Below are positions 1-62,521 of a stretch of DNA of 62,521 bases, in pieces. The notes beneath the pieces are model-generated. The model saw only the letters and a list, made by a program, of their open reading frames with translations. It did no database searches and was not told where the DNA came from. The DNA is from a virus (taxonomy: Duplodnaviria > Caudoviricetes), in IMG/VR virus record IMGVR_UViG_3300044691_000265, positions 1 to 62,521 of that record. The stretch is one strand, 5' to 3'. The first letter of the stretch is position 1, and each line of letters opens with the position of its first letter. The position numbers and the translations under genes are program-made.

Positions 1-127
1 CCAGCCCGCGGTCGAAAGCCTCGCGATGCCGCTGATCTTCCGGACCATCACCAACCGGCATCCAGCCCACCGTCTTGCCGGTCTCGGCGTCGTGCTCTTC
101 CATCAGAAAGTTCGCGGGCGTCATTTC
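1..127. repeat. Terminal direct repeat, copy 1 (circular assembly overlap)
   Basis: 1-127 is identical to 62395-62521, and the repeat cuts through an ORF. Confidence 0.95.
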
Positions 128-313
128 CGCCGGCTTCAACTCGCGCCGCTTGAACAGCAACCCGCCCCGGACCATGCAGCTCGTACCGTCCAGCTTCGCG
201 GTCGCCACACCCTCGCCGGCAAAGACCCAGCCGCACGCCAGATTCGGCAGGTCCAGCACCCGCGACCGATCGCCATTCCAGTCGCGTTCGAAGATCGTCG
301 GGATCTTCCTCAC
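1..313 (-). CDS. RNA ligase-like nucleotidyltransferase (DUF5565/RLIG1-like), N-terminal part; continues at 62394->62144
   Basis: GTG at 313 with upstream GGAGG; reads MRKIPTIFERDW...VATAKLDGTSC (KxDG motif I); 313+251 nt = 188 codons in frame across the junction. Confidence 0.75.
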   Translation of the reverse strand, partial: MRKIPTIFERDWNGDRSRVLDLPNLACGWVFAGEGVATAKLDGTSCMVRGGLLFKRRELKPAEMTPANFLMEEHDAETGKTVGWMPVGDGPEDQRHREAFDRGL

Positions 314-377
314 TGCACCGTCCTCCCGCCCCGCCGCTGCGACACCATCCCGGCCGCCAGAATGTCTTTCGTGTGCA

Positions 378-620
378 TCATCTATCTCCCCGGATCGGCC
401 GCACCCCGGCCGCGCGTTCCGCCTGATCGATATTCGCCTGCGTCAGCATCACCGAGATCCGCCCGTCCGGCTCATCGCGCACCTTCGTCAACAGTCCCAG
501 ATCCACCAGCCGCCGTGCCGCCGCCTGCCGCTTCGCCGTCGGCACATGCGGCCCGTTCAGAGCCAGCCGGTCCAGCGAGCATTTCGCCAGGATGATCTGC
601 TCGGCATGATTCGTGTTCAT
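378..620 (-). CDS. Hypothetical protein
   Basis: ORF MNTNHAEQIILAK... within the minus-strand gene run. Confidence 0.55.
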   Translation of the reverse strand: MNTNHAEQIILAKCSLDRLALNGPHVPTAKRQAAARRLVDLGLLTKVRDEPDGRISVMLTQANIDQAERAAGVRPIRGDR

Positions 621-754
621 GCGCCAGCAGTTCCGCAGAAACACAGCATCGCGCCTCGGCTTCCGCATGATCCCCTTCCCTTGCCAAGCATCTGATCGAA
701 GATCGGCAGCACCGGTCTCAGAAACGCGGCGATGTTCGCGCGCTGAGATCTCGG

Positions 755-1009
755 TCAACGCAGCGGCGGACCGACACGCACCAGAATCGTACCAACCACC
801 GGCCCCGGCTGGCGATCGATAATCCGGATGCCCGGAAACCGCTTCAGCAGCTTCGCGATATAGCGGTCCGCTTTTTCCTCGGTCTCGACGATAAAGCCAT
901 TCATCGGCGGCTTGTCACCAGAACCAGCCGGCGCGTTCATCACCGACTCGCCGATCAGTTTGATCCGATCGTTCTCGCTCAGCCGATGAAGATCTGCCGC
1001 AGTGACCAT
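755..1009 (-). CDS. Hypothetical protein
   Basis: 84-aa ORF with protein-like composition; first gene of the leftward operon. Confidence 0.7.
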   Translation of the reverse strand: MVTAADLHRLSENDRIKLIGESVMNAPAGSGDKPPMNGFIVETEEKADRYIAKLLKRFPGIRIIDRQPGPVVGTILVRVGPPLR

Positions 1010-1211
1010 CAGTGCAAGCCTCTGAATTCGTTATTTTTTTGGGGGGAAACGTCTAGTGACCTCCCTGTGTATCGCGGGGAACGCGTCCGATGGCCTGGGC
1101 GGCGTGGCCAAGCCGGGTCGAGCTGGAAACCTGCCATCTGGGCGGGTGTCAATCGGTCGCGCTTGCGTTTTCATCTCCTTTTGCTATCGTGGTTGCACCG
1201 TAACCCATCGA

Positions 1212-1730
1212 ATGAACGTCTGTCAAACAAATCCTAGACGTTCGTTTGAGTTTTGTTCGAGGGTCTTCGTGGGCCTTCCACAAGCGGTTGAGGTTCCAGA
1301 CAATTCCTCGCCGCAGCGGGTGCCGGCCTCAAAACAGGCCGGTTGGTATCGTCGCAAAACAGTACCAGACGTGCGCACGAGCTACGGCACCGTGTTTGAA
1401 CGCGCGTCGGTCTGGGTCTTTCCTTGGACGCGGCGAGGTTATCCAGGCTTTCAACGCGGCGTGCTTTCGATCCTCGGCAGAGTTGTGACGTGGGGTGCCG
1501 CTAATCATTGGCGTTCGGGTCGTCGTCGGCTGCCGGTCGATATTGCCGCGTCAATGGTCGAGCATATCGAGGCACGATCGCTTTCCGGCCTGGCGCTTGT
1601 TTCCGAGCTGCGCGACTACATCGCCGCTGAAGAGGGAAAGCTCACTCGACGGGGTCCGTTGTCGAATGTCACGTTCGATGCTGCCGGCAATCCCCGAACC
1701 AATCAGAGCAAGGGCGGACGGGTCTATTGA
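1212..1730 (+). CDS. Hypothetical protein, possible HTH DNA-binding protein
   Basis: LGRVVTWGAANHWRSGRRRLP resembles an HTH recognition helix; start uncertain. Confidence 0.45.
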   Translation: MNVCQTNPRRSFEFCSRVFVGLPQAVEVPDNSSPQRVPASKQAGWYRRKTVPDVRTSYGTVFERASVWVFPWTRRGYPGFQRGVLSILGRVVTWGAANHWRSGRRRLPVDIAASMVEHIEARSLSGLALVSELRDYIAAEEGKLTRRGPLSNVTFDAAGNPRTNQSKGGRVY

Positions 1731-1961
1731 TCGGGACGAGTAGGATTGCCTGCTTCGCTGACCGGCAAACGGCCAAAAGCAGTTTTTCGTCTAAGATATA
1801 TATAACTACGCGCGCGGGAGCGGGCGCTATATTCGCGCGGGTGCGCAGGGGTAGTTTTTTCAGTTTTGAGCAAAAATCAGGATTGGTGAGTTTGAAAAAC
1901 TCTTCAAATTCAGCGTGTTATAAAATAATGCGCGAATATGCGTTTTGAGCGTATTTAGGTG

Positions 1962-1994
1962 TTGACGAATATACGCTGTTAGCGCATACATAGT
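1962..1994 (+). promoter_or_regulatory. Putative early promoter with overlapping operator-like palindrome
   Basis: TTGACG at 1962-1967 in AT-rich DNA; imperfect inverted repeat TATACGCT-GTT-AGCGCATA; precedes the first early ORF. Confidence 0.4.
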
Positions 1995-2028
1995 GAACCG
2001 AACGACCAAACCACTGTGAGTGCAAAAC

Positions 2029-2178
2029 ATGTTCAAGCTGCTTGATGCTTACCGCGTTAATCCGACCGACAACAACAAAGCTCGCCTGCAGAAGCATCTG
2101 GCGAAGAAGCCGATGACGGTCTGTTTCCTCGACGCGGCCGATACCGCGTTTCTCCGTCTCAACGGCTTCAAGCTTTAG
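2029..2178 (+). CDS. Small hypothetical protein (49 aa; not in ORF track)
   Basis: MFKLLDAYRVNPTDNNKARLQKHLAKK...; GTGAG ribosome-binding site upstream. Confidence 0.65.
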   Translation: MFKLLDAYRVNPTDNNKARLQKHLAKKPMTVCFLDAADTAFLRLNGFKL

Positions 2179-2191
2179 GGGGGCGAAGATC

Positions 2192-2656
2192 ATGGCAAAG
2201 CGCATGAGCTGGTACGATAAGGGTTTCAAGGAAGCGATCGACGGTCTTTTGATCGATCCGCCGATGAACCCCGGTCATTCGAGTTTCGAAAACTATTCGG
2301 CGGGTTACCGCGACGGCGAGCGCCAGAACGAGCGCGACGCATGGAAGGAAGCGGCCGAAATCGAGGCTTGCGAGCCAGTGGAAGCCGGTCCGATCGTCGA
2401 AGCGGTAACGGCTCAAATCGCCCGCGGTCCGGATTGGTCAATCATCGTTCCGGACTATGTGTATTGCTTGGCCCATGCCGCGGGTCTCGACAATATGGCG
2501 TGCCTTACGATCGCTGGCCGTGCCAAGGAAGTGCACGAACGCGATACGATGGATGTTCGCGGGACCGACCCGGCAAATCCGACGGTATGGGCGCGCGATC
2601 CGATTATCCGCAAGGCACTGCGCTTGCTGGCCGCTAACGAGCTGGGGGAGTGCTGA
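2192..2656 (+). CDS. Hypothetical early protein
   Basis: 154-aa ORF with purine-rich upstream sequence; in operon. Confidence 0.7.
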   Translation: MAKRMSWYDKGFKEAIDGLLIDPPMNPGHSSFENYSAGYRDGERQNERDAWKEAAEIEACEPVEAGPIVEAVTAQIARGPDWSIIVPDYVYCLAHAAGLDNMACLTIAGRAKEVHERDTMDVRGTDPANPTVWARDPIIRKALRLLAANELGEC

Positions 2657-2658
2657 TT

Positions 2659-2994
2659 ATGTACCCGATCGATTTCAACACCGCGACCATGGGCGATGTT
2701 ATCCGCCGTTCGATGGTCTGTCACCCGTCCGTCTTGATGGATGCTATGCGGGTGGTTGCTCGCAATCACGAGCGGTACGCGATTATCACCCATAACAAGG
2801 GCGCCAAGGTGTCGGCCGCGCGTATGGGGAAAGATGCGCGCTACGCGATCCGCATGGTTGACCAGCAGGACGTCGACGCGTTGGTCGCCAATTTCTCGGC
2901 CAAAATCCAGACGTTCGAGCAAGCCTGCCGGTTGCAGCTCGTGCCGCACGGGACGCGTGCGATCATCGCCACTCGTGAAGATGGGAGCGTCTGA
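2659..2994 (+). CDS. Hypothetical early protein
   Basis: GGGGAG RBS; tightly packed with neighbours. Confidence 0.7.
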   Translation: MYPIDFNTATMGDVIRRSMVCHPSVLMDAMRVVARNHERYAIITHNKGAKVSAARMGKDARYAIRMVDQQDVDALVANFSAKIQTFEQACRLQLVPHGTRAIIATREDGSV

Positions 2995-2996
2995 TC

Positions 2997-3185
2997 ATGG
3001 AACAAGAGCAAATCCAGGCGCGCGCGGTGCTCTGCCTGTTGCACGATATCGTCTTGGCCCTGAACCTCGACAACGTGTCGCCAGTCGAGTTGCTGGACGC
3101 GCTAGAGGGTGCCGGCCTTGCTGTCGAGACTGGTTCCACAAGCGAGGACGACTTAGCCCACATGGAGCGGGCGCGCGGCCTCTAG
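2997..3185 (+). CDS. Hypothetical acidic protein
   Basis: 62-aa ORF with GGGAG RBS. Confidence 0.65.
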   Translation: MEQEQIQARAVLCLLHDIVLALNLDNVSPVELLDALEGAGLAVETGSTSEDDLAHMERARGL

Positions 3186-3272
3186 CGCCGAACCCTACCA
3201 CCCACCAAAAGCCCGCATGGATGATCCCAGCGGGCTTAAGGCGGTACTAGACCAACCTGTGAGGCTCAGACC

Positions 3273-3581
3273 ATGAAGACCAGTCGCAAACCCGCCCGTC
3301 CGTCGCTTGCGCAAGCATGTGCGTGCTACGTCCACCGCTATACCATGGAGCACGTCCCGGCATGGGCACAGAAGCCCTGCGAATGGCCGGGCGAGGGTCC
3401 GCAATACGGGCGCCACTATGCCCCGAATTTCCGCACTGACGCGGAATGGTATGCAAACACGATATTTCCGGGCGAGCCGGACCATCCCGATTATCCACAC
3501 AAATCGGAATACTGCTACACGACCGGGCAGACGTGGCCGCTCGGCCATTGGCTCGATAAGCCGTTCAACCGGAACGCCTAG
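3273..3581 (+). CDS. Hypothetical early protein
   Basis: GAGG RBS; YVHRYTMEHVPAWA...YAPNFRTDAEWYANT reads like a phage protein. Confidence 0.75.
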   Translation: MKTSRKPARPSLAQACACYVHRYTMEHVPAWAQKPCEWPGEGPQYGRHYAPNFRTDAEWYANTIFPGEPDHPDYPHKSEYCYTTGQTWPLGHWLDKPFNRNA

Positions 3582-3724
3582 CCATGCGCCCCGTCCGCAC
3601 CCTGCCCCGCTGGCGTCTGATCCTGCGCGCGGTGTTCGCGACGGGCGCCACTCAAACCGACGCGATGGCCGAGCTAGACCGTCGACGCGGCACCAATCAA
3701 CCGACCAACCTGTGAGTATCTGAT

Positions 3725-4429
3725 ATGACCGACGTTCAACGCACCCTCGATTACATCCGCCGCCACCCGGACACGTTCGCCGCAGTGCCGACGCTCGCCG
3801 CATTCGTTGCCGCCATCCATGATACCGCTGCCGGCCGCGTGCTGGCACCCTATGTCGGCGGATGGGCTGATCTGGCCTATCGTGGCGCAAAGGCGCATGG
3901 GCTCGATCTGACGCCGCATCGCGTGCTGTTCTGCCCGGAAACGCGCGACATCGCCGAATTGGTGGAAGATGTCCGTTATCTGCCGCTGCCGCAGGGCGGG
4001 CTGTACCGCGATCAGGCTCAGGCGCTGGTCGGAAACCGCTCGTTCGTGATGGCGTCCCGTTGCCCGGATGTCCCGTTCGGGAGCGTCGGCGGTAAATGCG
4101 ATTGGTCACCCGACTGGCTTGCCAAGGGTGAGAAGATCCGGCGCCGCATGGGCGCCACGACTTACGGCACCTATTGCCGCCCGTCGGCTGCGATCGCGCA
4201 AGGCTTGAGCGATGGCGGTTACGGGACCGATCCCATTAGCACGCTCGAACTCGTGCGGTGGGCGGATGGGCGCACGCTGGTAACCGCGCGGTATGACGAC
4301 TATCCGGGCTCCCCGTGGCTTGCCCTGCTCGACGCTGGCAAGTGCGATCTGGTCGCGCTGATGCCGGAAGAGGACCGCGCCATCATCGCCGAGAACAAGC
4401 GCGCCGAAATCGAAGCGTGGGGGGAGTGA
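3725..4429 (+). CDS. Hypothetical early protein
   Basis: 234-aa ORF after the repeated GACCAACCTGTGAG leader. Confidence 0.75.
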   Translation: MTDVQRTLDYIRRHPDTFAAVPTLAAFVAAIHDTAAGRVLAPYVGGWADLAYRGAKAHGLDLTPHRVLFCPETRDIAELVEDVRYLPLPQGGLYRDQAQALVGNRSFVMASRCPDVPFGSVGGKCDWSPDWLAKGEKIRRRMGATTYGTYCRPSAAIAQGLSDGGYGTDPISTLELVRWADGRTLVTARYDDYPGSPWLALLDAGKCDLVALMPEEDRAIIAENKRAEIEAWGE

Positions 4430-4560
4430 TGTCCGCCCGCGCTGAGGAAATGCTCGGAACCATCATCGGGCTATGTGTCTCGTTCTTCCTTCTCATGATC
4501 GCAATCATGCTCGTCACCATCCCGTTTTGGGTGCCGCTCTGGATGATGGCGCTTCGCTAA
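4429..4560 (+). CDS. Small membrane protein
   Basis: TGATG coupling; long hydrophobic segment. Confidence 0.6.
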   Translation: MSARAEEMLGTIIGLCVSFFLLMIAIMLVTIPFWVPLWMMALR

Positions 4561-4594
4561 CCCTGCAACCGACCGACTAAATGGGGTTTCGACC

Positions 4595-4771
4595 ATGCAA
4601 CTGATGCGCGTGCAATACCTCAACCAGCGCGACCGGTATTTTATCGACGGTCTGCGCGTGTCCTTCGCCCATTACGAAGCGATCAACGCACGAGCGCTGC
4701 GCGAGGGGCGTCTGTCGTGCCTGTCGACGGAGCGGCGCGGCAATACGTGGCGCCACTACGCCAACTGCTGA
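4595..4771 (+). CDS. Small hypothetical protein (58 aa; not in ORF track)
   Basis: MQLMRVQYLNQRDRYFIDGLRVS... Confidence 0.6.
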   Translation: MQLMRVQYLNQRDRYFIDGLRVSFAHYEAINARALREGRLSCLSTERRGNTWRHYANC

Positions 4772-4846
4772 GCCCGTGGCGCCCGTTAACGCGGGCGCCC
4801 ATTCTAAGCCGCTGGGCTGGCCGGCGGTTTAGATGAAGGGACCAAT

Positions 4847-5068
4847 ATGTTCTATCCCGAGGTTAAGCCGTCATGGTCGATCGCCGCGGCTATAGCGGCG
4901 ATCGATGCTTTCGAGAAGGCATCACCGCTTGATTTGGAGCGCTCCAATGGGCCGGAGCTAGCAATCTGGCATCTTCTTGTCAGCCTTCGCGATCTGGCAA
5001 ACGGAACGGGGATCGATTTCGACCGTGTCGCGCGGGAGGCGGCCGAACATGGCCAGATCGAGGGATGA
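4847..5068 (+). CDS. Hypothetical protein
   Basis: 73-aa ORF with AAGGGA RBS. Confidence 0.6.
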   Translation: MFYPEVKPSWSIAAAIAAIDAFEKASPLDLERSNGPELAIWHLLVSLRDLANGTGIDFDRVAREAAEHGQIEG

Positions 5069-5292
5069 CCACCGCAACTCTCGACCCGTCTTGGCCCGGC
5101 TTCACGGAATTAGAGATGGGTGTTTTGATGTATCTAATGCAGGGAAATCGGCCAAGCGGTTTGATTGGTGTTGAGAAGGCCGCATTGAAGCGGCTAATCA
5201 AGAAACGGGCAGTCCACGTCGGCGGCGATTTGGCGCTGATATCGACGCTCGGGCTTCTGGCCAAAGTGTCACCCAAGGGGATACGGCTATGA
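5065..5292 (+). CDS. Hypothetical protein
   Basis: ATGA overlaps at both ends. Confidence 0.6.
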   Translation: MTTATLDPSWPGFTELEMGVLMYLMQGNRPSGLIGVEKAALKRLIKKRAVHVGGDLALISTLGLLAKVSPKGIRL

Positions 5293-5606
5293 CCGCGCGC
5301 ACCCTGGCTGAACTGGAAGCCGCCCGCGCGGTTCAGTTCGCTATGACCGCCGACCAGCTCAAAGCCTGGCGGGCGCGGATGAACCTGTCCGCCGCGGGTG
5401 CCGCGTTCGTGCTCGGCGTGTCGGTCCGGACGTACCAGGCGTGGGAGTCCGGCCGTAACCCCGTCATGCTGACCGCGTCCATCCTGGCCATCCAGTTGGA
5501 GGCAACCGGCTTGCGCGGCTTGCGCGGCTTGCGCCCGGCCGAACGCGCGTTACTCGAACCGGTCCGGGCCATCTACGGCCAGGGGGACGCATGCGCCGCG
5601 CGCTGA
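5289..5606 (+). CDS. XRE-family HTH protein
   Basis: MTADQLKAWRARMNLSAAGAAFVLGVSVRTYQAWESG is a typical HTH_3 pattern. Confidence 0.8.
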   Translation: MTARTLAELEAARAVQFAMTADQLKAWRARMNLSAAGAAFVLGVSVRTYQAWESGRNPVMLTASILAIQLEATGLRGLRGLRPAERALLEPVRAIYGQGDACAAR

Positions 5607-5940
5607 TCATCACGCTCGTGGTGCTCGAATGCCTGTGGGCTGTCGGCGAAGCGCTCGCCGGGTTGGGCGGTTCGAGCCATCATCGGCGCAACCGGCGGCA
5701 TCACTGAGCGCCCGAACGCTAACGAAATCTTGAGAGAGAAGGGGCAATAATATGTCATTCACCTGAATAGGAGGCGGGCCATGCGCCCGGACGACGTCGA
5801 TACCTTGAAGTGCTGGTTGCATTTCTTGGAAGTTCTTTTGCGGTTTGTTGGCCCGTTAGTTGTGGCTATTGCCCATCGGATTGAGACAAACCGCAAGCCG
5901 CGTCTTGTTCGACGCAAACATATCTAGAAGGACTTTGACC

Positions 5941-6159
5941 ATGCGTAAGCTCGTTGCTCTGTTACTTGCCGCCGCCACACTGTCCGGTTGCGTCGATCCG
6001 GCCCATCGTAGTGCCTATTCGCAATGCATCATGGATAATCCGAACACGGACGCGCAGAACGCGCTGATGTTTTTCGGCGCGATCGGCGGCATCCTCTCCG
6101 CCACGACCGACCATTCCGCCCGCGACCAGTGTTTCTTGGATCATGGGCTGAAGCTCTGA
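5941..6159 (+). CDS. Lipoprotein (possible moron / superinfection exclusion)
   Basis: MRKLVALLLAAATLSGC lipobox; own AT-rich upstream region and AGGA RBS. Confidence 0.7.
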   Translation: MRKLVALLLAAATLSGCVDPAHRSAYSQCIMDNPNTDAQNALMFFGAIGGILSATTDHSARDQCFLDHGLKL

Positions 6160-6263
6160 AACGCGTCAGGATCGCGCAGGAAGGGCCGAGTCGCCCCCGG
6201 CCTAGACCACCCTACCCAAAACGCCCGCTTGGCACCGTCCTCGCGGGCGTTTGCACGTCTCCG

Positions 6264-6866
6264 TCAATCTTCCGGTTTAACTTTCCGGCGCGTCGTGCCG
6301 AGTTTGGCATAAATCTCGTCCATCATCTGGGTTACGTCGACCACGTCGCGCGCCGGTTCCTCGGCCGGCTTGACCGCGACCGCTTGGCGCAGCGCCACCT
6401 GCCGGGCCATCCGCAGCCGCACCAGCGCGGTATGCGCGTCGGCCAGGTCGCCCCGGACGTGCTTCAGGATCGCGGCCGGTTTCGGCATCCACTCCGACTG
6501 CTGCCGGGCAGCCCGGCACGCGCGCTCTAATGCCCAGGCCGGCAGGTGCGCCAGCGCGTCGACGTAGTCGGCCTTGTTCCTTGCCCACCACGCCCGGTTC
6601 GCCTCGTGCGCCGCCTCGCCCCGCGGCGGGTTATGCATGTCGAGCAGCCGCTGCAGCTCGTCCACCACCCGCTCGCGCGGCGCGGGCTGCAGCCATACCT
6701 CCCCGCGCATGATCTCGGCATTAAGGCTCGTGATCGATGACGGGACCGGTTCGACGACCGTCCAGGCTTCCAGCCACTTCGGTGCCGCCCAGGTCGTCGA
6801 GATCGAATGCGCTTCGAGTTGTGTCGACGCGCCGGCCGTTTCGATTTCCTGGCCCATTTTTCGCAA
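6264..6866 (-). CDS. Putative replication accessory / helicase-loader-like protein
   Basis: Directly after the initiator gene; YVDALAHLPAWALERAC...WMPKPAAI; start uncertain. Confidence 0.5.
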   Translation of the reverse strand: MRKMGQEIETAGASTQLEAHSISTTWAAPKWLEAWTVVEPVPSSITSLNAEIMRGEVWLQPAPRERVVDELQRLLDMHNPPRGEAAHEANRAWWARNKADYVDALAHLPAWALERACRAARQQSEWMPKPAAILKHVRGDLADAHTALVRLRMARQVALRQAVAVKPAEEPARDVVDVTQMMDEIYAKLGTTRRKVKPED

Positions 6867-7560
6867 ACTCCAACGATTTGATGATCCACGCGATGGGTTC
6901 GACTGGCACTTCGCGTTCGCACGCGATCAACGCGGCCAACACCGCCGCTTCGCCGTATTGCTTCACCCATTTTCCGACCATCGACCGGTGGGTGTCTGGG
7001 TTCTTACCGGTGGCCCGCGCGAGTGACGCTAGACCGGCGCTGAAAGCGGTCGCCTTCAATGGTTTGTCGCCGAGGTCAAGTGTCGGTTGTTCCGCAGCAG
7101 TAGCGCCAGCTACTGGATATGTTTTATCGTCAGATAAAACAGGTGGTGGTGGTGGGCATTGATCAAGCAGTGCTTGAGCAGTGCTTGCGGTAATGCTTGG
7201 AGCATCACCTTCGGCCTCATCACGATCAGCCCAACGCGCGGCTGCAGCCCGCTCTGCCTTTAGAGTTGCCTTCTCCCGCTTTGCACCCCAGAGCAAGATT
7301 TCTTGATCGATTCTCGGGTGAATTACGAAACCGTTTTCGGTCTTAAAAAACGCTAAAATTACGTCGCGATTTTTGCGCCATTCGCCCTTGTCCATGCGCG
7401 CCGCGCGCCGGAGATGGTCGTCTTTATCGATCAGCGGGCCGCCGGTTTGCCAATAGTGCCCAATGAGCAGCAGGTACGCGCCATGCTGCGCCGCGGTCAG
7501 GTGCGCCGTGTCCCGCAGGTAGTCGCCCCAATAGATTGGCATCCAGTTTTTGGCACTCAT
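6721..7560 (-). CDS. DUF1376 (YdaU-like) replication initiator
   Basis: N-terminus WMPIYWGDYLRDTAHLTAAQHGAYLLLIGHYW is typical of DUF1376. Confidence 0.85.
   Translation of the reverse strand: MSAKNWMPIYWGDYLRDTAHLTAAQHGAYLLLIGHYWQTGGPLIDKDDHLRRAARMDKGEWRKNRDVILAFFKTENGFVIHPRIDQEILLWGAKREKATLKAERAAAARWADRDEAEGDAPSITASTAQALLDQCPPPPPVLSDDKTYPVAGATAAEQPTLDLGDKPLKATAFSAGLASLARATGKNPDTHRSMVGKWVKQYGEAAVLAALIACEREVPVEPIAWIIKSLEFAKNGPGNRNGRRVDTTRSAFDLDDLGGTEVAGSLDGRRTGPVIDHEP
7117..7205. promoter_or_regulatory. Candidate replication origin (iteron-like repeats inside the initiator gene)
   Basis: AGCAGTGCTTG x2 (7166-7187) plus a degenerate copy; AT-rich inverted repeat GTTTTATC/GATAAAAC (7121-7140). 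Confidence 0.45.
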
Positions 7561-8354
7561 TGGCCTGCCCCGCGGGCGCGTCGAGCCAAGTTAGAAACGC
7601 ATAGTTCAAAATCAGCCTCGTCTTCCGCTTCCTTCGCGGCGATCATCAACCCCCGAACCGGCACACCCGCCAGATAGGCTTCTTCGAGAAAATCAACACA
7701 TTTGTAGAACTTTATGCGAAATCTGCTGCGGCAGATCGCTTGCGTGTAGTACAGATCCTTCAGATATGGTTTGTCCGCCGAGCGTTTTTGGACAGCGGCA
7801 ACGGCGGGGACTTTGGAGAATGCAATATTCCAAGAGTCCGAGGTCGCTAGGTCATTGTGAAACACCAAGTACTGGCCGAACGAGGCGTCGACCGCGTCCA
7901 GTATTTCGCTGATCGACAGTTTCGCCATCCATCTGCGTATCGTCTGTTTTCCGTTTTCATTGACCCCGAAATTACTTTTCGCCTCGATGCGGTCTGCGAT
8001 GTGGCAAACCTTTTCCTCTTCCAGCGACGACAAGCCGTCGCGCCATTCCAGCATCATTTCCGATTGCTGGCGACGTTCCTCAAGTTCCTCAATTTGAGCG
8101 CGTTGGCGCTCCACGATGCTGTCATCGCTGAGCAGCCGGGCACCTTTCCCGGAGTTGCACGACTGACAAGCCGTGATCAGGTTCATGATCTCCGTCTTGC
8201 CACCCTCGGCGACCGGCTGAATGTGATCGCACTGCAGGATGACGTCCGGCGCTTTTTCGCCGCAATATTGGCAGGTGAATTTGTCCCGCTTGAAGACTTC
8301 GAACCGGAGTTTTTTGCTCAGAGGTTCGCGGGTGTGATCAGTCACGGCCGGCAC
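7557..8354 (-). CDS. HNH endonuclease
   Basis: LRFEVFKRDKFTCQYCG...DHIQPVAEGG...NLITACQSCNSGK. Confidence 0.9.
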   Translation of the reverse strand: MPAVTDHTREPLSKKLRFEVFKRDKFTCQYCGEKAPDVILQCDHIQPVAEGGKTEIMNLITACQSCNSGKGARLLSDDSIVERQRAQIEELEERRQQSEMMLEWRDGLSSLEEEKVCHIADRIEAKSNFGVNENGKQTIRRWMAKLSISEILDAVDASFGQYLVFHNDLATSDSWNIAFSKVPAVAAVQKRSADKPYLKDLYYTQAICRSRFRIKFYKCVDFLEEAYLAGVPVRGLMIAAKEAEDEADFELCVSNLARRARGAGQ

Positions 8355-9464
8355 TCCATGAACGCGGCTATGAACGCGCTCGCGGGCCTCGGGTCGATGG
8401 CATTGCCGAAGGCGCGCAGTTTAGCCACGCGGGCGGGTATCCGAGTTCCCAGCCAGCGAACTCCGGGTGGAGGGAGCCGGCGCCATTTTCCATCGGGGCA
8501 TTCGAGATATTGGCAACCGTCAACGCTTGCGACGGCAGCGGTGAACCCCCGGCTCCGAAACTCATGCTCGGTCCACCCTTCTCCCCATCCGAGGCCCGCA
8601 GCGCCGACCACATCGCGAACACGATCTCCCGCAACGGTCGGGCATTCCGGTCCAATGTCGCTTGACTGGCCGACCTGGATTTGTGATCGCTGGCCGTGGC
8701 CGTGGCCGTCGGCCAAAGGCCGAACTCGACTACTTCCCTGATCGCCCAACCCAGATCGACCTGTCGCTTCGCGCCCTCCGGCGTCTTGCCGGTCAGCGTC
8801 GTGCTGCCGCGCTTGCGGGAGCGGCCGCCATTCGGGACTGAGGTCGTCGGCCAGAGCGCCACAGCGACCGTCCGCACCACGTCCACCAGCGGCTGGCGCC
8901 CGATCGTCCGGGTGTCGTTTGCCCTGGCTTCGTTGTTCGCGCTCTGAGTGTTCTGCGCGCTCGCCGTCATCGTCGGCCACAAACCAATAGCGATCCCTGA
9001 AATGATCCGCGCCCGCGCTCGCGGCTTCGATAGGGATTGCCCCCACGGCGTAACCCATTTCTTCCAGGTCACTTCGCACGAGATTGAGCCACCGAGACGC
9101 GCCCGCAACCTGTTCTCCAAAGACCGTTGCAGGGCGTCGCTCGGCGATAAGCCGTCGGAACTGTGGCCAGAGATGGCGGGGGGTCGTCGAAGCCGAGCTG
9201 GTCGCCGGCAACGCTGAAGGGCTGGCAGGGGCAGGAGCCGGTCCAGACGGGACGGTCGTCGGGCCAGCCCGCCGTCGCGAGCGCGAGCGCCCAGCCGCCG
9301 AGCCCGGCGAAGAAATGGACATGTCGATACCCGGCAAGGTCATCTGCTCGTACATCCACGATGCTCCGCTCGTCGACATCGCCGGCCGGGATGTGTCCGG
9401 CCGCGATCAGATTTCTCAGCCATTGAGCCGGGTAAGGGTTGATTTCGTTATAATAGACGCTCAT
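8342..9464 (-). pseudogene. C5 DNA cytosine methyltransferase, alpha chain, frameshifted (+1 at G6 run 9178-9183)
   Basis: HFFAGLGG and GSCPCQPFS in one frame; FGEQV, HFRDRYWFV and LRAFGNAI in another; span 1123 nt = 374 codons + 1. Confidence 0.85.
8368..9120 (-). CDS. Methyltransferase beta chain encoded in an alternative frame of the same strand
   Basis: Repeated LWPT motifs and motif-IX-like LHPEFAGWELGYP; this motif is not seen in the alpha frame. Confidence 0.7.
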   Translation of the reverse strand: MENRLRARLGGSISCEVTWKKWVTPWGQSLSKPRARARIISGIAIGLWPTMTASAQNTQSANNEARANDTRTIGRQPLVDVVRTVAVALWPTTSVPNGGRSRKRGSTTLTGKTPEGAKRQVDLGWAIREVVEFGLWPTATATASDHKSRSASQATLDRNARPLREIVFAMWSALRASDGEKGGPSMSFGAGGSPLPSQALTVANISNAPMENGAGSLHPEFAGWELGYPPAWLNCAPSAMPSTRGPRARS

Positions 9465-9643
9465 TCGTGTGCCCGCTCGTTGAGGCGCCGCGCCCGCGCC
9501 CATTCCCGCTCGACGATCGCGGCCACGCCGGTCCAGTCGTAGGGCGGCAGATGGCCCATCGACAGGGCCGCGTCGCAGATCGACACGCGCCGTTCTTGCC
9601 AATCGGCGATCTGTTCGGCGACGACGGAGCGGCGGGCGGTCAT
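9461..9643 (-). CDS. Hypothetical protein
   Basis: ATGA-coupled to both neighbours. Confidence 0.55.
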   Translation of the reverse strand: MTARRSVVAEQIADWQERRVSICDAALSMGHLPPYDWTGVAAIVEREWARARRLNERAHE

Positions 9644-10443
9644 ACGCCGCACATCCCTTCGCACTCGTTCTCGAACAGGTTCAGTTGCCCGCGGTCTTCC
9701 GCATTGGAGAAATCAACCTGATCGAGCGGTTTGCGAGACCTGTGCATGAACTGCTGGCCGCGCATATTCGAGCCGCCGTTGCGGATCAGGCGGTCAGCGA
9801 CGACCGCATCCGAAAAACTGTCCGGATCGTTGATCTTCATGTCGCGCCACATCGCGTCGTCGTGGAACGGACAGCCCTTGCAAGCGCTCTTGGGCGCGGG
9901 CCGGTATTGCCGCTCTGCCATCCATTGGACGCAGTGCCGGCGGGACATCTGCTTCTCGATCAGGATGAACCGGTTGACGATGTAGCCGACTTGGCTCGGC
10001 TTCATCCGCGATGCTTCATCGGTCGAAATGCCGATCCACATCTCGGCACCACCCTTCGGGGTTTTGCCACCCAGAAGCTCACGGACCTTTCGACGGATCG
10101 GCGTCAGTTTGTATTCCTTGGTGCATTGCCGGCGCCCCATGCCGCGCTTCCCACCGGGCGAAAGCGTGAACCAAGGCACGGCGGCGATTCGCCGCCGTGG
10201 GTCGGCCGCCTGCGCCTCGATGTCGTCGCGCAGATTACCGACCGCGACGCGATACACCGGAAACGGAAGCACGCTTTCCAAATATTCGACCTGACGATAA
10301 ACGGCGTCAGGCTCCCACCCGGTATCAGCGAAAATCGCCGCGTCCGGCATTTCATCGGTCTCGCCGCGCGCCGCCATCAGTGCCAAGGTTGTCGACTGCA
10401 CGCCGGCACCGAGGGACAGTATCCGGATCTTAGGTTCACCCAT
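9640..10443 (-). CDS. PAPS-reductase-like (adenine nucleotide alpha hydrolase) protein
   Basis: ILSLGAGVQSTTL PP-loop, FADTGWE, SACKGCPFH, C-terminal ECEGMCGV. Confidence 0.8.
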   Translation of the reverse strand: MGEPKIRILSLGAGVQSTTLALMAARGETDEMPDAAIFADTGWEPDAVYRQVEYLESVLPFPVYRVAVGNLRDDIEAQAADPRRRIAAVPWFTLSPGGKRGMGRRQCTKEYKLTPIRRKVRELLGGKTPKGGAEMWIGISTDEASRMKPSQVGYIVNRFILIEKQMSRRHCVQWMAERQYRPAPKSACKGCPFHDDAMWRDMKINDPDSFSDAVVADRLIRNGGSNMRGQQFMHRSRKPLDQVDFSNAEDRGQLNLFENECEGMCGV

Positions 10444-10444
10444 T

Positions 10445-10672
10445 TCACACCCCGGCCTGTCGGCGCCCAACGAAACTCTGCGACGTGCCGGCGAACAGCC
10501 CGTCGCCCAGCGGCACCAGCCGGCCATGGCGGATCAGCACGCGCACCGTGCGCGACGGCACCGTCTGGCCGCTGTTGAAGAAGAAATGATCGTCACCAGT
10601 CTCGGTAATCTCGAACCGCACGACGCCCTCGCGCGTGATCCGATCGAGCCACTTCAATTGCGTGTCAGACAA
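10445..10672 (-). CDS. Hypothetical protein
   Basis: Fills the gap between the RuvC-like and PAPS-reductase-like genes; start uncertain. Confidence 0.5.
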   Translation of the reverse strand: MSDTQLKWLDRITREGVVRFEITETGDDHFFFNSGQTVPSRTVRVLIRHGRLVPLGDGLFAGTSQSFVGRRQAGV

Positions 10673-11150
10673 TTCTCCGGGCCGGCGCTTTCTCGATTTG
10701 CCCAGTGCGGTAGAACCAGACGGCGGCGGCGTCGGCGGCGTTGTGGCTGTCGGGTTTGACCCCGCGTCGGATGATGGCGACATTGACGGCGTCCTTCTTG
10801 GCGTGGCCGTTCCCGCACACCGCCTTGCGCACGGTCGAGACCGCGTGCCAGGTCAGCCGCGTCTCGCGGCGGTAGGCGACCAGCGACGTCAGCGCCCGCA
10901 GTCCGAGCAGGCTTTCGGTCGCGTGCTGGCCGCGGTTCTCGACGTTGGCCAGCGTCTGTTCGGCCGCGATCTCGTCCGGGGCGAACAGCGTGATCATGTC
11001 GGCCAGCCAGTCGGCGTATGAGGCGAAATACGCGCCCTCGTCCTGGCCATAGGCCGGCAGCAGCGCGGTGCCGACCCGCGGCACGGTGCCGGGCGGCCCG
11101 ACCGCCCAGCCGACCGCCGAGCCGAGGTCGAGCGCCAGCAGCCCCGCCAC
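10665..11150 (-). CDS. RuvC-like Holliday junction resolvase
   Basis: LLALDLGSAVGWA...IAAE...VRKAVCGNGHAKKD...HNAADAAAV. Confidence 0.8.
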   Translation of the reverse strand: MAGLLALDLGSAVGWAVGPPGTVPRVGTALLPAYGQDEGAYFASYADWLADMITLFAPDEIAAEQTLANVENRGQHATESLLGLRALTSLVAYRRETRLTWHAVSTVRKAVCGNGHAKKDAVNVAIIRRGVKPDSHNAADAAAVWFYRTGQIEKAPARRIV

Positions 11151-11153
11151 CGG

Positions 11154-11729
11154 TCAGGTCACGACCGAGAGTTCGGCGCCCTCGGTCCGGCGCGGCTCGG
11201 CCGACGGCTTCGGCGCCAGATCCAGCACCATCGCCGACTGCGCCTTCATCCAGCCGTTGTCGAAGCAGACGTACAGTTCCGACGCCGGATCGTGCGGGTT
11301 ACTGTCGACCCGGTGCTCGCCGCGCTTGCCGGCCGCCTGGCCCGCCCGATGGGCGTTGTGCTTGGCATTGTCGCTCGCCACCTGCGGCGGCACGTCGGTG
11401 CCGAACAGGTCGAATTGGGTACCGATCGCGACATCCATCAGCTTCGCGATCCGGACGAAGTTTTCGAGATCGATCTGGCGCTTGATCGGGTCTTGCTTCG
11501 CCGCCTTCAGCACCTTCAGCATCGCGTCGATGTCGATGCCATCGGTTTTCGCGGCCTTGCACAGCGACCGGTAGCGCCCGCGCTCTTCGTCGTATGGGGC
11601 TTTAGCCACATCGACGTCGTCGGCCGCGGCCTGCAGCTTGCGGTAATAGCTGGCGATCGTCTCGGGATCTGGCCCATTACCGTTGCCGGCCGTCTGCGCC
11701 TCTTGCTTGGATTGCTTGCCACGCGCCAT
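11154..11729 (-). CDS. GapR/DUF2312-like DNA-binding protein with C-terminal extension
   Basis: YRSLCKAAKTDGIDIDAMLKVLK resembles GapR; C-terminus AGQAAGKRG...NPH...FDNGW. Confidence 0.5.
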   Translation of the reverse strand: MARGKQSKQEAQTAGNGNGPDPETIASYYRKLQAAADDVDVAKAPYDEERGRYRSLCKAAKTDGIDIDAMLKVLKAAKQDPIKRQIDLENFVRIAKLMDVAIGTQFDLFGTDVPPQVASDNAKHNAHRAGQAAGKRGEHRVDSNPHDPASELYVCFDNGWMKAQSAMVLDLAPKPSAEPRRTEGAELSVVT

Positions 11730-11779
11730 GGCGCTGTCTCCTGCTGGGGGGATGGCCGGGTGCCGCCGGCCGCGGGGTC

Positions 11780-12043
11780 TCAGGCGTCGAGCGCGTCGAC
11801 GATGCGGCCGATCGCCTGCAGCCGTTCGTTCAGGCCGGCGAACAGGGCTCGGGCGGCGTTCAATTCGGTCGCCATCAGCCGCAGCGCCTCGATGTCGCCC
11901 GACGAGTATTCGTAGGTCGTCCAGCGGGTCTGGCAGGCGGTACAGGTGCGGCGCCGCCGGATCGTGGTGTTGCCGGCGGGCCGGCTGTCAGTGGTGAGGC
12001 TGTTCATGCCGCCGCACTTCGGGCAGGACATCGACTTGCTCAT
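11780..12043 (-). CDS. NrdR-like zinc-ribbon protein
   Basis: CPKCG...TDSR...IRRRRTCTACQTRWTTYE; no ATP cone. Confidence 0.8.
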   Translation of the reverse strand: MSKSMSCPKCGGMNSLTTDSRPAGNTTIRRRRTCTACQTRWTTYEYSSGDIEALRLMATELNAARALFAGLNERLQAIGRIVDALDA

Positions 12044-12324
12044 GACGGCGTGTCCCAGCCCGAGACGATCTGCGCCGTCGGCGCCTTCAGCGGCGGCCCG
12101 CGCAGCACGTCCGCCGGCCAGGCGACTTGGTCCGGCCAGTGCTCGTCGAGCCATCGGACCGCCCGGTCGAGACTCGACGTCGAGCAGCCCTTGCCGTCGC
12201 GCAGCCGGGTGAACAGCGTGTGGGTCTTCTTGCCGGTGACGAGCTTGCTCAGGCTTTCCAGCGACATGCCGGTGCCGTCGCAATAGGTCTGGGCCAGTTT
12301 GAGCAGCAGCGATGCGGTAATCAT
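12040..12324 (-). CDS. Cro-like regulator
   Basis: First gene of the leftward operon, divergent from the repressor; helical HTH-like sequence. Confidence 0.65.
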   Translation of the reverse strand: MITASLLLKLAQTYCDGTGMSLESLSKLVTGKKTHTLFTRLRDGKGCSTSSLDRAVRWLDEHWPDQVAWPADVLRGPPLKAPTAQIVSGWDTPS

Positions 12325-12330
12325 GACAGC

Positions 12331-12359
12331 ATCGTGGTGTCAAAAAAAACAGGTGGCAA
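12331..12359 (-). promoter_or_regulatory. Promoter for the cro-like gene, with operator in the spacer
   Basis: TTGCCA-N17-CACGAT on the minus strand; TGT-N8-ACA at 12338-12351. Confidence 0.55.
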
Positions 12360-12411
12360 GAGCGAGATTAAATGCTAGAGTTTTAAAAACACCTAGGAGC
12401 GCATCTCAGCC

Positions 12412-12936
12412 ATGAAACCCCATGCCCTCACCCTCATCGTCGAACGCGTCGACGCCCATCTGGCCAAGAAGGGCACGACCCGGAGTGCCGCACTGAAGGC
12501 GGCCGGCGTCGGTCCGGAGGCGATCCGGCGCATCAAGGATGGCATCCAACCGCGGTTGGACACGCTCGAAGACATCGCCGTCGCGTGCGGCTGGAACGTC
12601 GGTCAGTTACTCGGCTATGTTGAGATCGAGGTCGACGTCAGCCGGGGCAACGTGACCGGCGAGCTTGATCCAGAAGTGATGGCGGCGGCCTTGCGTGCCG
12701 TCCGCCAGGTTGTCGACCTGTTGCCGCCGGAGGTAGATCGTATCCAGGCCGAGGCCGAACTGATCACGATCGCCTATGGCTTGGTCTTGGAGTTCGTCGC
12801 TGTCGGCACGTCGGTCTCGGTCGCCGAAGCGTCCGCCACCAGACGGTTACGCCGTTGGACTGTTGCCGAATTATTGTCAATCTCGAAATCCGCGTCGGCG
12901 GAGGGGAGTAAGCGCGCCAATGCGGTGCGCAACTGA
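12412..12936 (+). CDS. CI-like XRE repressor
   Basis: ALKAAGVGPEAIRRIKDGIQPRLDTLEDIA HTH; AGGAG RBS; divergent from the cro-like gene. Confidence 0.7.
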   Translation: MKPHALTLIVERVDAHLAKKGTTRSAALKAAGVGPEAIRRIKDGIQPRLDTLEDIAVACGWNVGQLLGYVEIEVDVSRGNVTGELDPEVMAAALRAVRQVVDLLPPEVDRIQAEAELITIAYGLVLEFVAVGTSVSVAEASATRRLRRWTVAELLSISKSASAEGSKRANAVRN

Positions 12937-13149
12937 CGATGCCGAGTATCAGATCTCATGGTCTAAACGTTTCCATTGAACGACGCTTCGGTTGATGCTC
13001 GTAACACTGGTGCTGCCCTTGTGCGCCCTCGTGTTCGATTCAAATCATATTCGGTTGACAGATTCTTTACAACGCGCTAGCGATGAATTGTACCCGGCTC
13101 GTTCACGCGGGAGTTCCTCCCAAGATCCAGCACCTCCTGACAGGGCAGA

Positions 13150-13202
13150 TGTTAAATTTAACAGTTTGCCCGTTGACGATGGTGTTTTTTTAAACATAGA
13201 GT
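13150..13202 (+). promoter_or_regulatory. Rightward early promoter with two operators
   Basis: TTGACG(13173)-N18-TAGAGT; TGTTAAATTTAACA (13150-13163) and TGTTTTTTTAAACA (13183-13196). Confidence 0.6.
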
Positions 13203-13230
13203 AGCGCTCGACACACACGTTGAGGGTGCC

Positions 13231-13557
13231 ATGTTGATGGATCTCACAGCCGAGCGGCCTCTATCCTCTGCCATCGTCGAGCGGGCCGAATCCGACCTGA
13301 CGTTGATTACGGCGTACCTGCGGGACCGGCTGCAGCCGCACTATCCCAAGGCGACGATCTCGATCGTCCTGCTCGGCGGGCGGGCGAGTTATTACATCGA
13401 CCCGCATGGCGATCACCGCCCGACCATCCTCTGCGGCTTCCGGGCCGCCGATGCCGAGGTCGATATGCTGCTGGACGTCCGGCCGATGACGCTCGCGGAA
13501 ATCGAACGCACGCTCGGCACCGACACCGCTTATTCGGGGAACCACCATGCCGCGTAA
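13231..13557 (+). CDS. Hypothetical protein
   Basis: GAGG RBS; first gene of the operon. Confidence 0.7.
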   Translation: MLMDLTAERPLSSAIVERAESDLTLITAYLRDRLQPHYPKATISIVLLGGRASYYIDPHGDHRPTILCGFRAADAEVDMLLDVRPMTLAEIERTLGTDTAYSGNHHAA

Positions 13558-13936
13558 CATCGCCGCCGAACCGGACCCGGTCGATCTCTATGTCGGGGCG
13601 CAGATCCGCAAGATCCGCACGGTCAAGGGTTTGAGCCAGGAAGTCGTCGCCGCAGCCTGCGGCGTCACGTTCCAGCAACTGCAGAAATACGAGCATGCCG
13701 GCAACCGCGTCAGTGCCAGTCGGCTGCACAAGATCGCCAAGGCGTTGCGGACCCAGATGGGCGAACTGCTGCCGCCGGTCGATTGGGACGGCCATGTCGA
13801 CGAGATTCCGGGCGGCTCGTGGAACAGCGACACCAGCAACGCGCTCTACGCCGCGATCAGCGGCCTGTCGCTCGAACAGCGCAAGGCGATGCTGCATATC
13901 GCCAAGGCGATGACGCCGGAAGCCGTGCCGGTCTGA
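13547..13936 (+). CDS. XRE-family HTH regulator
   Basis: VGAQIRKIRTVKGLSQEVVAAACGVTFQQLQKYEHAGNRVSASRL. Confidence 0.9.
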   Translation: MPRNIAAEPDPVDLYVGAQIRKIRTVKGLSQEVVAAACGVTFQQLQKYEHAGNRVSASRLHKIAKALRTQMGELLPPVDWDGHVDEIPGGSWNSDTSNALYAAISGLSLEQRKAMLHIAKAMTPEAVPV

Positions 13937-13972
13937 CGCCACACCAAAAAACCTGACCTGGGGAGGTCTGCA

Positions 13973-14191
13973 ATGTCCGATTTGGAAGCAACCGCACGGG
14001 AATTCTGGTGCGCGTCGAGCCTGGTTCACCACAGCAAGCCCGGCAGCATCACCCGCCAGGTGGCGCTCGGCCGCCTGATCGACGGGCTCGGCCTGGCCCG
14101 GACACCCCGGATCAGCAACCGCTTCAACCTGCTGCTGGCCGAGCATGCCGGCGAACTGGGCCTGACGCATCAGCCGCGGTCGGCGTCGTGA
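13973..14191 (+). CDS. Hypothetical protein
   Basis: GGAGG RBS. Confidence 0.65.
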   Translation: MSDLEATAREFWCASSLVHHSKPGSITRQVALGRLIDGLGLARTPRISNRFNLLLAEHAGELGLTHQPRSAS

Positions 14192-14316
14192 CGTCGGCCG
14201 CCCGGCGCCGGGGCATTCGCTGGCGCAATCGCACCCTGCGGTGCGTCTGGTTCGGTATCGCCATTCTGTTGAGTGCCGCCCTGTGGCACGCCATCCTGAC
14301 CCGGATCTTGTCATGA
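14188..14316 (+). CDS. Small membrane protein
   Basis: GTGA coupling; one transmembrane-like helix. Confidence 0.5.
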   Translation: MTSAARRRGIRWRNRTLRCVWFGIAILLSAALWHAILTRILS

Positions 14317-14486
14317 TCGGCGAACTTCATTGGATCAACGGTGCGACCAGCACTCAGGTTGAAATCCGGCATCCCTCCTCGCTGACCGTTAGCGACATCA
14401 ACGATCTCGAATTTCTTCTGGAAGCCCTGATCCGGCAATTGCGCCGACGGAACGGTATAACGGTCCCTGTGGGAGCCAAGAAATGA
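14313..14486 (+). CDS. Hypothetical protein
   Basis: ATGA coupling at both ends. Confidence 0.55.
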   Translation: MIGELHWINGATSTQVEIRHPSSLTVSDINDLEFLLEALIRQLRRRNGITVPVGAKK

Positions 14487-15514
14487 GCACCATCACCGAA
14501 CCCGGCGTCACCCACGGGCTACCGGCCGAGCGGTACCATGCCGGCGACATCACGCCCGAACCGGCGCTGTCCAGTTCGCTCGCCGTGGTGATGACCGAGA
14601 AGTGCGCACGCAAGGTCTGGCACCAACACCCGGCGCTCAACCCGAATTTCGAGCCGGTCCAGCGCAAGCAATTCGATCTCGGCGGGGCTGCCCATGCCCG
14701 CGTGCTCGAAGGCGAGAAGTTCCGCGACATGGTCGAGATCATCATCGCCCCGGACTACAAGACCAAGGCGGCCCAGACTGCGCGCGACGACGCCTATGCC
14801 AAGGCCCTGATCCCGGTCCTGGAACACCAGGTCGGCGAGTTCGAGGATATGGCGGCCGAAGTTATGGATCACCCGATCGCCGGTCTGCTGATGGCGCGCG
14901 GCCGGGCCGAGCAGTCGCTGTTCTGGCGCGACCGCAGCATGGGTATCTGGTGCAAGGCCCGGCCCGACTGGCACATCCCGGCCGACCTGGTCACGCCGGA
15001 ACTGATCGCGGCGTGCGAGTGGAGCGGCCCGGCCGCGGTACTGGTCAATTACAAGACCCACGGCGGCGACACCGACCCGGATTCGTTCGGCCGGCACGTC
15101 GGCGAGATGGCCTATGTCCAGCGCGCCGCCTGGGAGATCGAGGCGTTGTTCAACGCCACGGGCGAGCGCGTCGGGCACTACGTCATTCTCAGCCAGGAAG
15201 TGGCGCCGCCTTATCTGGTGACCGCCTACGAACTGCAGCGCAACGATCTCGAATACGGCCGGGACCGCAATCGCGTCGCGCAGATCGAGTTTGCCCGTTG
15301 CCTCGCCCAAGGCAAAGATCGTAAGTTCTGGCCGGGATATCGCACCATCGCCCAGCCCGATCGGGACACGCTGATCCCGCTCGAACTGCCGCCGTGGAAG
15401 CGGATGCGGCTCGAAGAGGACCGCGTCAAGTTCATCGACCGGCAGAAGGCGCGACGCGACGTCCGCCTGGCCGCGTCGACGTCGGCCAAAACGGCGCATC
15501 TGTTCGCGCCATGA
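14483..15514 (+). CDS. RecE/exonuclease VIII-like PD-(D/E)XK nuclease (DUF3799-like)
   Basis: YHA...LSSS...FDLGGAAHARVLE...EQSLFWRD...CKARPDW...NYKT. Confidence 0.8.
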   Translation: MSTITEPGVTHGLPAERYHAGDITPEPALSSSLAVVMTEKCARKVWHQHPALNPNFEPVQRKQFDLGGAAHARVLEGEKFRDMVEIIIAPDYKTKAAQTARDDAYAKALIPVLEHQVGEFEDMAAEVMDHPIAGLLMARGRAEQSLFWRDRSMGIWCKARPDWHIPADLVTPELIAACEWSGPAAVLVNYKTHGGDTDPDSFGRHVGEMAYVQRAAWEIEALFNATGERVGHYVILSQEVAPPYLVTAYELQRNDLEYGRDRNRVAQIEFARCLAQGKDRKFWPGYRTIAQPDRDTLIPLELPPWKRMRLEEDRVKFIDRQKARRDVRLAASTSAKTAHLFAP

Positions 15515-15647
15515 GACCAGGCGGCATGCTGAGCGGCAGGAAACCGGCCGTATGGGCCTCACAGTCCCAGGTCCAGCTAAACCGCCCCTTACGCGTCGCT
15601 GGGTCCGCGTCTGGTACAGACCCAGCAGCCCTTTCCTGAGGAACCCC

Positions 15648-16853
15648 ATGTCCGATCCCTATGGCGACAGTGCGCCCGCAATTCTGTTCGAGGAAGCCAG
15701 CCGGGTGAATTCCAAGGTGCTGATGGCGGTCATCGGCACGTCCGGCACCGGCAAGACGCCGATCGCGCTGGCGCTGGCCCGCGGCGTCATCGGTCCGGCC
15801 GGCAAACTGTGCGTCATCGGCACCGAAGGCGACCGCGCGCTGTTCTATGCCGACCGGGTCAAGTTCTTCCATGTCCGCATGCTGCCGCCCTACACGCCGG
15901 ACCGGGTTGCCGACCATGTCGAGGCCGCCGTCAAGCAGGGTGCCGACGCGATCGTGCTCGACAGCGGCAGCGACGCCTATGAAGGCATCGGCGGCGAGCG
16001 CGACATGGCCGACGCCTCGTCGCTGCAGGCGCCGCTCAACTGGGCCTTCCCGAAGGACCGCTACCGCAAGATGATCCAGCGCTTCGTCAACGTGCCGGCG
16101 CACATGTTCATCACCTTCCGGGCCGACGAGAAGATCGAGATCATCGACGATCCCGACAAACCGATGAAGAACGGCAAGCCGCAGAAGAAGATCATCCCCA
16201 GGGGCTGGACGCCGATCTGGGACAAGCGGACGCCCTATTGGATGCAGATCTCGCTCATGCTGGTGCCGGCCGCCAACCTGGGCGACATGGCCGAGCGGCG
16301 GTTCTATCGCTGTGACGACGACATTCGCCAGATCTTCGAGCGGCCGGGCCGGATCGACGAGCAGATCGGCGCCGAACTGGGCGCCTGGCTCGCGACGGGG
16401 ACCGCGACCGACCGTCGCACCGACGGGTTGCGCGGCGAGGCGATCGAGGCGGCCGGCGGCGGGACCGAGGCGCTGAAGCTGTTTTGGGACCGGTGCTCGC
16501 GCGACGACAAACTGGCGCTGAAAAACGACATGGCGGGCCTGAAGAGCGCCGCCGAGGCGGTCAGCGCCGAGCGCGCCCGCGTGGCCGCCGAGACCGACCC
16601 CGACGAGCCCGATCTGCGCGTGTCGCCCGCGTTCTGGGACCGCCAGTCGTACGAGATCCCGGTGCTGTTCAATGATTGGAACGACTGGCGGGGCCTGGTC
16701 CGGGCGCACGCCGCCGCAGCCCCGAACGGCGAGTGCATCGACAAGCTGCGCGACGACAATACCGAGACCCTGGCGGCCTATGGCGCCAGGGACGCGCCCG
16801 GCTACCGCGAATTGCTAAAATTCATCTCAAACCTGAGTCAACACACCGGTTAA
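15648..16853 (+). CDS. AAA ATPase (Sak4/AAA_24-like recombination protein)
   Basis: Walker A GTSGTGKT, Walker B IVLDS; follows the exonuclease gene. Confidence 0.8.
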   Translation: MSDPYGDSAPAILFEEASRVNSKVLMAVIGTSGTGKTPIALALARGVIGPAGKLCVIGTEGDRALFYADRVKFFHVRMLPPYTPDRVADHVEAAVKQGADAIVLDSGSDAYEGIGGERDMADASSLQAPLNWAFPKDRYRKMIQRFVNVPAHMFITFRADEKIEIIDDPDKPMKNGKPQKKIIPRGWTPIWDKRTPYWMQISLMLVPAANLGDMAERRFYRCDDDIRQIFERPGRIDEQIGAELGAWLATGTATDRRTDGLRGEAIEAAGGGTEALKLFWDRCSRDDKLALKNDMAGLKSAAEAVSAERARVAAETDPDEPDLRVSPAFWDRQSYEIPVLFNDWNDWRGLVRAHAAAAPNGECIDKLRDDNTETLAAYGARDAPGYRELLKFISNLSQHTG

Positions 16854-16971
16854 ACTCGAAAAAAGCGAAACAAATCAAGGTTTATTGCGTCGCAGCATCT
16901 GTATTTTCCAGTTGATCATCCGGCCGGAATCGGCGCAGGTTTTGCGTCTGACCGTGCAACGGAGGATAGCG

Positions 16972-17430
16972 ATGGCACCACCACAGCAGGTGACGGCGCT
17001 GCGCAAGACCAAGCGAAAATACACCCGGCGCCGGACCGCCCACGAACTGGAAGAACGCGCGACGATCTACCAATTCCTCGGCCGGCGCCTGCGGTTTTTG
17101 CGCGAAACCGAGGCAAGACTATCGCAGGGCGAACTCGGCGCCCGGATCGGCGTCAGTTTTCAACAGGTGCAGAAGTACGAAAGCGGCGCCAACAAGATCT
17201 CGATCGACACGCTGCTGCTGTTCGCCAAACTGATCGGCCGCGATCTGAATTATCTGCTCGACGGCATCGGATCGATCGCGCTGTCGGTCGAAGCGCTACC
17301 GCAGGACGACGCCAGCACCGTGCAAGAGGCGTTGAAACTGGTAAAGATGTTTTCTAGTGTTAAGGATAAGGACATTCGCGATGCAATCATGAGGTTCATG
17401 AAGAGCCTCAGCCATGACCCGCAACTGTGA
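16972..17430 (+). CDS. XRE-family HTH regulator
   Basis: LSQGELGARIGVSFQQVQKYESGANKIS. Confidence 0.9.
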   Translation: MAPPQQVTALRKTKRKYTRRRTAHELEERATIYQFLGRRLRFLRETEARLSQGELGARIGVSFQQVQKYESGANKISIDTLLLFAKLIGRDLNYLLDGIGSIALSVEALPQDDASTVQEALKLVKMFSSVKDKDIRDAIMRFMKSLSHDPQL

Positions 17431-17442
17431 GGGATTAACACC

Positions 17443-18417
17443 ATGACCGCACTGCGACGCTCGGCGACGACCGGCACATCTTCCCCGAATGATGAATATC
17501 TGCACGAGACCGATCCGCGGGCCTGGATCGACCACCACATCGCCAAGGCGGCAGCGGCCGGTCGCCCGCATGCCGTCTGCGTCCGGGTCGATCCGGCGCT
17601 GATGGCGGCGCTGCTGGAACGCAACCCGGAGCACTGGAACCGCAAACTGAGCACGAAGCTCGTCAGCCGCTGGGAAAATGTGATGCGGGACGACGCCTGG
17701 GAACTGAACGGCGAAACCGTGATCGTCGCCAAGACCGGCGAATTGAACAACGGCCAGCACCGGCTGACCGCTGGCATCCGCGCCGGCAAGCCGTTCGAGA
17801 CCTTCATCGTCTTCGGCATCGAGCGCGCGACCCGCGGATCGCTCGACCAGGGCAAGCGCCGCACGCTCGCCGACCATCTGACCATGAGCGGGTACACCAA
17901 CGTCACCATGCGCTCTAGCGCGGCGGCTGTGGTCATCGGTGTGCTGACCCGGCACGTCAATATGCTGGGCCATGGCCATATCACGCCGAACCAGGTGCTG
18001 GCTGCCCAGCAAGATCATCCCCATCTGATGGACGCGAGCGGCACCGCCCACCGCGTTCAGATGGCCTTCAAGGTCTCGGCCGCCGTGGTCATCGGCCTGC
18101 ATTATCTGTTCTCCCGGCGCAGCGAGGCCGGCGCCGACCTGTTCTTCCAGCACGCGCTGTACGGCTCCGGCATCACGGCCAAGGATGATCCGATCAACCG
18201 CCTGCAGGTGTTCCTGCGCGACCATGGCATGCGTCACCAGCGCAAGTCGCGCGCCGAACTGGTCGCGTGCACGATCAAATCGTGGAACCATTATTGGCGC
18301 GGCGAGCGCTGCGGCCCGCTGTTCTGGCGCGTCGTCGGGCGGGACGAGCCGCTGCCGATGATCGACGAGTGGGGCGAGTTCCAGGAAGCCATGCTGCAGA
18401 AGGCGCTCCGGAAATGA
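17443..18417 (+). CDS. ParB-N-like phage protein
   Basis: NR...W...NGETVIVAKTGELNNGQHRL...DQGKRRT (DGQHR-like motif). Confidence 0.65.
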   Translation: MTALRRSATTGTSSPNDEYLHETDPRAWIDHHIAKAAAAGRPHAVCVRVDPALMAALLERNPEHWNRKLSTKLVSRWENVMRDDAWELNGETVIVAKTGELNNGQHRLTAGIRAGKPFETFIVFGIERATRGSLDQGKRRTLADHLTMSGYTNVTMRSSAAAVVIGVLTRHVNMLGHGHITPNQVLAAQQDHPHLMDASGTAHRVQMAFKVSAAVVIGLHYLFSRRSEAGADLFFQHALYGSGITAKDDPINRLQVFLRDHGMRHQRKSRAELVACTIKSWNHYWRGERCGPLFWRVVGRDEPLPMIDEWGEFQEAMLQKALRK

Positions 18418-18665
18418 TCCCGCTCAAGATCGACGGGCTGTGGGCCTGGATCGCGACCGAGGATGACGGTCAGGAAGGCGTGCTGGGCCAGGCGACCAGG
18501 ATCGGCTGGCTGCCGCTGATCGGCGCCGACAAGGATCGCATCGAATCCTACCGCGACATCGCGCAGGGCATTGCCTATCTCGGCACCCATGTGCAGCTCG
18601 TCCAATTCACCACCCGGACCGATCTCGAAACCCTCACCACGACAGCCAAGGAGCACGCGTCATGA
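18414..18665 (+). CDS. Hypothetical protein
   Basis: ATGA-coupled ORF. Confidence 0.7.
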   Translation: MIPLKIDGLWAWIATEDDGQEGVLGQATRIGWLPLIGADKDRIESYRDIAQGIAYLGTHVQLVQFTTRTDLETLTTTAKEHAS

Positions 18666-19099
18666 ACTCGTCGACGATCATCTTTCTGATCAACGATCAC
18701 GCCAGGGCGCTGCTGGCGACTTACGAGGTCGACGCGGAAGGTCGGCCGGCGCCGCGCACGATCTTCAAGACGCTCGATCCTTACATCAAGGTCGGCGATT
18801 TCGTCATCGTGCCGACCGACACCCGCCATTTGATGACGGTGTGCAAGGTCGTCGAGGTCGATCACGATCTGGATATGGATACCCAGAGCGACATCAAATG
18901 GATCATCAGCAAGGTCGACACCACGGCCTACGAGCAGATCCGCGCCCAGGAAGCCGTTGCCATCGCCACCGTCAAGTCGGCCGAGAAGGCGAAGAAGCGG
19001 GCCGATCTGCGCGCGTCCGTGCTGCTCGACAGTGCCGCGGCGATCAAGGCGCTGCCGATCTCGGCGTTCGATGGCGAGGTGGCTGTCAAGACCGAATAG
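18662..19099 (+). CDS. Hypothetical phage protein (possible SH3/KOW-like domain plus helix)
   Basis: IKVGDFVIVPT...VVEVD...KWIISKVD; AGGAG RBS. Confidence 0.75.
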   Translation: MNSSTIIFLINDHARALLATYEVDAEGRPAPRTIFKTLDPYIKVGDFVIVPTDTRHLMTVCKVVEVDHDLDMDTQSDIKWIISKVDTTAYEQIRAQEAVAIATVKSAEKAKKRADLRASVLLDSAAAIKALPISAFDGEVAVKTE

Positions 19100-19102
19100 G
19101 AA

Positions 19103-19403
19103 CTCGTGGCTGTGACCTTCTGCCCTTGGTCACTAGAGGAGCAGCCACCCCGAATAGCATGCGCTATTCGGGTGACTCGCAAAGAGTCGGAACGAGCCGG
19201 GTGGAAGCGCCGACCCCGTGGTGTCTGAGGGTGTAGGGGTCGGCAGGGAAGCCCGACGAATTCGAGATTGACCGTGACCTGGTGCCCCGTCCCACAGGAG
19301 CGGTCAATATCGCGCCATGCGGCGCAGCCGACAATACACACTCGGAATATTGTCGGCTTGCTCGGACGGCGGGGATCGTGGGATAGGGCGAAGATCCCCG
19401 CCG
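19103..19403 (+). ncRNA. Highly structured intergenic RNA with two loop-loop pseudoknots; class unknown
   Basis: About nine helices of 5-11 bp with complementary loops (19224-33 with 19337-46; 19284-94 with 19379-89); G-U wobbles favour the + strand. Confidence 0.7.
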
Positions 19404-19423
19404 GATGTGCCAGGGAGACCAGG

Positions 19424-19573
19424 ATGGCGAGTTGTCCCAAATGTGCGCGCCGCCGCATCCGCAAGAGCCGTGATGGCCTGCGCTGGTGCCGGCGCTGCGG
19501 CTGCCTGCCGAATCAGAGGAAACTGCTGCGCGACGGCACGAAACGCCCGCCGGCCGAGGGAGAAAAACCATGA
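19424..19573 (+). CDS. Small zinc-ribbon protein
   Basis: CPKC...WCRRCG; GGAG RBS. Confidence 0.6.
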   Translation: MASCPKCARRRIRKSRDGLRWCRRCGCLPNQRKLLRDGTKRPPAEGEKP

Positions 19574-19863
19574 ACTGGGACACCATCATCGGTTGGACCG
19601 GATGCGCGATCACGATCGGCATCACCGGAGCAACTATCTTCAAAAGCGTCCAGTTCGATCGCTGGCATAAGCGGCATATGGCCGAGGTCGACGTGTTGCT
19701 GCGCGAACTGCGGGCGTTCGATGCGCGGATCGACAGCCACCGGCTGCGCTTCGCGCTCTTTGCCGCGATGGCGTCATCCGATGTCAGTGACGACGCCAAG
19801 AACGTGATCTCGACGGCGCTGGCGATGGCCGGCTCGGTGGATGTGGATATGGGCCATGCGTGA
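19570..19863 (+). CDS. Hypothetical membrane-anchored protein
   Basis: ATGA coupling; N-terminal hydrophobic stretch. Confidence 0.6.
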   Translation: MNWDTIIGWTGCAITIGITGATIFKSVQFDRWHKRHMAEVDVLLRELRAFDARIDSHRLRFALFAAMASSDVSDDAKNVISTALAMAGSVDVDMGHA

Positions 19864-19875
19864 TTGACGAACTGA

Positions 19876-19904
19876 TTGACGACCGGGTTCCATGTCACTA
19901 GTTT
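19876..19904 (+). promoter_or_regulatory. Sigma70-like promoter for the HTH-xis-int genes
   Basis: TTGACG-N17-TAGTTT; TGATTGACGA direct repeat (19861, 19873). Confidence 0.55.
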
Positions 19905-19947
19905 ATGGACATGAGCGACGGACTGGCCGTTGCCGTTGGAGACCGAA

Positions 19948-20217
19948 ATGAATGACGAACTCATGCGCCCAGAGGAACTGCGCGAAACATTGGCCGCGTT
20001 GCATTGGAAACCAACAGCCCTGTCCCGGATGCTCGGCTGTGTCCCTCGAACGGTCCAGCGCTGGCTTCGTGGCAAGTACACCGTCCCGAACGACGTCGCA
20101 GTCTGGTTGCGTCGGCTCGGTCATCTTCACGCCGGGCGCCCGGCGCCTGACAGTTGGCGCGGTCAGTCCGTCAAGATTGACCGGGCCAAACACCCCGCCC
20201 GCGATCCCAAGGAATGA
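19948..20217 (+). CDS. HTH DNA-binding protein
   Basis: LHWKPTALSRMLGCVPRTVQRWLRG. Confidence 0.75.
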   Translation: MNDELMRPEELRETLAALHWKPTALSRMLGCVPRTVQRWLRGKYTVPNDVAVWLRRLGHLHAGRPAPDSWRGQSVKIDRAKHPARDPKE

Positions 20218-20516
20218 CCGGGCCCGGTGTGCCGCCGCAGGTGATGCAGCCGCGCTTCCTCAGCCGCAAACTGGCCGCGGCCTGGGCCGGGGTCAGCGTC
20301 GCGACCTGGGACCAGGAAGTCGCGGCCGGCAAATGGCCGGCGGGCGAGCCCCGTGGTGCGAAGGGCGGCAAGCTGACCTGGGACATCAAGAAGCTCGAAG
20401 CGCGGGCCGACGGAAGCCCCGGACCTGGGGGACCGGTCGATGACTATGAAGTGGCAAGGGCCAAAGCTGCCGCCCGGCGTCAGCGCGACGCCGGGCAAGC
20501 CAAAGGCCGACGGTAG
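20214..20516 (+). CDS. xis: Excisionase / AlpA-like protein
   Basis: PRFLSRKLAAAWAGVSVATWD...GKWP; overlaps the integrase start. Confidence 0.7.
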   Translation: MTGPGVPPQVMQPRFLSRKLAAAWAGVSVATWDQEVAAGKWPAGEPRGAKGGKLTWDIKKLEARADGSPGPGGPVDDYEVARAKAAARRQRDAGQAKGRR

Positions 20517-21606
20517 CGTCAGTTGGTATTTCTATTACAAGCCGACCAAGACCAAGCTGCTGCAGACGCCGGGCACCCCGGCGTTCGAGCGCGAGGTCCA
20601 GCGCGCGGCCGGTGCCGGCGCCGAGCCGGTCGTCAAGGTCGAGACCTTGAGCGACATTTGCGACGGCTTCGAGAAGTCGGTCGAGCATAAGCGCTGCGAG
20701 CCCTACACCCGCCTGACCCGCGAACGGGTGCTGGAGAAGATCCGCTTCCGCTGGGGCGAGTACACGGCGGCGCAACTGTCCGACCGCCGGTTCCGCGGCG
20801 AGATCAAGGAATGGCGCGACACGATGTTCGACACGCCGAACATGGCCGACAAGTCGGTGCAGACGCTGCAGCGCGTGATGTGGTGGGCCTACGACGGCGG
20901 CAAGATCCAGTACGACCATTCGAAGAAGATCGGGCGCTTGTCGGCGAAGCAGCCGCGGGCTGAAAAGGTCGTGACGCCCGAGCAGGAAGTCGCCCTGCTT
21001 GCCTGCGCCACGCCGGCCGACCGGCGGTTCTACCTGCTGGCGCGCTACACGGCACTGCGCGAAAGCGACCTGTGCATCCTCAAATGGTCGGACATCGGTG
21101 CCGACGGCTTCATCGAATGGCTGCACAGCAAGACCAAGAAGACGACCAAGGCCCGCAGCTACTACGCCCCGTTCGCGCTGCCGCCGCTCCGAGCCCTGCT
21201 CGACGAGATGCCGCGCTTCAGCATCTATCCGTCGAACGAGCCGTCGGACCTGATCCTGTCGACCGACACCGGCCGCGCCTTGACGCCGAAGAACCTCAAG
21301 TACCGCTGGGCCGCCTGGTGCGCGCGGGCGCAGGCGCTGAACCCGACGCTCGATTTCAGCGACATCCATTTCCACGATCTGCGCCGCACCACGAACCAGG
21401 ATCTGTTGAACGCCGGCTGCACCAACGCCGAGGCGGCCAGCATCACCGGCCATCGGGTCTCGGACAGTGCCGATGGCGCGGGCGGCTCGTTCGAGATCTA
21501 CGCCAGCCGCAGCCGCGCACTGGGCGAGGCCGCCTACCGCAAATGGGCGAGCCGGCTGGTCGCCGCCAGCACCGACAAAAAAGTCGTTCCGTTCCGTTCT
21601 TCCTGA
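20440..21606 (+). CDS. int: Tyrosine recombinase / integrase
   Basis: RYTALRESD, HFHDLRRT, ITGH and downstream Tyr (EIYA). Confidence 0.92.
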   Translation: MTMKWQGPKLPPGVSATPGKPKADGSVSWYFYYKPTKTKLLQTPGTPAFEREVQRAAGAGAEPVVKVETLSDICDGFEKSVEHKRCEPYTRLTRERVLEKIRFRWGEYTAAQLSDRRFRGEIKEWRDTMFDTPNMADKSVQTLQRVMWWAYDGGKIQYDHSKKIGRLSAKQPRAEKVVTPEQEVALLACATPADRRFYLLARYTALRESDLCILKWSDIGADGFIEWLHSKTKKTTKARSYYAPFALPPLRALLDEMPRFSIYPSNEPSDLILSTDTGRALTPKNLKYRWAAWCARAQALNPTLDFSDIHFHDLRRTTNQDLLNAGCTNAEAASITGHRVSDSADGAGGSFEIYASRSRALGEAAYRKWASRLVAASTDKKVVPFRSS

Positions 21607-21607
21607 C

Positions 21608-21778
21608 AGTTGGAAAAACGCTTCCAACTCGCTTCCAACTAAACGCGCAAACCCGCGGAAACCCTCGACTTGGATTTGCACATGATGCAGGTCGAAACTG
21701 GCGGTTTCTGCGGGGTTTTTCGTAGAGTTGGAAAAAACTGCCCCATAGTTGCCAACTGTCTTATTTGCCGGTCCAACT
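21608..21778. other. Candidate attP
   Basis: Multiple TCCAACT/AGTTGGA arm-type repeats on both sides of a central imperfect palindrome, directly after int. Confidence 0.6.
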
Positions 21779-21919
21779 TTTGGGACATAACATCAGTGTT
21801 TTATAGACCACCATCGAGCTTGACGGAAACAGCATCCGGGCGCTCGATTGTCGGTGGAATTACAGCCGAAGGGAGGTGATCCCTATCCCGCCGACACACG
21901 ACTTCGGGCACATAAGAGT

Positions 21920-21952
21920 AAGCCCCGCCAGAGCGATCCGGCGGGGCTTTTC
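21920..21952. terminator. Rho-independent terminator between convergent operons
   Basis: AAGCCCCGCC / GGCGGGGCTT stem followed by a T run. Confidence 0.75.
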
Positions 21953-21971
21953 ACATCAGGGCCGGGTCGTC

Positions 21972-22280
21972 CTAAACCGGCGCGAACGTCGCGTTGGCGG
22001 TATCGAACGTGACGGCGGTCGCCACACCGGCAACGGTGACCGTGACGACCAGCTCGGCCGTGATGGTGCCGTTGGTGTAGGTGATGGTCGCGGTCCCCTC
22101 GGCGACGGACGTGATCGCGATCGACGTGTCGTCGACGGCGAGGGTAACGGTAACGATGGCCGGATTATCCACAGCGACGGTCCCTCCGGTCGGTGCCGGC
22201 ACGACGGTGCCCGCGGCATCGGTGAACTTGAGCGGCACGGTCGCGATCGTGCTGAGCGGGGTCGAAAAAGACTGAGACAT
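21972..22280 (-). CDS. Ig-like beta-rich protein
   Basis: T/V-rich; VDNPAIVTV...ITSVAEGTATIT resembles Big-type domains. Confidence 0.6.
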   Translation of the reverse strand: MSQSFSTPLSTIATVPLKFTDAAGTVVPAPTGGTVAVDNPAIVTVTLAVDDTSIAITSVAEGTATITYTNGTITAELVVTVTVAGVATAVTFDTANATFAPV

Positions 22281-22347
22281 GGGTACACCCTTCCTGATGA
22301 TGATCCTGATCGACACCGGCTTTCCCCGGTGCCACCAGGCGAGCCAT

Positions 22348-22548
22348 TCACGCTTCAAGTTGCGCCGCCTTCGCCGCGGCCTGATCGCCCAGCGCCTTCG
22401 AGACGCTGTCGAGCAACCTGATCTGGTCGGCGGTAATTTGTTCGCCGCTCAAGATTTGTTCGATCACCGGCAGAACCGCTTCCACGTCGGCGCTCAATTC
22501 CGGAACCAGGGCGATCAGTGAACTGATGATCTGCAGGATGGACAGCAT
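22348..22548 (-). CDS. Small lysis-region protein
   Basis: Hydrophobic N-terminus; coupled to the lipoprotein gene. Confidence 0.6.
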   Translation of the reverse strand: MLSILQIISSLIALVPELSADVEAVLPVIEQILSGEQITADQIRLLDSVSKALGDQAAAKAAQLEA

Positions 22549-22883
22549 CACGGCGTTCCTTTCATCAGGCCCTTGGCGGCCATATAAGCCGAAAACTGAG
22601 TCAGTTCGTCGGTCGCGACCGTGAGCGCCGCCGCATCGACGTTGCCGCCGGTCTCGGCTGCGGTGACCAGCGGTGCCAGATCGGTCGCGGCCCGGACCCG
22701 ATAGGTCTCGATCTGCCGCACGACGGCGACATCGGCCTTGCCGGAGTTCTCATAGATGATCTCGGCCGACACGGCGGCGGCGTAGGCCGATTGCAGCCCC
22801 GCCACGGTGTTGACCGCGTTCGGCTGGCCGTTGACACAGCCGGCGAGCAGCAAGGCCCCTGCCAGCGCTCCGGCGCGCGTCAC
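22548..22883 (-). CDS. Lipoprotein (possible spanin)
   Basis: LLLAGC lipobox; lies in the lysis cassette. Confidence 0.65.
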   Translation of the reverse strand: MTRAGALAGALLLAGCVNGQPNAVNTVAGLQSAYAAAVSAEIIYENSGKADVAVVRQIETYRVRAATDLAPLVTAAETGGNVDAAALTVATDELTQFSAYMAAKGLMKGTP

Positions 22884-23188
22884 TGCGGCTGTCCCGTCAC
22901 GATCGTGGTCGACGGTGCCTTCTGCAGGGCGGCGGCGAGCGTTTCGGCATCGGTGACGACCGTCTGCACGGTCGGGTTGGCCGGATACATGATCTTGGCC
23001 GCGCCGAGCACCGCTAGCACGATCGGGATGAGCGCGGTCCAGACATTGGCCGGCAGCAGGGTCTGAATGAACGGGGCGGCGGCGATCAGCACAGCACCTT
23101 CCGCCGACGAGAATTCCTTTAGCCGATCGAGCAGGCTATAGGGCGTCACCGTCGGCGCCGCCGCGGGAGCAACCGGAACGTCAGGCAT
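22880..23188 (-). CDS. Putative holin
   Basis: Two hydrophobic helices; next to the endolysin gene. Confidence 0.6.
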   Translation of the reverse strand: MPDVPVAPAAAPTVTPYSLLDRLKEFSSAEGAVLIAAAPFIQTLLPANVWTALIPIVLAVLGAAKIMYPANPTVQTVVTDAETLAAALQKAPSTTIVTGQPQ

Positions 23189-23642
23189 CATCCACCTTCC
23201 CTGTTTCCATGATCCGGGCCAGCGCCTCGCACCGGGCCGGCGTCTCCTTGTGCCAATCGGATTTCAGCATCTCGGCCGCGGCCTTGGCGTAATTGCCGAA
23301 CCGGCAGCACGAGATCATGTTGATGAAGCCGAGCAGCCCGGCCAGCCCGAGCTGGAACGCCATCTCGACCAGCGCGCCCTGGCGGATGCCATCGAGCGTG
23401 GCGAACCAAGTGAACACACGGCCGACGTGGTCTTCGGCCTCGGCCATATCCGCATCCAGCCACGCCATCGCCTGCTCGGTCGTAATATCCGGGAACCCGG
23501 CGAGCGGCACATGCTTGACCGGGCTCAGCAGATGGCCGGCGCCTTGGGTGGCATAGCCCTCGCTGTCGTAATAGGCCGCGAGCCGCACGCCTTCGTGCAG
23601 GATCAACCGCGCCCGCAAGATCGAGAGGCTGGTGGCGTCCAT
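23181..23642 (-). CDS. Endolysin, GH24 (T4-lysozyme-like)
   Basis: HEGVRLAAYYDSEGYATQGAGH (E-x8-D-x5-T) and SDWHKETPARC. Confidence 0.9.
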   Translation of the reverse strand: MDATSLSILRARLILHEGVRLAAYYDSEGYATQGAGHLLSPVKHVPLAGFPDITTEQAMAWLDADMAEAEDHVGRVFTWFATLDGIRQGALVEMAFQLGLAGLLGFINMISCCRFGNYAKAAAEMLKSDWHKETPARCEALARIMETGKVDDA

Positions 23643-23652
23643 CAGATCACCA

Positions 23653-23883
23653 TCACCTTTTCTCCGGCGACGGCGCTGCCGACTTCAACTTCTCGATTTC
23701 CGCGTTCAGCCGGGCAATCTCGTCTCTCGCCGCCATCAGCGCCGCCTGCATCTGCATCGAATTATTGATTTCCACCGTCAGGCGCTGGGACAGCACCGTC
23801 TGGCTATAGTCCGGCGGCTTTGGCGCGTCGTCGGCCATAGCGAGACCGGGCAGAAGCAAAAGAGCGGGAAGTAGGTATTTCAC
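23653..23883 (-). CDS. Signal-peptide coiled-coil protein
   Basis: (M)KYLLPALLLLPGLAMA|DD followed by a coiled coil. Confidence 0.7.
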   Translation of the reverse strand: MKYLLPALLLLPGLAMADDAPKPPDYSQTVLSQRLTVEINNSMQMQAALMAARDEIARLNAEIEKLKSAAPSPEKR

Positions 23884-23903
23884 ATCGACATCCTTCTGGA
23901 ACA

Positions 23904-26069
23904 TCAACAGCCGCCGGGTGCGTGGGTGTAGAGCGCGCCCGCGTTGTTGACGCAGACGGCCAGATTGCCGCCCCCGCCAAGATTCGAGAGTGTGACGACG
24001 CCGTTGCTGCGCTGGACGGTCAGATAGCTTCCCAAGAACGTCCCGGCATCGTTGAACCCGATGACCGCGAAGTTCGAGCCGGCGTTGCTGCCGGTCTCTG
24101 CCGAACTGTCAATACCGACGCTAATGCGCGCCGCTTGGTTGGTGGCGAAAGTCTCTGACCGGAACGTGCCGGCCGCCCCCGTGATCATGCCGCCGGTTGC
24201 TAATTCTGCACCGGCACCAGTCACGCCCCACAGCACCGTGTCGGCCGCCCCGTTCGCGCCGCCGTTGGTCACCGCGAAGTCATACGAGTTGGCATGCCCG
24301 CCGATCGACCCGTCGGTGCGGAAGCCATAGAACGGGATGGCGGCGAATCCGATCGGTCGCCACAGGAAAGCGGTGTTGGTGGCACCATAGGACAGGAATG
24401 AATAGGCTTGGTTGCCTCGGGCCTGATAGCAAGACTGCGCGGTTAGTGTGATACCGGCGCAGTCGAAGCCGACGCCACCCTCGTCAACTGTCGGCAGGGC
24501 GGAATAGGTGACTGAGCCGGTGCCGGTCGCTTTAGCATTAAGCGTCACTATCCCGTCCACGACATCGACCGACAGGATTGTGGTGCCAACCGGGACGCCG
24601 GAATTTGCTATGACGTAGAGGCCGGGGCGCAGTCGGGATGCGTTCGTAACACTGGTCAGCGTGTACGAGCCCGTCGTGGCCGTTGCGGTTCCAGTAGTCA
24701 GCAGCGGCGCAAATGCCGAGGCGTTGTTCGCGATGTCGACCTCGGCCACGACGCCGTGATTCATCTGCGAGCCGGCCGAGATGGTCAGCGTCGCGCCCGT
24801 CGCGTTGCCGGTCGCGGCCTGCGAAACGGTTATGGTGTTTGCCGTATGCTGGGCGATATAAGTGCCGGCGGGGAATAGGGCATTTGACGACAGGAATTGG
24901 CCGTTGTCATAAACACCCGCCGTAGACGCGATCGAACTGATCGTCCGCGAGCCCGACGAAATATTTCCCGTCGTCGTGAAACTGTTCAAGAACAGTTCGG
25001 GTATCATCCCCCAAGCCTTGTCCTGGGGGTTCAAATATGCCTGCGAGCCAGCCGGCGTGCCTGCGGGATTGCTGGCACCAGCATTGATTTGAAACCAGCC
25101 AGACACGGTGATTGCGGTGATGTTGTTCGACCCGTCCGCGGTCCAACTGGTGATCTGGCCGTTGAAGGGCGGGATGTCGCTCGACCGAATCCATTCGCCG
25201 ACTGCGGCGAACGTCTGCCCGGTCTGCGGGATCGGCGCGGTCGGCGTGAAGGTGGTCGGCGTGAAGGTGCCGGGGCCGCTCCATGGTACGGGTTGCGTGT
25301 CGGCACTGACGCAGAGGCCCGCCATGCCGTTCTCGTAATAGGTCGACACCTGACCCGGTGCCGTGTAACCGGAGATGCAGCCTGGGCGATCGGCGCCAAC
25401 CGCGAAGTTGGCCGCCATGGTGGTGTTGAGGTCGCCGTATGGCTTGGAATTGGTGACCGAGATCGGCCCGGTCGACGAATAGAGCGCGTTCGTCGCGAGC
25501 GGGCTCGTGTTGTAGTAGCCGATCCCGCCGATGCCAAAGAGCCAGCTCGGAAAGGGACCGGCATAGGGGTTTGTCGTGCCTTGGGGGCCGATATAGACCG
25601 CTTGGTTGATCAGGCTTTGTCCGCAGTCTTTGAGCAGCGTGCCGAGCGTGTTGTTCCAGCATGCGAGATTGCCGACGCCTGCACTACCCGGCCCGACGAT
25701 GCCGCTGATCACGAACGGGAACTGGTAGATCTGCCCGTTGATGTTGAGATCCAACGGCACCGTTGCGGCACCATTGTAGCTGTTCAAGCTGATGAAGCCG
25801 TTGCCATTCAGCGACACGCCCTCGCACAATTGGACTCTGGGATTGGCCGGATTGGGGTCACTGGAGATGCAGAACGGCAGGCCGCCGTTCTTACTGATCC
25901 CAAGTTCGGTGAGATTGCCGGCCGTCGCTGGGCCGGCGTCCTTGAGAATGCCCGAGGTGACCCATTGCGCGGCGTGGCCCGGTGTCACCGTGCCGGATTG
26001 CTGGATGGACTGGGCGAGCGCCGGGCCGGTGACGGCCAGCAGGGCGAGGGGGATCAGGCTGCGGCGCAT
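23904..26069 (-). CDS. Tail-fibre/spike-like protein with N-terminal signal peptide
   Basis: MRRSLIPLALLAVTGPALA|Q; G/T/S-rich beta repeats; ETGSNAGSNF motif near the C-terminus. Confidence 0.7.
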   Translation of the reverse strand: MRRSLIPLALLAVTGPALAQSIQQSGTVTPGHAAQWVTSGILKDAGPATAGNLTELGISKNGGLPFCISSDPNPANPRVQLCEGVSLNGNGFISLNSYNGAATVPLDLNINGQIYQFPFVISGIVGPGSAGVGNLACWNNTLGTLLKDCGQSLINQAVYIGPQGTTNPYAGPFPSWLFGIGGIGYYNTSPLATNALYSSTGPISVTNSKPYGDLNTTMAANFAVGADRPGCISGYTAPGQVSTYYENGMAGLCVSADTQPVPWSGPGTFTPTTFTPTAPIPQTGQTFAAVGEWIRSSDIPPFNGQITSWTADGSNNITAITVSGWFQINAGASNPAGTPAGSQAYLNPQDKAWGMIPELFLNSFTTTGNISSGSRTISSIASTAGVYDNGQFLSSNALFPAGTYIAQHTANTITVSQAATGNATGATLTISAGSQMNHGVVAEVDIANNASAFAPLLTTGTATATTGSYTLTSVTNASRLRPGLYVIANSGVPVGTTILSVDVVDGIVTLNAKATGTGSVTYSALPTVDEGGVGFDCAGITLTAQSCYQARGNQAYSFLSYGATNTAFLWRPIGFAAIPFYGFRTDGSIGGHANSYDFAVTNGGANGAADTVLWGVTGAGAELATGGMITGAAGTFRSETFATNQAARISVGIDSSAETGSNAGSNFAVIGFNDAGTFLGSYLTVQRSNGVVTLSNLGGGGNLAVCVNNAGALYTHAPGGC

Positions 26070-26076
26070 GGCGGCG

Positions 26077-27414
26077 CTACTGCCGGCAATTGACGTAGAG
26101 CGTGGCGCCGCTCAGTGCGACGGACGCGCCAAACGTAATCGCGGTGGTCGAGACCGAAGCTATGTCGGTAACGGCGGCTGTGCTGTTCGACGACACGTTG
26201 CAGACAGGCGCGGCCCCCCACGTCTTGCCGAAATTAACGGTGATGGAGGTCTGCGCCGTCCCAGTCGTCACGGTGAACGCATTGTCGTTGCCGCTGGCGA
26301 TTGCCGAACAGCCGGTGCCGCATGACGGACCAAAGCCGCCCGTCACCCAATGGCCTGCACCGTCCAGCGTCAACCCATTAACTACCGTCGTCGTGCCGGT
26401 TGCGGTGGTGCCGAAGACGGCCCGAGTGCCGGTCGCCGCGCCCGTCCAGTTCTCCGTGGCCTGGAACAAGACGGTGTTTCCGACAGTGTAGGCTGATCCC
26501 GTGTAGCCGAAGGTCTGGATCGCCCCCAGCGTCTCGCCCGATAGCACGGCGGTCTTGGATGCGTTCGTGCCGTCGGCCCTGCGGAACGTCAGATCGCCGA
26601 GCGCGCCGAAGGCGTCCAAATTCAGCGCGGTGTTGGTGGCGTCGACGTTGGCGATCTCCAGTAGCGTTCCGGCAACGGGTGCTGCCGGGAGCGCCGTGAC
26701 GTTGTTTGTAATAAGCGGGTTTCCGGCGAGAGACGGCGATGTCGCGAGCACAGCGGCGCCCGTGCCGACGGTAGTCGTGATTAGCGTGCCGTTGATCTTG
26801 AACGAGTTACCGGTAGAAAATGTCGTGTCGAACGTCTTGTTCGTTAGCGTGTCCGTCGTGGCCCGGCCGACATAGGTATCGGTGCCCTGAAAGGTTAGCG
26901 TCGTGGCATCGGTACCGGCGAGCGTCAGGCTGTTGCTCGCCGCGAGCGTCTTGCCCGCCGCCAGCGTCAACGTACCCGTACCAGTCGTGATCGTGTTGCC
27001 GTTCAGCGTCGTGGCGGTCGCGGCGCCAAGAGCAGGCGTCACGAACGTCGGTGACGCCGCGAAGGCGAGCGCGCCGCTGCCGGTCTCATCCGAAATCACG
27101 CCAGCCAGTTGGGCCGAGGTCGTGGCCGCGAAGACGCCCAGATTATTGGCCGTAGTCGTGACCGTGCCGCTGGTCGGTAGCGTCACGGTCGTGGGGCCTA
27201 TCAACGTGAAGGTCAGGCCGCCCGTGCCGCCGATACTGAATAGGTGGCCGCCGATCGAGACGACGGTCGATGCGACCGAACCCGAACCAGGCCCGGCCGT
27301 CACATCGCCGGTCAGTTGGGTGAGGCCGCTTGCACCGATCGCGGTGCCCTGCTGGGCGTGTGCGGCGAGCGGCGGCCCGAGCAGCGCGAGCAGGGCGACG
27401 AACCGGGCGCGCAT
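26077..27414 (-). CDS. Fibre-like protein with N-terminal signal peptide
   Basis: MRARFVALLALLGPPLAAHA|Q; LTGDVT, DETGSGALAFA, TDTLTNKT fibre-shaft-like motifs. Confidence 0.7.
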   Translation of the reverse strand: MRARFVALLALLGPPLAAHAQQGTAIGASGLTQLTGDVTAGPGSGSVASTVVSIGGHLFSIGGTGGLTFTLIGPTTVTLPTSGTVTTTANNLGVFAATTSAQLAGVISDETGSGALAFAASPTFVTPALGAATATTLNGNTITTGTGTLTLAAGKTLAASNSLTLAGTDATTLTFQGTDTYVGRATTDTLTNKTFDTTFSTGNSFKINGTLITTTVGTGAAVLATSPSLAGNPLITNNVTALPAAPVAGTLLEIANVDATNTALNLDAFGALGDLTFRRADGTNASKTAVLSGETLGAIQTFGYTGSAYTVGNTVLFQATENWTGAATGTRAVFGTTATGTTTVVNGLTLDGAGHWVTGGFGPSCGTGCSAIASGNDNAFTVTTGTAQTSITVNFGKTWGAAPVCNVSSNSTAAVTDIASVSTTAITFGASVALSGATLYVNCRQ

Positions 27415-27938
27415 CAGAGGAAGTCGGCCGACAGAAAGGCGTGCGTCGAGGCCGTCTTGCTGAAGCAGCCTGTCGTCGACACGCCCATCGTAATGCCGGC
27501 GCTGAACACGGCTGGCGTCGGGAAGGCTGCGGCGAACGACGTCGTGCCGGACGGGAACGCGTAGCACTTGAACGGCGTCACCGCGCCGTCGGCTGGGGCG
27601 GTCGTGGCATTGTAGAGCATCAACCACCAGGCCGCGCCCGACAGCGTCGAATCCGCCGAAACCTCGAAACTATAGAGCGAGCCCGGCGTGGCTTTCGCGA
27701 CCAGGTTCGCTGCCAGCGCCGCCGTCGAGGCTGTGGTCAGCGTCACCGGGGCCGGCGTGATCGTGCCGGTCACCGGCATCGCCACCGACCCGGCCGCGCC
27801 CGTACCGACGAAGGTGTAATCGACCTTGCCGCTGGCTTCCTGGCCGGTCACGACATAAGGCGCCATCGACGTCTGGGCCAGCGCCGAGCCGCCGACCAGC
27901 ACCAGGACCGCGGTAAGCAGGACGCGCAGGGTGTTCAC
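27414..27938 (-). CDS. Signal-peptide beta-rich protein
   Basis: (M)NTLRVLLTAVLVLVGGSALA|Q. Confidence 0.7.
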   Translation of the reverse strand: MNTLRVLLTAVLVLVGGSALAQTSMAPYVVTGQEASGKVDYTFVGTGAAGSVAMPVTGTITPAPVTLTTASTAALAANLVAKATPGSLYSFEVSADSTLSGAAWWLMLYNATTAPADGAVTPFKCYAFPSGTTSFAAAFPTPAVFSAGITMGVSTTGCFSKTASTHAFLSADFL

Positions 27939-28240
27939 CGCCGCCGCACCCATTCCAGCGCCAGCAGGAACAGTGCATACATGCCGATGCCGGTGAGCTG
28001 CAGCACCGACGGGTTCGGCAACACGCTCGACCAGAGCCACCAGGCCGAGAACAACCCGCCGGCTGTGAATAGCGACGACAGCGCAACGACGGTGCGCTGG
28101 CTCAGTGCTTTGAGTGCGAGCAGCAACATCTGAGTTGCTGCGCTGGCTTCTCGGGCAACGTTGGTTTGCGGGGGCGGGGTTGTTTGGGGCGAGATGGACG
28201 GGATTTCGTGTTCGGCGATGGCCTCGAACCCACGCGGCAT
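27935..28240 (-). CDS. Membrane protein (two TM helices)
   Basis: Two hydrophobic segments; ends with RRR. Confidence 0.7.
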   Translation of the reverse strand: MPRGFEAIAEHEIPSISPQTTPPPQTNVAREASAATQMLLLALKALSQRTVVALSSLFTAGGLFSAWWLWSSVLPNPSVLQLTGIGMYALFLLALEWVRRR

Positions 28241-28253
28241 CAATCGTCCCTAC

Positions 28254-28484
28254 CTAGTCGGCTTGGCGCATACTCTCCTTCAAGTCACCAAAAGTCGTGA
28301 ACTCTTGACTCTCAGTTGCCGTTTTCTTGATGACCCGCGAAGTGCCAATATGGAAGTTGCCCAAGACCTTAAACGCTTCGATCTTTTCCGACAAGGAAAC
28401 CTTCTCGTCCATCGCAGCATTTGCGATCTGCATCGCTAGCTTAGCGAGAGACTTCGAAATATCATCATCTTTGCTTTGAGTCAT
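28254..28484 (-). CDS. Hypothetical protein
   Basis: TGATG coupling to the upstream gene. Confidence 0.65.
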   Translation of the reverse strand: MTQSKDDDISKSLAKLAMQIANAAMDEKVSLSEKIEAFKVLGNFHIGTSRVIKKTATESQEFTTFGDLKESMRQAD

Positions 28485-30700
28485 CACTGATTGACCTGGC
28501 TGGCACCGGTCACCGCCATGCGGCCGAGGATCTTGTTGATGATGTCGTCGGCCGGCGAGGCACCGACATTCATGTGCGCGGCGGCGGCGTCGAGTTGCGC
28601 CTTCAACTGGTCCGGCGGCATCTGCAGAAGCCGGCCGATCTCGTTGCGCTCGCCCTCGTTGAACGGAGTCGCGCCGCCATGGTATGGAGCGCCCAATAGG
28701 CCGCGCGCCGCTTGGAAATACCGGCCGCGGCTCAGATCGGTGGCGACGTGCGCGATGTTCGCCAGGCTCTTGTCGACCTCGTCGCTGGCGGTCATCAATT
28801 CAGCCGTGACGCTGTTGGTGCCGGGCATCAGGCGCTGGTCGTTAGCCGCCAGTATCTGCTCTAGCTTGACGTCCTTAATGAACTGGTCGGCCGGCTCATC
28901 ACCGAGGAATCGCCGCATCTTCGTGACGTACGCGGGCTGAAGCATGTCCTTCATCTTCAGCTTGCCGGACCGGGCTTGCGTGTAAGTATCATTGATCAAA
29001 CCGCCCTTCGCGGCTTGCAACTCAGCCGGCGTATAGCGACTGACCTGCTTCTCGAAATCGCTTTCCGACACGGAACCGCGCATGAGTTTTGGCGCCGACT
29101 TATACGCTTCTTCCATCCGGATCGGCTCACCGCCAGCCGCGACCGCGTCCTTGTATGCGGTGTTTTTGAACAACTCTTCCCGCAGTTCGTCGAGAGTGTC
29201 CCGAACAGCTCGCCCCTTGGTGTCTAGGTTCGGCCGACCGAGCGCATCACGGTCGCGATACACCACGTCTCCGAGCGCCCGCTTGACATAGTCCCAGGTC
29301 TGCATCGTTGGGTTCTTGACCTCGATCTCTTCTTCGGTTTCCGGCCCAGGCCCCCATACAGGCTTCCCGGTCTGAGGATCGACGACAGCCTGGCCGGGCC
29401 TCATGACTTTGATTAGGCCGACGTCATCGGGGTTGCGCCCTTCTTCGGCCGCGATCTGCCGAGCACCGGCCAGTGCCTGCTTCACCGACGGGCGCTTCAG
29501 CAACTCGGTCAGCTTTTCACTTTCGAACGGACCGGTGTCGTTCGCAATGTCGTAAAGAGGCTTGGCCAGCTTCCGCAGATCGCGAACAGCGGTGTCGAAA
29601 TTGCCCTGAACCATATGCGGATCGACGCCCGCCGCTTTGCCGAGCGAATTGATGATACGGTCCGGCCTCTCCTGCTGTCGTTGGCGCAGGAACGATTCTA
29701 GTTGGTCCGGCGTCAGACCTTGGCGGCGACCTATCGACAGCAACTGGGAGATCGCCGGCCTGCCGATCGTCTCAGCAGACGTAACCGGCTTACCAGCGAG
29801 GAATGCTTCGTCCTTCAGTAGATCGGGCAGGGTCTTGCCGGTTTTTTGGATCAGTTCCCTGACGTGTTGCATGGCGAACTCGGTCGCCTTCTGCTGTTCA
29901 GCCGGCGTTAATACCTTCGAGCCGGCCGGGCTGCCGGTCACCGCTTGGACGCCCTGTTGCCAAGCCGCAGACAGCGCCGACGTGATCCGGGCCGCCGCCG
30001 GTTTGGCTAGGCTGCCCAGTGCCGGCAACGAACCACCGATGAGCCCGCCAGTGCCGGCGCCTCGAACGGCGTTCCACAGGTGCTCTTCCGGGGTCTTGGC
30101 GTCCTCGGCACCACCAGCGACAGCGCCGGCCGTGCCACCGGCAATGAGGCCGCGCCCAGCGCGTGCCAGCACGGTCTTACCGGCCGCAATCGCATCGCCC
30201 ATAGCTCCCACGCCCGGCGCCGCCAACCCGCCGGCCAATTCGGTCGCAACGGCGCCGACAGGGTGCGCGTCGGAGAACTTCTTTTCGGCCCCCTCGCGAG
30301 CCTTCAGCGTGGCTCGATACGCCTCGCCGGCCGAATACGGCTGCTTTGCCCCGACAAGCGCGCGGCCCGTATTTTCGATGCCGGTCCCGATCGCGGCCTC
30401 GCCGGCTGCCAACTGGTCGCTCAGACCCCAGGTCAAACCCTTCATTCCAGTGTCAAGCGCGCCGGCAAACTGGTCACGTTGGAGCGCCCCCGCGAACTTC
30501 TCGGCGGCGGCCTGGCTCGGACTGCCGACCGTCGTTTTGGTCGCCTGATCGAATTCGTTCCGGACCGCGTCTAGTTGGTCGGCGGACACCTTCGGCGCGA
30601 CCACTTCCTTGAAATAGTCCTGCCGGGCAGATTCCTGCTGGTCGGGCGGGAGCGCCTTATATTCATCGCTGGCCGCGACATCTTTCCATGCCTTGGGCAT
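28484..30700 (-). CDS. Putative internal virion / DNA ejection protein
   Basis: Large helical, Ala/Gly-rich protein in the podovirus ejection-gene position. Confidence 0.65.
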   Translation of the reverse strand: MPKAWKDVAASDEYKALPPDQQESARQDYFKEVVAPKVSADQLDAVRNEFDQATKTTVGSPSQAAAEKFAGALQRDQFAGALDTGMKGLTWGLSDQLAAGEAAIGTGIENTGRALVGAKQPYSAGEAYRATLKAREGAEKKFSDAHPVGAVATELAGGLAAPGVGAMGDAIAAGKTVLARAGRGLIAGGTAGAVAGGAEDAKTPEEHLWNAVRGAGTGGLIGGSLPALGSLAKPAAARITSALSAAWQQGVQAVTGSPAGSKVLTPAEQQKATEFAMQHVRELIQKTGKTLPDLLKDEAFLAGKPVTSAETIGRPAISQLLSIGRRQGLTPDQLESFLRQRQQERPDRIINSLGKAAGVDPHMVQGNFDTAVRDLRKLAKPLYDIANDTGPFESEKLTELLKRPSVKQALAGARQIAAEEGRNPDDVGLIKVMRPGQAVVDPQTGKPVWGPGPETEEEIEVKNPTMQTWDYVKRALGDVVYRDRDALGRPNLDTKGRAVRDTLDELREELFKNTAYKDAVAAGGEPIRMEEAYKSAPKLMRGSVSESDFEKQVSRYTPAELQAAKGGLINDTYTQARSGKLKMKDMLQPAYVTKMRRFLGDEPADQFIKDVKLEQILAANDQRLMPGTNSVTAELMTASDEVDKSLANIAHVATDLSRGRYFQAARGLLGAPYHGGATPFNEGERNEIGRLLQMPPDQLKAQLDAAAAHMNVGASPADDIINKILGRMAVTGASQVNQ

Positions 30701-32751
30701 CAGTCGCCCCACAGGTGAGCGTGCGGGCTCTGGCCGGCGGGCGCGTCGCCGGTCGGGGAGGATTTCTTGCGGCCGAACGTGGCGCGCTGCTCATCCATGA
30801 CGGCGCCCGGCGCCTTCGCAACCGCATCGCTTTCCTGCCGGATCATATCCATTGCGATGTTGATGACCGCCTCCGGATCGTTGTTCTTAAACAACTCTGC
30901 GGTCTCCGCTCGGGCTGAGTCGGACGACGATCCGCTGCGGACCAGCACCTGCGTATAGGCCGACCGCACCGCCTGCAGTGCGATGGCCAGCTTGCGGACA
31001 CGCGTATCGCCGACGCCGGCATCGACCGCCATCTGCACCGCATTCGCCGTCGGATAGTTCGAGCGCGGCAATTCGTGCGACGCTTGCAGCGCCTGCGGAA
31101 TCAGCACGTCCAGTTCCTTGCGGCCAAGACCGATCCTGCCAGCGGTCGTGCCGACCGTGCGCAGCGTGGCGCCTAGCGCCTTGAACGCCTGCATCTGGAA
31201 CGCCTGGTCTTCGGCTGAGATGCCCTGCTCCGTCATCCGGCTGGCGATGGTGTTGCGCAGGGCCGCGATGTTGGCCGAGCCTTGCGTGCCGCGACCGACG
31301 TTCTGGAACACCGTGCCATCGCCGGCCAGATACTGATCGGCCATTTCACTGAGCGTTTCCGGCTCCAAATCCGGCTTGACCGCCTTCATCTGCTTCTGGA
31401 ATTCGACCTCTTCCTGTGCCGTCGGCGGCTTGCCGTACATGTCGGTGAAGTCGCGCTTGAAGTCGGTCAGCAGTTGGGTCTGAACCGAACCGGCCGCCTT
31501 GCCGGAGTTTTGGACCTCGTTGTAGATCGCCAGCGTTTCCGTCGAATTCGGCGGGCGGCCGAGTTGGGCGGTCTTCTCGGCGATCTTTTCCTGGATGGTC
31601 TTCAGTTTCAGGTCGTTGCCGAACGCCTTGACCTCATCCTTGTATTTCGACGACGCCATGAACGCCTGTTCTTCCGCGCCGGATGGCGGCTTGCCGTTCG
31701 TGGCCAGATAGTCGCGGCGCCAGTCGGTCAGGATCTGGGTCTGGGCCGATCCGCTCGGCGTCTTGCTCGAATTCATGACCTCGTTCGTCGCCGCGAGCTT
31801 TTCCATCGCGGTCAGCGGGCGGCCGAGTTCCTTCGCCTTCGCGTTCTGAGCCTCGTCGATCGCCTGCAACTGCAGATCGCTGATCGTGTTTTTGACGCCG
31901 GTCGTGATCGACGAGTACGGGTTCGGCCGCGAGAACACGTTCTTGATCTGCTGCTGCGCCTCCGTGAAGGCGAGCTGCTTTTCGATGATCTTCGACGGGT
32001 CGCCGCTCTGCTGCGCCTCGTTCAGTTCCTTCTGGGCGTTGGTCAGGGCGAAGGTCGATTGCACTTCGAGGTTCTTGCGCTGTAGGTCCGGCAGCACCGT
32101 CAGCAGCCCGCGCGCGGCATTGGCGCGGCTTTCCTGCAGGCTGCCCAGATCCTTATACAGCCCGGCCTCGTTCATAAGCGTCGCGGCCTGGTCGCCGTAT
32201 TTCGCCGCCGTCGCCGTGAGCAGCGCCTGCCCTTCGGCCATGTTGTTGTGCATCCGGTCGAACGCGTCCTGATAGTCCTGGTGCTGCATGTTGTGGCGGT
32301 CGAGTGCTACGTGAATGTTCTCTTTCCAGGCGTCGTAAGCCTGGTTGTAGCTTTCCTCGTCCCGGTTCTTGATCGCCTGCATCGCTGCGGCCGAGCCGTT
32401 CAGCGCGTTGATGATCGGGGTATGCGTAAAGGCACTCGCCGCGATGGCGAAGATCGAGCCGAACGAACCGAACGCCTCGATCGGATCGGTCGAACGCTTA
32501 GCCTTCTCCTTGGCCGCGTCCCACTTTGGCAGATCGACCGGTTCGATGCCGGCATACTTGGTGTCGACGTCCCTGCGGTCCTTGGCGTAATCGGTCTTGA
32601 TCTGCTCGCGCACCGGGTCTTGCTCGGCTTCCTTTTTCTTCTCGATCGTCTGCAGTTTCGCGACCGTCGGCTGCACCCAAGACGTGTCGGCGCCGCCCAA
32701 CGCCGTCTTGGTCAGTGCATCGAGATTGATGTTGTTGAGCGCGTCGGACAT
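30700..32751 (-). CDS. Putative internal virion / ejection protein with an internal duplication
   Basis: 683 aa, helical; two related units containing LGRP...GKPP. Confidence 0.65.
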   Translation of the reverse strand: MSDALNNINLDALTKTALGGADTSWVQPTVAKLQTIEKKKEAEQDPVREQIKTDYAKDRRDVDTKYAGIEPVDLPKWDAAKEKAKRSTDPIEAFGSFGSIFAIAASAFTHTPIINALNGSAAAMQAIKNRDEESYNQAYDAWKENIHVALDRHNMQHQDYQDAFDRMHNNMAEGQALLTATAAKYGDQAATLMNEAGLYKDLGSLQESRANAARGLLTVLPDLQRKNLEVQSTFALTNAQKELNEAQQSGDPSKIIEKQLAFTEAQQQIKNVFSRPNPYSSITTGVKNTISDLQLQAIDEAQNAKAKELGRPLTAMEKLAATNEVMNSSKTPSGSAQTQILTDWRRDYLATNGKPPSGAEEQAFMASSKYKDEVKAFGNDLKLKTIQEKIAEKTAQLGRPPNSTETLAIYNEVQNSGKAAGSVQTQLLTDFKRDFTDMYGKPPTAQEEVEFQKQMKAVKPDLEPETLSEMADQYLAGDGTVFQNVGRGTQGSANIAALRNTIASRMTEQGISAEDQAFQMQAFKALGATLRTVGTTAGRIGLGRKELDVLIPQALQASHELPRSNYPTANAVQMAVDAGVGDTRVRKLAIALQAVRSAYTQVLVRSGSSSDSARAETAELFKNNDPEAVINIAMDMIRQESDAVAKAPGAVMDEQRATFGRKKSSPTGDAPAGQSPHAHLWGD

Positions 32752-32752
32752 C

Positions 32753-34072
32753 TCAGCCGCCGGCTACCTTGGGCGTCCCGAACCCGTTGATTGACGAGGC
32801 GAAATTCGCAATCGCCGAGCCGGTGTCCTTGGTCTGCTGCTGGTTGATCTTCAGCAGGTTCTCGTAGATGCCGCTCGACAGTTGCGTCTCGTCGATCCCC
32901 TGCTGCAGCAGCTTGTCGGCGATCGAGAACGATTGCGTCTGCGCCTGCAGATCGATCTGGGCCAACGCCTGCTGCTCTTGCTGGCTGCCGGCGAGGCCCT
33001 GCGCCGCGAACTGAGACCGCATGGTCGCCTTGGCCGCCGCCGTCGCCTGGTTGATCGCGGCTTGCGCGCCGGGCGGCAGCGTGCCGTTCTGCAGATACGA
33101 GCCGAGTTGCTTGCCTTGCGCCGAAAGCTGGTTCGCCTGCGCGGTGATGTTGCCAAGCTGCGCCGGGTTCTGGTTCTGTAGCAGGTTGTAGCCCAGCCCG
33201 GCGCCGCCGACGATGGCGGACGGGTTCTTGGCGATGAAATCGGTTACGCCGTTTTCCGGAATGCCGAGCGAGTTCATGATTCTGCCGGCGGTCGACGCGC
33301 CGTAGCCGGACCCGCCCGCAGCCGGTGCCGCAGCGCCGCCGGCCCCGCTCGTCGGCGTCAATCCGGTGCCCCCCGTGCCGGCACCGCCCGTCGTCAGTCC
33401 GGTGCCGGCCGAACTGCCGCCAAGCCCGAACCCGCCGGCACTGCCGGGATCGCCGCTGACGCCGCCGCCGAAGCCGGTCGCGACGTTGTTGCCAAGCGTG
33501 CTGCCCGGCGTCAGCCCGGCCAGGGCATCGGTGCCGCCGCCCGTGGTCAGGCCGAGATTGTTCGCGACGCCGACCGCATCGCCCGTGCCGGCCGAGATAC
33601 CGGCGCCGCCACTGGTCAGATCGACCGGAGCCGCGCCCGCCGGGGCAGCGCCGCCGATCGCCGACGCGCCGCCGGCCGTCGACCCGCCAGCACTGGCACC
33701 GCTTGGCGTCAGCGCGCCGGAAATACCGCCGGTCACCGCCCCGGTGAGCGCGCCCGACACCGGGCTGCCGCCCGTGATGCCTGAATTTACCAGCCCGGCG
33801 CCGGCTCCGATCAGCGCGTCGCTGCCGATCGCGCCAAAACCGGTCGCACTGTCGACTAGGCCACCGGCACCACCGAGACCGCCGAGCGCGCCGCCCGTGA
33901 TGCCGCCGGTCAAGGCGCCGATCCCGACATCGCCGCCCGTGATGGCGGACGTGCCGGCGCCCAGCGCCGCACCCTCGGCCGCGGTCGTCGCAATGCCGGC
34001 CGCCGTTGCTCCAAGACCAATATCCGACGCCAGAAACGCGCCGATCCCCAGATCAATTCCACCGGTCGGCAT
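32753..34072 (-). CDS. Gly-rich ejection/pilot-like protein
   Basis: Gly/Ala-rich N-terminus and Gln-rich C-terminus. Confidence 0.65.
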   Translation of the reverse strand: MPTGGIDLGIGAFLASDIGLGATAAGIATTAAEGAALGAGTSAITGGDVGIGALTGGITGGALGGLGGAGGLVDSATGFGAIGSDALIGAGAGLVNSGITGGSPVSGALTGAVTGGISGALTPSGASAGGSTAGGASAIGGAAPAGAAPVDLTSGGAGISAGTGDAVGVANNLGLTTGGGTDALAGLTPGSTLGNNVATGFGGGVSGDPGSAGGFGLGGSSAGTGLTTGGAGTGGTGLTPTSGAGGAAAPAAGGSGYGASTAGRIMNSLGIPENGVTDFIAKNPSAIVGGAGLGYNLLQNQNPAQLGNITAQANQLSAQGKQLGSYLQNGTLPPGAQAAINQATAAAKATMRSQFAAQGLAGSQQEQQALAQIDLQAQTQSFSIADKLLQQGIDETQLSSGIYENLLKINQQQTKDTGSAIANFASSINGFGTPKVAGG

Positions 34073-34839
34073 CACATCACCTCGAACGTTTGATCGGTGA
34101 CGCGAACCCGGCAATCATGCAGATCCAGTTCGAGCGGCGTCGCGCTCACGACCCGGATGTACGGCGTCTTCGCCACGCCGGCCCGGCGGTTGTAGTAGGT
34201 GACCGCCTTCATCGGCTGGCCGCCATGGATCATCGCGACGACGGCGCCGGCAACGACATCGTGGAACTCGTCTTCAATGTGCTCGATCGGGGGGCGCCCC
34301 AGTTCTGCCAGTTGCGCCTGGACCTCGGCATGGAACCATTCCCCGATCGGCCGGAGCTGTTGGGGGCAAGTGTCGGGCCAGTCGGTGAACTTGAGCGAGT
34401 GGATCGGCACCGCGTAGTCCTCGTCGCCCTGTACCCAGCCCTTGGCCGACAACCAGTCGAAGCGCATGCCGATCCGCTGTGCTCCGACCGTTGCCGGCAG
34501 GTTCCCGGTCGGCACCTTCGTGACGATCTCGACGCAATCGGTCCGGGTGAACATGAAGAAAAACGCGTCTCTGGCGGCGGCCAGCGTCCACTTGCCTCGG
34601 CCGCTGCGCAGCACCGACGTGTGCAGTTCATAGAGGCCGGGCAGCAGCTTGTGGAAGATCGCCCCGCCGTGCGCGCCGCACAGCACGACGTTGTCCTGGT
34701 TGGCCACCAGCGCCGTCATGTCGAGCACGCCCTTGCCGCCGATGAACGGGCGCACCGCATCATCGTTGATGATCGTGTTGATCACCGTGGCGTCCGACTG
34801 ACGCTCCAACATCGGGATGGGCATGACGGCCTGCAGCAT
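34072..34839 (-). CDS. GNAT-like virion-region protein
   Basis: YELHTSVLRSGRGKW...MFTRTDCVEIVTKVP...N. Confidence 0.55.
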   Translation of the reverse strand: MLQAVMPIPMLERQSDATVINTIINDDAVRPFIGGKGVLDMTALVANQDNVVLCGAHGGAIFHKLLPGLYELHTSVLRSGRGKWTLAAARDAFFFMFTRTDCVEIVTKVPTGNLPATVGAQRIGMRFDWLSAKGWVQGDEDYAVPIHSLKFTDWPDTCPQQLRPIGEWFHAEVQAQLAELGRPPIEHIEDEFHDVVAGAVVAMIHGGQPMKAVTYYNRRAGVAKTPYIRVVSATPLELDLHDCRVRVTDQTFEVM

Positions 34840-34848
34840 CGCCGCTCG

Positions 34849-35394
34849 CTACCCGTTCAGCCGGATGAAGGGGATGATGCGGTTGTAGAGCCGCCCGAGC
34901 CGGCGCTGGATCGCGTCCTTCGGCACATCGGTGAAGATGTCGACCAGCAGATCGCGCGCCCCCATGCGCTCGGCCCAGTGCCGGAACTCGTCGTACATCG
35001 CCAGGCCCTCGTCCTCGCCCCCCTTGCCGCGCATGAGCACGAAGACTTCCTGCACGTCGGCCATCGGCTGCAGCGGGCTGCGCACGATCTGCGCCAACGC
35101 CACCGCATGCTCCGATCGGACGAACAGGAACTCGTTGCTCTCCATGCAGCCCTTCAGCCAGCCGATGAACATGCGGTCGTTCAGATGCGGAAAGCGCGAC
35201 ATCAACCGCTCCATCAGAAGGACGCCCCAGACGTCCAGATCCGGCAGCGCGAACCGGGTGATCGTGACCGGCAGATACGGCTGCTGCGCGATGACTTCGA
35301 CGACATCGCCCCGGCGTGCCGCATTCATTGCCCGCGCCCGTTCCGATCGGCGTTCCCGTTCATCATCCGACAGGTTCATCTGCGCCACAATCAA
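34849..35394 (-). CDS. Hypothetical protein, possibly GNAT-like
   Basis: EVFVL...LAMYDEFRHWAERMGARDL; start uncertain. Confidence 0.55.
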   Translation of the reverse strand: MIVAQMNLSDDERERRSERARAMNAARRGDVVEVIAQQPYLPVTITRFALPDLDVWGVLLMERLMSRFPHLNDRMFIGWLKGCMESNEFLFVRSEHAVALAQIVRSPLQPMADVQEVFVLMRGKGGEDEGLAMYDEFRHWAERMGARDLLVDIFTDVPKDAIQRRLGRLYNRIIPFIRLNG

Positions 35395-35726
35395 ACTCCG
35401 AGTTTATTGCTGGCTTGATAATGTTCGTTGAAGTTTAGAACGATCCAGGTCGCCAGATCCCCAGGAGAGTTCCAATCTACATCAGTCAGATCATTACCGC
35501 CAATCGCCAGGACGGCGTTTTGATTATTGTGCATTTCTTGGTGTTGATAGATCCATACACCCATATCGTTGACGTTGAACTGGTCAAGCGGATATTCGGG
35601 TAGCCTGGCTCCGACGTCCTGGAAAATGACCCGGTTGATGTCGCGGTGATGCGCCATGTGCGCGAACGCCCACACCGCCATGCTTTCCGGCGTGCTCGGG
35701 ATATTGGCGATATCGGCCAGTCCCAT
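35391..35726 (-). CDS. Hypothetical His-rich structural-region protein
   Basis: HMAHH...HQEMH...NEH. Confidence 0.7.
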   Translation of the reverse strand: MGLADIANIPSTPESMAVWAFAHMAHHRDINRVIFQDVGARLPEYPLDQFNVNDMGVWIYQHQEMHNNQNAVLAIGGNDLTDVDWNSPGDLATWIVLNFNEHYQASNKLGV

Positions 35727-36502
35727 CAGGTGTAGCCCTGGACGGCGACCCGGTACGTCCCACCGGTCGGCGTCAGCGTGCCACTCGTGGCATTCGTCGC
35801 CCGGACCGAGACCACGCCGGCCGCCGAGACCCGGCCATCGAGCAGGATGCCAGCCGCGACGGACGCCGGCCGCCCGAGCGTGACGATGTCATTGATCGCG
35901 GCGCCGACGACGGCGATCGTCTGATCTTGGCTGGCACCGGCCGCCACGACGCTCCATGTCAGGCTCGCGGTCGTCGAAATCTGGCGCGTGATCGGCGTCC
36001 CGGTGCCGATCTGGATCGACGCGCCGCTGAGCTTGCCGGTGAAGGCGGCAGTCGAGCCGGCCAAGGGTCCGGTGAGCGTACCGCCCGTCAATAGCAGAAA
36101 CGTGCCAGTACCGCCGGCCGGGCCGGTCTGCAGGTGAAAGCCGCCCGCACCTGCGTTTAGCGCCGCGTCATAGATCAGCGTGATCAGGTTGCCGATGATG
36201 ATCTCGCTGCCGGCCAGAGCGACCGGCCCGGCCGGCGAGTCCTTGTAGACCGACAGGGCCGCCAGACTGCCGAGCCGTGCCGTGGTCGCCCCGGTATTGG
36301 TCGCGACCGCGACGGCCGAGAACGGCATGTAATTGACGTAGGCCGCAACGGTTGGGGCGTTCCCGACCGGGCCGAGCGTGAGCGCATTGGTGCCGGTGAC
36401 CGTGCAGGGGATGGCGACAAAGGCGCCGAGCGCCGCAAAGTCAGCGTCGAGCTGCGGCGTCGTGACCGTGGTCGCGTTGGCGAAGATGAACGGCAGCGGC
36501 AT
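35726..36502 (-). CDS. Short tail-fibre/appendage-like protein
   Basis: FIFANAT...QLDADF N-terminus; LLLTGGTLTGPL. Confidence 0.6.
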   Translation of the reverse strand: MPLPFIFANATTVTTPQLDADFAALGAFVAIPCTVTGTNALTLGPVGNAPTVAAYVNYMPFSAVAVATNTGATTARLGSLAALSVYKDSPAGPVALAGSEIIIGNLITLIYDAALNAGAGGFHLQTGPAGGTGTFLLLTGGTLTGPLAGSTAAFTGKLSGASIQIGTGTPITRQISTTASLTWSVVAAGASQDQTIAVVGAAINDIVTLGRPASVAAGILLDGRVSAAGVVSVRATNATSGTLTPTGGTYRVAVQGYT

Positions 36503-36503
36503 A

Positions 36504-38564
36504 TCAGCCCCTATATCCCCAAGCTTGGTTTTCCAGGATCGCGGAAATCAGCGCCATGTCGGCGGCATTGGTCGTGATCGTCAGGCCATTGAGCACGCCG
36601 TTCTGACCGACCGCCGTCGGCGGGAACACGACAATGCCGGTCGCCCCGCCGCCGCTCGTGCCGGCGAGCACGACATGCGCGTTGCTGGCATTCAGAAACA
36701 CGACCGAGACATTTGACACGTTGACGAACGCAATCGCGCCAGGGACGAGCGTGATCGTGTATTGTGCGGATGTATTCTCGTCATCGACGCCAACGGTCAA
36801 TTGCGGGCTCAGCGAACTATAGTAATAGGCTAGACCCCAGATGCGGTTGGCCGTCTTGCTCACCAGATAAGAGCCGGGAGTGTCCCATAGTTTCGACTGG
36901 ACGCGCTTGGTGAAGCCGACCGCCGGCTGCTGAAACAAGGGATAGATCGATGTGCCATCGGTGCCGTAAGCGGTCAGCACCGAATTGATTTCTTGGCTGG
37001 CAACATAGATCAGCGGCACATCCTGTTGCGAACTCCACCAATTTTTGCCATTCCACATGAACAGCTTGTTCACCTGCTGGTTTGTCACGACGTCGATCAC
37101 CGGCAGCAGCACCATATAGACGCGCTTGCCATAGATGATCGCCTTGGCCGCCGACGGGACGAACCCGCCAAAATTCGGCACGCTGTTGTAGACGCCGTCC
37201 AATGCCTCGGAAATCTTGGTGACCGCGCCGCCATAGGACACATGCACACCGAACGCGTTGGCGAACACGATATTTCGGCTGAATACCTGCACCGTCGGAC
37301 CATAAGGCGTGCCGATCTCCGGGTCGGCGTTTTGGTTGGTGAACGTCGTCGTCACCGGGTTGCCGCTGGTCTGCACACCCGAGATGTAGTTGATCGAACT
37401 GTCGGCGATCAGGTACAGGAACCCGTTGGTCTGGATCAGTTTGGTGAAGCCGACGCGCAGGAACGAATCGTTCGAGTTGAAGCCACCAGCCCCGTCGCCG
37501 ACGTTGAAATCGGTCAGCGATTCGGGCGCGGTGAACTCGATCCGCGCGACGCTGGCGAGCCACAGCCGCGACTGATAGGTCTCGACCGCATTGCCGGACT
37601 GGCCGAACGGCATGAGATCGACCGTCGCTTGCGCCACGATGTTATTGGGATCGGTGATGAACACCGTCGGCGGATCGCTCGACGAATAGCCCTGGCCAGG
37701 GGCCGTGACGCTGAGCCCCGTGCCGACACCCCCGGTAAGGGTCACCACGCCACCAGATCCACCGCCGCCGATTAGCGTCACGGTGGCTGTGCTGGTATAG
37801 CCGGCACCGGGATCGGTCAGTGTCGCGCTGCTGATCGTGCCGCCCGTGACGGTGACGATGCCCGTCGCCGTCCGGGCAGTGTTGCCGCCGGAAAACGCCA
37901 GAACGACCTGGTCGATCGAGCTATAGCCACTGCCGGGGTTGGTGACCGTGATCGCATTGATCGCGCCATTGTCGACGGTCGCAAGGAACGTAGCGCCAGT
38001 GCCGGAACCACCAACGGCGGTCACTGTCGGCACCGACGTGTAATCGAGCCCACCGTTCAGGATCGTGATGTCCGGGCCGAGCGACCCCGATGCGAACAAG
38101 GTGGTGCCGTCCCAGATGAACAGACCGTTCGTCTGCTTGGCGATGATGGCGATGTACTTGCTGCCCCATTGCGTCATGTCGACCGATGTGACGCTCGGGT
38201 CAACGATCGTGCTGGGTCCGCCGATGATCGTGGTGTTGCTCGTCGTCGTATTGACCGCCAGCAACGCGCCATTGCTCAGCAGCACAATCATGTAGGGCGT
38301 GGCCGCTATATTGCCGAAATTGAACCAGACGACCCTGCTTGTCGGATCTGTGTCATTGAAGATCGATGGTCCGACGCCAGGCAAGGTGCGCAGATTGTTT
38401 TTCCCGAGCGGCATGAATCCATCGCACCAGTACATTTCCTCGTCTTTGATGCCCGGCCGGCTCGCATCGGTGTTGATGCCGACGAAGGTATCGAACACGA
38501 TCGGGTGCGTGCCTTGTGGCAGATAGGGGTTCTCCGGCGTGCCTTCCGGCTTCGTCGCGTCCAT
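36504..38564 (-). CDS. Tail nozzle / DNA-stabilisation protein
   Basis: Beta-rich 686-aa protein after the adaptor genes; GxGY repeat insert. Confidence 0.6.
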   Translation of the reverse strand: MDATKPEGTPENPYLPQGTHPIVFDTFVGINTDASRPGIKDEEMYWCDGFMPLGKNNLRTLPGVGPSIFNDTDPTSRVVWFNFGNIAATPYMIVLLSNGALLAVNTTTSNTTIIGGPSTIVDPSVTSVDMTQWGSKYIAIIAKQTNGLFIWDGTTLFASGSLGPDITILNGGLDYTSVPTVTAVGGSGTGATFLATVDNGAINAITVTNPGSGYSSIDQVVLAFSGGNTARTATGIVTVTGGTISSATLTDPGAGYTSTATVTLIGGGGSGGVVTLTGGVGTGLSVTAPGQGYSSSDPPTVFITDPNNIVAQATVDLMPFGQSGNAVETYQSRLWLASVARIEFTAPESLTDFNVGDGAGGFNSNDSFLRVGFTKLIQTNGFLYLIADSSINYISGVQTSGNPVTTTFTNQNADPEIGTPYGPTVQVFSRNIVFANAFGVHVSYGGAVTKISEALDGVYNSVPNFGGFVPSAAKAIIYGKRVYMVLLPVIDVVTNQQVNKLFMWNGKNWWSSQQDVPLIYVASQEINSVLTAYGTDGTSIYPLFQQPAVGFTKRVQSKLWDTPGSYLVSKTANRIWGLAYYYSSLSPQLTVGVDDENTSAQYTITLVPGAIAFVNVSNVSVVFLNASNAHVVLAGTSGGGATGIVVFPPTAVGQNGVLNGLTITTNAADMALISAILENQAWGYRG

Positions 38565-38567
38565 CGC

Positions 38568-39494
38568 CTACCACCGACCGTAGGGGTTCGTCGGGCGTCC
38601 CGGTCGCGCATAGGTGCTGTATCGGTGAACAAACTGGTCGAAGAGTTCGAGGTAACCCCTTGCGCTATTCCAGTTTTGCATCTCCAACATCGCCAAGTGA
38701 GCGGCGAAATACGGCACGCCTTCGGTCCAGGGTTGCGGCAAAGCCTCGACGTCCTGATCGGTCGTCAGGTCCAGCGGCAAACAGAAGCAATCCCACTCGA
38801 TCTGGTAAGCCTGCGACGGCAGCGGATAGAGGAAAAACGAGCCGTTCGTACCTTGCCCAAACTGTGCACAGAACGTCGGAACCCACTGATATTGAAACGG
38901 ATATTGCCGGATCATCGCCTGATACGTGCTGAACGAGTAGCACGGCAGCGAATAGCGGTAATTCGCATAGATGATCGAGACTGACTTGATCATGTAGATC
39001 GCGCCGACGCCGGGAAACGGGCTGAGATCGACCTGGCTGAACGGGTAGACTTCCTGCCCTTCGCTGATCTGGTTGACGCCGGCCACGCGCACGGTCGCGG
39101 TCGCCCCCTTACCGTGCGGATCATTGATCGTCACCAGCGGCTCGAAATAGCCGTAGCCGCCGAAAGTCAGGTTGATGCCGGCGACCGTGCCGCCGATCTG
39201 GGTGGCAATCGCCGTCGCCTGCGCGCCATTCGGGAACGGCAGGTTGCCGCTCGGAAAGTCGGGCGGCGTGATCGTCACGGTCGGCGCGGTATAGCCGGTG
39301 CCGGGATTGGTGACGTCGATCTCGATCACGCTACCGGAGATCGGCGTCAGCACGCGCAGGCATTGGGCGCGCATCGCCACTTCACGCCTCGAACGATTGA
39401 CATAGTCGATCAGGTCGCCCGGATTGATCATCTCCTGGCGCGCATCGTGGATCATGCGCTCCGTCTGTTTCATATAGTCGAACAGCGCGGGCAT
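38568..39494 (-). CDS. Head-tail adaptor (paralogue 2, with GxGY insert)
   Basis: Aligns by eye with 39494-40225. Confidence 0.6.
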   Translation of the reverse strand: MPALFDYMKQTERMIHDARQEMINPGDLIDYVNRSRREVAMRAQCLRVLTPISGSVIEIDVTNPGTGYTAPTVTITPPDFPSGNLPFPNGAQATAIATQIGGTVAGINLTFGGYGYFEPLVTINDPHGKGATATVRVAGVNQISEGQEVYPFSQVDLSPFPGVGAIYMIKSVSIIYANYRYSLPCYSFSTYQAMIRQYPFQYQWVPTFCAQFGQGTNGSFFLYPLPSQAYQIEWDCFCLPLDLTTDQDVEALPQPWTEGVPYFAAHLAMLEMQNWNSARGYLELFDQFVHRYSTYARPGRPTNPYGRW

Positions 39495-40225
39495 CAGCCT
39501 TGCCCCCCGCCGCCACCGGCCGGCTGCTCACCGAGCTTGTTCGCGCGCACCGGGTCACCCACTTGCGGATAAATGTAGGGCATCACGACCGGGTTCGAGA
39601 ACCGGCGGGCGCGGTTGCGATATTCCTCATAGCGCGCGAACATTCGGTCGGCATCGGCCTGGCGTGCGGCCGACTGCGCCGACAGCAGCGCGTAATAGGC
39701 CGCCAGGAACGGGACCGCGTCGGTCCAGGGAAACGGGATCGCTTCGACCGTGGTGTCATCGAGCAGATCGATCGGATAGCACAGTGTGTCGAGCTGCAGC
39801 ACATAGGCCGCGTCCGGCACCGGACTGACGAAGATGCTGCCGGCGACGCCCTGCGCGAACTGCGACCAGACCTTCGGCTGACCCTGCTGCGGTACCGGAT
39901 TGTTCAGTTCATATAGCGAGAACCACTCAAACGGGCGCGGACGCATCCAGGCTTGGCCCGACGCGATCTGCAGCCAGCTCGTGCGGACATTGAGCACGCC
40001 ACGCACCCCGACGGCCGACGCAAGGTTGATCGCCGAGAACGGATATTGCTGTGTACCGAGCGTGACCGGCAGCGTCGTGTAGATCCGGATGCACTCGGCG
40101 TCGCCCGCCATCTGACCGCGGGCGAGGTTGATATACTCGGTCAGATCCGACGCGGAATAAAGACTGTTCGGCGCCCCTGGATTCTGCAGAAGCTGCTCGG
40201 TCCGGGTCAGGTAACTTGCCAGCAT
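39494..40225 (-). CDS. Head-tail adaptor (paralogue 1)
   Basis: DLTEYINLAR...QYPF...PVPDAAY...IPFPWTDAVPFLAAYYA. Confidence 0.6.
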   Translation of the reverse strand: MLASYLTRTEQLLQNPGAPNSLYSASDLTEYINLARGQMAGDAECIRIYTTLPVTLGTQQYPFSAINLASAVGVRGVLNVRTSWLQIASGQAWMRPRPFEWFSLYELNNPVPQQGQPKVWSQFAQGVAGSIFVSPVPDAAYVLQLDTLCYPIDLLDDTTVEAIPFPWTDAVPFLAAYYALLSAQSAARQADADRMFARYEEYRNRARRFSNPVVMPYIYPQVGDPVRANKLGEQPAGGGGGQG

Positions 40226-40258
40226 GGCGCTGTTTCACCCTCCCGGCGAGACGGGCGA

Positions 40259-41404
40259 TCAGGGCGCCGGCTGCAGGACGATCAGGTCCGGCGTCGAGCC
40301 CATGGTCAGCGTCACGGTCGCCGCCGTGGTCGGTGCCGACAGGCCGGAGACGACGATCGGCGTCGGCGTGCCGAGGAACAGGCCGCCGTCGTAGATCGCC
40401 GCGACCGAGGTCAGGGCTCCGGCCGTCTGCGCCAGCCCGATCTGGGCCGGACGCGGGCGCCAGGCGAGGCCGAGCTTGGCCGGCGTGGCGTTGGTCGTGG
40501 ATGCGGTCGGCACGCCGCCGAGCGTGGTCAGCAGCGCGTTGGCCGCGCCGAAGCCGGCACCGCCGGCCGTCACCGAGGCCGCAGTCACCGTCTGCATCAC
40601 GATCGCCGACAGGGTCGCCCCCGTGCCGGCACCGGCCGCAGTCAGCGAGAAGGTCGAGATCGAGGCGAGCGGCGCGCCGTTGTTGGTGCACAGCACCCCG
40701 GTGATGACGCCCGTACCGAAGGTCGCCAGCACGACCGTCGCGGCGGTGATGCCCGAATTGATGTTCGGGTCGGTCGGGTTCGGCAGGAGCGTCGCCGTCG
40801 GCGCGGAGGCATAGCCGGCGCCCGCGTTCGTGAAAGACACCGCGCTGACCGTGCCGTTGGCGATGGTGGCATAGGCCGAGGCCGCGATGCCGCCGATGCC
40901 GTTCGCGTTCGAACTGGGACCGGCCGGCGCCGGGATGAGCACAAGCGGGGCGACACCATAGCCGGTGCCGGCGTTCGAGATCGTGCTGACCGACAGCGCG
41001 CCACCGACGATCGGCGACCAGGTCGAGTTGCCGGCGCTGGCCGCCACAGTGGTGGTCGACTGGACGTAGTTCGTGCCGCCGCCGGTCACTTCGGCGCCGA
41101 CCGGACAGCCGGTCAGGTTGGCCAGGCGAGTATTGAACCCATCCGACTTGATGAAGCGCGGGCCGTCGGACCAGCCGGCGGTCGACGAGAACGCCCAGGT
41201 GCCGTTGACCGGGTCGACATACTGCGCGACACAATACGACCCGCCGCCGACATACCAATCACCGGACGGCAGCGGGATCGTGTCGCCGGGCGCCAGTGCC
41301 AGACGGTTGCTGCTGAAATCATACGGCGCGCTGAACAGTTCCGTCGGATACAGGTACTGAGCAAGCGGAAGCCCAATTCCGGGGCCGCTAAGCGGTTGGG
41401 GCAT
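40259..41404 (-). CDS. Virion structural / decoration protein
   Basis: Follows the major capsid gene; NAGTGY/NAGAGY repeats. Confidence 0.6.
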   Translation of the reverse strand: MPQPLSGPGIGLPLAQYLYPTELFSAPYDFSSNRLALAPGDTIPLPSGDWYVGGGSYCVAQYVDPVNGTWAFSSTAGWSDGPRFIKSDGFNTRLANLTGCPVGAEVTGGGTNYVQSTTTVAASAGNSTWSPIVGGALSVSTISNAGTGYGVAPLVLIPAPAGPSSNANGIGGIAASAYATIANGTVSAVSFTNAGAGYASAPTATLLPNPTDPNINSGITAATVVLATFGTGVITGVLCTNNGAPLASISTFSLTAAGAGTGATLSAIVMQTVTAASVTAGGAGFGAANALLTTLGGVPTASTTNATPAKLGLAWRPRPAQIGLAQTAGALTSVAAIYDGGLFLGTPTPIVVSGLSAPTTAATVTLTMGSTPDLIVLQPAP

Positions 41405-41453
41405 TATACCACTCCTCGAAGATGGGTAGCGCTGCTATTGCAACCGTAGATCA

Positions 41454-42497
41454 TTACCATGAGGCGCCACCGAGCCCGAACCCCCAAAACCCCGAAACGG
41501 ATTTTGCGCTCAGGAAGTCGTATCCGAAGATACAGACGCCCTGCTGACCGATCTGGCCGAGCGGAACCAAAGAATAGAAGCCGGAAAAGTCGAAGAACGC
41601 ATCCTCGCTGACATAGAGGTTACTGTACTTGACGTTGCACCCGAAGATATTCCCCTTGGGTACGAAGTGATCGGCGAAGATCGGCACGCCGGATACATTC
41701 AGATTCGGGAAGGACGACCGGGCCGAACTGTTGATGTCGTACTTACTGGCGTTGCCCGGCGTGACGAACTGCTGCTCGTTGCCGATGAAGTCGCCGTTGA
41801 GCGTGGCGTGATCGGCCGGGTTCATGACGACGAAGGTCGGGGACTCACCGCCGGCATTGTCGGTCACATATTCGAGGAACGCCGCCATCGCCTTGCGGGT
41901 GAAGCCGCTCGACCCGAGCGACCAGGGTGCGGCGCCGAGATTGATGTACTGGCCTTGGAACGCTTGGTTGCCGGCCGCGAGGCGGTTGATGCCGCCGTAG
42001 CTCGGGACGTTCGTGCCATTGTCGAACGCGTCGATGAACGAGTTCGGATAGAGCGAATTACCAGAATTGTTGGTGAACAGCAGCCGCGCCACGTTCTGCC
42101 GGGTGACGGCATAGGCGTCGTTCATGCGGGCCTTCAGCACGCTGATCTCGCGATCGGTCGCCTGGGTAACCGTTTCGCCGAACGGCAGCGGGATCGGCAC
42201 AACCCAATAAGCCAGATTGAACTGGCCGTTCTGGATGCCGGGAATGATGTTCGGCGAGTTGAAGCCGCCGCCGTAGCCGGTGAACTGGCCCTGGACCATC
42301 GACTGGCCCTGCATCGGGATGGTGACCTGGTTCAAGCCGCCGGCCGCGCGCTGGGCACCACCCATCAGGTAGTAAAGCGTCGGAGATGCGAAATACATCT
42401 GCACGAACAGCTTCGGAACGAAGGCGCGTCGAGTAACAGCAGTTAGCTCATTGTAGAGCCCCCCAGTCGGCGCAACTCCAAGTCCAGGAATAGGCAA
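41454..42497 (-). CDS. Major capsid protein
   Basis: 347 aa; ELTAVTRRAFVPKLFVQMY, YGGINR; strong GGAGG RBS, TTG start; follows the scaffold gene. Confidence 0.8.
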   Translation of the reverse strand: MPIPGLGVAPTGGLYNELTAVTRRAFVPKLFVQMYFASPTLYYLMGGAQRAAGGLNQVTIPMQGQSMVQGQFTGYGGGFNSPNIIPGIQNGQFNLAYWVVPIPLPFGETVTQATDREISVLKARMNDAYAVTRQNVARLLFTNNSGNSLYPNSFIDAFDNGTNVPSYGGINRLAAGNQAFQGQYINLGAAPWSLGSSGFTRKAMAAFLEYVTDNAGGESPTFVVMNPADHATLNGDFIGNEQQFVTPGNASKYDINSSARSSFPNLNVSGVPIFADHFVPKGNIFGCNVKYSNLYVSEDAFFDFSGFYSLVPLGQIGQQGVCIFGYDFLSAKSVSGFWGFGLGGASW

Positions 42498-42509
42498 ATT
42501 GACCTCCTA

Positions 42510-43109
42510 CTAGATCAGCGCAGCGATGCCTGACACCGCTTGAGAAGGGGTGAATGGGCAGATGTCGATTCCGTATTGCTTGAGAAACGACAGGCTGAAG
42601 CTGATCTTGTCTTGAACGCGCTGACCCGACGGGTGCTGCTTATTCCAAAGCTCAAGATTTTCCGGCGCATTGTCGAGGCGAACGCCATTCAGGTGATGGA
42701 CGGTCTCTTGCGCCAGAAGCGGGCGGCCGATCATCTTTTCCATGACCAGGCGGTGTTCCGGGACGTAGCGTTCACCGACGCGGCGAAGGCGATAGCCGTT
42801 CTTGTCGATCACGCCGTCGGGGTAGGTTTGCGCTGCGTCAGCGCATCCCTTCGAGCAGAACTTGGTCGTGTAATCGAAACTGCCGTGCGCCATGCGCCGC
42901 CGAGCAACGACCTTATGGCAGTGTTCACACTCGTGCGTCGGCGTCGGGATGCGCTGTTGCGCGTGGTAGCAAGCCGCCGAACAGAAGCGACGAGCCGCAC
43001 CCTTCCGAGCCTCGTAGGCTTTCGCCTGGCTACCATGGATCGCGAATGTCACGGAGCAGCGCTCACAGGACATCTCGATCTTGGGAAGAGCGCGGTGGTT
43101 GCGCATCAC
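42510..43109 (-). CDS. HNH homing endonuclease with zinc-finger repeats
   Basis: CxxC...FCSxxC repeats; EHRLVME...VHHLNGVRLDNAPENL. Confidence 0.9.
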   Translation of the reverse strand: MMRNHRALPKIEMSCERCSVTFAIHGSQAKAYEARKGAARRFCSAACYHAQQRIPTPTHECEHCHKVVARRRMAHGSFDYTTKFCSKGCADAAQTYPDGVIDKNGYRLRRVGERYVPEHRLVMEKMIGRPLLAQETVHHLNGVRLDNAPENLELWNKQHPSGQRVQDKISFSLSFLKQYGIDICPFTPSQAVSGIAALI

Positions 43110-43699
43110 CGACGCGAGCCGCCGCGGAAATCGTTGAGAGATTTATTGATGAGCACGTTGAGCGAGCGGTCGTCGTCGCCCTTGGCTTCCATCAGGCGCT
43201 GGCGCTCGGCCTCGTCGCTGTCGGTCTCCGTGTCGTCGAACAGGTTCCAGCCGCCCGAACCACGGGGCTGAGCCGGTTCCGGTGGCGGATTGAGGCGATC
43301 GAACAGGGCGGCGGCGGCTTCGAGATCGGGCAGCCCGCGCTCTTCGGCGAACTTCTCGACCGCGTCGATGCCCTGGTCGGTGTAGCCGGCCCTGGCCAGG
43401 CTGGACCGCTGACGGCCCCAGTTATCGGCGAATTCCTTGACCTTCTTGTCGGCCGCGGCCTGTTCCTTCTCGGCCTCGCGTTCGGCCTTCTCGGCGGCGA
43501 ACTCGGACCGGATCTTCTCGACTTCGCTCATGACCTCGGTCTTGGCGTCGAGTTCCGGAATGACGGCGTTCGGATTGACCTTCTTGGTCGCCTGATGCAC
43601 GAGCCGGCGCGCTTCCGGATGGGCCAGCATCGCCTGGTACAGCGTGGTCAACTGCTGCTGCGCGGCGTACTGCTGCTCGTCGATCTCGCGCGTGGCCAT
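43106..43699 (-). CDS. Putative scaffolding protein
   Basis: Charged coiled-coil protein upstream of the capsid gene. Confidence 0.6.
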   Translation of the reverse strand: MATREIDEQQYAAQQQLTTLYQAMLAHPEARRLVHQATKKVNPNAVIPELDAKTEVMSEVEKIRSEFAAEKAEREAEKEQAAADKKVKEFADNWGRQRSSLARAGYTDQGIDAVEKFAEERGLPDLEAAAALFDRLNPPPEPAQPRGSGGWNLFDDTETDSDEAERQRLMEAKGDDDRSLNVLINKSLNDFRGGSRR

Positions 43700-43701
43700 G
43701 A

Positions 43702-43881
43702 TTACTTCGAGCCCCCGTTGGGCACATGGCGGATCGACAGGTCAGGCGACTTGGGCGACCCGGCCGGCAGGCTCGACTTGCGACCACCGATATCGATCTG
43801 CTCCATGTCGACGCGCACGATCTGGGCGTCGGCCTTCATGGGGAGAGACTTCGTAGCGTCCTGAAATAGGTTGCTGGCCAT
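43702..43881 (-). CDS. Small hypothetical protein (59 aa; not in ORF track)
   Basis: MASNLFQDATKSLPMKADAQIVRVD...; AGGA RBS. Confidence 0.65.
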   Translation of the reverse strand: MASNLFQDATKSLPMKADAQIVRVDMEQIDIGGRKSSLPAGSPKSPDLSIRHVPNGGSK

Positions 43882-43890
43882 GATGAATTC

Positions 43891-44304
43891 CTATTGTCCG
43901 GGGGGCGGTTGAGGGGCGCCGCCTGATGGCGGGCCGGAGGCCGGGGGCTGCGCCGCCTGGGCGCGCATGGCCTGCATCTGCGGACCGGCCTGCTGTTGCC
44001 GCAGCATCATCTGCTGCATGGCGTTGTTCTGGCCGGCGGGACCGACGGCGCCGGGCGGCACGAACTTGACGAGCTTTCGGATCGCCTCGCCCAATGCCAT
44101 ACCCGGCTCCGATGCGGCGCCAACGAGCGGCATCGTCTCCGACATGAGCTTGACGATCAGCGACAGCCTCTGAAGGCCGGCAACCTCTTGTCCGCGGTTC
44201 TGTGTCGGACCCGTCGCTGGGGAGGAACCAAACGGCGGCTGACCCGTGCCGGGACCGGCAGAAGCGGGAGGTTGACCTGGGACTGATGGCTGAGCGGCGC
44301 TCAT
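43891..44304 (-). CDS. Pro/Gln-rich head-region protein
   Basis: 137-aa ORF in the head operon. Confidence 0.65.
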   Translation of the reverse strand: MSAAQPSVPGQPPASAGPGTGQPPFGSSPATGPTQNRGQEVAGLQRLSLIVKLMSETMPLVGAASEPGMALGEAIRKLVKFVPPGAVGPAGQNNAMQQMMLRQQQAGPQMQAMRAQAAQPPASGPPSGGAPQPPPGQ

Positions 44305-44315
44305 GTCAGCGGCGG

Positions 44316-44363
44316 CTAGTGCTTGCGGCCCTTACGGCCCTTGCGACGCAGACGCTTGTCCAT
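44316..44363 (-). CDS. 15-aa basic micropeptide MDKRLRRKGRKGRKH
   Basis: GGAG RBS shortly upstream; first ORF of the head-gene run. Confidence 0.5.
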   Translation of the reverse strand: MDKRLRRKGRKGRKH

Positions 44364-44554
44364 GACTGATCTCCAATCTAGGTTGCGGATACCCCAGGAT
44401 TCCTCGTTTCAACCGCCACCAGAGTCTCAACCGAGACTTGGAAGCAATTTTGCCTGGGCAATCGAACCGTATGGAGGGAGGACTTTGCGACGCTAATTTC
44501 TTGTGCTATTCAATGCACATCGCGTACATGAAATATTTGGCATCCATGGCAAGT

Positions 44555-44737
44555 ATGATCCAGCCACCCGATTACATGACGCCAAAGCAAGCTGCGGCCT
44601 ATCTCGGCATGTCAGTTCAGTGGGTATGGAAGAAGATCAGTTCAGGAGATGGCCCGCCGATCAAACGTCGAGGAAAAAAGATCCTGATGCTTTCTCAGGA
44701 CGTCATCAAGTGGAACGAGAACAAGATCATTCCGTGA
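44555..44737 (+). CDS. HTH_17 / excisionase-like DNA-binding protein
   Basis: YMTPKQAAAYLGMSVQWVWK...GPP; start uncertain. Confidence 0.75.
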   Translation: MIQPPDYMTPKQAAAYLGMSVQWVWKKISSGDGPPIKRRGKKILMLSQDVIKWNENKIIP

Positions 44738-44931
44738 ACAACTTGAAGAATACTCGTGCTTGTCGGCGCGTGCGTCATGTGGACCGAAAAAGCGCCGAAA
44801 TCGCGCAAAAACGGTCGAATTTCCCCGGTTTAACGGTCTACCGGTGCCTCGATTGCAGGGGCTGGCACTTGGCAAAAAAGCGCAAAAACGCCCCGAAAAC
44901 CCTCAAAAAGAGCGAGAACTCAGATGTTTAG
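44734..44931 (+). CDS. Small zinc-finger protein
   Basis: VYRCLDCRGWHL; GTGA coupling. Confidence 0.6.
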   Translation: MNNLKNTRACRRVRHVDRKSAEIAQKRSNFPGLTVYRCLDCRGWHLAKKRKNAPKTLKKSENSDV

Positions 44932-45271
44932 CGCGACGATCATCTTCGGACCGGGCCTGACGCCCTGCACGCTCAACTTCCGCAAGCTCGACGACGCACT
45001 GAAGATCAAGCGCGGGTTTGACGACGCGGTCGAAGCCGAGAACGCCATCCTGCTGATCACCGACGATTTCGGACAGCATGTGTCGATCGCCAGGCCGTTT
45101 CACGCCTGCGTCGTCTCCGATCTCAACGCGCAGATCGAGGCCGACATCGAAAAGGCGCTGGTCGGCGCTCGAACCCAGGCGAAGGCCCAGACCGCGGCCG
45201 GCAACGACCCGGTGCTGCGCCTCGGCATGACGAACGGCGGCATGGGGTATCCGGGGCAGCGGCTCGGCTAG
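44924..45271 (+). CDS. Hypothetical protein
   Basis: 115-aa ORF with GGAG-like upstream sequence. Confidence 0.65.
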   Translation: MFSATIIFGPGLTPCTLNFRKLDDALKIKRGFDDAVEAENAILLITDDFGQHVSIARPFHACVVSDLNAQIEADIEKALVGARTQAKAQTAAGNDPVLRLGMTNGGMGYPGQRLG

Positions 45272-45495
45272 AGGCGGCCGAGGCGCGGCCAGATCCCGCC
45301 GCCGTTGACCGCGTTCAGCAATAGGCTGATGCACAGCAAGGCGATGATCACGATCAGGATGACCTGTGCCACTTGCTGGACGGGCGGCGGCAGCAACGAG
45401 ATGATCGCCCTGCCCGCCCACCAGAGCAGACCCAACACCGCGCAGAACACCAGCAAGTAGAGCAGCACGCCTATGATGCCTCCGGCCGCGAACAT
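45268..45495 (-). CDS. Small membrane protein (two TM helices)
   Basis: Two hydrophobic helices with a PPP loop. Confidence 0.7.
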   Translation of the reverse strand: MFAAGGIIGVLLYLLVFCAVLGLLWWAGRAIISLLPPPVQQVAQVILIVIIALLCISLLLNAVNGGGIWPRLGRL

Positions 45496-45510
45496 CATCG
45501 TTCTCCCTGG

Positions 45511-47238
45511 TTAATGGTGGCTCTTGCTGTGCGTGATCGCCTTGGCATACGCCTCAGGATCTGCTTTCTTCAGTTCTTCGAGCATCTTCTGTTCGGCCTG
45601 CTGTTTCGCCTTCAGCCGGGCCTGCAACTGGTCCTTCTGCGGGTAGGGCAGCATGTCGATCGCCGAGTGGCCGTCGACGAAGCCGGACTTGACGCCGAAC
45701 GCGACGAGCTGCTGATGATCGTCGGCGAAGATCGGCGAGCCGGAATGGCTGTCGACACAGACGCGGCGGTCCTCGGGCAGATCGCTCATGATGAAGCTGG
45801 TCTTCTCGATCGCCTCCATCGTCGAGCCGTCGGTCCAATACGACCGGCCGTCCTTCGCCTCCATCAGCGACAGGCGCAGATCGGCTGCGGCAGCGCACTG
45901 GCGCTCGACCAGCAGCGACCGGTCGCGCAGTCGGGGACTGGCCGTCTTCATCAGCGTCTCGGCATGGTTGCCGGCGCGCACCCCCGGCTCGCCACCACCG
46001 CCCAGGATGTTGTCGAAGCCGCCCAGATTGTCGATGATCCGCTGCATGAAATTGAGCATGTCGAGAGTCTGCGCCGGGAACGCCGGGGTCAGATCCTGCA
46101 TCGAAGCACCCGGCGGCGCGTTGAAAAAGCCGGCGGCGCGTGAGGCGTCATAGACCTCGTCGGTCAGGCCGTCATAACCCGAGAACCCCAGGATCTTATC
46201 GATCTGCAGCCCGAACAGCCGGCGGGCATCGTCGGCCCACTCCGACAGCAGCGCCTGGGGCTCGATCAGATCGGACAGTTCCGAACGGCCCCAGAAATAG
46301 CCGGCGACCTCGTTCGGCTGGATCAGCGTGTACGGGTGCAGCCCGGAATGGCTATCGCCGGGGATCAGCAGGTTGCATTTCTTGAACATCGGCGCGATCA
46401 GGATGTCGGGCTCGATGATCTGGATCGTGGTGTAATCGTCGCGGTCCTGGACCCAAAGCTCGTGCATCTTGACCATCGGCGCGGTCACTTCGGGGCCGAT
46501 CATCGCGGCGTTCGGGTCGCTGCCCAGGCCGACGATACCGCCGGGCATCGGCTTGGTCGACCCGGTGACGCCGGTCGACAGGGTGGCGCTCGACAGCACC
46601 TGATGGAAGAAACTGTTGTAGTCGCTGCTGGCTTGGCCTTGAGCAGCGTTGGCCTTGATCCGGCTATAGAGCTTCTGCGCATCGGGCAGATGCGCGATCC
46701 GGGACCAGACCTCCGGCATGGTGAGCATGATCGTCTCGCACATCGCCGGCTGGCGCGACAGTTCGTTGATGTCCTCGCGGTAGACGCCGAACTGCCAGGG
46801 CATGACCAGACTCTTCTGATAGGTCGGCACCTTGTCCGGGCCTTCCTGCTGCGGCCATTGCTTCAGCAGCGTGGAGCCCAGTTTCAGGCTTTCGAACACG
46901 CCTTGGGCGAACACCATGTCGGTGTTGTTGCGCTCGAAGTCGCGGGTCAGGATGCGTGACGCCTCCGCGCCCATCGCCAGGATGTTCGGCGGGTATTGGT
47001 TCTCGAAATCGACCACGAAGCGCAGATCGGTCGGGCTGAACAGATGGGCGGCTAGGCGGTCGATATGCGCGTGGAGCTTGTTGATCAGCGAGCGCGTGCC
47101 ATCCTGCCGGCCGGTCTCACAGATCGCGTTCAAGGTCCGGTAATAGGCCGCCCGCATGCCTTGCGATGATCGGCACTCGTCGATAATGCCCAGCGCCACG
47201 GGCAGCAGCTTCTTCTGATCGCTCGGCAAAAAAATCAT
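45511..47238 (-). CDS. Portal protein
   Basis: 575 aa, downstream of terminase; YFWGRSELSDLIEPQ motif. Confidence 0.75.
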   Translation of the reverse strand: MIFLPSDQKKLLPVALGIIDECRSSQGMRAAYYRTLNAICETGRQDGTRSLINKLHAHIDRLAAHLFSPTDLRFVVDFENQYPPNILAMGAEASRILTRDFERNNTDMVFAQGVFESLKLGSTLLKQWPQQEGPDKVPTYQKSLVMPWQFGVYREDINELSRQPAMCETIMLTMPEVWSRIAHLPDAQKLYSRIKANAAQGQASSDYNSFFHQVLSSATLSTGVTGSTKPMPGGIVGLGSDPNAAMIGPEVTAPMVKMHELWVQDRDDYTTIQIIEPDILIAPMFKKCNLLIPGDSHSGLHPYTLIQPNEVAGYFWGRSELSDLIEPQALLSEWADDARRLFGLQIDKILGFSGYDGLTDEVYDASRAAGFFNAPPGASMQDLTPAFPAQTLDMLNFMQRIIDNLGGFDNILGGGGEPGVRAGNHAETLMKTASPRLRDRSLLVERQCAAAADLRLSLMEAKDGRSYWTDGSTMEAIEKTSFIMSDLPEDRRVCVDSHSGSPIFADDHQQLVAFGVKSGFVDGHSAIDMLPYPQKDQLQARLKAKQQAEQKMLEELKKADPEAYAKAITHSKSHH

Positions 47239-47297
47239 GACGCGCCCAATCGGTGCGGTCGGGGCCGGAACTCACGGGCCAGCCATCCCGGATGCGT

Positions 47298-47870
47298 CTA
47301 GAATTTCAGGCCGCGACCGCGCTTCACCGTCTCGGCCGTGGGGACTTCGTAGACCGGCCCGCCGTTGGCCGCGTGGTTACGTCGCAGCGTGCCGGCCATC
47401 TTGGCGCCGGCATGGGCGTCGCCGCCGGTATGGGCCTGGGCCGCGAACGCCATCGCCTGCGGGTTCTGGAAGCCGCTGATATTGGGTGCCGCCTGCATGG
47501 CGCGGCTGACCGAGTTGTCGACCGGCACCGCGGCGATATCGCCTTCGCGCATATTGTCCTTCATGTTCGTGAGTTTCATGTTGTCGAACTCGGACCGGTC
47601 CTCGCCGGTCATCTCGACCGCCCGATCGATCTGCGCCTCGGCCGCGTTCTGCATGCCGCGATAGGTGCCGTCGACCGCCTGCACGACGACCCGGTTCTGC
47701 ACATGCGGCGCGACGATCGCGGCGACAAAACTGCGCACGACCGCCTCTTCGGCCTGGCTGTCGTGACCGCATAGCGGGCAGAACCTGGGAGCAGGTTCGT
47801 CGCTCGGGTGGTGCAGGAAGCTGAACTCGCCCAGGCACTCCGGGCAGCGGTACGAGCGGTATTTCGCCAT
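47298..47870 (-). CDS. FmdB-like zinc-ribbon protein
   Basis: YRCPECLGEF...CPLCG. Confidence 0.7.
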   Translation of the reverse strand: MAKYRSYRCPECLGEFSFLHHPSDEPAPRFCPLCGHDSQAEEAVVRSFVAAIVAPHVQNRVVVQAVDGTYRGMQNAAEAQIDRAVEMTGEDRSEFDNMKLTNMKDNMREGDIAAVPVDNSVSRAMQAAPNISGFQNPQAMAFAAQAHTGGDAHAGAKMAGTLRRNHAANGGPVYEVPTAETVKRGRGLKF

Positions 47871-47872
47871 GA

Positions 47873-49771
47873 CTATCTCCCGCGCCAGTTGGCCCGGCGC
47901 ATGGCACTGGCCTCGCGCCGACGACCGGCGGCCTTCACCGCGAAAAAGTTGGTGAGCTGGTGGTTGTTGAACATCTGGATCTGGTCGCGGATGGTCAGCC
48001 GCCGCGCCGCCGCCTCGTTCTCGCGGGTCCGCTTCGTCGTCGCCATGATCCGGCGCACGCGCTCTTCCCAGCAGCGAATGCCCATCGCCAGCGACATGAC
48101 CCGGTCGTCCTTCTTGGCGCCGTCGCCGGAAATGCTGTCGCCCTCGCGCACGATCCACTTCATCTCTTCTACAGTCTCAAGGGATCTGACGTGTAGCATC
48201 AGGTTTTCGGTGAAATCGCGCAGGCGCTCCATCAACGATACCTTGAGATTTCCCGTGGTTTTCCACATATATGATTTGCCCGGCGTCATTGAGTCCGACC
48301 GGCCGTAGAGGTAATTCTTGACGTTTCGGAAGATCTGCTGAAGTCCGCGCTCTTCGACTTCGCGCGGCTGATAGCCGTTCTGCAATTGACGCTTCAGCGA
48401 TTGCAGTTCCTGCCAGACCGCCTCTCCCGGCCCGTTCAACTCGACGATCAGATAGCATTCCTTGTACCAACCGAGCAGTGAGGCGACGACCCACGCGAAC
48501 TGCCGGGTGTTGACCAGCGGCCAGGCGTATTCGGCGACCTGGTCGACGCCGTCGGCATAGCAGCGCAGCACCTGGATCGCCGAGCGGTCGGACAGTTCGG
48601 AGTGCCCGAACGCCGGGTCGGCCGCGATCACATAGACCCCATCCTCTTCCGGCTCTTCCCAGACCTTCAACTGAGTGGATTTGGCATTGACCGCTGGATA
48701 GACCCGGCAATCGACGAACTCGATCCCGGTCGCATAGGCATAAGCCTTGTATTTTGCCGAAACATGCTTCTTCGTCATCTCGCCGAGCTTTGACGCCTCG
48801 AAAAACTGCGCGGCGGTCTGCTGAAACGCGTCTTCCTCGACCCATGGCTGCTCTTGAAGCCGGATGGTGTTGTCTTCGTAGTCGGCATCGTTGTCGCTGT
48901 CGGTCTTGGCGCTCGGGTCCATCTTCCGGCGCACCCACGCAAGCTGTTCCGGTGTGATCTGCCAGCCGTAGCGCTCGTAAACCTCTTCGATCCGCTCCAT
49001 TTCGCGCTCGGTCGGCGGTTCGAGGCCGTATAACTCGAAATCCGGGTCGTCGCGCTCGATGACCTGGCTGTCCTTCGACCACCAGCCGAGAAAAATGCAT
49101 TCGGAGTGGTTTTCGTCCTCGATCGCCTCGTCCCACATCTGCGACCAGAGGTTCCAGCCGCGCGCCGTCGACTCCCAGATGTAAAACCGGTCCGGATTGA
49201 TGTCGGACAGCGACTGCTTGAAGCTCTCGACACCTTCTTCATCGCCCCACGAGCACATTTCCGAGCAATGGGCGTAGGACAGGCCCGACGACCGGCCGAG
49301 ACCGCCGCTGTTCTTGTTCTTGCCGACGCCGGCCGACAGGAATTGGATGGTCGAACCGTTGCTGAGCGTGAGTTCTTCGCGATTATTGGCCACGATCGTG
49401 GGAAATTTCAACGTGGCTGGCAGCGATCGGATCATCGCCTCGACTTCGCGCCGGGCCTTGTTCTTGTTCTTGTCGGTGTCGAAGACGATGGCACCTTCGA
49501 GGCCGTCGTGGATGCCGAGCCAGAACACCGACAGCGCCCGGCTGAAGGTCGACACGCCGAGCTGCCGGCTCTTGAGCACGAAGAAAATGTGCTTGCCCTT
49601 GCGCAGCCCGTCGCAGATCCGCCGGAACAGCACTTTCTGGGCACGATAGATGTGCCGTCCGAGGCAGGTGTTGCCGCCCAGGTCTTTCGAGTTGATGTAG
49701 ACATGATCCAGGAACGTGAAGAACGCGGTCTCGAACGCCTGGATCTTGCCTTCGGACCAGCCGTCGGCCAT
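47873..49771 (-). CDS. terL: Terminase large subunit
   Basis: LKSRQLGVST, AHCSE, ESTARG, VIAADPAFG, VELNGPG, KDDRVMS. Confidence 0.92.
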   Translation of the reverse strand: MADGWSEGKIQAFETAFFTFLDHVYINSKDLGGNTCLGRHIYRAQKVLFRRICDGLRKGKHIFFVLKSRQLGVSTFSRALSVFWLGIHDGLEGAIVFDTDKNKNKARREVEAMIRSLPATLKFPTIVANNREELTLSNGSTIQFLSAGVGKNKNSGGLGRSSGLSYAHCSEMCSWGDEEGVESFKQSLSDINPDRFYIWESTARGWNLWSQMWDEAIEDENHSECIFLGWWSKDSQVIERDDPDFELYGLEPPTEREMERIEEVYERYGWQITPEQLAWVRRKMDPSAKTDSDNDADYEDNTIRLQEQPWVEEDAFQQTAAQFFEASKLGEMTKKHVSAKYKAYAYATGIEFVDCRVYPAVNAKSTQLKVWEEPEEDGVYVIAADPAFGHSELSDRSAIQVLRCYADGVDQVAEYAWPLVNTRQFAWVVASLLGWYKECYLIVELNGPGEAVWQELQSLKRQLQNGYQPREVEERGLQQIFRNVKNYLYGRSDSMTPGKSYMWKTTGNLKVSLMERLRDFTENLMLHVRSLETVEEMKWIVREGDSISGDGAKKDDRVMSLAMGIRCWEERVRRIMATTKRTRENEAAARRLTIRDQIQMFNNHQLTNFFAVKAAGRRREASAMRRANWRGR

Positions 49772-49833
49772 TGAAGTCGGGCTTTACGCTATGACTGCCG
49801 GATCTAACGGGCCAGCAATCCCGACTTGAATAC

Positions 49834-50100
49834 TTAGCGCCGACCGAAACCTTGCGGCTTATTGTCTTGCAGTTCGGCGATGGCCATCACGGCAGCACTC
49901 TGCACCAAACTCCAAAAGCGCGCCAGATCTTGGGTATTGTCGAGTAGCAACAGTTCGTGCAGCGTGCCGTCCGGCGCCGCGATCACGAAGGCACCGCCGA
50001 AGCCGTTGCTGGCGTTCAGATCGACCTTGTCGGCCATGGCGCGCAGGACGCTTGCCGCCTTGTACGGGATGTTGTCTTCGGCGGATAACTCGTCATTCAT
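49834..50100 (-). CDS. Hypothetical protein
   Basis: ATGA-coupled ORF. Confidence 0.65.
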   Translation of the reverse strand: MNDELSAEDNIPYKAASVLRAMADKVDLNASNGFGGAFVIAAPDGTLHELLLLDNTQDLARFWSLVQSAAVMAIAELQDNKPQGFGRR

Positions 50101-50342
50101 CTCAGCGCCTCGTCGATCATGATCCGCCAAGCCTCACCTGGGGCATAGTGGTCACCGCGCAAGTTGTCGCGACCGGCCGCGATTTCCATCGCCTCCGTCG
50201 GCTCGCGCATGGCGCCGATCGCCGCGCGCGCCTGCTTGATGTACTGATCGTGATCGGGCTGTAAGTGGAAGGGGAGTAGCGTGGACCCGCCCGGTTTCTT
50301 GAGCCAGATCGCATATGCCACGCGCTTGACGACCTCGGTCAC
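50097..50342 (-). CDS. Hypothetical phage protein
   Basis: ARAAIGAMREPTEAM...WRIMIDEAL motif, common in phage proteins. Confidence 0.65.
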   Translation of the reverse strand: MTEVVKRVAYAIWLKKPGGSTLLPFHLQPDHDQYIKQARAAIGAMREPTEAMEIAAGRDNLRGDHYAPGEAWRIMIDEALR

Positions 50343-50587
50343 GACGTCAGTTCCTTCACCGTCCACATGACGGCCTCTTCGAGCGCGGTCAGGCCGAGCG
50401 AGCGATACCGGCCGAATTTCACCATCTCGAACAGCTTTTCCAACTCGACGGCCTTCGCCTTTATGTCGTCGTGCAACTGCTTCTCTTCCGGCGTCAGCGC
50501 GCGGTACATCGGCCGGAACCGGCTGGTCGGCATCGCGACGTCGGCGGATTGGCGGCCATCCGGCTCGCCCTGGTAGACGTTGGTCAT
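50339..50587 (-). CDS. Acb2/Tad1-like nucleotide-signal sponge
   Basis: YRALTPEEKQLHDDIK...GRYRSLGLTALEEAVMW. Confidence 0.6.
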   Translation of the reverse strand: MTNVYQGEPDGRQSADVAMPTSRFRPMYRALTPEEKQLHDDIKAKAVELEKLFEMVKFGRYRSLGLTALEEAVMWTVKELTS

Positions 50588-51294
50588 AGCTTGATCCCGT
50601 GCTCAGTAAGGAAGGCGTCATAGACCCGCTGGTCGGCACAATGGGTGATGTAATCCGGTATCACGTTATGCTGTTGAAAGTTTGCGACGGTGAAATCGCC
50701 CTGGTCATTCCGGAGGCCGCGAAGCGGAAGCGTGAACAGATCGTCCTCAACGATCTTCTCGAACCGGCGCTCGGGAAGCGTATCGAAGCTCGCTGCCGGC
50801 GGCGATGCGCCCCAGTTGTACTTGCGGATAAATTCGACGTCCCGCAGGTAGTCCAGATCGGCGAACACGATGCCGTTCTCAACGAAACCGTACATACAAT
50901 CCATCGGACAAGCGACCTTGACGCCGACGCGCTCCATCTTCTGCAGGATCGGCATCACCGGCCGGGCGAACAGCATGTCGGCGTCGATATAGGCGATGTG
51001 GCTGTAGCCCAGATAGGCCGCCAGTTCGATGCCGCGACAGAACGCCCGGCCCCATCCATCGCCACCACCGCGCGACAGGTGACCGATATTGTCGTCGAAC
51101 CGCTTGACGATGATGTTCGCGTGCTGCGGTGCCTTGGTCGGCAGGAAGTACCGCGGATCGAACGGGCTGGCGCTATCGATCAGCATGATATCCAGGCCGG
51201 GATTGAGTTTCCGGTTCAGCAGCGACCAGCGGATGACCAGGTCGCGCATCGCCTCGTCTGCGACGTAGCAGGTGCCGAACAGCAGGGGCTTCAT
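50584..51294 (-). CDS. Glycosyltransferase (GT-A-like)
   Basis: LIDSAS...NIGH...YIDAD (DxD motif). Confidence 0.65.
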   Translation of the reverse strand: MKPLLFGTCYVADEAMRDLVIRWSLLNRKLNPGLDIMLIDSASPFDPRYFLPTKAPQHANIIVKRFDDNIGHLSRGGGDGWGRAFCRGIELAAYLGYSHIAYIDADMLFARPVMPILQKMERVGVKVACPMDCMYGFVENGIVFADLDYLRDVEFIRKYNWGASPPAASFDTLPERRFEKIVEDDLFTLPLRGLRNDQGDFTVANFQQHNVIPDYITHCADQRVYDAFLTEHGIKL

Positions 51295-51518
51295 TTTCCG
51301 CCCTTCGAATAGTGGTGGTCGTACTTGCCCTTGATCTGGTTGTGCAGCGCGGTGCCGACCGACCAGGCATCCATGACCTCTTTCGCCAGATTCGCCGGCA
51401 CACCCGAATAGACGCTGGTCTTGCCGGTGTCCCAGCGCACGGTCAGTTCGTTGGTCTCGTCATTGTGCGAGACGGTGTCGACGTGCGACGAGTAGACCGA
51501 CTTAGTCTGGATCGCCAT
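51291..51518 (-). CDS. KTSC domain protein
   Basis: VYSSHVDTVSH...LTVRW...YSGVP...SVGTALHNQIKGKY. Confidence 0.85.
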   Translation of the reverse strand: MAIQTKSVYSSHVDTVSHNDETNELTVRWDTGKTSVYSGVPANLAKEVMDAWSVGTALHNQIKGKYDHHYSKGGK

Positions 51519-51816
51519 CAGGCTTCTCCAATGCCGCCTGCGCTTCCTCGCGGCGCTGCTGCGCGATGCGCTTGGTCAGGATGATCACCTGGGCGATGGC
51601 ATCGTCCTGGTCCTGTTCCGCGACCTTGAAACGCGCACGCCCGGCATCGGTGATGACGTAATTCGCCTCATCCAGCGCCTTCAACAAACCGAGCGCGGCA
51701 AGGCGTTTCGTCGGGGCCTCCCACCGGCCGATCGGGATCATGCTTTGCCCTCGCGCGGCGATTTCGAGCACGGTCTCTTCATCAAGGGATAGCGGCTCGA
51801 TCAGTTGCCCGGTCAT
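51502..51816 (-). CDS. Hypothetical (winged-helix-like) protein
   Basis: RLAALGLL...YVITDAGRA. Confidence 0.6.
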   Translation of the reverse strand: MTGQLIEPLSLDEETVLEIAARGQSMIPIGRWEAPTKRLAALGLLKALDEANYVITDAGRARFKVAEQDQDDAIAQVIILTKRIAQQRREEAQAALEKPDGDPD

Positions 51817-51817
51817 G

Positions 51818-53188
51818 TCAGAAGTCCGCCGTATCGTGAACACGATGCCCAAGCGCCGCGATCACCCGCTCGATCACCGGCCCCCAGGTGCCGTCGTCGC
51901 CCTGGCGGAACAATGTCGTGTTCGGGTTCCAGAGTTGCCGATCGCCGGTCCGGCCACAGCGGTAGTCGCCGCCGGATTTCGCCAGCATGATCCAGCATTC
52001 CTTCTCGATCGCGCCTGCGATGTGCCCGAGCGACGTCTCGACGCAGATCACCAGGTCCATCTCGCGCAGGATCGCCACGGTATCGGCGACATCGCGCACA
52101 TGCGGCGCCAGATCCTTGATCAGTGCGGCACAGCCGGCGGCGTGCAGTTCCATCGCGCGCTCGCCGATCTGCAGCGAATAGATCTGGATGCCCGGCACCT
52201 GGTAGAGATCCAGGAATTGCTCGACCCGCATCGACCTGTGTCGATCTATTTCATTTTGCGACGAGCCGGCCCAGCAGATCGCGATATGCAGCTTGCGGTC
52301 GGGCGCCTTCCAGACTGGGATGGTGTCGAACGGCGGCATCGGCAGGTTCGGCGCGGTGCGGATCTCGTCGTCGGTCAGGCCGAGCGCGACCGGCACGCTG
52401 ACCGTCGACGTCCAATAGTCGGCCGCGGGGAACGGCGCCGGCAGCGGCTGGATCTCGACGTTCGGGTGTGCCTGCAGCATGGCGCGAAACAGCCGGCACA
52501 GTTCGGGCTGGATCAGCATGATCACCCGGCCGGCACGTGCCGCCACCGCCGGCACGAAGCGAACATAGCAGAGCGTGTCGCCCAGCCCCTGGTCGGCCTG
52601 GATCAGCACGGTTTTATCGCTGACGTCTTCGCCGCGCCATGGCGGATAGGGGTATTGGGTGAAGGACTGAAGGCGGTATGGAAATCTTGCCTCGAAGTGC
52701 TTCAAACCTTCGGCGTATTTCCCTTCGAATAACAAGGCGAATGCCAGGGCGGTTTCGATGATTGGCGACTGATCAAGTTCGAATGCCTTGCGCGCGTTTC
52801 GGATCGCGTTGGCGCCTTCACCTTTGATCGACTGGATCAGGGATAGGTTGCAAACGGCGAATGCAAGATTCGGATCAAGGTCCAGCGCCCGTCGCGTCAC
52901 CTCTTCCGCTTCCTCGAACTCGCCCATATGGTAGAGCCGGTGCCCCAGGTTTGTCCATATTTTTGCGTCGGTTGGATCGATCTCCAATGCCCGTCGGTAG
53001 CAAGCGGCCGACGCGGCAAGCAACCCCAAGTCGGAATTGAAATTCCCGACTTGAAACCAACCCGGCGTGAATGTCGGGTCGATATCGACCGACGAACTAA
53101 TTAATTTATAGGCGATCTGGCGATCTGTCGCGTTGGCGTGCACGCCTTTATTATAGACGGACACTGCTGCGGTGCGCCGATCAGACAC
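51818..53188 (-). CDS. TPR-containing glycosyltransferase (GT9-like)
   Basis: TPR repeats; QADQGLGDTL, WAGS, DLVICVETSLGHIAGA, LFRQ. Confidence 0.85.
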   Translation of the reverse strand: MSDRRTAAVSVYNKGVHANATDRQIAYKLISSSVDIDPTFTPGWFQVGNFNSDLGLLAASAACYRRALEIDPTDAKIWTNLGHRLYHMGEFEEAEEVTRRALDLDPNLAFAVCNLSLIQSIKGEGANAIRNARKAFELDQSPIIETALAFALLFEGKYAEGLKHFEARFPYRLQSFTQYPYPPWRGEDVSDKTVLIQADQGLGDTLCYVRFVPAVAARAGRVIMLIQPELCRLFRAMLQAHPNVEIQPLPAPFPAADYWTSTVSVPVALGLTDDEIRTAPNLPMPPFDTIPVWKAPDRKLHIAICWAGSSQNEIDRHRSMRVEQFLDLYQVPGIQIYSLQIGERAMELHAAGCAALIKDLAPHVRDVADTVAILREMDLVICVETSLGHIAGAIEKECWIMLAKSGGDYRCGRTGDRQLWNPNTTLFRQGDDGTWGPVIERVIAALGHRVHDTADF

Positions 53189-53708
53189 GGGACGCTCTCC
53201 TTTCACCGAAATTTGTTCTGGCAAACTCGCCCCGCTCTTTTACCGCAGCGCGGTCGAACGCTAAGGCGGCACACTCTGGATCATCGAAATATCCAAGAAA
53301 TCTGACGCTGCCGTCCGGCGCACGAATCTCGGCACGCCATTTCTCTCGGCGACGCTCGTACATAACACCTTTAAAACCAGTCTTATTGTCGCGGCGCAGC
53401 CAGGCATTGGCGCCAATCTGGCTTGGGGTTGCAGCCCTCAGATTGGTCCAGCGGTTGTTAGCGAGATCTTTATCGTCATGATCGACGCCGTGCGCGGGCC
53501 ACTCGCCGCGCATCAGAGCCCAGGCAATGCGGTGAGCGTAGTGGAGACGACCGTTCAATCCGATGACGACATGACCTTGCTTATTTGGACATCCTGTTAT
53601 TTCGCCTGCTCGCCGACATCCCCGACGGACCCGCCAACGCAAGATTCCAGTGTCCGGACTGTAATCGAGCAAAGTGCGGAGTTCATCAATTGACGGATCG
53701 CAACTCAT
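53181..53708 (-). CDS. HNH-AP2 homing endonuclease
   Basis: AHRIAW...VDH...NNRWTNLR plus TGFKGV...KWRAEI...LGYF. Confidence 0.9.
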   Translation of the reverse strand: MSCDPSIDELRTLLDYSPDTGILRWRVRRGCRRAGEITGCPNKQGHVVIGLNGRLHYAHRIAWALMRGEWPAHGVDHDDKDLANNRWTNLRAATPSQIGANAWLRRDNKTGFKGVMYERRREKWRAEIRAPDGSVRFLGYFDDPECAALAFDRAAVKERGEFARTNFGERRASRV

Positions 53709-54943
53709 ACCTCAGCCTCCGGGTCTTCAACGATGACTTGGGGGAAGTAGACCAGGAAGGCATCCTTGGCATCCGGCCGCTTGGCCTTGATCTTAGCCAT
53801 GATCTCTGGTGCGAAATTCCAGGCTGTGACAACCCACAAGATCGGACCGGTCGCGCGGCTCCATTGCCCGGTCCAACCCTCAATCCGTGTACCGGCCGTC
53901 GTATAGCGGTTTTGCTTTAGCGGGTTCTCATCGACGATCGAATCGATCTGGATGCCGGAGAAATTCAGGAACGTGATCGCCTTCGCGGCGGCGCCGTAGC
54001 CGACGATGGGATATTTCTTCGCCCGGTAAATCTCGATCGTCGACTTGACCAGATCGACCCGCTCCTGAACCCGCTGCTGGAACCCGTCGTAGAGCGTCAG
54101 ACCGTAAAGCCCGGCCGCGCGCTCGGCATTGGTCGTCGCCAGCCGACGCGGCTTTGTCACGCCATCGCGGCCGAGCTGCACCAGGTACGACGTGCCATGG
54201 ATCGGCATCCGCTCGATCTTGACGATCGTCAGGCCGCAACGCTCAGCAAGGGCACTGAACGACGCTGTCGTGAAGAACGACAGATGCTCGTGGTAGCAGG
54301 TATCGAACTCGGCATTGACCACCATGTCGGCCTGCGACGTCTGGATATAGATCCGGCCGCCCGGTTCGAGCGACAGCGCCGCCAGCCGCAGAAACAGCGC
54401 CGGGTTCTCGACGTGGCCCAGCACGTTCATCGCGATGATCACGTCGAACTTGCCGCCGAGCCGGTATTCCGGGACCATCTCCCAGTACCAGGGCAACACC
54501 TTGATGCCGGCCTCAGCCGCTACGGCAACCAGATTCTGCGCCGGGTCGACGCCGAGCACTTCATGGCCGCGGCTCTTGAAGGCTTTCAGCAGCGTGCCGT
54601 CGTTGGCCGCGATGTCGAGCACGCGCAGTGCATGGCTGCCGGGGCCGGTCAGTTCGGTCTCGACCTTGATCACGAACTGGCGGAAATAATCGCGCAGCGT
54701 CTGCGACGTGCCGCTGACATAGGCATATTCGCGGAACATCAAATCGCGATTGACAGCGACGAAATTCTGGCTGTGCCAGCAGTCGATGCAGAGGTTCAGC
54801 CCGAGCGGATAGGTCGGCCAGGTCGCGTCGGCGAGATCGGTCAGCGAATTGGCCAGCGGCTGATCCGGCGCCCGAAAATACGGCCGCAAATTCTCGCCGC
54901 CGCACGCCAGGCAATGGGTGAGCGTGCGGAACGGCTCGCCCAT
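53705..54943 (-). CDS. NDP-sugar C-methyltransferase (SAM-dependent, zinc-binding)
   Basis: CLACG, CIDC, VLDIAANDG, YHEHLSFF, HGTS, GYGAAAKA. Confidence 0.85.
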   Translation of the reverse strand: MGEPFRTLTHCLACGGENLRPYFRAPDQPLANSLTDLADATWPTYPLGLNLCIDCWHSQNFVAVNRDLMFREYAYVSGTSQTLRDYFRQFVIKVETELTGPGSHALRVLDIAANDGTLLKAFKSRGHEVLGVDPAQNLVAVAAEAGIKVLPWYWEMVPEYRLGGKFDVIIAMNVLGHVENPALFLRLAALSLEPGGRIYIQTSQADMVVNAEFDTCYHEHLSFFTTASFSALAERCGLTIVKIERMPIHGTSYLVQLGRDGVTKPRRLATTNAERAAGLYGLTLYDGFQQRVQERVDLVKSTIEIYRAKKYPIVGYGAAAKAITFLNFSGIQIDSIVDENPLKQNRYTTAGTRIEGWTGQWSRATGPILWVVTAWNFAPEIMAKIKAKRPDAKDAFLVYFPQVIVEDPEAEV

Positions 54944-55752
54944 CAGACCAACTCGCCTTTGCGGTGGTGCTCGATCAGCGCCGCCACGATCTCGTCGAGC
55001 GTCTGGGTCGGCTCCATCCATTCTTCCGGCGTCATCAGGAAATCATAGGTCGGCGACGGCGGCGCCTCGATCACGGGGGCACCGGTCAGTTCCCCGATCC
55101 GCTCGGCGATGTGCTCGATCGAACTGCTGAACGAACATATGTTGTGCAGCCCGGCCGGCACCTTGCCGTCGAGAATGCGATCGATGCCTTTCAGCAGATC
55201 GGCCATCCCGAGGATCGGCCGCCAGACACGCGGGTTCGACATCGAGATCCGCTTGGACCGCAACGCGCTCGACACCATTCCGTTGACGACAGTGTCGTAT
55301 CTCATGTTCGGGCTCGGGCCGGCGACGGTGCCGAAGCGGAGACCCCACGAGTTCGGGTAGAGCAGCGGCACGATCGCCTCGGCCGCGCGCTTCGTGAGAT
55401 CGTACATATTTCGCTGCTCGGACTGATCATGCACCGCGGCCGACGAGGCATAGATCAGCGGCTGACCGGCGAGCTGCTGGGTTAGCCGAGCGAGACCGGC
55501 GAGATTATTCTCGAACGCGGCGAACGGTGTGGCGATCGACGCCTTCACGCTCGAATGCCCGGCCATCATGATGACGGCGTCCCAGTCGGTGAAGCGGTGC
55601 GCCCAGGTGTAGTTCATGCGCTCGTTGCGCAGGATTCCGGCGTCGCCACGCAGTTCGACGTCCATCGAATCGACCGTATAGCCCTGCTCGTCCAGGTACC
55701 GATAGATCGCGCTACCGACGTACCCGCAGCCGCCGATGACCAGGATCTTCAT
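54943..55752 (-). CDS. NAD-dependent epimerase/dehydratase (extended SDR)
   Basis: IGGCGYVG, YASSAAV, YDLTK, LRFGTVAG. Confidence 0.9.
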   Translation of the reverse strand: MKILVIGGCGYVGSAIYRYLDEQGYTVDSMDVELRGDAGILRNERMNYTWAHRFTDWDAVIMMAGHSSVKASIATPFAAFENNLAGLARLTQQLAGQPLIYASSAAVHDQSEQRNMYDLTKRAAEAIVPLLYPNSWGLRFGTVAGPSPNMRYDTVVNGMVSSALRSKRISMSNPRVWRPILGMADLLKGIDRILDGKVPAGLHNICSFSSSIEHIAERIGELTGAPVIEAPPSPTYDFLMTPEEWMEPTQTLDEIVAALIEHHRKGELV

Positions 55753-55925
55753 GACGCCTGATCCCGTGCGGCGAAGTCCTGCAGGATCAGGCGGCGGATG
55801 TAGGACGACGACGTCATGCTTTCAGCCCGCGCCAATTTCTTGATGCGGGCCTTTTCCTCCGGCAGTACGGTCGTATTGATCGACGTGCTGCGGCCGGGCT
55901 CTAAGTCTTCGACGGCATCTGGCAT
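55749..55925 (-). CDS. Ribbon-helix-helix regulator (58 aa; not in ORF track)
   Basis: INTTVLPEEKARIKKLARAESMTSSSYIRRLI; ATGA-coupled to the epimerase gene. Confidence 0.7.
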   Translation of the reverse strand: MPDAVEDLEPGRSTSINTTVLPEEKARIKKLARAESMTSSSYIRRLILQDFAARDQAS

Positions 55926-56006
55926 GAAAATAACCCGCAGCTTCTGCTACGAGTCACCATCATCCAGCATGAATTGCACGTCAACTGGGTCTATGAACGT
56001 TGAGAT

Positions 56007-56699
56007 TTACTTTGCCAGCAACGTCTCTACGTTAGCTTTACGCTTCAGCAGATTGCCGACGGTGCTGCCGTGCCAGACGCCGCCGCGCACGGTCTTGATG
56101 CCGCGGGCGTTCAGCGCCTGGGCGATGTCGCCCTGCGTGACGATGCCGGCCGCCTGGATCTGCTGGACGATCGGCAGCACATTCGCGGCGAACCGGTCGG
56201 CGCTCGCCATGACACTCTCAGCGGCTTTCAGCCGCGCTTCGTCGAGCCGGGGATTGCCGAGCTTCTGCCCGGCCGCCTTCTTGGTCTGCAGTGCGTCGCT
56301 GGTGCGCTGGGAGATCCGGCGGCGCTCACTCTCGGCGAACGCGGCGAACATGTGCAACACGAACGGGTCGACGTCCCGACCGAGTTCAGCGACGACGAAC
56401 GGCACCTTTTCGGACATCAGCCCGGAGATAAAATGGACGTCGCGCGACAGCCGATCGAGCTTCGAGACGATTACCGGGCACTTGGCGCGGCGGGCGTCGG
56501 CGAGCGCTTCTTTCAGCTTCGGCCGGCGATCGAGCGCGTCGGCGCCCGCTCCCGTCTCGACCTCGACGTGTTCTGCCAGGATCTCGATGTTGTGGATCGA
56601 GGCGAACTGCTGAACCGCGAACCGCTGGGCTGAAAGCCCGAGACCGCTACGACCCTGCTTCGGATCGGACACCCGATAATATGCAATCCCAGTTTCCAT
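56007..56699 (-). CDS. Serine recombinase (resolvase plus recombinase domain)
   Basis: [38 protein letters not shown]...GGVW. Confidence 0.92.
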
Positions 56700-56749
56700 C
56701 TTGCCTCTCGACGCAACTTGGGGCATCAGCGATCGATCCCCGCATCGAG

Positions 56750-56791
56750 ATACTAGAACAAATCCTATTTATGTCAATTGGGTTTTGTTTA
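56750..56791 (-). promoter_or_regulatory. Recombinase promoter within an imperfect inverted repeat
   Basis: TTGACA-N16-TAGTAT on the minus strand; AACAAATCCTATT / AATTGGGTTTTGTT. Confidence 0.55.
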
Positions 56792-57283
56792 GTTCGGACG
56801 GCCCGCGCCTGGTTTGTGGAGCAGTGCCATGAGGCTACCGCCGGAGAACTCTGGTTGTTCGGGCGGTTCCGTGAACTTGGTCACCTTCCCCTTCTTGTCC
56901 CGCCCGAGCTGCAACATCTTCCCGCGGTTCTCTCCGGCGATCGTCGTGCCACAGATCACGACGGCCTCTTGTCGATCCATCCGGCGCGAGATTTCGCCGA
57001 ATTCCAGACCATGCCTCGGGATTTCAAGCGCAGTCGAGAACCAGGATTCCGAAATCGTGAGTTAGGCTTTGGCGCTCATCATCGCCAGCGCCATGCGTGC
57101 CATCGTGAGCTGCTGGGTTCGCTCGTCATCGCTGTTCCAGCCAAGCTTGATGACCACAACCTTGTCGTCACCCGACAGCGCCACGAGCATCGGACCGCAA
57201 AAGTCGCTTCCCTTGTCATATTCCGCGCGGACGAACTCTTCGGCGTGGCTCAGACGTTCGGTCAGCCATTCGAGCGGCGTCAT
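56789..57283 (-). pseudogene. Hypothetical gene with an in-frame TAA at 57062-57064
   Basis: Reads MSAKA*LTISESW... and continues in frame to 56789 (165 codons in total). Confidence 0.6.
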
Positions 57284-57693
57284 TCGTCCCCCGGCAGGGT
57301 CAATTCATCCTTCGGCACCGGCTCGTAGCGCCGATCATCGACATGGAATGTGTTGAAGTCGCCGTCCGGCCCGCGGCGGGCGATAATCATCGTCAGACGC
57401 GTCCGAAAATACGCCGATGAGGCTTGCTGATCAGGATCGATCACCGCTTCCGGCAAAATCTCGCACACGATCGCCGGTTCGCCGGGATATCGCTCGTTAT
57501 AAATCTTGCATGTCGGCTTCTGCCGGATAATATCGCCGACCGCGAAGAAATGGACAGTCATCAGAGCCGTCAAACCGTCTCTCAGGTCTTGCGCGGCGAA
57601 CGGAAGTGCCAATTTCGGCTCATCTTCGCCAGAATTGTTGCTGCTAAGCCTCTGTTGTAGCATTTCACCCAGTTCCATTCCGACGAATTTCAT
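57280..57693 (-). CDS. Hypothetical phage protein
   Basis: FAVGDIIRQKP...YPGEPAIV...VDDRRYEP. Confidence 0.7.
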   Translation of the reverse strand: MKFVGMELGEMLQQRLSSNNSGEDEPKLALPFAAQDLRDGLTALMTVHFFAVGDIIRQKPTCKIYNERYPGEPAIVCEILPEAVIDPDQQASSAYFRTRLTMIIARRGPDGDFNTFHVDDRRYEPVPKDELTLPGDE

Positions 57694-57696
57694 TTG

Positions 57697-58083
57697 TCAC
57701 TCCATCGAAGGTACATTTTTGACCTTCAGTTCAGTCTTTTTGCGTGGAAATCCGTTGATCAGGTACTCCTTTGCCGCCAATTCTGCCGCCTGGCGCATGG
57801 TCAGACCAGGTGGGTCCGGATCATCGGCGCCGCCGCAGCAAAAACAGGTGCCGCGCTGATGGTTGACGCCGCCGACGAAGGTGCGCAGGAAGCACGCATG
57901 GTGCATCGGCCGCTGCCCGCCGGAAAAATCGTCGTCGAACGTCATCATCGTCACGCCTGAGTCGCCAGCCTCGACCGGTTCGCCGCATCGGGTGCAGATC
58001 TGCCCGATCGGGGCGTCGATTTCCGGCATATCCGCTTGTGCGGCGGTGTTTTCCCAAGCCCGGCCGAAGCGCTGCATCACCAT
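57697..58083 (-). CDS. Zinc-binding hypothetical protein
   Basis: CTRC...HHAC...CFCC. Confidence 0.7.
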   Translation of the reverse strand: MVMQRFGRAWENTAAQADMPEIDAPIGQICTRCGEPVEAGDSGVTMMTFDDDFSGGQRPMHHACFLRTFVGGVNHQRGTCFCCGGADDPDPPGLTMRQAAELAAKEYLINGFPRKKTELKVKNVPSME

Positions 58084-58104
58084 CGAAGGTACTCCTCGAA
58101 ATAT

Positions 58105-58464
58105 TCAGAATTTTCCGTTCGTTTCCGCCGAAAGTTCGGCGGCCACCAGACCGACATAGCCTCGCGTCGCCCCGACGGTGACTTCGTGACCGCGCACGGC
58201 CTCTTCCCAGGCGCAATAGCGCGCTGTCCAACATGGCGCCTGTTCGGCTTCAAAAACCGCCGTCTCGAACAGCACTGGATCGCCGAGGCCGAGGCTCGTA
58301 TCCAGGCCCAAGAAGACCGTCGACACGAGAATCGGACCGACCCTGGTCTGACGCACGATCGTGTTGCCGGGGATTTCGAACCATCGCGCCCAGGTGAGCA
58401 GGTCTTCGCACGGCACGGCGATGTGATGGTCGGTCAAGATGTAGCGGTACGTTCGTCTGGTCAT
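58105..58464 (-). CDS. Hypothetical phage protein
   Basis: VSTVFLGLD...PVLFETAVF...RY...EEAVRGH. Confidence 0.75.
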   Translation of the reverse strand: MTRRTYRYILTDHHIAVPCEDLLTWARWFEIPGNTIVRQTRVGPILVSTVFLGLDTSLGLGDPVLFETAVFEAEQAPCWTARYCAWEEAVRGHEVTVGATRGYVGLVAAELSAETNGKF

Positions 58465-58880
58465 GACCGCTCGATCGCCGATCCGACGCCGCCGCGGAAC
58501 ATCTTGCCCCACGGGTTCGGGGCCGGTTCCGGAGCGGGCTCGTACTTAGCCTTCAGCGCCTTGATCTCTGCCGCCAGCAGTGCCCCATCGCGATTGCCGG
58601 CGTCGAACCGATCCGACACCCTACGCATCTGATCGATGAGCCGCTGGTTGTGGCGCTCGCTCTCCCGGTAACGATTGACCATGTGCTGCAGCCTGGCGGT
58701 CAGTTCCACGATCTGCTGCTGCAGAATGTCGATGTGATCAACCTTGGGCGGTACCAACAAATCTGTCCGCCACTGGGCGACTGTCACTTGCTGAGCATAC
58801 GCAAGAGCTGCTACGGAATCCGGTAGTGCCGGATCGACGCCAAACCAAATCATCTGCTGCTCATCGTTGATCGCCATCAT
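58461..58880 (-). CDS. Hypothetical coiled-coil protein
   Basis: Coupled ORF. Confidence 0.6.
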   Translation of the reverse strand: MMAINDEQQMIWFGVDPALPDSVAALAYAQQVTVAQWRTDLLVPPKVDHIDILQQQIVELTARLQHMVNRYRESERHNQRLIDQMRRVSDRFDAGNRDGALLAAEIKALKAKYEPAPEPAPNPWGKMFRGGVGSAIERS

Positions 58881-59335
58881 ATCCCTCCCCCTGGCTGTTT
58901 CGGCCGACGCCGGGTCGTGAAGCCGTGACCAACGCCGACCAGCACGCCTTCCTGCTTAGCTTGCAACTTTAGTTGGTGCTCTGCAATTGGATCGCGATCG
59001 GCATAGACGTAGCCGTTGGTCGCCAGCCCGCGGATCGTGTGCGGCGATTTCGAACCGGCCACCTTGCCGTCGAGCACCCACTGGATCGCGACCATCTCGC
59101 CGCGCTCGTGATCGTGCTGGCCCTTCGCCGGATCGAACCAGAGATCGGTCACCACGGCATATTCCCGGCTTTTGGACGAACCAGACCCGCGGTTGCCGAC
59201 CCAATGAGTGATGCGATCCTTCATAATGAAGTCGCCGACCTTGACGTTCTCGAACCGGCGCCGCCCGCCAGGTCGTTTGATGCGCTCCGGCATGTCGATC
59301 CAGCGGGTGCCGGAGCCGTCGGTGATCCAGGTCAA
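58877..59335 (-). CDS. Hypothetical protein
   Basis: Coupled ORF. Confidence 0.65.
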   Translation of the reverse strand: MTWITDGSGTRWIDMPERIKRPGGRRRFENVKVGDFIMKDRITHWVGNRGSGSSKSREYAVVTDLWFDPAKGQHDHERGEMVAIQWVLDGKVAGSKSPHTIRGLATNGYVYADRDPIAEHQLKLQAKQEGVLVGVGHGFTTRRRPKQPGGGI

Positions 59336-59601
59336 TCGAGCACCGTGATCAGTTCGATGGTCAGGCCCGTGAGCGGGCGGTTCGGTTTGCCGTCCGGCCG
59401 CGTCGGCTGCAGCTTCGAGACCGCCGTCCAGACCGCATGAACATCGCTAGCGTCGACAAACCGCATCGCTTCCCCGATATCGGCCGTGCTGGTCATATCC
59501 AGCGTGCCGTACTTCGTGTTCGGATTGTAGGTCGCCAGATACCGGCCATCGTGCGGCGTGTCCCTGCCGGCGGCGTCCGAGACGATCTTCAGCACGTTCA
59601 T
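59332..59601 (-). CDS. Hypothetical protein
   Basis: RPDGKPNRPLT motif; coupled ORF. Confidence 0.7.
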   Translation of the reverse strand: MNVLKIVSDAAGRDTPHDGRYLATYNPNTKYGTLDMTSTADIGEAMRFVDASDVHAVWTAVSKLQPTRPDGKPNRPLTGLTIELITVLD

Positions 59602-60038
59602 ATCTCACCCGCCTCGTAGCGACGCTTCAGTTCCCTGGCATGCTTCCGACTCTGCAGCACGCCTTCGGACTTGATGCCGAACATCGTTGCTGGCGGCCGG
59701 GGAATCTCAGCCTCATGCGGTCGCCACCAGTGCAGGCAGTACGGGTGGTTGTTGACGTGCTCGGACGCCGGCACGCCGAGTTGCATGGCGACCTCGTCCG
59801 GCTTGAAGAGCCATTCATAGACGAACGCCATCTCGGGCCAGTTCGGGCAGCGGTTGCGCCGGCTCACCGACACATGATCCCAGCCATCGCCCGACGTCGC
59901 GATGACTCTCAGCACACCGCCGTCAACCGGCGACGGCATCTCGAACATCCCGACATCGGCGTCACCCGTCGTGCCCAAAAACTCGACGACATGACTATCG
60001 ACCCGGCGCCAGCGGTTCAATTCATTCAGGTTGCGCAT
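59598..60038 (-). CDS. Hypothetical phage protein (WDHVSVS / HPYCLH family)
   Basis: GWDHVSVS...CPNWPEM...HVNNHPYCLHWW. Confidence 0.75.
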   Translation of the reverse strand: MRNLNELNRWRRVDSHVVEFLGTTGDADVGMFEMPSPVDGGVLRVIATSGDGWDHVSVSRRNRCPNWPEMAFVYEWLFKPDEVAMQLGVPASEHVNNHPYCLHWWRPHEAEIPRPPATMFGIKSEGVLQSRKHARELKRRYEAGEI

Positions 60039-60265
60039 CACGCCAGATCCATCGAAGCTTCCTCAATCCCGGCCGAGCCATCGTCCGGCACGAACTGCGC
60101 CCGCTCAAACGAGTTCACCAGCGAGATGAACTCCATGCCGACCGACGCGACGAACGAGCCCAGCGGTTGCCAGCCCTCACACTCATCCCGCCGCGAGAAC
60201 AGCCGGCAATGCACATGACCGCCCAGCACGGCGAACCGGACGCTGAAGGTGTAATCGTCGGCCAT
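60038..60265 (-). CDS. Hypothetical protein
   Basis: TGATG coupling. Confidence 0.6.
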   Translation of the reverse strand: MADDYTFSVRFAVLGGHVHCRLFSRRDECEGWQPLGSFVASVGMEFISLVNSFERAQFVPDDGSAGIEEASMDLA

Positions 60266-60666
60266 CAGACTACCACCGCAAGCGGCTGCACCACGTTGAC
60301 CGACATGCCGTGACCCTGCAGTTCTTCCTCCCAGACCGAGCATTGTACCAGACCGCCGACGAAGCCAAATTCCTCGGCGACCATCCACACCGCGTACGGC
60401 GACGGACAGTAGCCTTTCTTGTCCAAACTCATACTCATGTGCCGGCAGACGCCGGCCGGGTGCCCAGTCTCAATGCTATATGTGACCATGAAATTCATCG
60501 GGATCAGCATCGTCTGCGACGACATCTGCGCCATGTGTCGCGCCTTGATATCTGGGTCTTTGATCCAATTCAGCAGCCATTTGACGTCGACCGGGTTCTG
60601 CGACGCGCGTTCGCGCAGATCCGCGATCTTCACCTTCTCCGGATCGCCGAGCACCAGCGCGGTCAT
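60265..60666 (-). CDS. Hypothetical protein (RHMSMS motif)
   Basis: GGAGG RBS; coupled ORF. Confidence 0.7.
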   Translation of the reverse strand: MTALVLGDPEKVKIADLRERASQNPVDVKWLLNWIKDPDIKARHMAQMSSQTMLIPMNFMVTYSIETGHPAGVCRHMSMSLDKKGYCPSPYAVWMVAEEFGFVGGLVQCSVWEEELQGHGMSVNVVQPLAVVV

Positions 60667-61193
60667 CGCATCCCTCCCTCAGCCGCCAGAATCTTCCGCT
60701 CGATCCTGGTGCGCGCCTCGATCTGGCCGCTCATCTCGTGCCACTCGCGATCGGACGACATCGCCGGCGGAAACACCGTCACCGCGTCGCGCGATGACCA
60801 GCGGATGATCGTCGCCAGGCCGCGCGTCGCCGCCTGCTGCTGCATGAACTTGCGGAATTCCGGCGTGCGCCAGGCATTCTTGTGCTGCGGATCGACCCAC
60901 ACTTGCTGCACTGGCACGCGGACCGAGACGCCAGTCTCGAGCGTCATCGTCACGTAGTCCGGCATGATGTCGATCACGTAATGCGCCCGGTCCGGACGCG
61001 GCAGACCGGCGGTCCCATCATTCACCAGCCATTTGCAGGACCAGAGCGCACAAGCCGGCGGGCGTTTCGCGTAGATCATGCAACCCTTACCGGCGCGCTG
61101 ATGATCGCAGCGCTGCCCGGCATTCTTGCCCAGTTCGACCACCGGCAGCAGCTTGCAGCAGAGGGTGCAGTCGCCGCATTTTCGGTTCAACAT
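60663..61193 (-). CDS. YkgJ-like CxxCxxCC Fe-S/zinc protein
   Basis: CGDCTLCCK...C...GCMIYAKRPPAC. Confidence 0.8.
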   Translation of the reverse strand: MLNRKCGDCTLCCKLLPVVELGKNAGQRCDHQRAGKGCMIYAKRPPACALWSCKWLVNDGTAGLPRPDRAHYVIDIMPDYVTMTLETGVSVRVPVQQVWVDPQHKNAWRTPEFRKFMQQQAATRGLATIIRWSSRDAVTVFPPAMSSDREWHEMSGQIEARTRIERKILAAEGGMR

Positions 61194-61540
61194 CACGGTG
61201 GAGTTACCTCACATCGAACTGCAGAAGGAAGCGATGTTCGGGCCGACGTCGACAAATCGCCGTCGTCGTCTGCCGGTTCATACGTTGCGGCGAAGATCTC
61301 TGCCTTGCACGGGTAGAACTCGCCGACAATGCCTTTGATGATCCAGTCGCCATCGAACGCCTTCATCTGACCCTCAAGAGTGTCAACGAAGATCGCCAAG
61401 ATAGTGTCTTGATCGTTCCAGCCGGTGCCGCGACACGCCGTCTTGCCACCAGACCACACCTCAATCTTGTCGGCCGTCTCGATGCTGCCGTCCCATTGCA
61501 TCGCTTCGATGATCACCGGCTTCTTGCGGTAAAAGGGCAT
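61193..61540 (-). CDS. Hypothetical phage protein (KKPV...TLEG...EFYPCK family)
   Basis: YRKKPVIIEA, TLEGQM, GDWIIKG, EFYPCK. Confidence 0.8.
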   Translation of the reverse strand: MPFYRKKPVIIEAMQWDGSIETADKIEVWSGGKTACRGTGWNDQDTILAIFVDTLEGQMKAFDGDWIIKGIVGEFYPCKAEIFAATYEPADDDGDLSTSARTSLPSAVRCEVTPP

Positions 61541-61635
61541 CACAACCTCGGTTTTCGGTGTTTATTTGGGGCCGGACTTCGCATTTCACCGGCTAGATAG
61601 TGACTGGCCACCACGCGGATCGCTCCGCAGCTCGA

Positions 61636-61920
61636 CTATTCACGCGGTCGCTCGCTCGATCCAGTGTCTGCTGCATGTCCTTCCACGCTGCCCAAATCGT
61701 CGATCAATTCGTAATGCTTCGTCTTCCGTTCGTACCGCTTGGTCGAATTGTTGTATTCCGTCAGGTCGGGCCAGCGAGCCAGCACTTTCCTGATATCTAA
61801 GGACGCCTGCGCCGTTGAGACGCCGAACTTCATCATGATGTGTTCCCGCAGGATGAAGCCGAAGATCTCGATCGACTCCTTGATCCAGGCCAGCCGCTGC
61901 TCGACGAACCAATTGCTCAT
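61636..61920 (-). CDS. Winged-HTH protein (resembles the N-domain of WYL regulators)
   Basis: EQRLAWI...GFILREHIMMKFGVSTAQASLDI...YNNSTKRY. Confidence 0.65.
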   Translation of the reverse strand: MSNWFVEQRLAWIKESIEIFGFILREHIMMKFGVSTAQASLDIRKVLARWPDLTEYNNSTKRYERKTKHYELIDDLGSVEGHAADTGSSERPRE

Positions 61921-62144
61921 TCGATCGTCTTGGTCGAGATCGCATCGGCCACTTTCCGATCTACCTCCCGTCGGTTGCGCAGACCAGCAATCTCATCTTC
62001 CAGCGCTCCGATGCGGATCTTCATGTGCTGCTCAGCAACCAACCACTCGTTCCGCTCGGATTTCAGCGCCAATAATTTCCGTTCCAGCCGCACGTAATCT
62101 TCGGCGTTTCGGGCGATCAATTCGCGCAGATCATCCACCACCAT
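61917..62144 (-). CDS. Hypothetical coiled-coil protein
   Basis: Coupled ORF. Confidence 0.6.
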   Translation of the reverse strand: MVVDDLRELIARNAEDYVRLERKLLALKSERNEWLVAEQHMKIRIGALEDEIAGLRNRREVDRKVADAISTKTIE

Positions 62145-62521
62145 CACGCACCACCCCGCTTAAGCCCGAAGTCGCGCAGCTTGATCTTCGCCATCCGCCC
62201 GTCCGGGTGATGCCAGACCACGCCTTCGATATCCTTGCCGGTCAGGTAGTCGCGCAACTCGTCGAACCCGGTCGGCGGCTGATCGCACAGAGCCAGCAGT
62301 TCTACCGAGTGCGGCACCAGCACATGCCGATCCTTCTTCTCCGGATTGCCCTGCACCTTCGGGCCGATCAGTTCGTATGTGCCGTCAGACCAGACCAGCC
62401 CGCGGTCGAAAGCCTCGCGATGCCGCTGATCTTCCGGACCATCACCAACCGGCATCCAGCCCACCGTCTTGCCGGTCTCGGCGTCGTGCTCTTCCATCAG
62501 AAAGTTCGCGGGCGTCATTTC
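62144..62521 (-). CDS. RNA ligase-like protein, C-terminal part (starts at 313)
   Basis: TYELIGPKVQGN, IEGVVWH, MAKIK resemble nucleotidyltransferase motifs III, IV and V. Confidence 0.75.
   Translation of the reverse strand, partial: EMTPANFLMEEHDAETGKTVGWMPVGDGPEDQRHREAFDRGLVWSDGTYELIGPKVQGNPEKKDRHVLVPHSVELLALCDQPPTGFDELRDYLTGKDIEGVVWHHPDGRMAKIKLRDFGLKRGGA
62395..62521. repeat. Terminal direct repeat, copy 2
   Basis: Identical to 1-127. Confidence 0.95.

What the first reader, a model, noticed from the sequence alone, without database searches (positions are those of the whole stretch)
19103..19403. Candidate new ~300-nt phage RNA with two multibranch domains and two long kissing-loop pseudoknots
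Seen, in an otherwise tightly packed operon. Domain I, closed by CTCG/CGAG (19103/19196): GTGGCTG/CAGCCAC (19106/19148) enclosing GTGACC/GGTCAC; CCCGAATAGC-ATGC-GCTATTCGGG (19149-72); GACTC-GCAAA-GAGTC (19174-88). Next, GCCGACCCC/GGGGTCGGC (19209-44). Domain II, closed by TTCGAG/CTCGGA (19261/19366): ATTGACCG/CGGTCAAT (19267-308); GCGCC-ATGC-GGCGC (19312-25); AGCCGACAATA/TATTGTCGGCT (19326-58). Last, CGGCGGGGATC/GATCCCCGCCG (19367-403). The large loops are mutually complementary: UCUGAGGGUG (19224-33) with CACACUCGGA (19337-46), 9/10 pairs; GCCCCGUCCCA (19284-94) with UGGGAUAGGGC (19379-89), 10/11 pairs. Both domains have a central AUGC-loop hairpin. There are no U-tails, so these are not terminators, and I cannot match it to tRNA, tmRNA, introns or small ribozymes. 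Inferred: a compact tertiary-folded RNA (ribozyme, protein sponge/anti-defence decoy, antitermination element or RNP scaffold), possibly working with the upstream SH3/KOW-like protein (18662-19099) or the downstream zinc-ribbon protein (19424-19573).
Basis: partly seen in the sequence, partly recalled or inferred. Interest (0 to 1): 0.88.

Follow-up and report, generated by a model that had tools for sequence, protein, structure and literature searches.

The report
Tandem kissing-loop RNA of temperate phages
The gap holds two tandem copies of an undescribed, roughly 160-base folded RNA that many temperate phages keep between the same two small genes of their early recombination operon; its fold is well supported but its job is still inferred.

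Summary
Window 19099-19414 is not one 300-nt RNA but two tandem units (19099-19258, 19261-19414) of one conserved ~160-nt RNA. Each unit has four parts:
- P1: hairpin with a fixed 2x1 internal loop
- P2: hairpin with a C-AUNC-G loop
- P3: variable hairpin
- P4: hairpin

The P1 and P4 loops of a unit pair in two segments. A model built without that loop-loop pairing found 77 matches in 98 sources, all on the gene strand. On that alignment both kissing segments are about 94% paired, with double changes in 9 of 10 pairs.

The first (19224-33 x 19337-46) and both closing helices are not conserved.

The RNA starts a median of 8 nt after a 145-aa phage gene and ends just before a small basic zinc-ribbon gene. 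The trio sits beside exonuclease/RecT/Erf genes and is duplicated whole in one phage.

Rfam 15 has no match. It may be listed in an automated phage RNA catalogue whose supplements I could not read. This scan probably met the same family before on other DNA (e1-4175844).

Function is untested. My best guess is an intercistronic protein-binding operator or RNP. No expression data were available.

The parts
18662..19099 (+). 145-aa gene ('protein A'). It has a beta-rich N-domain and a long basic C-terminal helix, and it always lies directly upstream of the RNA.
   Evidence: 62 homologues with E<=0.001 among 104 candidates. No Pfam family; PHROG 13551 of unknown function. AF2 mean pLDDT 88.7. The N-domain weakly resembles the PriA 3' DNA-binding domain: Z 6.1, rmsd 2.8 A over 65 residues; Foldseek E 0.12.
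19099..19258 (+). RNA unit 1, the more diverged copy.
   Evidence: cmsearch with R1: 47.8 bits, E 1.9e-11, full model length.
19106..19148 (+). Unit 1 P1. Outer stem 19106-12 x 19142-48. U19113-G19141 pair. Internal loop GA (19114-15) opposite A19140. Inner stem 19116-19 x 19136-39. Loop 19120-35.
   Evidence: Read; helices 1 and 2.
19149..19172 (+). Unit 1 P2: a 10-bp stem with a C-AUGC-G loop.
   Evidence: (I16).
19174..19188 (+). Unit 1 P3: variable hairpin GACTC-GCAAA-GAGTC.
   Evidence: P3 differs in sequence and length in every locus.
19209..19244 (+). Unit 1 P4: a 9-bp stem with an 18-nt loop (19218-35). The loop pairs with the unit 1 P1 loop: 19122-29 x 19225-32 and 19131-35 x 19219-23.
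   Evidence: I25. Duplex energy -18.2 kcal/mol. Family helices 3-6.
19261..19414 (+). RNA unit 2, close to the family consensus.
   Evidence: cmsearch with R1: 68.0 bits, E 3.8e-17.
19267..19308 (+). Unit 2 P1. Outer stem 19267-74 x 19301-08. U19275-G19300 pair. Internal loop GA (19276-77) opposite A19299. Inner stem 19278-81 x 19295-98. Loop 19282-94.
19312..19325 (+). Unit 2 P2: GCGCC-AUGC-GGCGC.
19326..19358 (+). Unit 2 P3: an 11-bp variable hairpin.
19367..19403 (+). Unit 2 P4: an 11-bp stem with the loop GUGGGAUAGGGCGAA (19378-92). Kissing pairs are 19284-87 x 19386-89 and 19289-94 x 19379-84.
   Evidence: I12, I19. Duplex energy -21.1 kcal/mol. Covariation.
19424..19573 (+). 49-aa basic zinc-ribbon gene (MASCPKC...CRRCG). 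Its SD GGGAGA lies at 19412-17 (read), after P4 and overlapping the last 3 nt of the CM match (19261-19414).
   Evidence: Alignment A6 has four invariant Cys. The profile is nearest ribosomal protein eL43/L37ae, E 2.3e-5. 16 of 23 members match Pfam Ribosomal_L37ae below its cut-off.

Best explanation
Window 19099-19414 encodes two tandem copies of an undescribed ~160-nt structured RNA. It is read on the + strand as part of the phage's early recombination/lysogeny operon.

The fold of each copy:
- P1, a hairpin with a conserved U-G pair, a GA/A internal loop and a CCUN/N'AGG inner stem.
- P2, a hairpin of any stem sequence with a fixed C-AUNC-G loop.
- P3, a variable hairpin.
- P4, a long hairpin.
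- The P1 loop (GCCC ... NNCCCA) pairs with the P4 loop (UGGGNN ... GGGC) of the same unit, giving a two-segment kissing helix of about 10 bp.

That much is shown. I put about 0.95 on 'real conserved RNA with this fold'.

Inferred mechanism (about 0.4):
- The folded RNA fills the gap between the 145-aa gene and the zinc-ribbon gene.
- It acts there as a protein-binding operator or RNP core. The small basic zinc-ribbon protein, the 145-aa protein, or both recognise the invariant P2 loop and the P1/P4 kissing core.
- This sets how much zinc-ribbon protein, and the recombination genes behind it, is translated.
- Ribosomes ending at the 145-aa gene's stop must open the foot of P1, which would couple the two genes.
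For: Fold:
- Model R1 was built from 7 sequences with P1 and P4 only. It found 77 matches at E<=0.001 in 98 sources, all on the + strand.
- On that alignment 92.5% of cells pair, against 68.5% when shuffled (0 of 500 shuffles reach it) and 40-44% when the partners are slid.
- The two kissing helices were not in the model. They pair in 94.1% and 93.5% of cells, with double changes in 4 of 4 and 5 of 6 pairs. For example columns 48-225 read CG 40, UA 22, other 1.
- P2: 68 of 70 distinct units have C-AUNC-G. Their stems are 95.3% paired against 41.5% when permuted.

Strand:
- 230 G-U cells against 45 A-C cells.

Not coding:
- 39 of 67 units are closed in all three + frames.

Linkage to the flanking genes:
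- P1 begins a median of 8 nt after the stop of the 145-aa gene, and within 15 nt in 62 of 68 loci.
- The zinc-ribbon start lies about 0-23 nt after the model's end in most loci.
- A DNA-pattern search blind to proteins gave 21 model-positive stretches. 20 of 20 testable ones have the 145-aa gene upstream, and 17 of 21 have the zinc-ribbon gene downstream.
- Locus L071 carries the whole trio twice.
- There is no promoter-like or terminator-like site around the RNA.

Hints of RNA binding:
- The zinc-ribbon profile is nearest the rRNA-binding eL43.
- The 145-aa protein has a PriA 3'BD-like nucleic-acid-binding fold.

Specificity within a unit:
- In the window, each unit's own loop pair is the best: -18.2 and -21.1 kcal/mol, against -11 to -15 for cross pairs.
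- The two adjacent units of L018 also differ in both loop segments.
Against: - No expression, processing or binding data exist for this RNA.
- The protein similarities are weak. Z 6.1 is below the level the tool calls reliable, and the zinc-ribbon matches are generic and below Pfam cut-offs.
- The Shine-Dalgarno of the zinc-ribbon gene is not visibly sequestered by the conserved fold, so a simple occlusion switch is not evident.
- About 8 of 65 loci with enough downstream sequence have no zinc-ribbon gene after the RNA.
- L050 has a unit in front of the 145-aa gene as well.
- The window has two RNA units but one copy of each protein gene.
- Tight packing between genes is usual in phages and does not by itself show cis regulation.
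Confidence: 0.4

Rival explanations
1. It is a stand-alone stable RNA cut out of the operon transcript. Its P1 and P4 loops pair between molecules, head to tail, to build dimers or rings. This would resemble phi29 pRNA or the quaternary kissing loops of ROOL and GOLLD. The two small proteins might be partners in recombination or anti-defence.
For: - In ROOL and GOLLD, kissing loops first read from covariation as tertiary contacts proved to be bridges between chains (PMC12286853, passages read).
- The loop 'addresses' vary freely while staying complementary.
- Adjacent units in the window and in L018 carry different addresses. That would keep two assemblies apart.
- P3 tolerates large insertions (L006), as peripheral elements of ornate RNAs do.
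Against: - Covariation cannot tell pairing in cis from pairing in trans.
- Different addresses in adjacent units are equally expected if the purpose is to avoid misfolding in cis.
- There is no own promoter or terminator.
- There are no data on a discrete RNA species.
Confidence: 0.2
2. It is a c4/CI-type antisense immunity RNA. The P4 hairpin is the antisense effector, the P1 loop is an upstream decoy copy of its target, and a further target copy near a ribosome-binding site elsewhere in the phage is silenced.
For: - The loop complementarity comes in two segments within one transcript. This recalls a'/b' with a1/b1 of P1 c4. Those details are recalled from Citron & Schuster 1990 and were not read here. 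The general role of c4 was seen in passages of PMC8201110.
- In the window, 20197-20209 (GCCCGCGAUCCCA) is perfectly complementary to the unit 2 P4 loop. It abuts the AAGGA Shine-Dalgarno of the excisionase-like ORF at 20214.
Against: - That site is at chance level: 3 matches found (one of them the loop itself) against 2.03 +/- 1.71 expected.
- One search listed 61 units. Extra + strand sites appeared with six of them. Three sites (L033, L040, L018) lie in the ~3-kb flanks of related loci. One is the P1 loop of the other unit of L071. Two are in the 62.5-kb window itself, which was scanned whole. None holds a conserved position.
- The Rfam C4 models do not match, even at E<=10.
Confidence: 0.07
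3. It is a riboswitch-like sensor. The kissing core forms a ligand pocket that tunes expression of the downstream genes.
For: - About 25 near-invariant nucleotides cluster around the kissing core and the P1 internal loop.
- It lies directly upstream of a gene.
- Occasional tandem arrangement is known for riboswitches. This last point is from general knowledge and was not checked here.
Against: - There is no expression platform: no terminator and no Shine-Dalgarno-sequestering helix.
- The downstream genes are not metabolic or transport genes.
- The RNA follows an upstream ORF within about 8 nt instead of sitting in a 5' UTR.
Confidence: 0.08
4. It is a self-cleaving ribozyme or a fixed RNase processing/stability module that separates the upstream and downstream parts of the polycistronic message.
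For: - It has a conserved compact fold with invariant unpaired nucleotides.
- Its position at a gene boundary is constant.
Against: - No known ribozyme family matches.
- A stability hairpin would not need a covarying kissing interaction or a fixed P2 loop.
- Catalysis cannot be tested here.
Confidence: 0.07
5. It is a put-like processive antitermination RNA that modifies RNA polymerase transcribing the early operon.
For: It lies in an early operon that runs on to the excisionase-like and integrase genes in the window. Precedents such as HK022 put are recalled, not read here.
Against: - It is not near the operon start.
- It is linked to two particular genes, not to promoters.
- No terminators were found downstream.
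Confidence: 0.04
6. It is a DNA-level element (origin, recombination or packaging site) or a protein-coding stretch.
For: Both strands fold well. An ORF (19268-19573) runs through unit 2.
Against: - Pairing is strand-asymmetric: 230 G-U cells against 45 A-C cells.
- The pseudoknot covaries.
- 39 of 67 units have stops in all three frames.
- Zinc-ribbon homologues start at the ATG equivalent to 19424.
Confidence: 0.02

Closest known systems
ROOL and GOLLD (large ornate RNAs of phages and prophages)
   Same: They are phage or prophage borne, of unknown function, and need no known protein partner. Their helices and kissing loops covary, and some of those kissing loops proved to be contacts between chains (PMC12286853, abstract and passages).
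   Different: They are 580-800 nt or more and often lie near tRNA islands. This RNA is ~160 nt, sits between two protein genes of a recombination module, and gets no Rfam match to either family. Nothing here shows oligomers.
P1/P7 c4 antisense RNA (and P4 CI RNA)
   Same: A phage RNA in an early or immunity operon whose loop pairs through two short segments with a complementary pair of segments on the same transcript. The a'/b' detail is recalled. The role of c4 in ant control was seen in PMC8201110.
   Different: No Rfam C4 match. No conserved second target near a downstream ribosome-binding site. It is twice as long, with two additional hairpins.
Phage and ribosomal-protein translational operators (T4 gene 32 pseudoknot, Mu Com-mom, r-protein leaders)
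   Same: A structured RNA just upstream of a small nucleic-acid-binding protein gene. It has an invariant loop on a stem of free sequence, as protein-recognised hairpins have. Autoregulation of gene 32 through a pseudoknot is stated in PMC10690425 (passage). Mu Com is recalled.
   Different: It is much larger and has a long-range kissing interaction. Binding by either neighbour is not shown, and the Shine-Dalgarno is not visibly occluded.
phi29 pRNA
   Same: A phage RNA of about 120-170 nt with two loops of matching, freely variable sequence that pair 'hand in hand' (recalled, not read here).
   Different: pRNA belongs to the packaging motor of phi29-like phages. This RNA lies in the early recombination operon of temperate phages and shows no sequence or structural match.
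csRNAs of Fremin, Bhatt & Kyrpides 2023 (DNAVirus_X catalogue from IMG/VR)
   Same: An automated catalogue of 8,495 novel candidate structured RNAs of 29-151 bases from IMG/VR intergenic regions (PMC10690425, passages). This window is itself an IMG/VR record.
   Different: The main text mentions no zinc-ribbon or recombination-module motif ('zinc' occurs 0 times).

Membership tests
Any Rfam 15 family | A covariance-model match at the family's gathering score. | tested here: not met
   0 matches in the whole window. At E<=10 in 18900-19600 only NiCo (17.4 bits against a gathering score of 37, - strand) and SAM-SAH (13.4 against 40).
tRNA / tmRNA | Detection by ARAGORN. | tested here: not met
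   0 genes in the window.
c4/CI-type antisense immunity RNA | A match to the Rfam C4-type models. | tested here: not met
   No such match at E<=10.
c4/CI-type antisense immunity RNA | A further copy of the target segments at the ribosome-binding site of a downstream gene. | tested here: not met
   The window site 20197-20209 is at chance level: 3 found, 2.03 expected. One search listed 61 units, and three extra + strand sites turned up in the ~3-kb flanks of related loci (L033, L040, L018), with no common position. Targets further away in those phages were not searched.
c4/CI-type antisense immunity RNA | Processing of the effector hairpin from the operon transcript (RNase P). | not testable with these tools
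   No RNA run holds the sequence.
ROOL / GOLLD ornate RNAs | A match to the family model, and a size of several hundred nucleotides. | tested here: not met
   No Rfam hit. The unit is ~160 nt.
ROOL / GOLLD ornate RNAs | Homo-oligomer formation through kissing loops between chains. | not testable with these tools
   Covariation cannot separate pairing in cis from pairing in trans.
The RNA family defined here (model R1) | P1 with the U-G pair, the GA/A loop and the CCUN/N'AGG inner stem. | tested here: met
   Both window units align over the full model. The columns are shown.
The RNA family defined here (model R1) | A P2 hairpin with a C-AUNC-G loop. | tested here: met
   CAUGCG is present in both window units.
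The RNA family defined here (model R1) | The P1 loop is complementary to the P4 loop of the same unit in two segments. | tested here: met
   Unit 1 -18.2 and unit 2 -21.1 kcal/mol, the best of all loop pairs in the window. Family covariation.
The RNA family defined here (model R1) | A position between the 145-aa gene and a zinc-ribbon gene. | tested here: met
PriA 3' DNA-binding domain (for the 145-aa protein) | Fold similarity at a reliable level. | tested here: inconclusive
   Foldseek E 0.12, prob 0.99. VIA Z 6.1, rmsd 2.8 A over 65 residues, below the Z 8 the tool names as safe. Atlas feature score 0.81, a lead only.

The most novel reading that the evidence does not exclude
The RNA is a small self-addressing building block. 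The covarying P1 and P4 loops pair between molecules, head to tail, to form closed dimers or rings: a miniature of the ROOL/GOLLD quaternary assemblies, or a pRNA-like ring. This assembly, together with the 145-aa PriA-3'BD-like protein and the zinc-ribbon protein, would be a new RNP working in phage recombination or in protecting DNA ends. The tandem copies with different addresses would then make two separate assemblies.
Probability: 0.15. Interest if true: 0.85.

Novelty: new variant of a known kind. Interest (0 to 1): 0.68.

Why it matters
Few phage non-coding RNAs have a fold this well supported by comparison alone.

The fold is supported by about 70 distinct sequences with GC content from 46% to 70%. 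A long-range kissing interaction was recovered even though the search model did not contain it.

The RNA is locked to two uncharacterised phage proteins inside the Red/RecET-like recombination module of temperate phages. Named hosts include Ruegeria and Labrenzia.

If the three parts work together, this would be a new RNA-protein device in phage recombination or early gene control.

The freely re-addressable kissing loops would also be a natural, orthogonal RNA-RNA pairing module.

Even if it is only a translational operator, it gives a clean, testable handle on two protein families that have no known function.

Tried and rejected
- **Close relatives by protein or DNA:** a single-protein scan of viral contigs found nothing. 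blastn against the phage records found nothing.
- **Expression:** no RNA holder is listed for window 18600-19900. Read laying was not used, because only DNA contigs were on offer.
- **Complex prediction** of the 145-aa protein with the zinc-ribbon protein gave no verdict.
- **Closing helices** around P1-P3: rejected.
- **Trans targets** of the P4 loops in the window and flanks: chance level.
- **Pattern-only hits** L111, L117, L123, L126, L127 and L134 lack the fold and the neighbouring genes, so they are chance matches.
- **A small ORF** starting at the AUG in the P2 loop: rejected. 14 of 68 loops are CAUUCG and 3 are CAUACG, and the AGGAG lies too far upstream.
- **Host repeat element:** rejected. 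There is one copy in the Ruegeria genome G001, and 1 of 151 genomes of its family has a match.
- **Loci the model missed:** 14 distinct loci with the 145-aa gene scored above E 0.001 with R1. 9 of them still show a P2-like C-AUNC-G hairpin at the same place. By eye a zinc-ribbon gene is visible there in most, so they look like diverged variants. I built no second model for them.
- **Rows left out:** L020 (gene runs off the end), and L022, L031, L070, L072, L084, L093 and L098 (the same DNA as L008, L005, L010, L011, L015, L018 and L025).
- **Papers:**
  - 10.64898/2026.09.22.753630: only the listing was seen; reading failed.
  - PMC5737381: passages.
  - PMC10690425: passages. Its supplements are closed and may list this motif.
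  - PMC12286853: abstract and passages.
  - PMC8201110: passages.
- **'Not in print'** rests on Rfam and on the paper searches only.
Full report
**What is in the window.** The window is a complete 62,521-bp IMG/VR virus record with direct terminal repeats. Between the stop of a 145-aa gene (18662-19099) and the start of a 49-aa zinc-ribbon gene (19424-19573) lie 324 bases with no conserved ORF. The stretch folds at -157.2 kcal/mol, z = -5.0 against 100 dinucleotide shuffles. The reverse strand folds about as well (z -5.8), as perfect hairpins must. Rfam 15 gives no match at gathering score anywhere in the window. It gives only two weak chance-level matches at E<=10 in 18900-19600. ARAGORN finds nothing.

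**Relatives.** The 145-aa protein has 62 homologues at E<=0.001 among 104 candidates. With their alignment (A1) I fetched 19 loci from viral contigs, 6 from bacterial genomes and MAGs and 80 from metagenomes. The named genome records are Ruegeria sp. EL01 and MAGs labelled Labrenzia, Thalassospiraceae, Kordiimonadaceae, Opitutaceae and Phycisphaerales. Reading the DNA after the gene's stop in 18 viral loci showed one plan in nearly all of them, always ahead of a gene beginning M-x-x-C-P-K-C-G:
- a hairpin with the motif UGACCUGGUGCCC...CCCACAGGAGCGG;
- a hairpin with a CAUGCG or CAUUCG loop;
- a variable hairpin;
- a hairpin whose loop reads GUGGG...GGGCGAAG.

blastn showed that both halves of the window's gap match this single element. 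The window therefore has two units where most relatives have one.

**Model and covariation.**
- I aligned seven clean examples (A3) and built covariance model R1 with P1 and P4 only.
- R1 finds two full-length units in the window: 19099-19258 (47.8 bits) and 19261-19414 (68.0 bits).
- It finds 77 matches at E<=0.001 in 98 sources, every one on the strand of the 145-aa gene.
- On the resulting alignment (A5; 72 distinct rows) I counted the pairs of P1, P4 and the two loop-loop helices.
- 92.5% of cells pair, against 68.5 +/- 0.6% after shuffling (0 of 500 shuffles reach it) and 40-44% with partners slid by 1-3 columns.
- 31 of 34 pairs show changes on both sides.
- The kissing helices were not in the model, so their signal is independent of the fitting. 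Helix 3 (GCCC with GGGC) is 94.1% paired, with double changes in 4 of 4 pairs. Helix 4 (six pairs) is 93.5% paired, with double changes in 5 of 6. For example CG 40 / UA 22 / other 1, and CG 41 / UA 19 / UG 2 / other 3.
- P2 was tested separately by anchoring on its loop. 68 of 70 distinct units carry C-AUNC-G (CAUGCG 50, CAUUCG 14, CAUACG 3, CAUGUG 1). Seven stem pairs of essentially free sequence are 95.3% paired, against 41.5 +/- 2.0% with partners permuted (folds).
- P3 varies in length and sequence.
- G-U cells (230) far outnumber A-C cells (45), so the + strand is the RNA.
- 39 of 67 distinct units have stops in all three + frames.

- 'Domain II' plus the last hairpin is unit 2 (P1 19267-308, P2 19312-25, P3 19326-58, P4 19367-403).
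- The pseudoknot 19284-94 x 19379-89 is exactly the family's kissing interaction.
- The other pseudoknot (19224-33 x 19337-46) pairs unit 1's P4 loop with unit 2's non-conserved P3 loop at -11.0 kcal/mol. Unit 1's own P1 loop pairs with that P4 loop at -18.2 kcal/mol (19122-29 x 19225-32 and 19131-35 x 19219-23). Unit 2's own pair scores -21.1 and the cross-unit pairs -11 to -15.
- The short helices said to close each domain are not conserved: mean best helix 3.84 bp in 68 units, against 3.79 +/- 0.10 with permuted partners.

**Context.**
- P1 starts a median of 8 nt after the stop of the 145-aa gene, and within 15 nt in 62 of 68 distinct loci. A terminating ribosome would therefore reach the foot of P1.
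- Of 65 loci with at least 200 nt after the RNA, 47 have a CxxC...CxxC ORF starting about 0-23 nt after the model's end. Ten of the 18 misses show, by eye, a Cys-rich variant that my pattern excluded. Eight have another gene.
- A search of IMG/VR by a DNA pattern from P1 alone gave 27 stretches. 21 match R1, and 20 of the 20 with enough upstream DNA encode the 145-aa protein directly upstream. 17 of 21 encode the zinc-ribbon protein downstream. The remaining pattern-only hits are chance.
- L071 carries the whole trio twice, on either side of an exonuclease gene.
- L018 has two adjacent units whose loop sequences differ in both segments. L050 has a second unit in front of the 145-aa gene.
- The neighbours are exonuclease VIII-like, RecT-like or Erf-like genes in relatives. 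In the window they are an HTH regulator upstream and, downstream, an HTH protein, an excisionase-like protein and an integrase.
- No sigma-70-like promoter and no terminator flank the RNA.
- The Ruegeria genome has one copy only, and 1 of 151 genomes sampled from its family has a match. It is therefore a phage element, not a host repeat.
- Among 14 distinct loci that R1 missed, 9 still show a P2-like hairpin at the same place, so diverged variants exist.

**The two proteins.**
- The 145-aa protein models confidently (pLDDT 88.7) as a small beta domain plus a 40-residue helix.
- Its beta domain weakly resembles the 3' DNA-binding domain of PriA: Foldseek E 0.12, prob 0.99; Z 6.1, rmsd 2.8 A over 65 residues; Atlas lead 0.81. 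The tool's own caveat is that Z under 8 may be only a common arrangement.
- The zinc-ribbon proteins share four invariant Cys and a very basic spacer.
- Their profile is nearest the rRNA-binding ribosomal protein eL43/L37ae (E 2.3e-5). 16 of 23 members match that Pfam family below its cut-off, alongside other generic zinc ribbons.
- These are hints of nucleic-acid binding, no more.

**How it most likely works.**

Shown:
- It is a conserved RNA on the + strand with four helices and a two-segment kissing contact within each unit.
- It has about 25 near-invariant nucleotides: the P1 internal loop and inner stem, the P2 loop and the flanks of the kissing helices.
- It is tightly linked to two genes.

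Inferred (about 0.4): the fold is an intercistronic operator or RNP core read by the zinc-ribbon protein, the 145-aa protein, or both. It sets translation of the zinc-ribbon gene and the genes behind it, and ribosome arrival at the upstream stop opens P1. The main arguments are these:
- An invariant loop on a free stem (P2) is typical of protein-recognised hairpins.
- The trio is inherited, and duplicated, as one block.

The main weaknesses are these:
- There is no visible Shine-Dalgarno occlusion.
- The protein similarities are weak.
- About 8 of 65 loci lack the zinc ribbon.
- There are no expression data.

Rivals:
- a stand-alone RNA that assembles head to tail through the same loops (0.2; ROOL and GOLLD show that covarying 'tertiary' kissing loops can be contacts between chains, PMC12286853);
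- a riboswitch (0.08);
- a ribozyme or processing module (0.07);
- a c4-like antisense RNA (0.07; the one candidate target, 20197-20209 beside the Shine-Dalgarno of ORF 20214, is at chance level);
- antitermination (0.04);
- a DNA element or coding sequence (0.02).

**Novelty.**
- No Rfam 15 family matches. Two full-text searches turned up no description.
- The automated IMG/VR catalogue of Fremin et al. 2023 (8,495 candidates of 29-151 bases; PMC10690425, passages) may hold it or pieces of it.
It shares 2 of 89 short words with unit 2 and is probably the same family. I could not see its sequence.
- I class the finding as a new variant of a known kind: a phage structured RNA with covarying kissing loops, here with a new fold and a new, fixed protein context.
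- Interest is 0.68. The fold evidence is unusually strong and the protein linkage makes the function testable. However, structured phage RNAs of unknown function are numerous, and nothing yet shows what this one does.

Noticed in passing
L071:399-3267: The whole trio (145-aa gene, RNA unit, zinc-ribbon gene) occurs twice in one phage contig, at 399-1237 and 2501-3267. The copies flank an exonuclease-like gene. Both RNA units carry the same P4 loop address, and their P1 loops differ by one base.
   Followed up: partly
window 20197-20209: GCCCGCGAUCCCA is perfectly complementary to both segments of the unit 2 P4 loop. It abuts the AAGGA Shine-Dalgarno and the ATG (20214) of an excisionase-like ORF. 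By count it is at chance level: 3 found (one of them the loop itself), 2.03 expected.
   Followed up: yes
L013:3469-3630 (also L079, L080, L085), L016/L076/L088, L036/L041, L105/L106: Diverged variants of the element lie at the same place. P2 is kept, but P1 and the P4 loops are different (for example the P1 loop AUUACUUC in L013). Model R1 misses them, so the family is wider than the model.
   Followed up: partly
L050:1-127 and 571-742: One RNA unit lies directly upstream of the 145-aa gene and another directly downstream. Their P4 loop sequences differ.
   Followed up: no
L006:3439-3632: P3 is expanded to a long extra hairpin, so R1 splits the unit into two matches. Large insertions are therefore tolerated at P3. 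This fits the earlier scan note of a 738-nt expanded form.
   Followed up: no
window 17443-18417: A 324-aa protein upstream has no Pfam family. It matches only PHROG 5931 (unknown function, E 2.7e-41). In relatives the corresponding places near the trio hold exonuclease VIII-like, RecT-like or Erf-like genes.
   Followed up: no
window 19112-19117 with 19128-19133: In unit 1 only, GUGACC can pair perfectly with GGUCAC. This competes with the conserved inner stem and with the kissing segment. It may be an alternative fold of the diverged copy, or chance.
   Followed up: no
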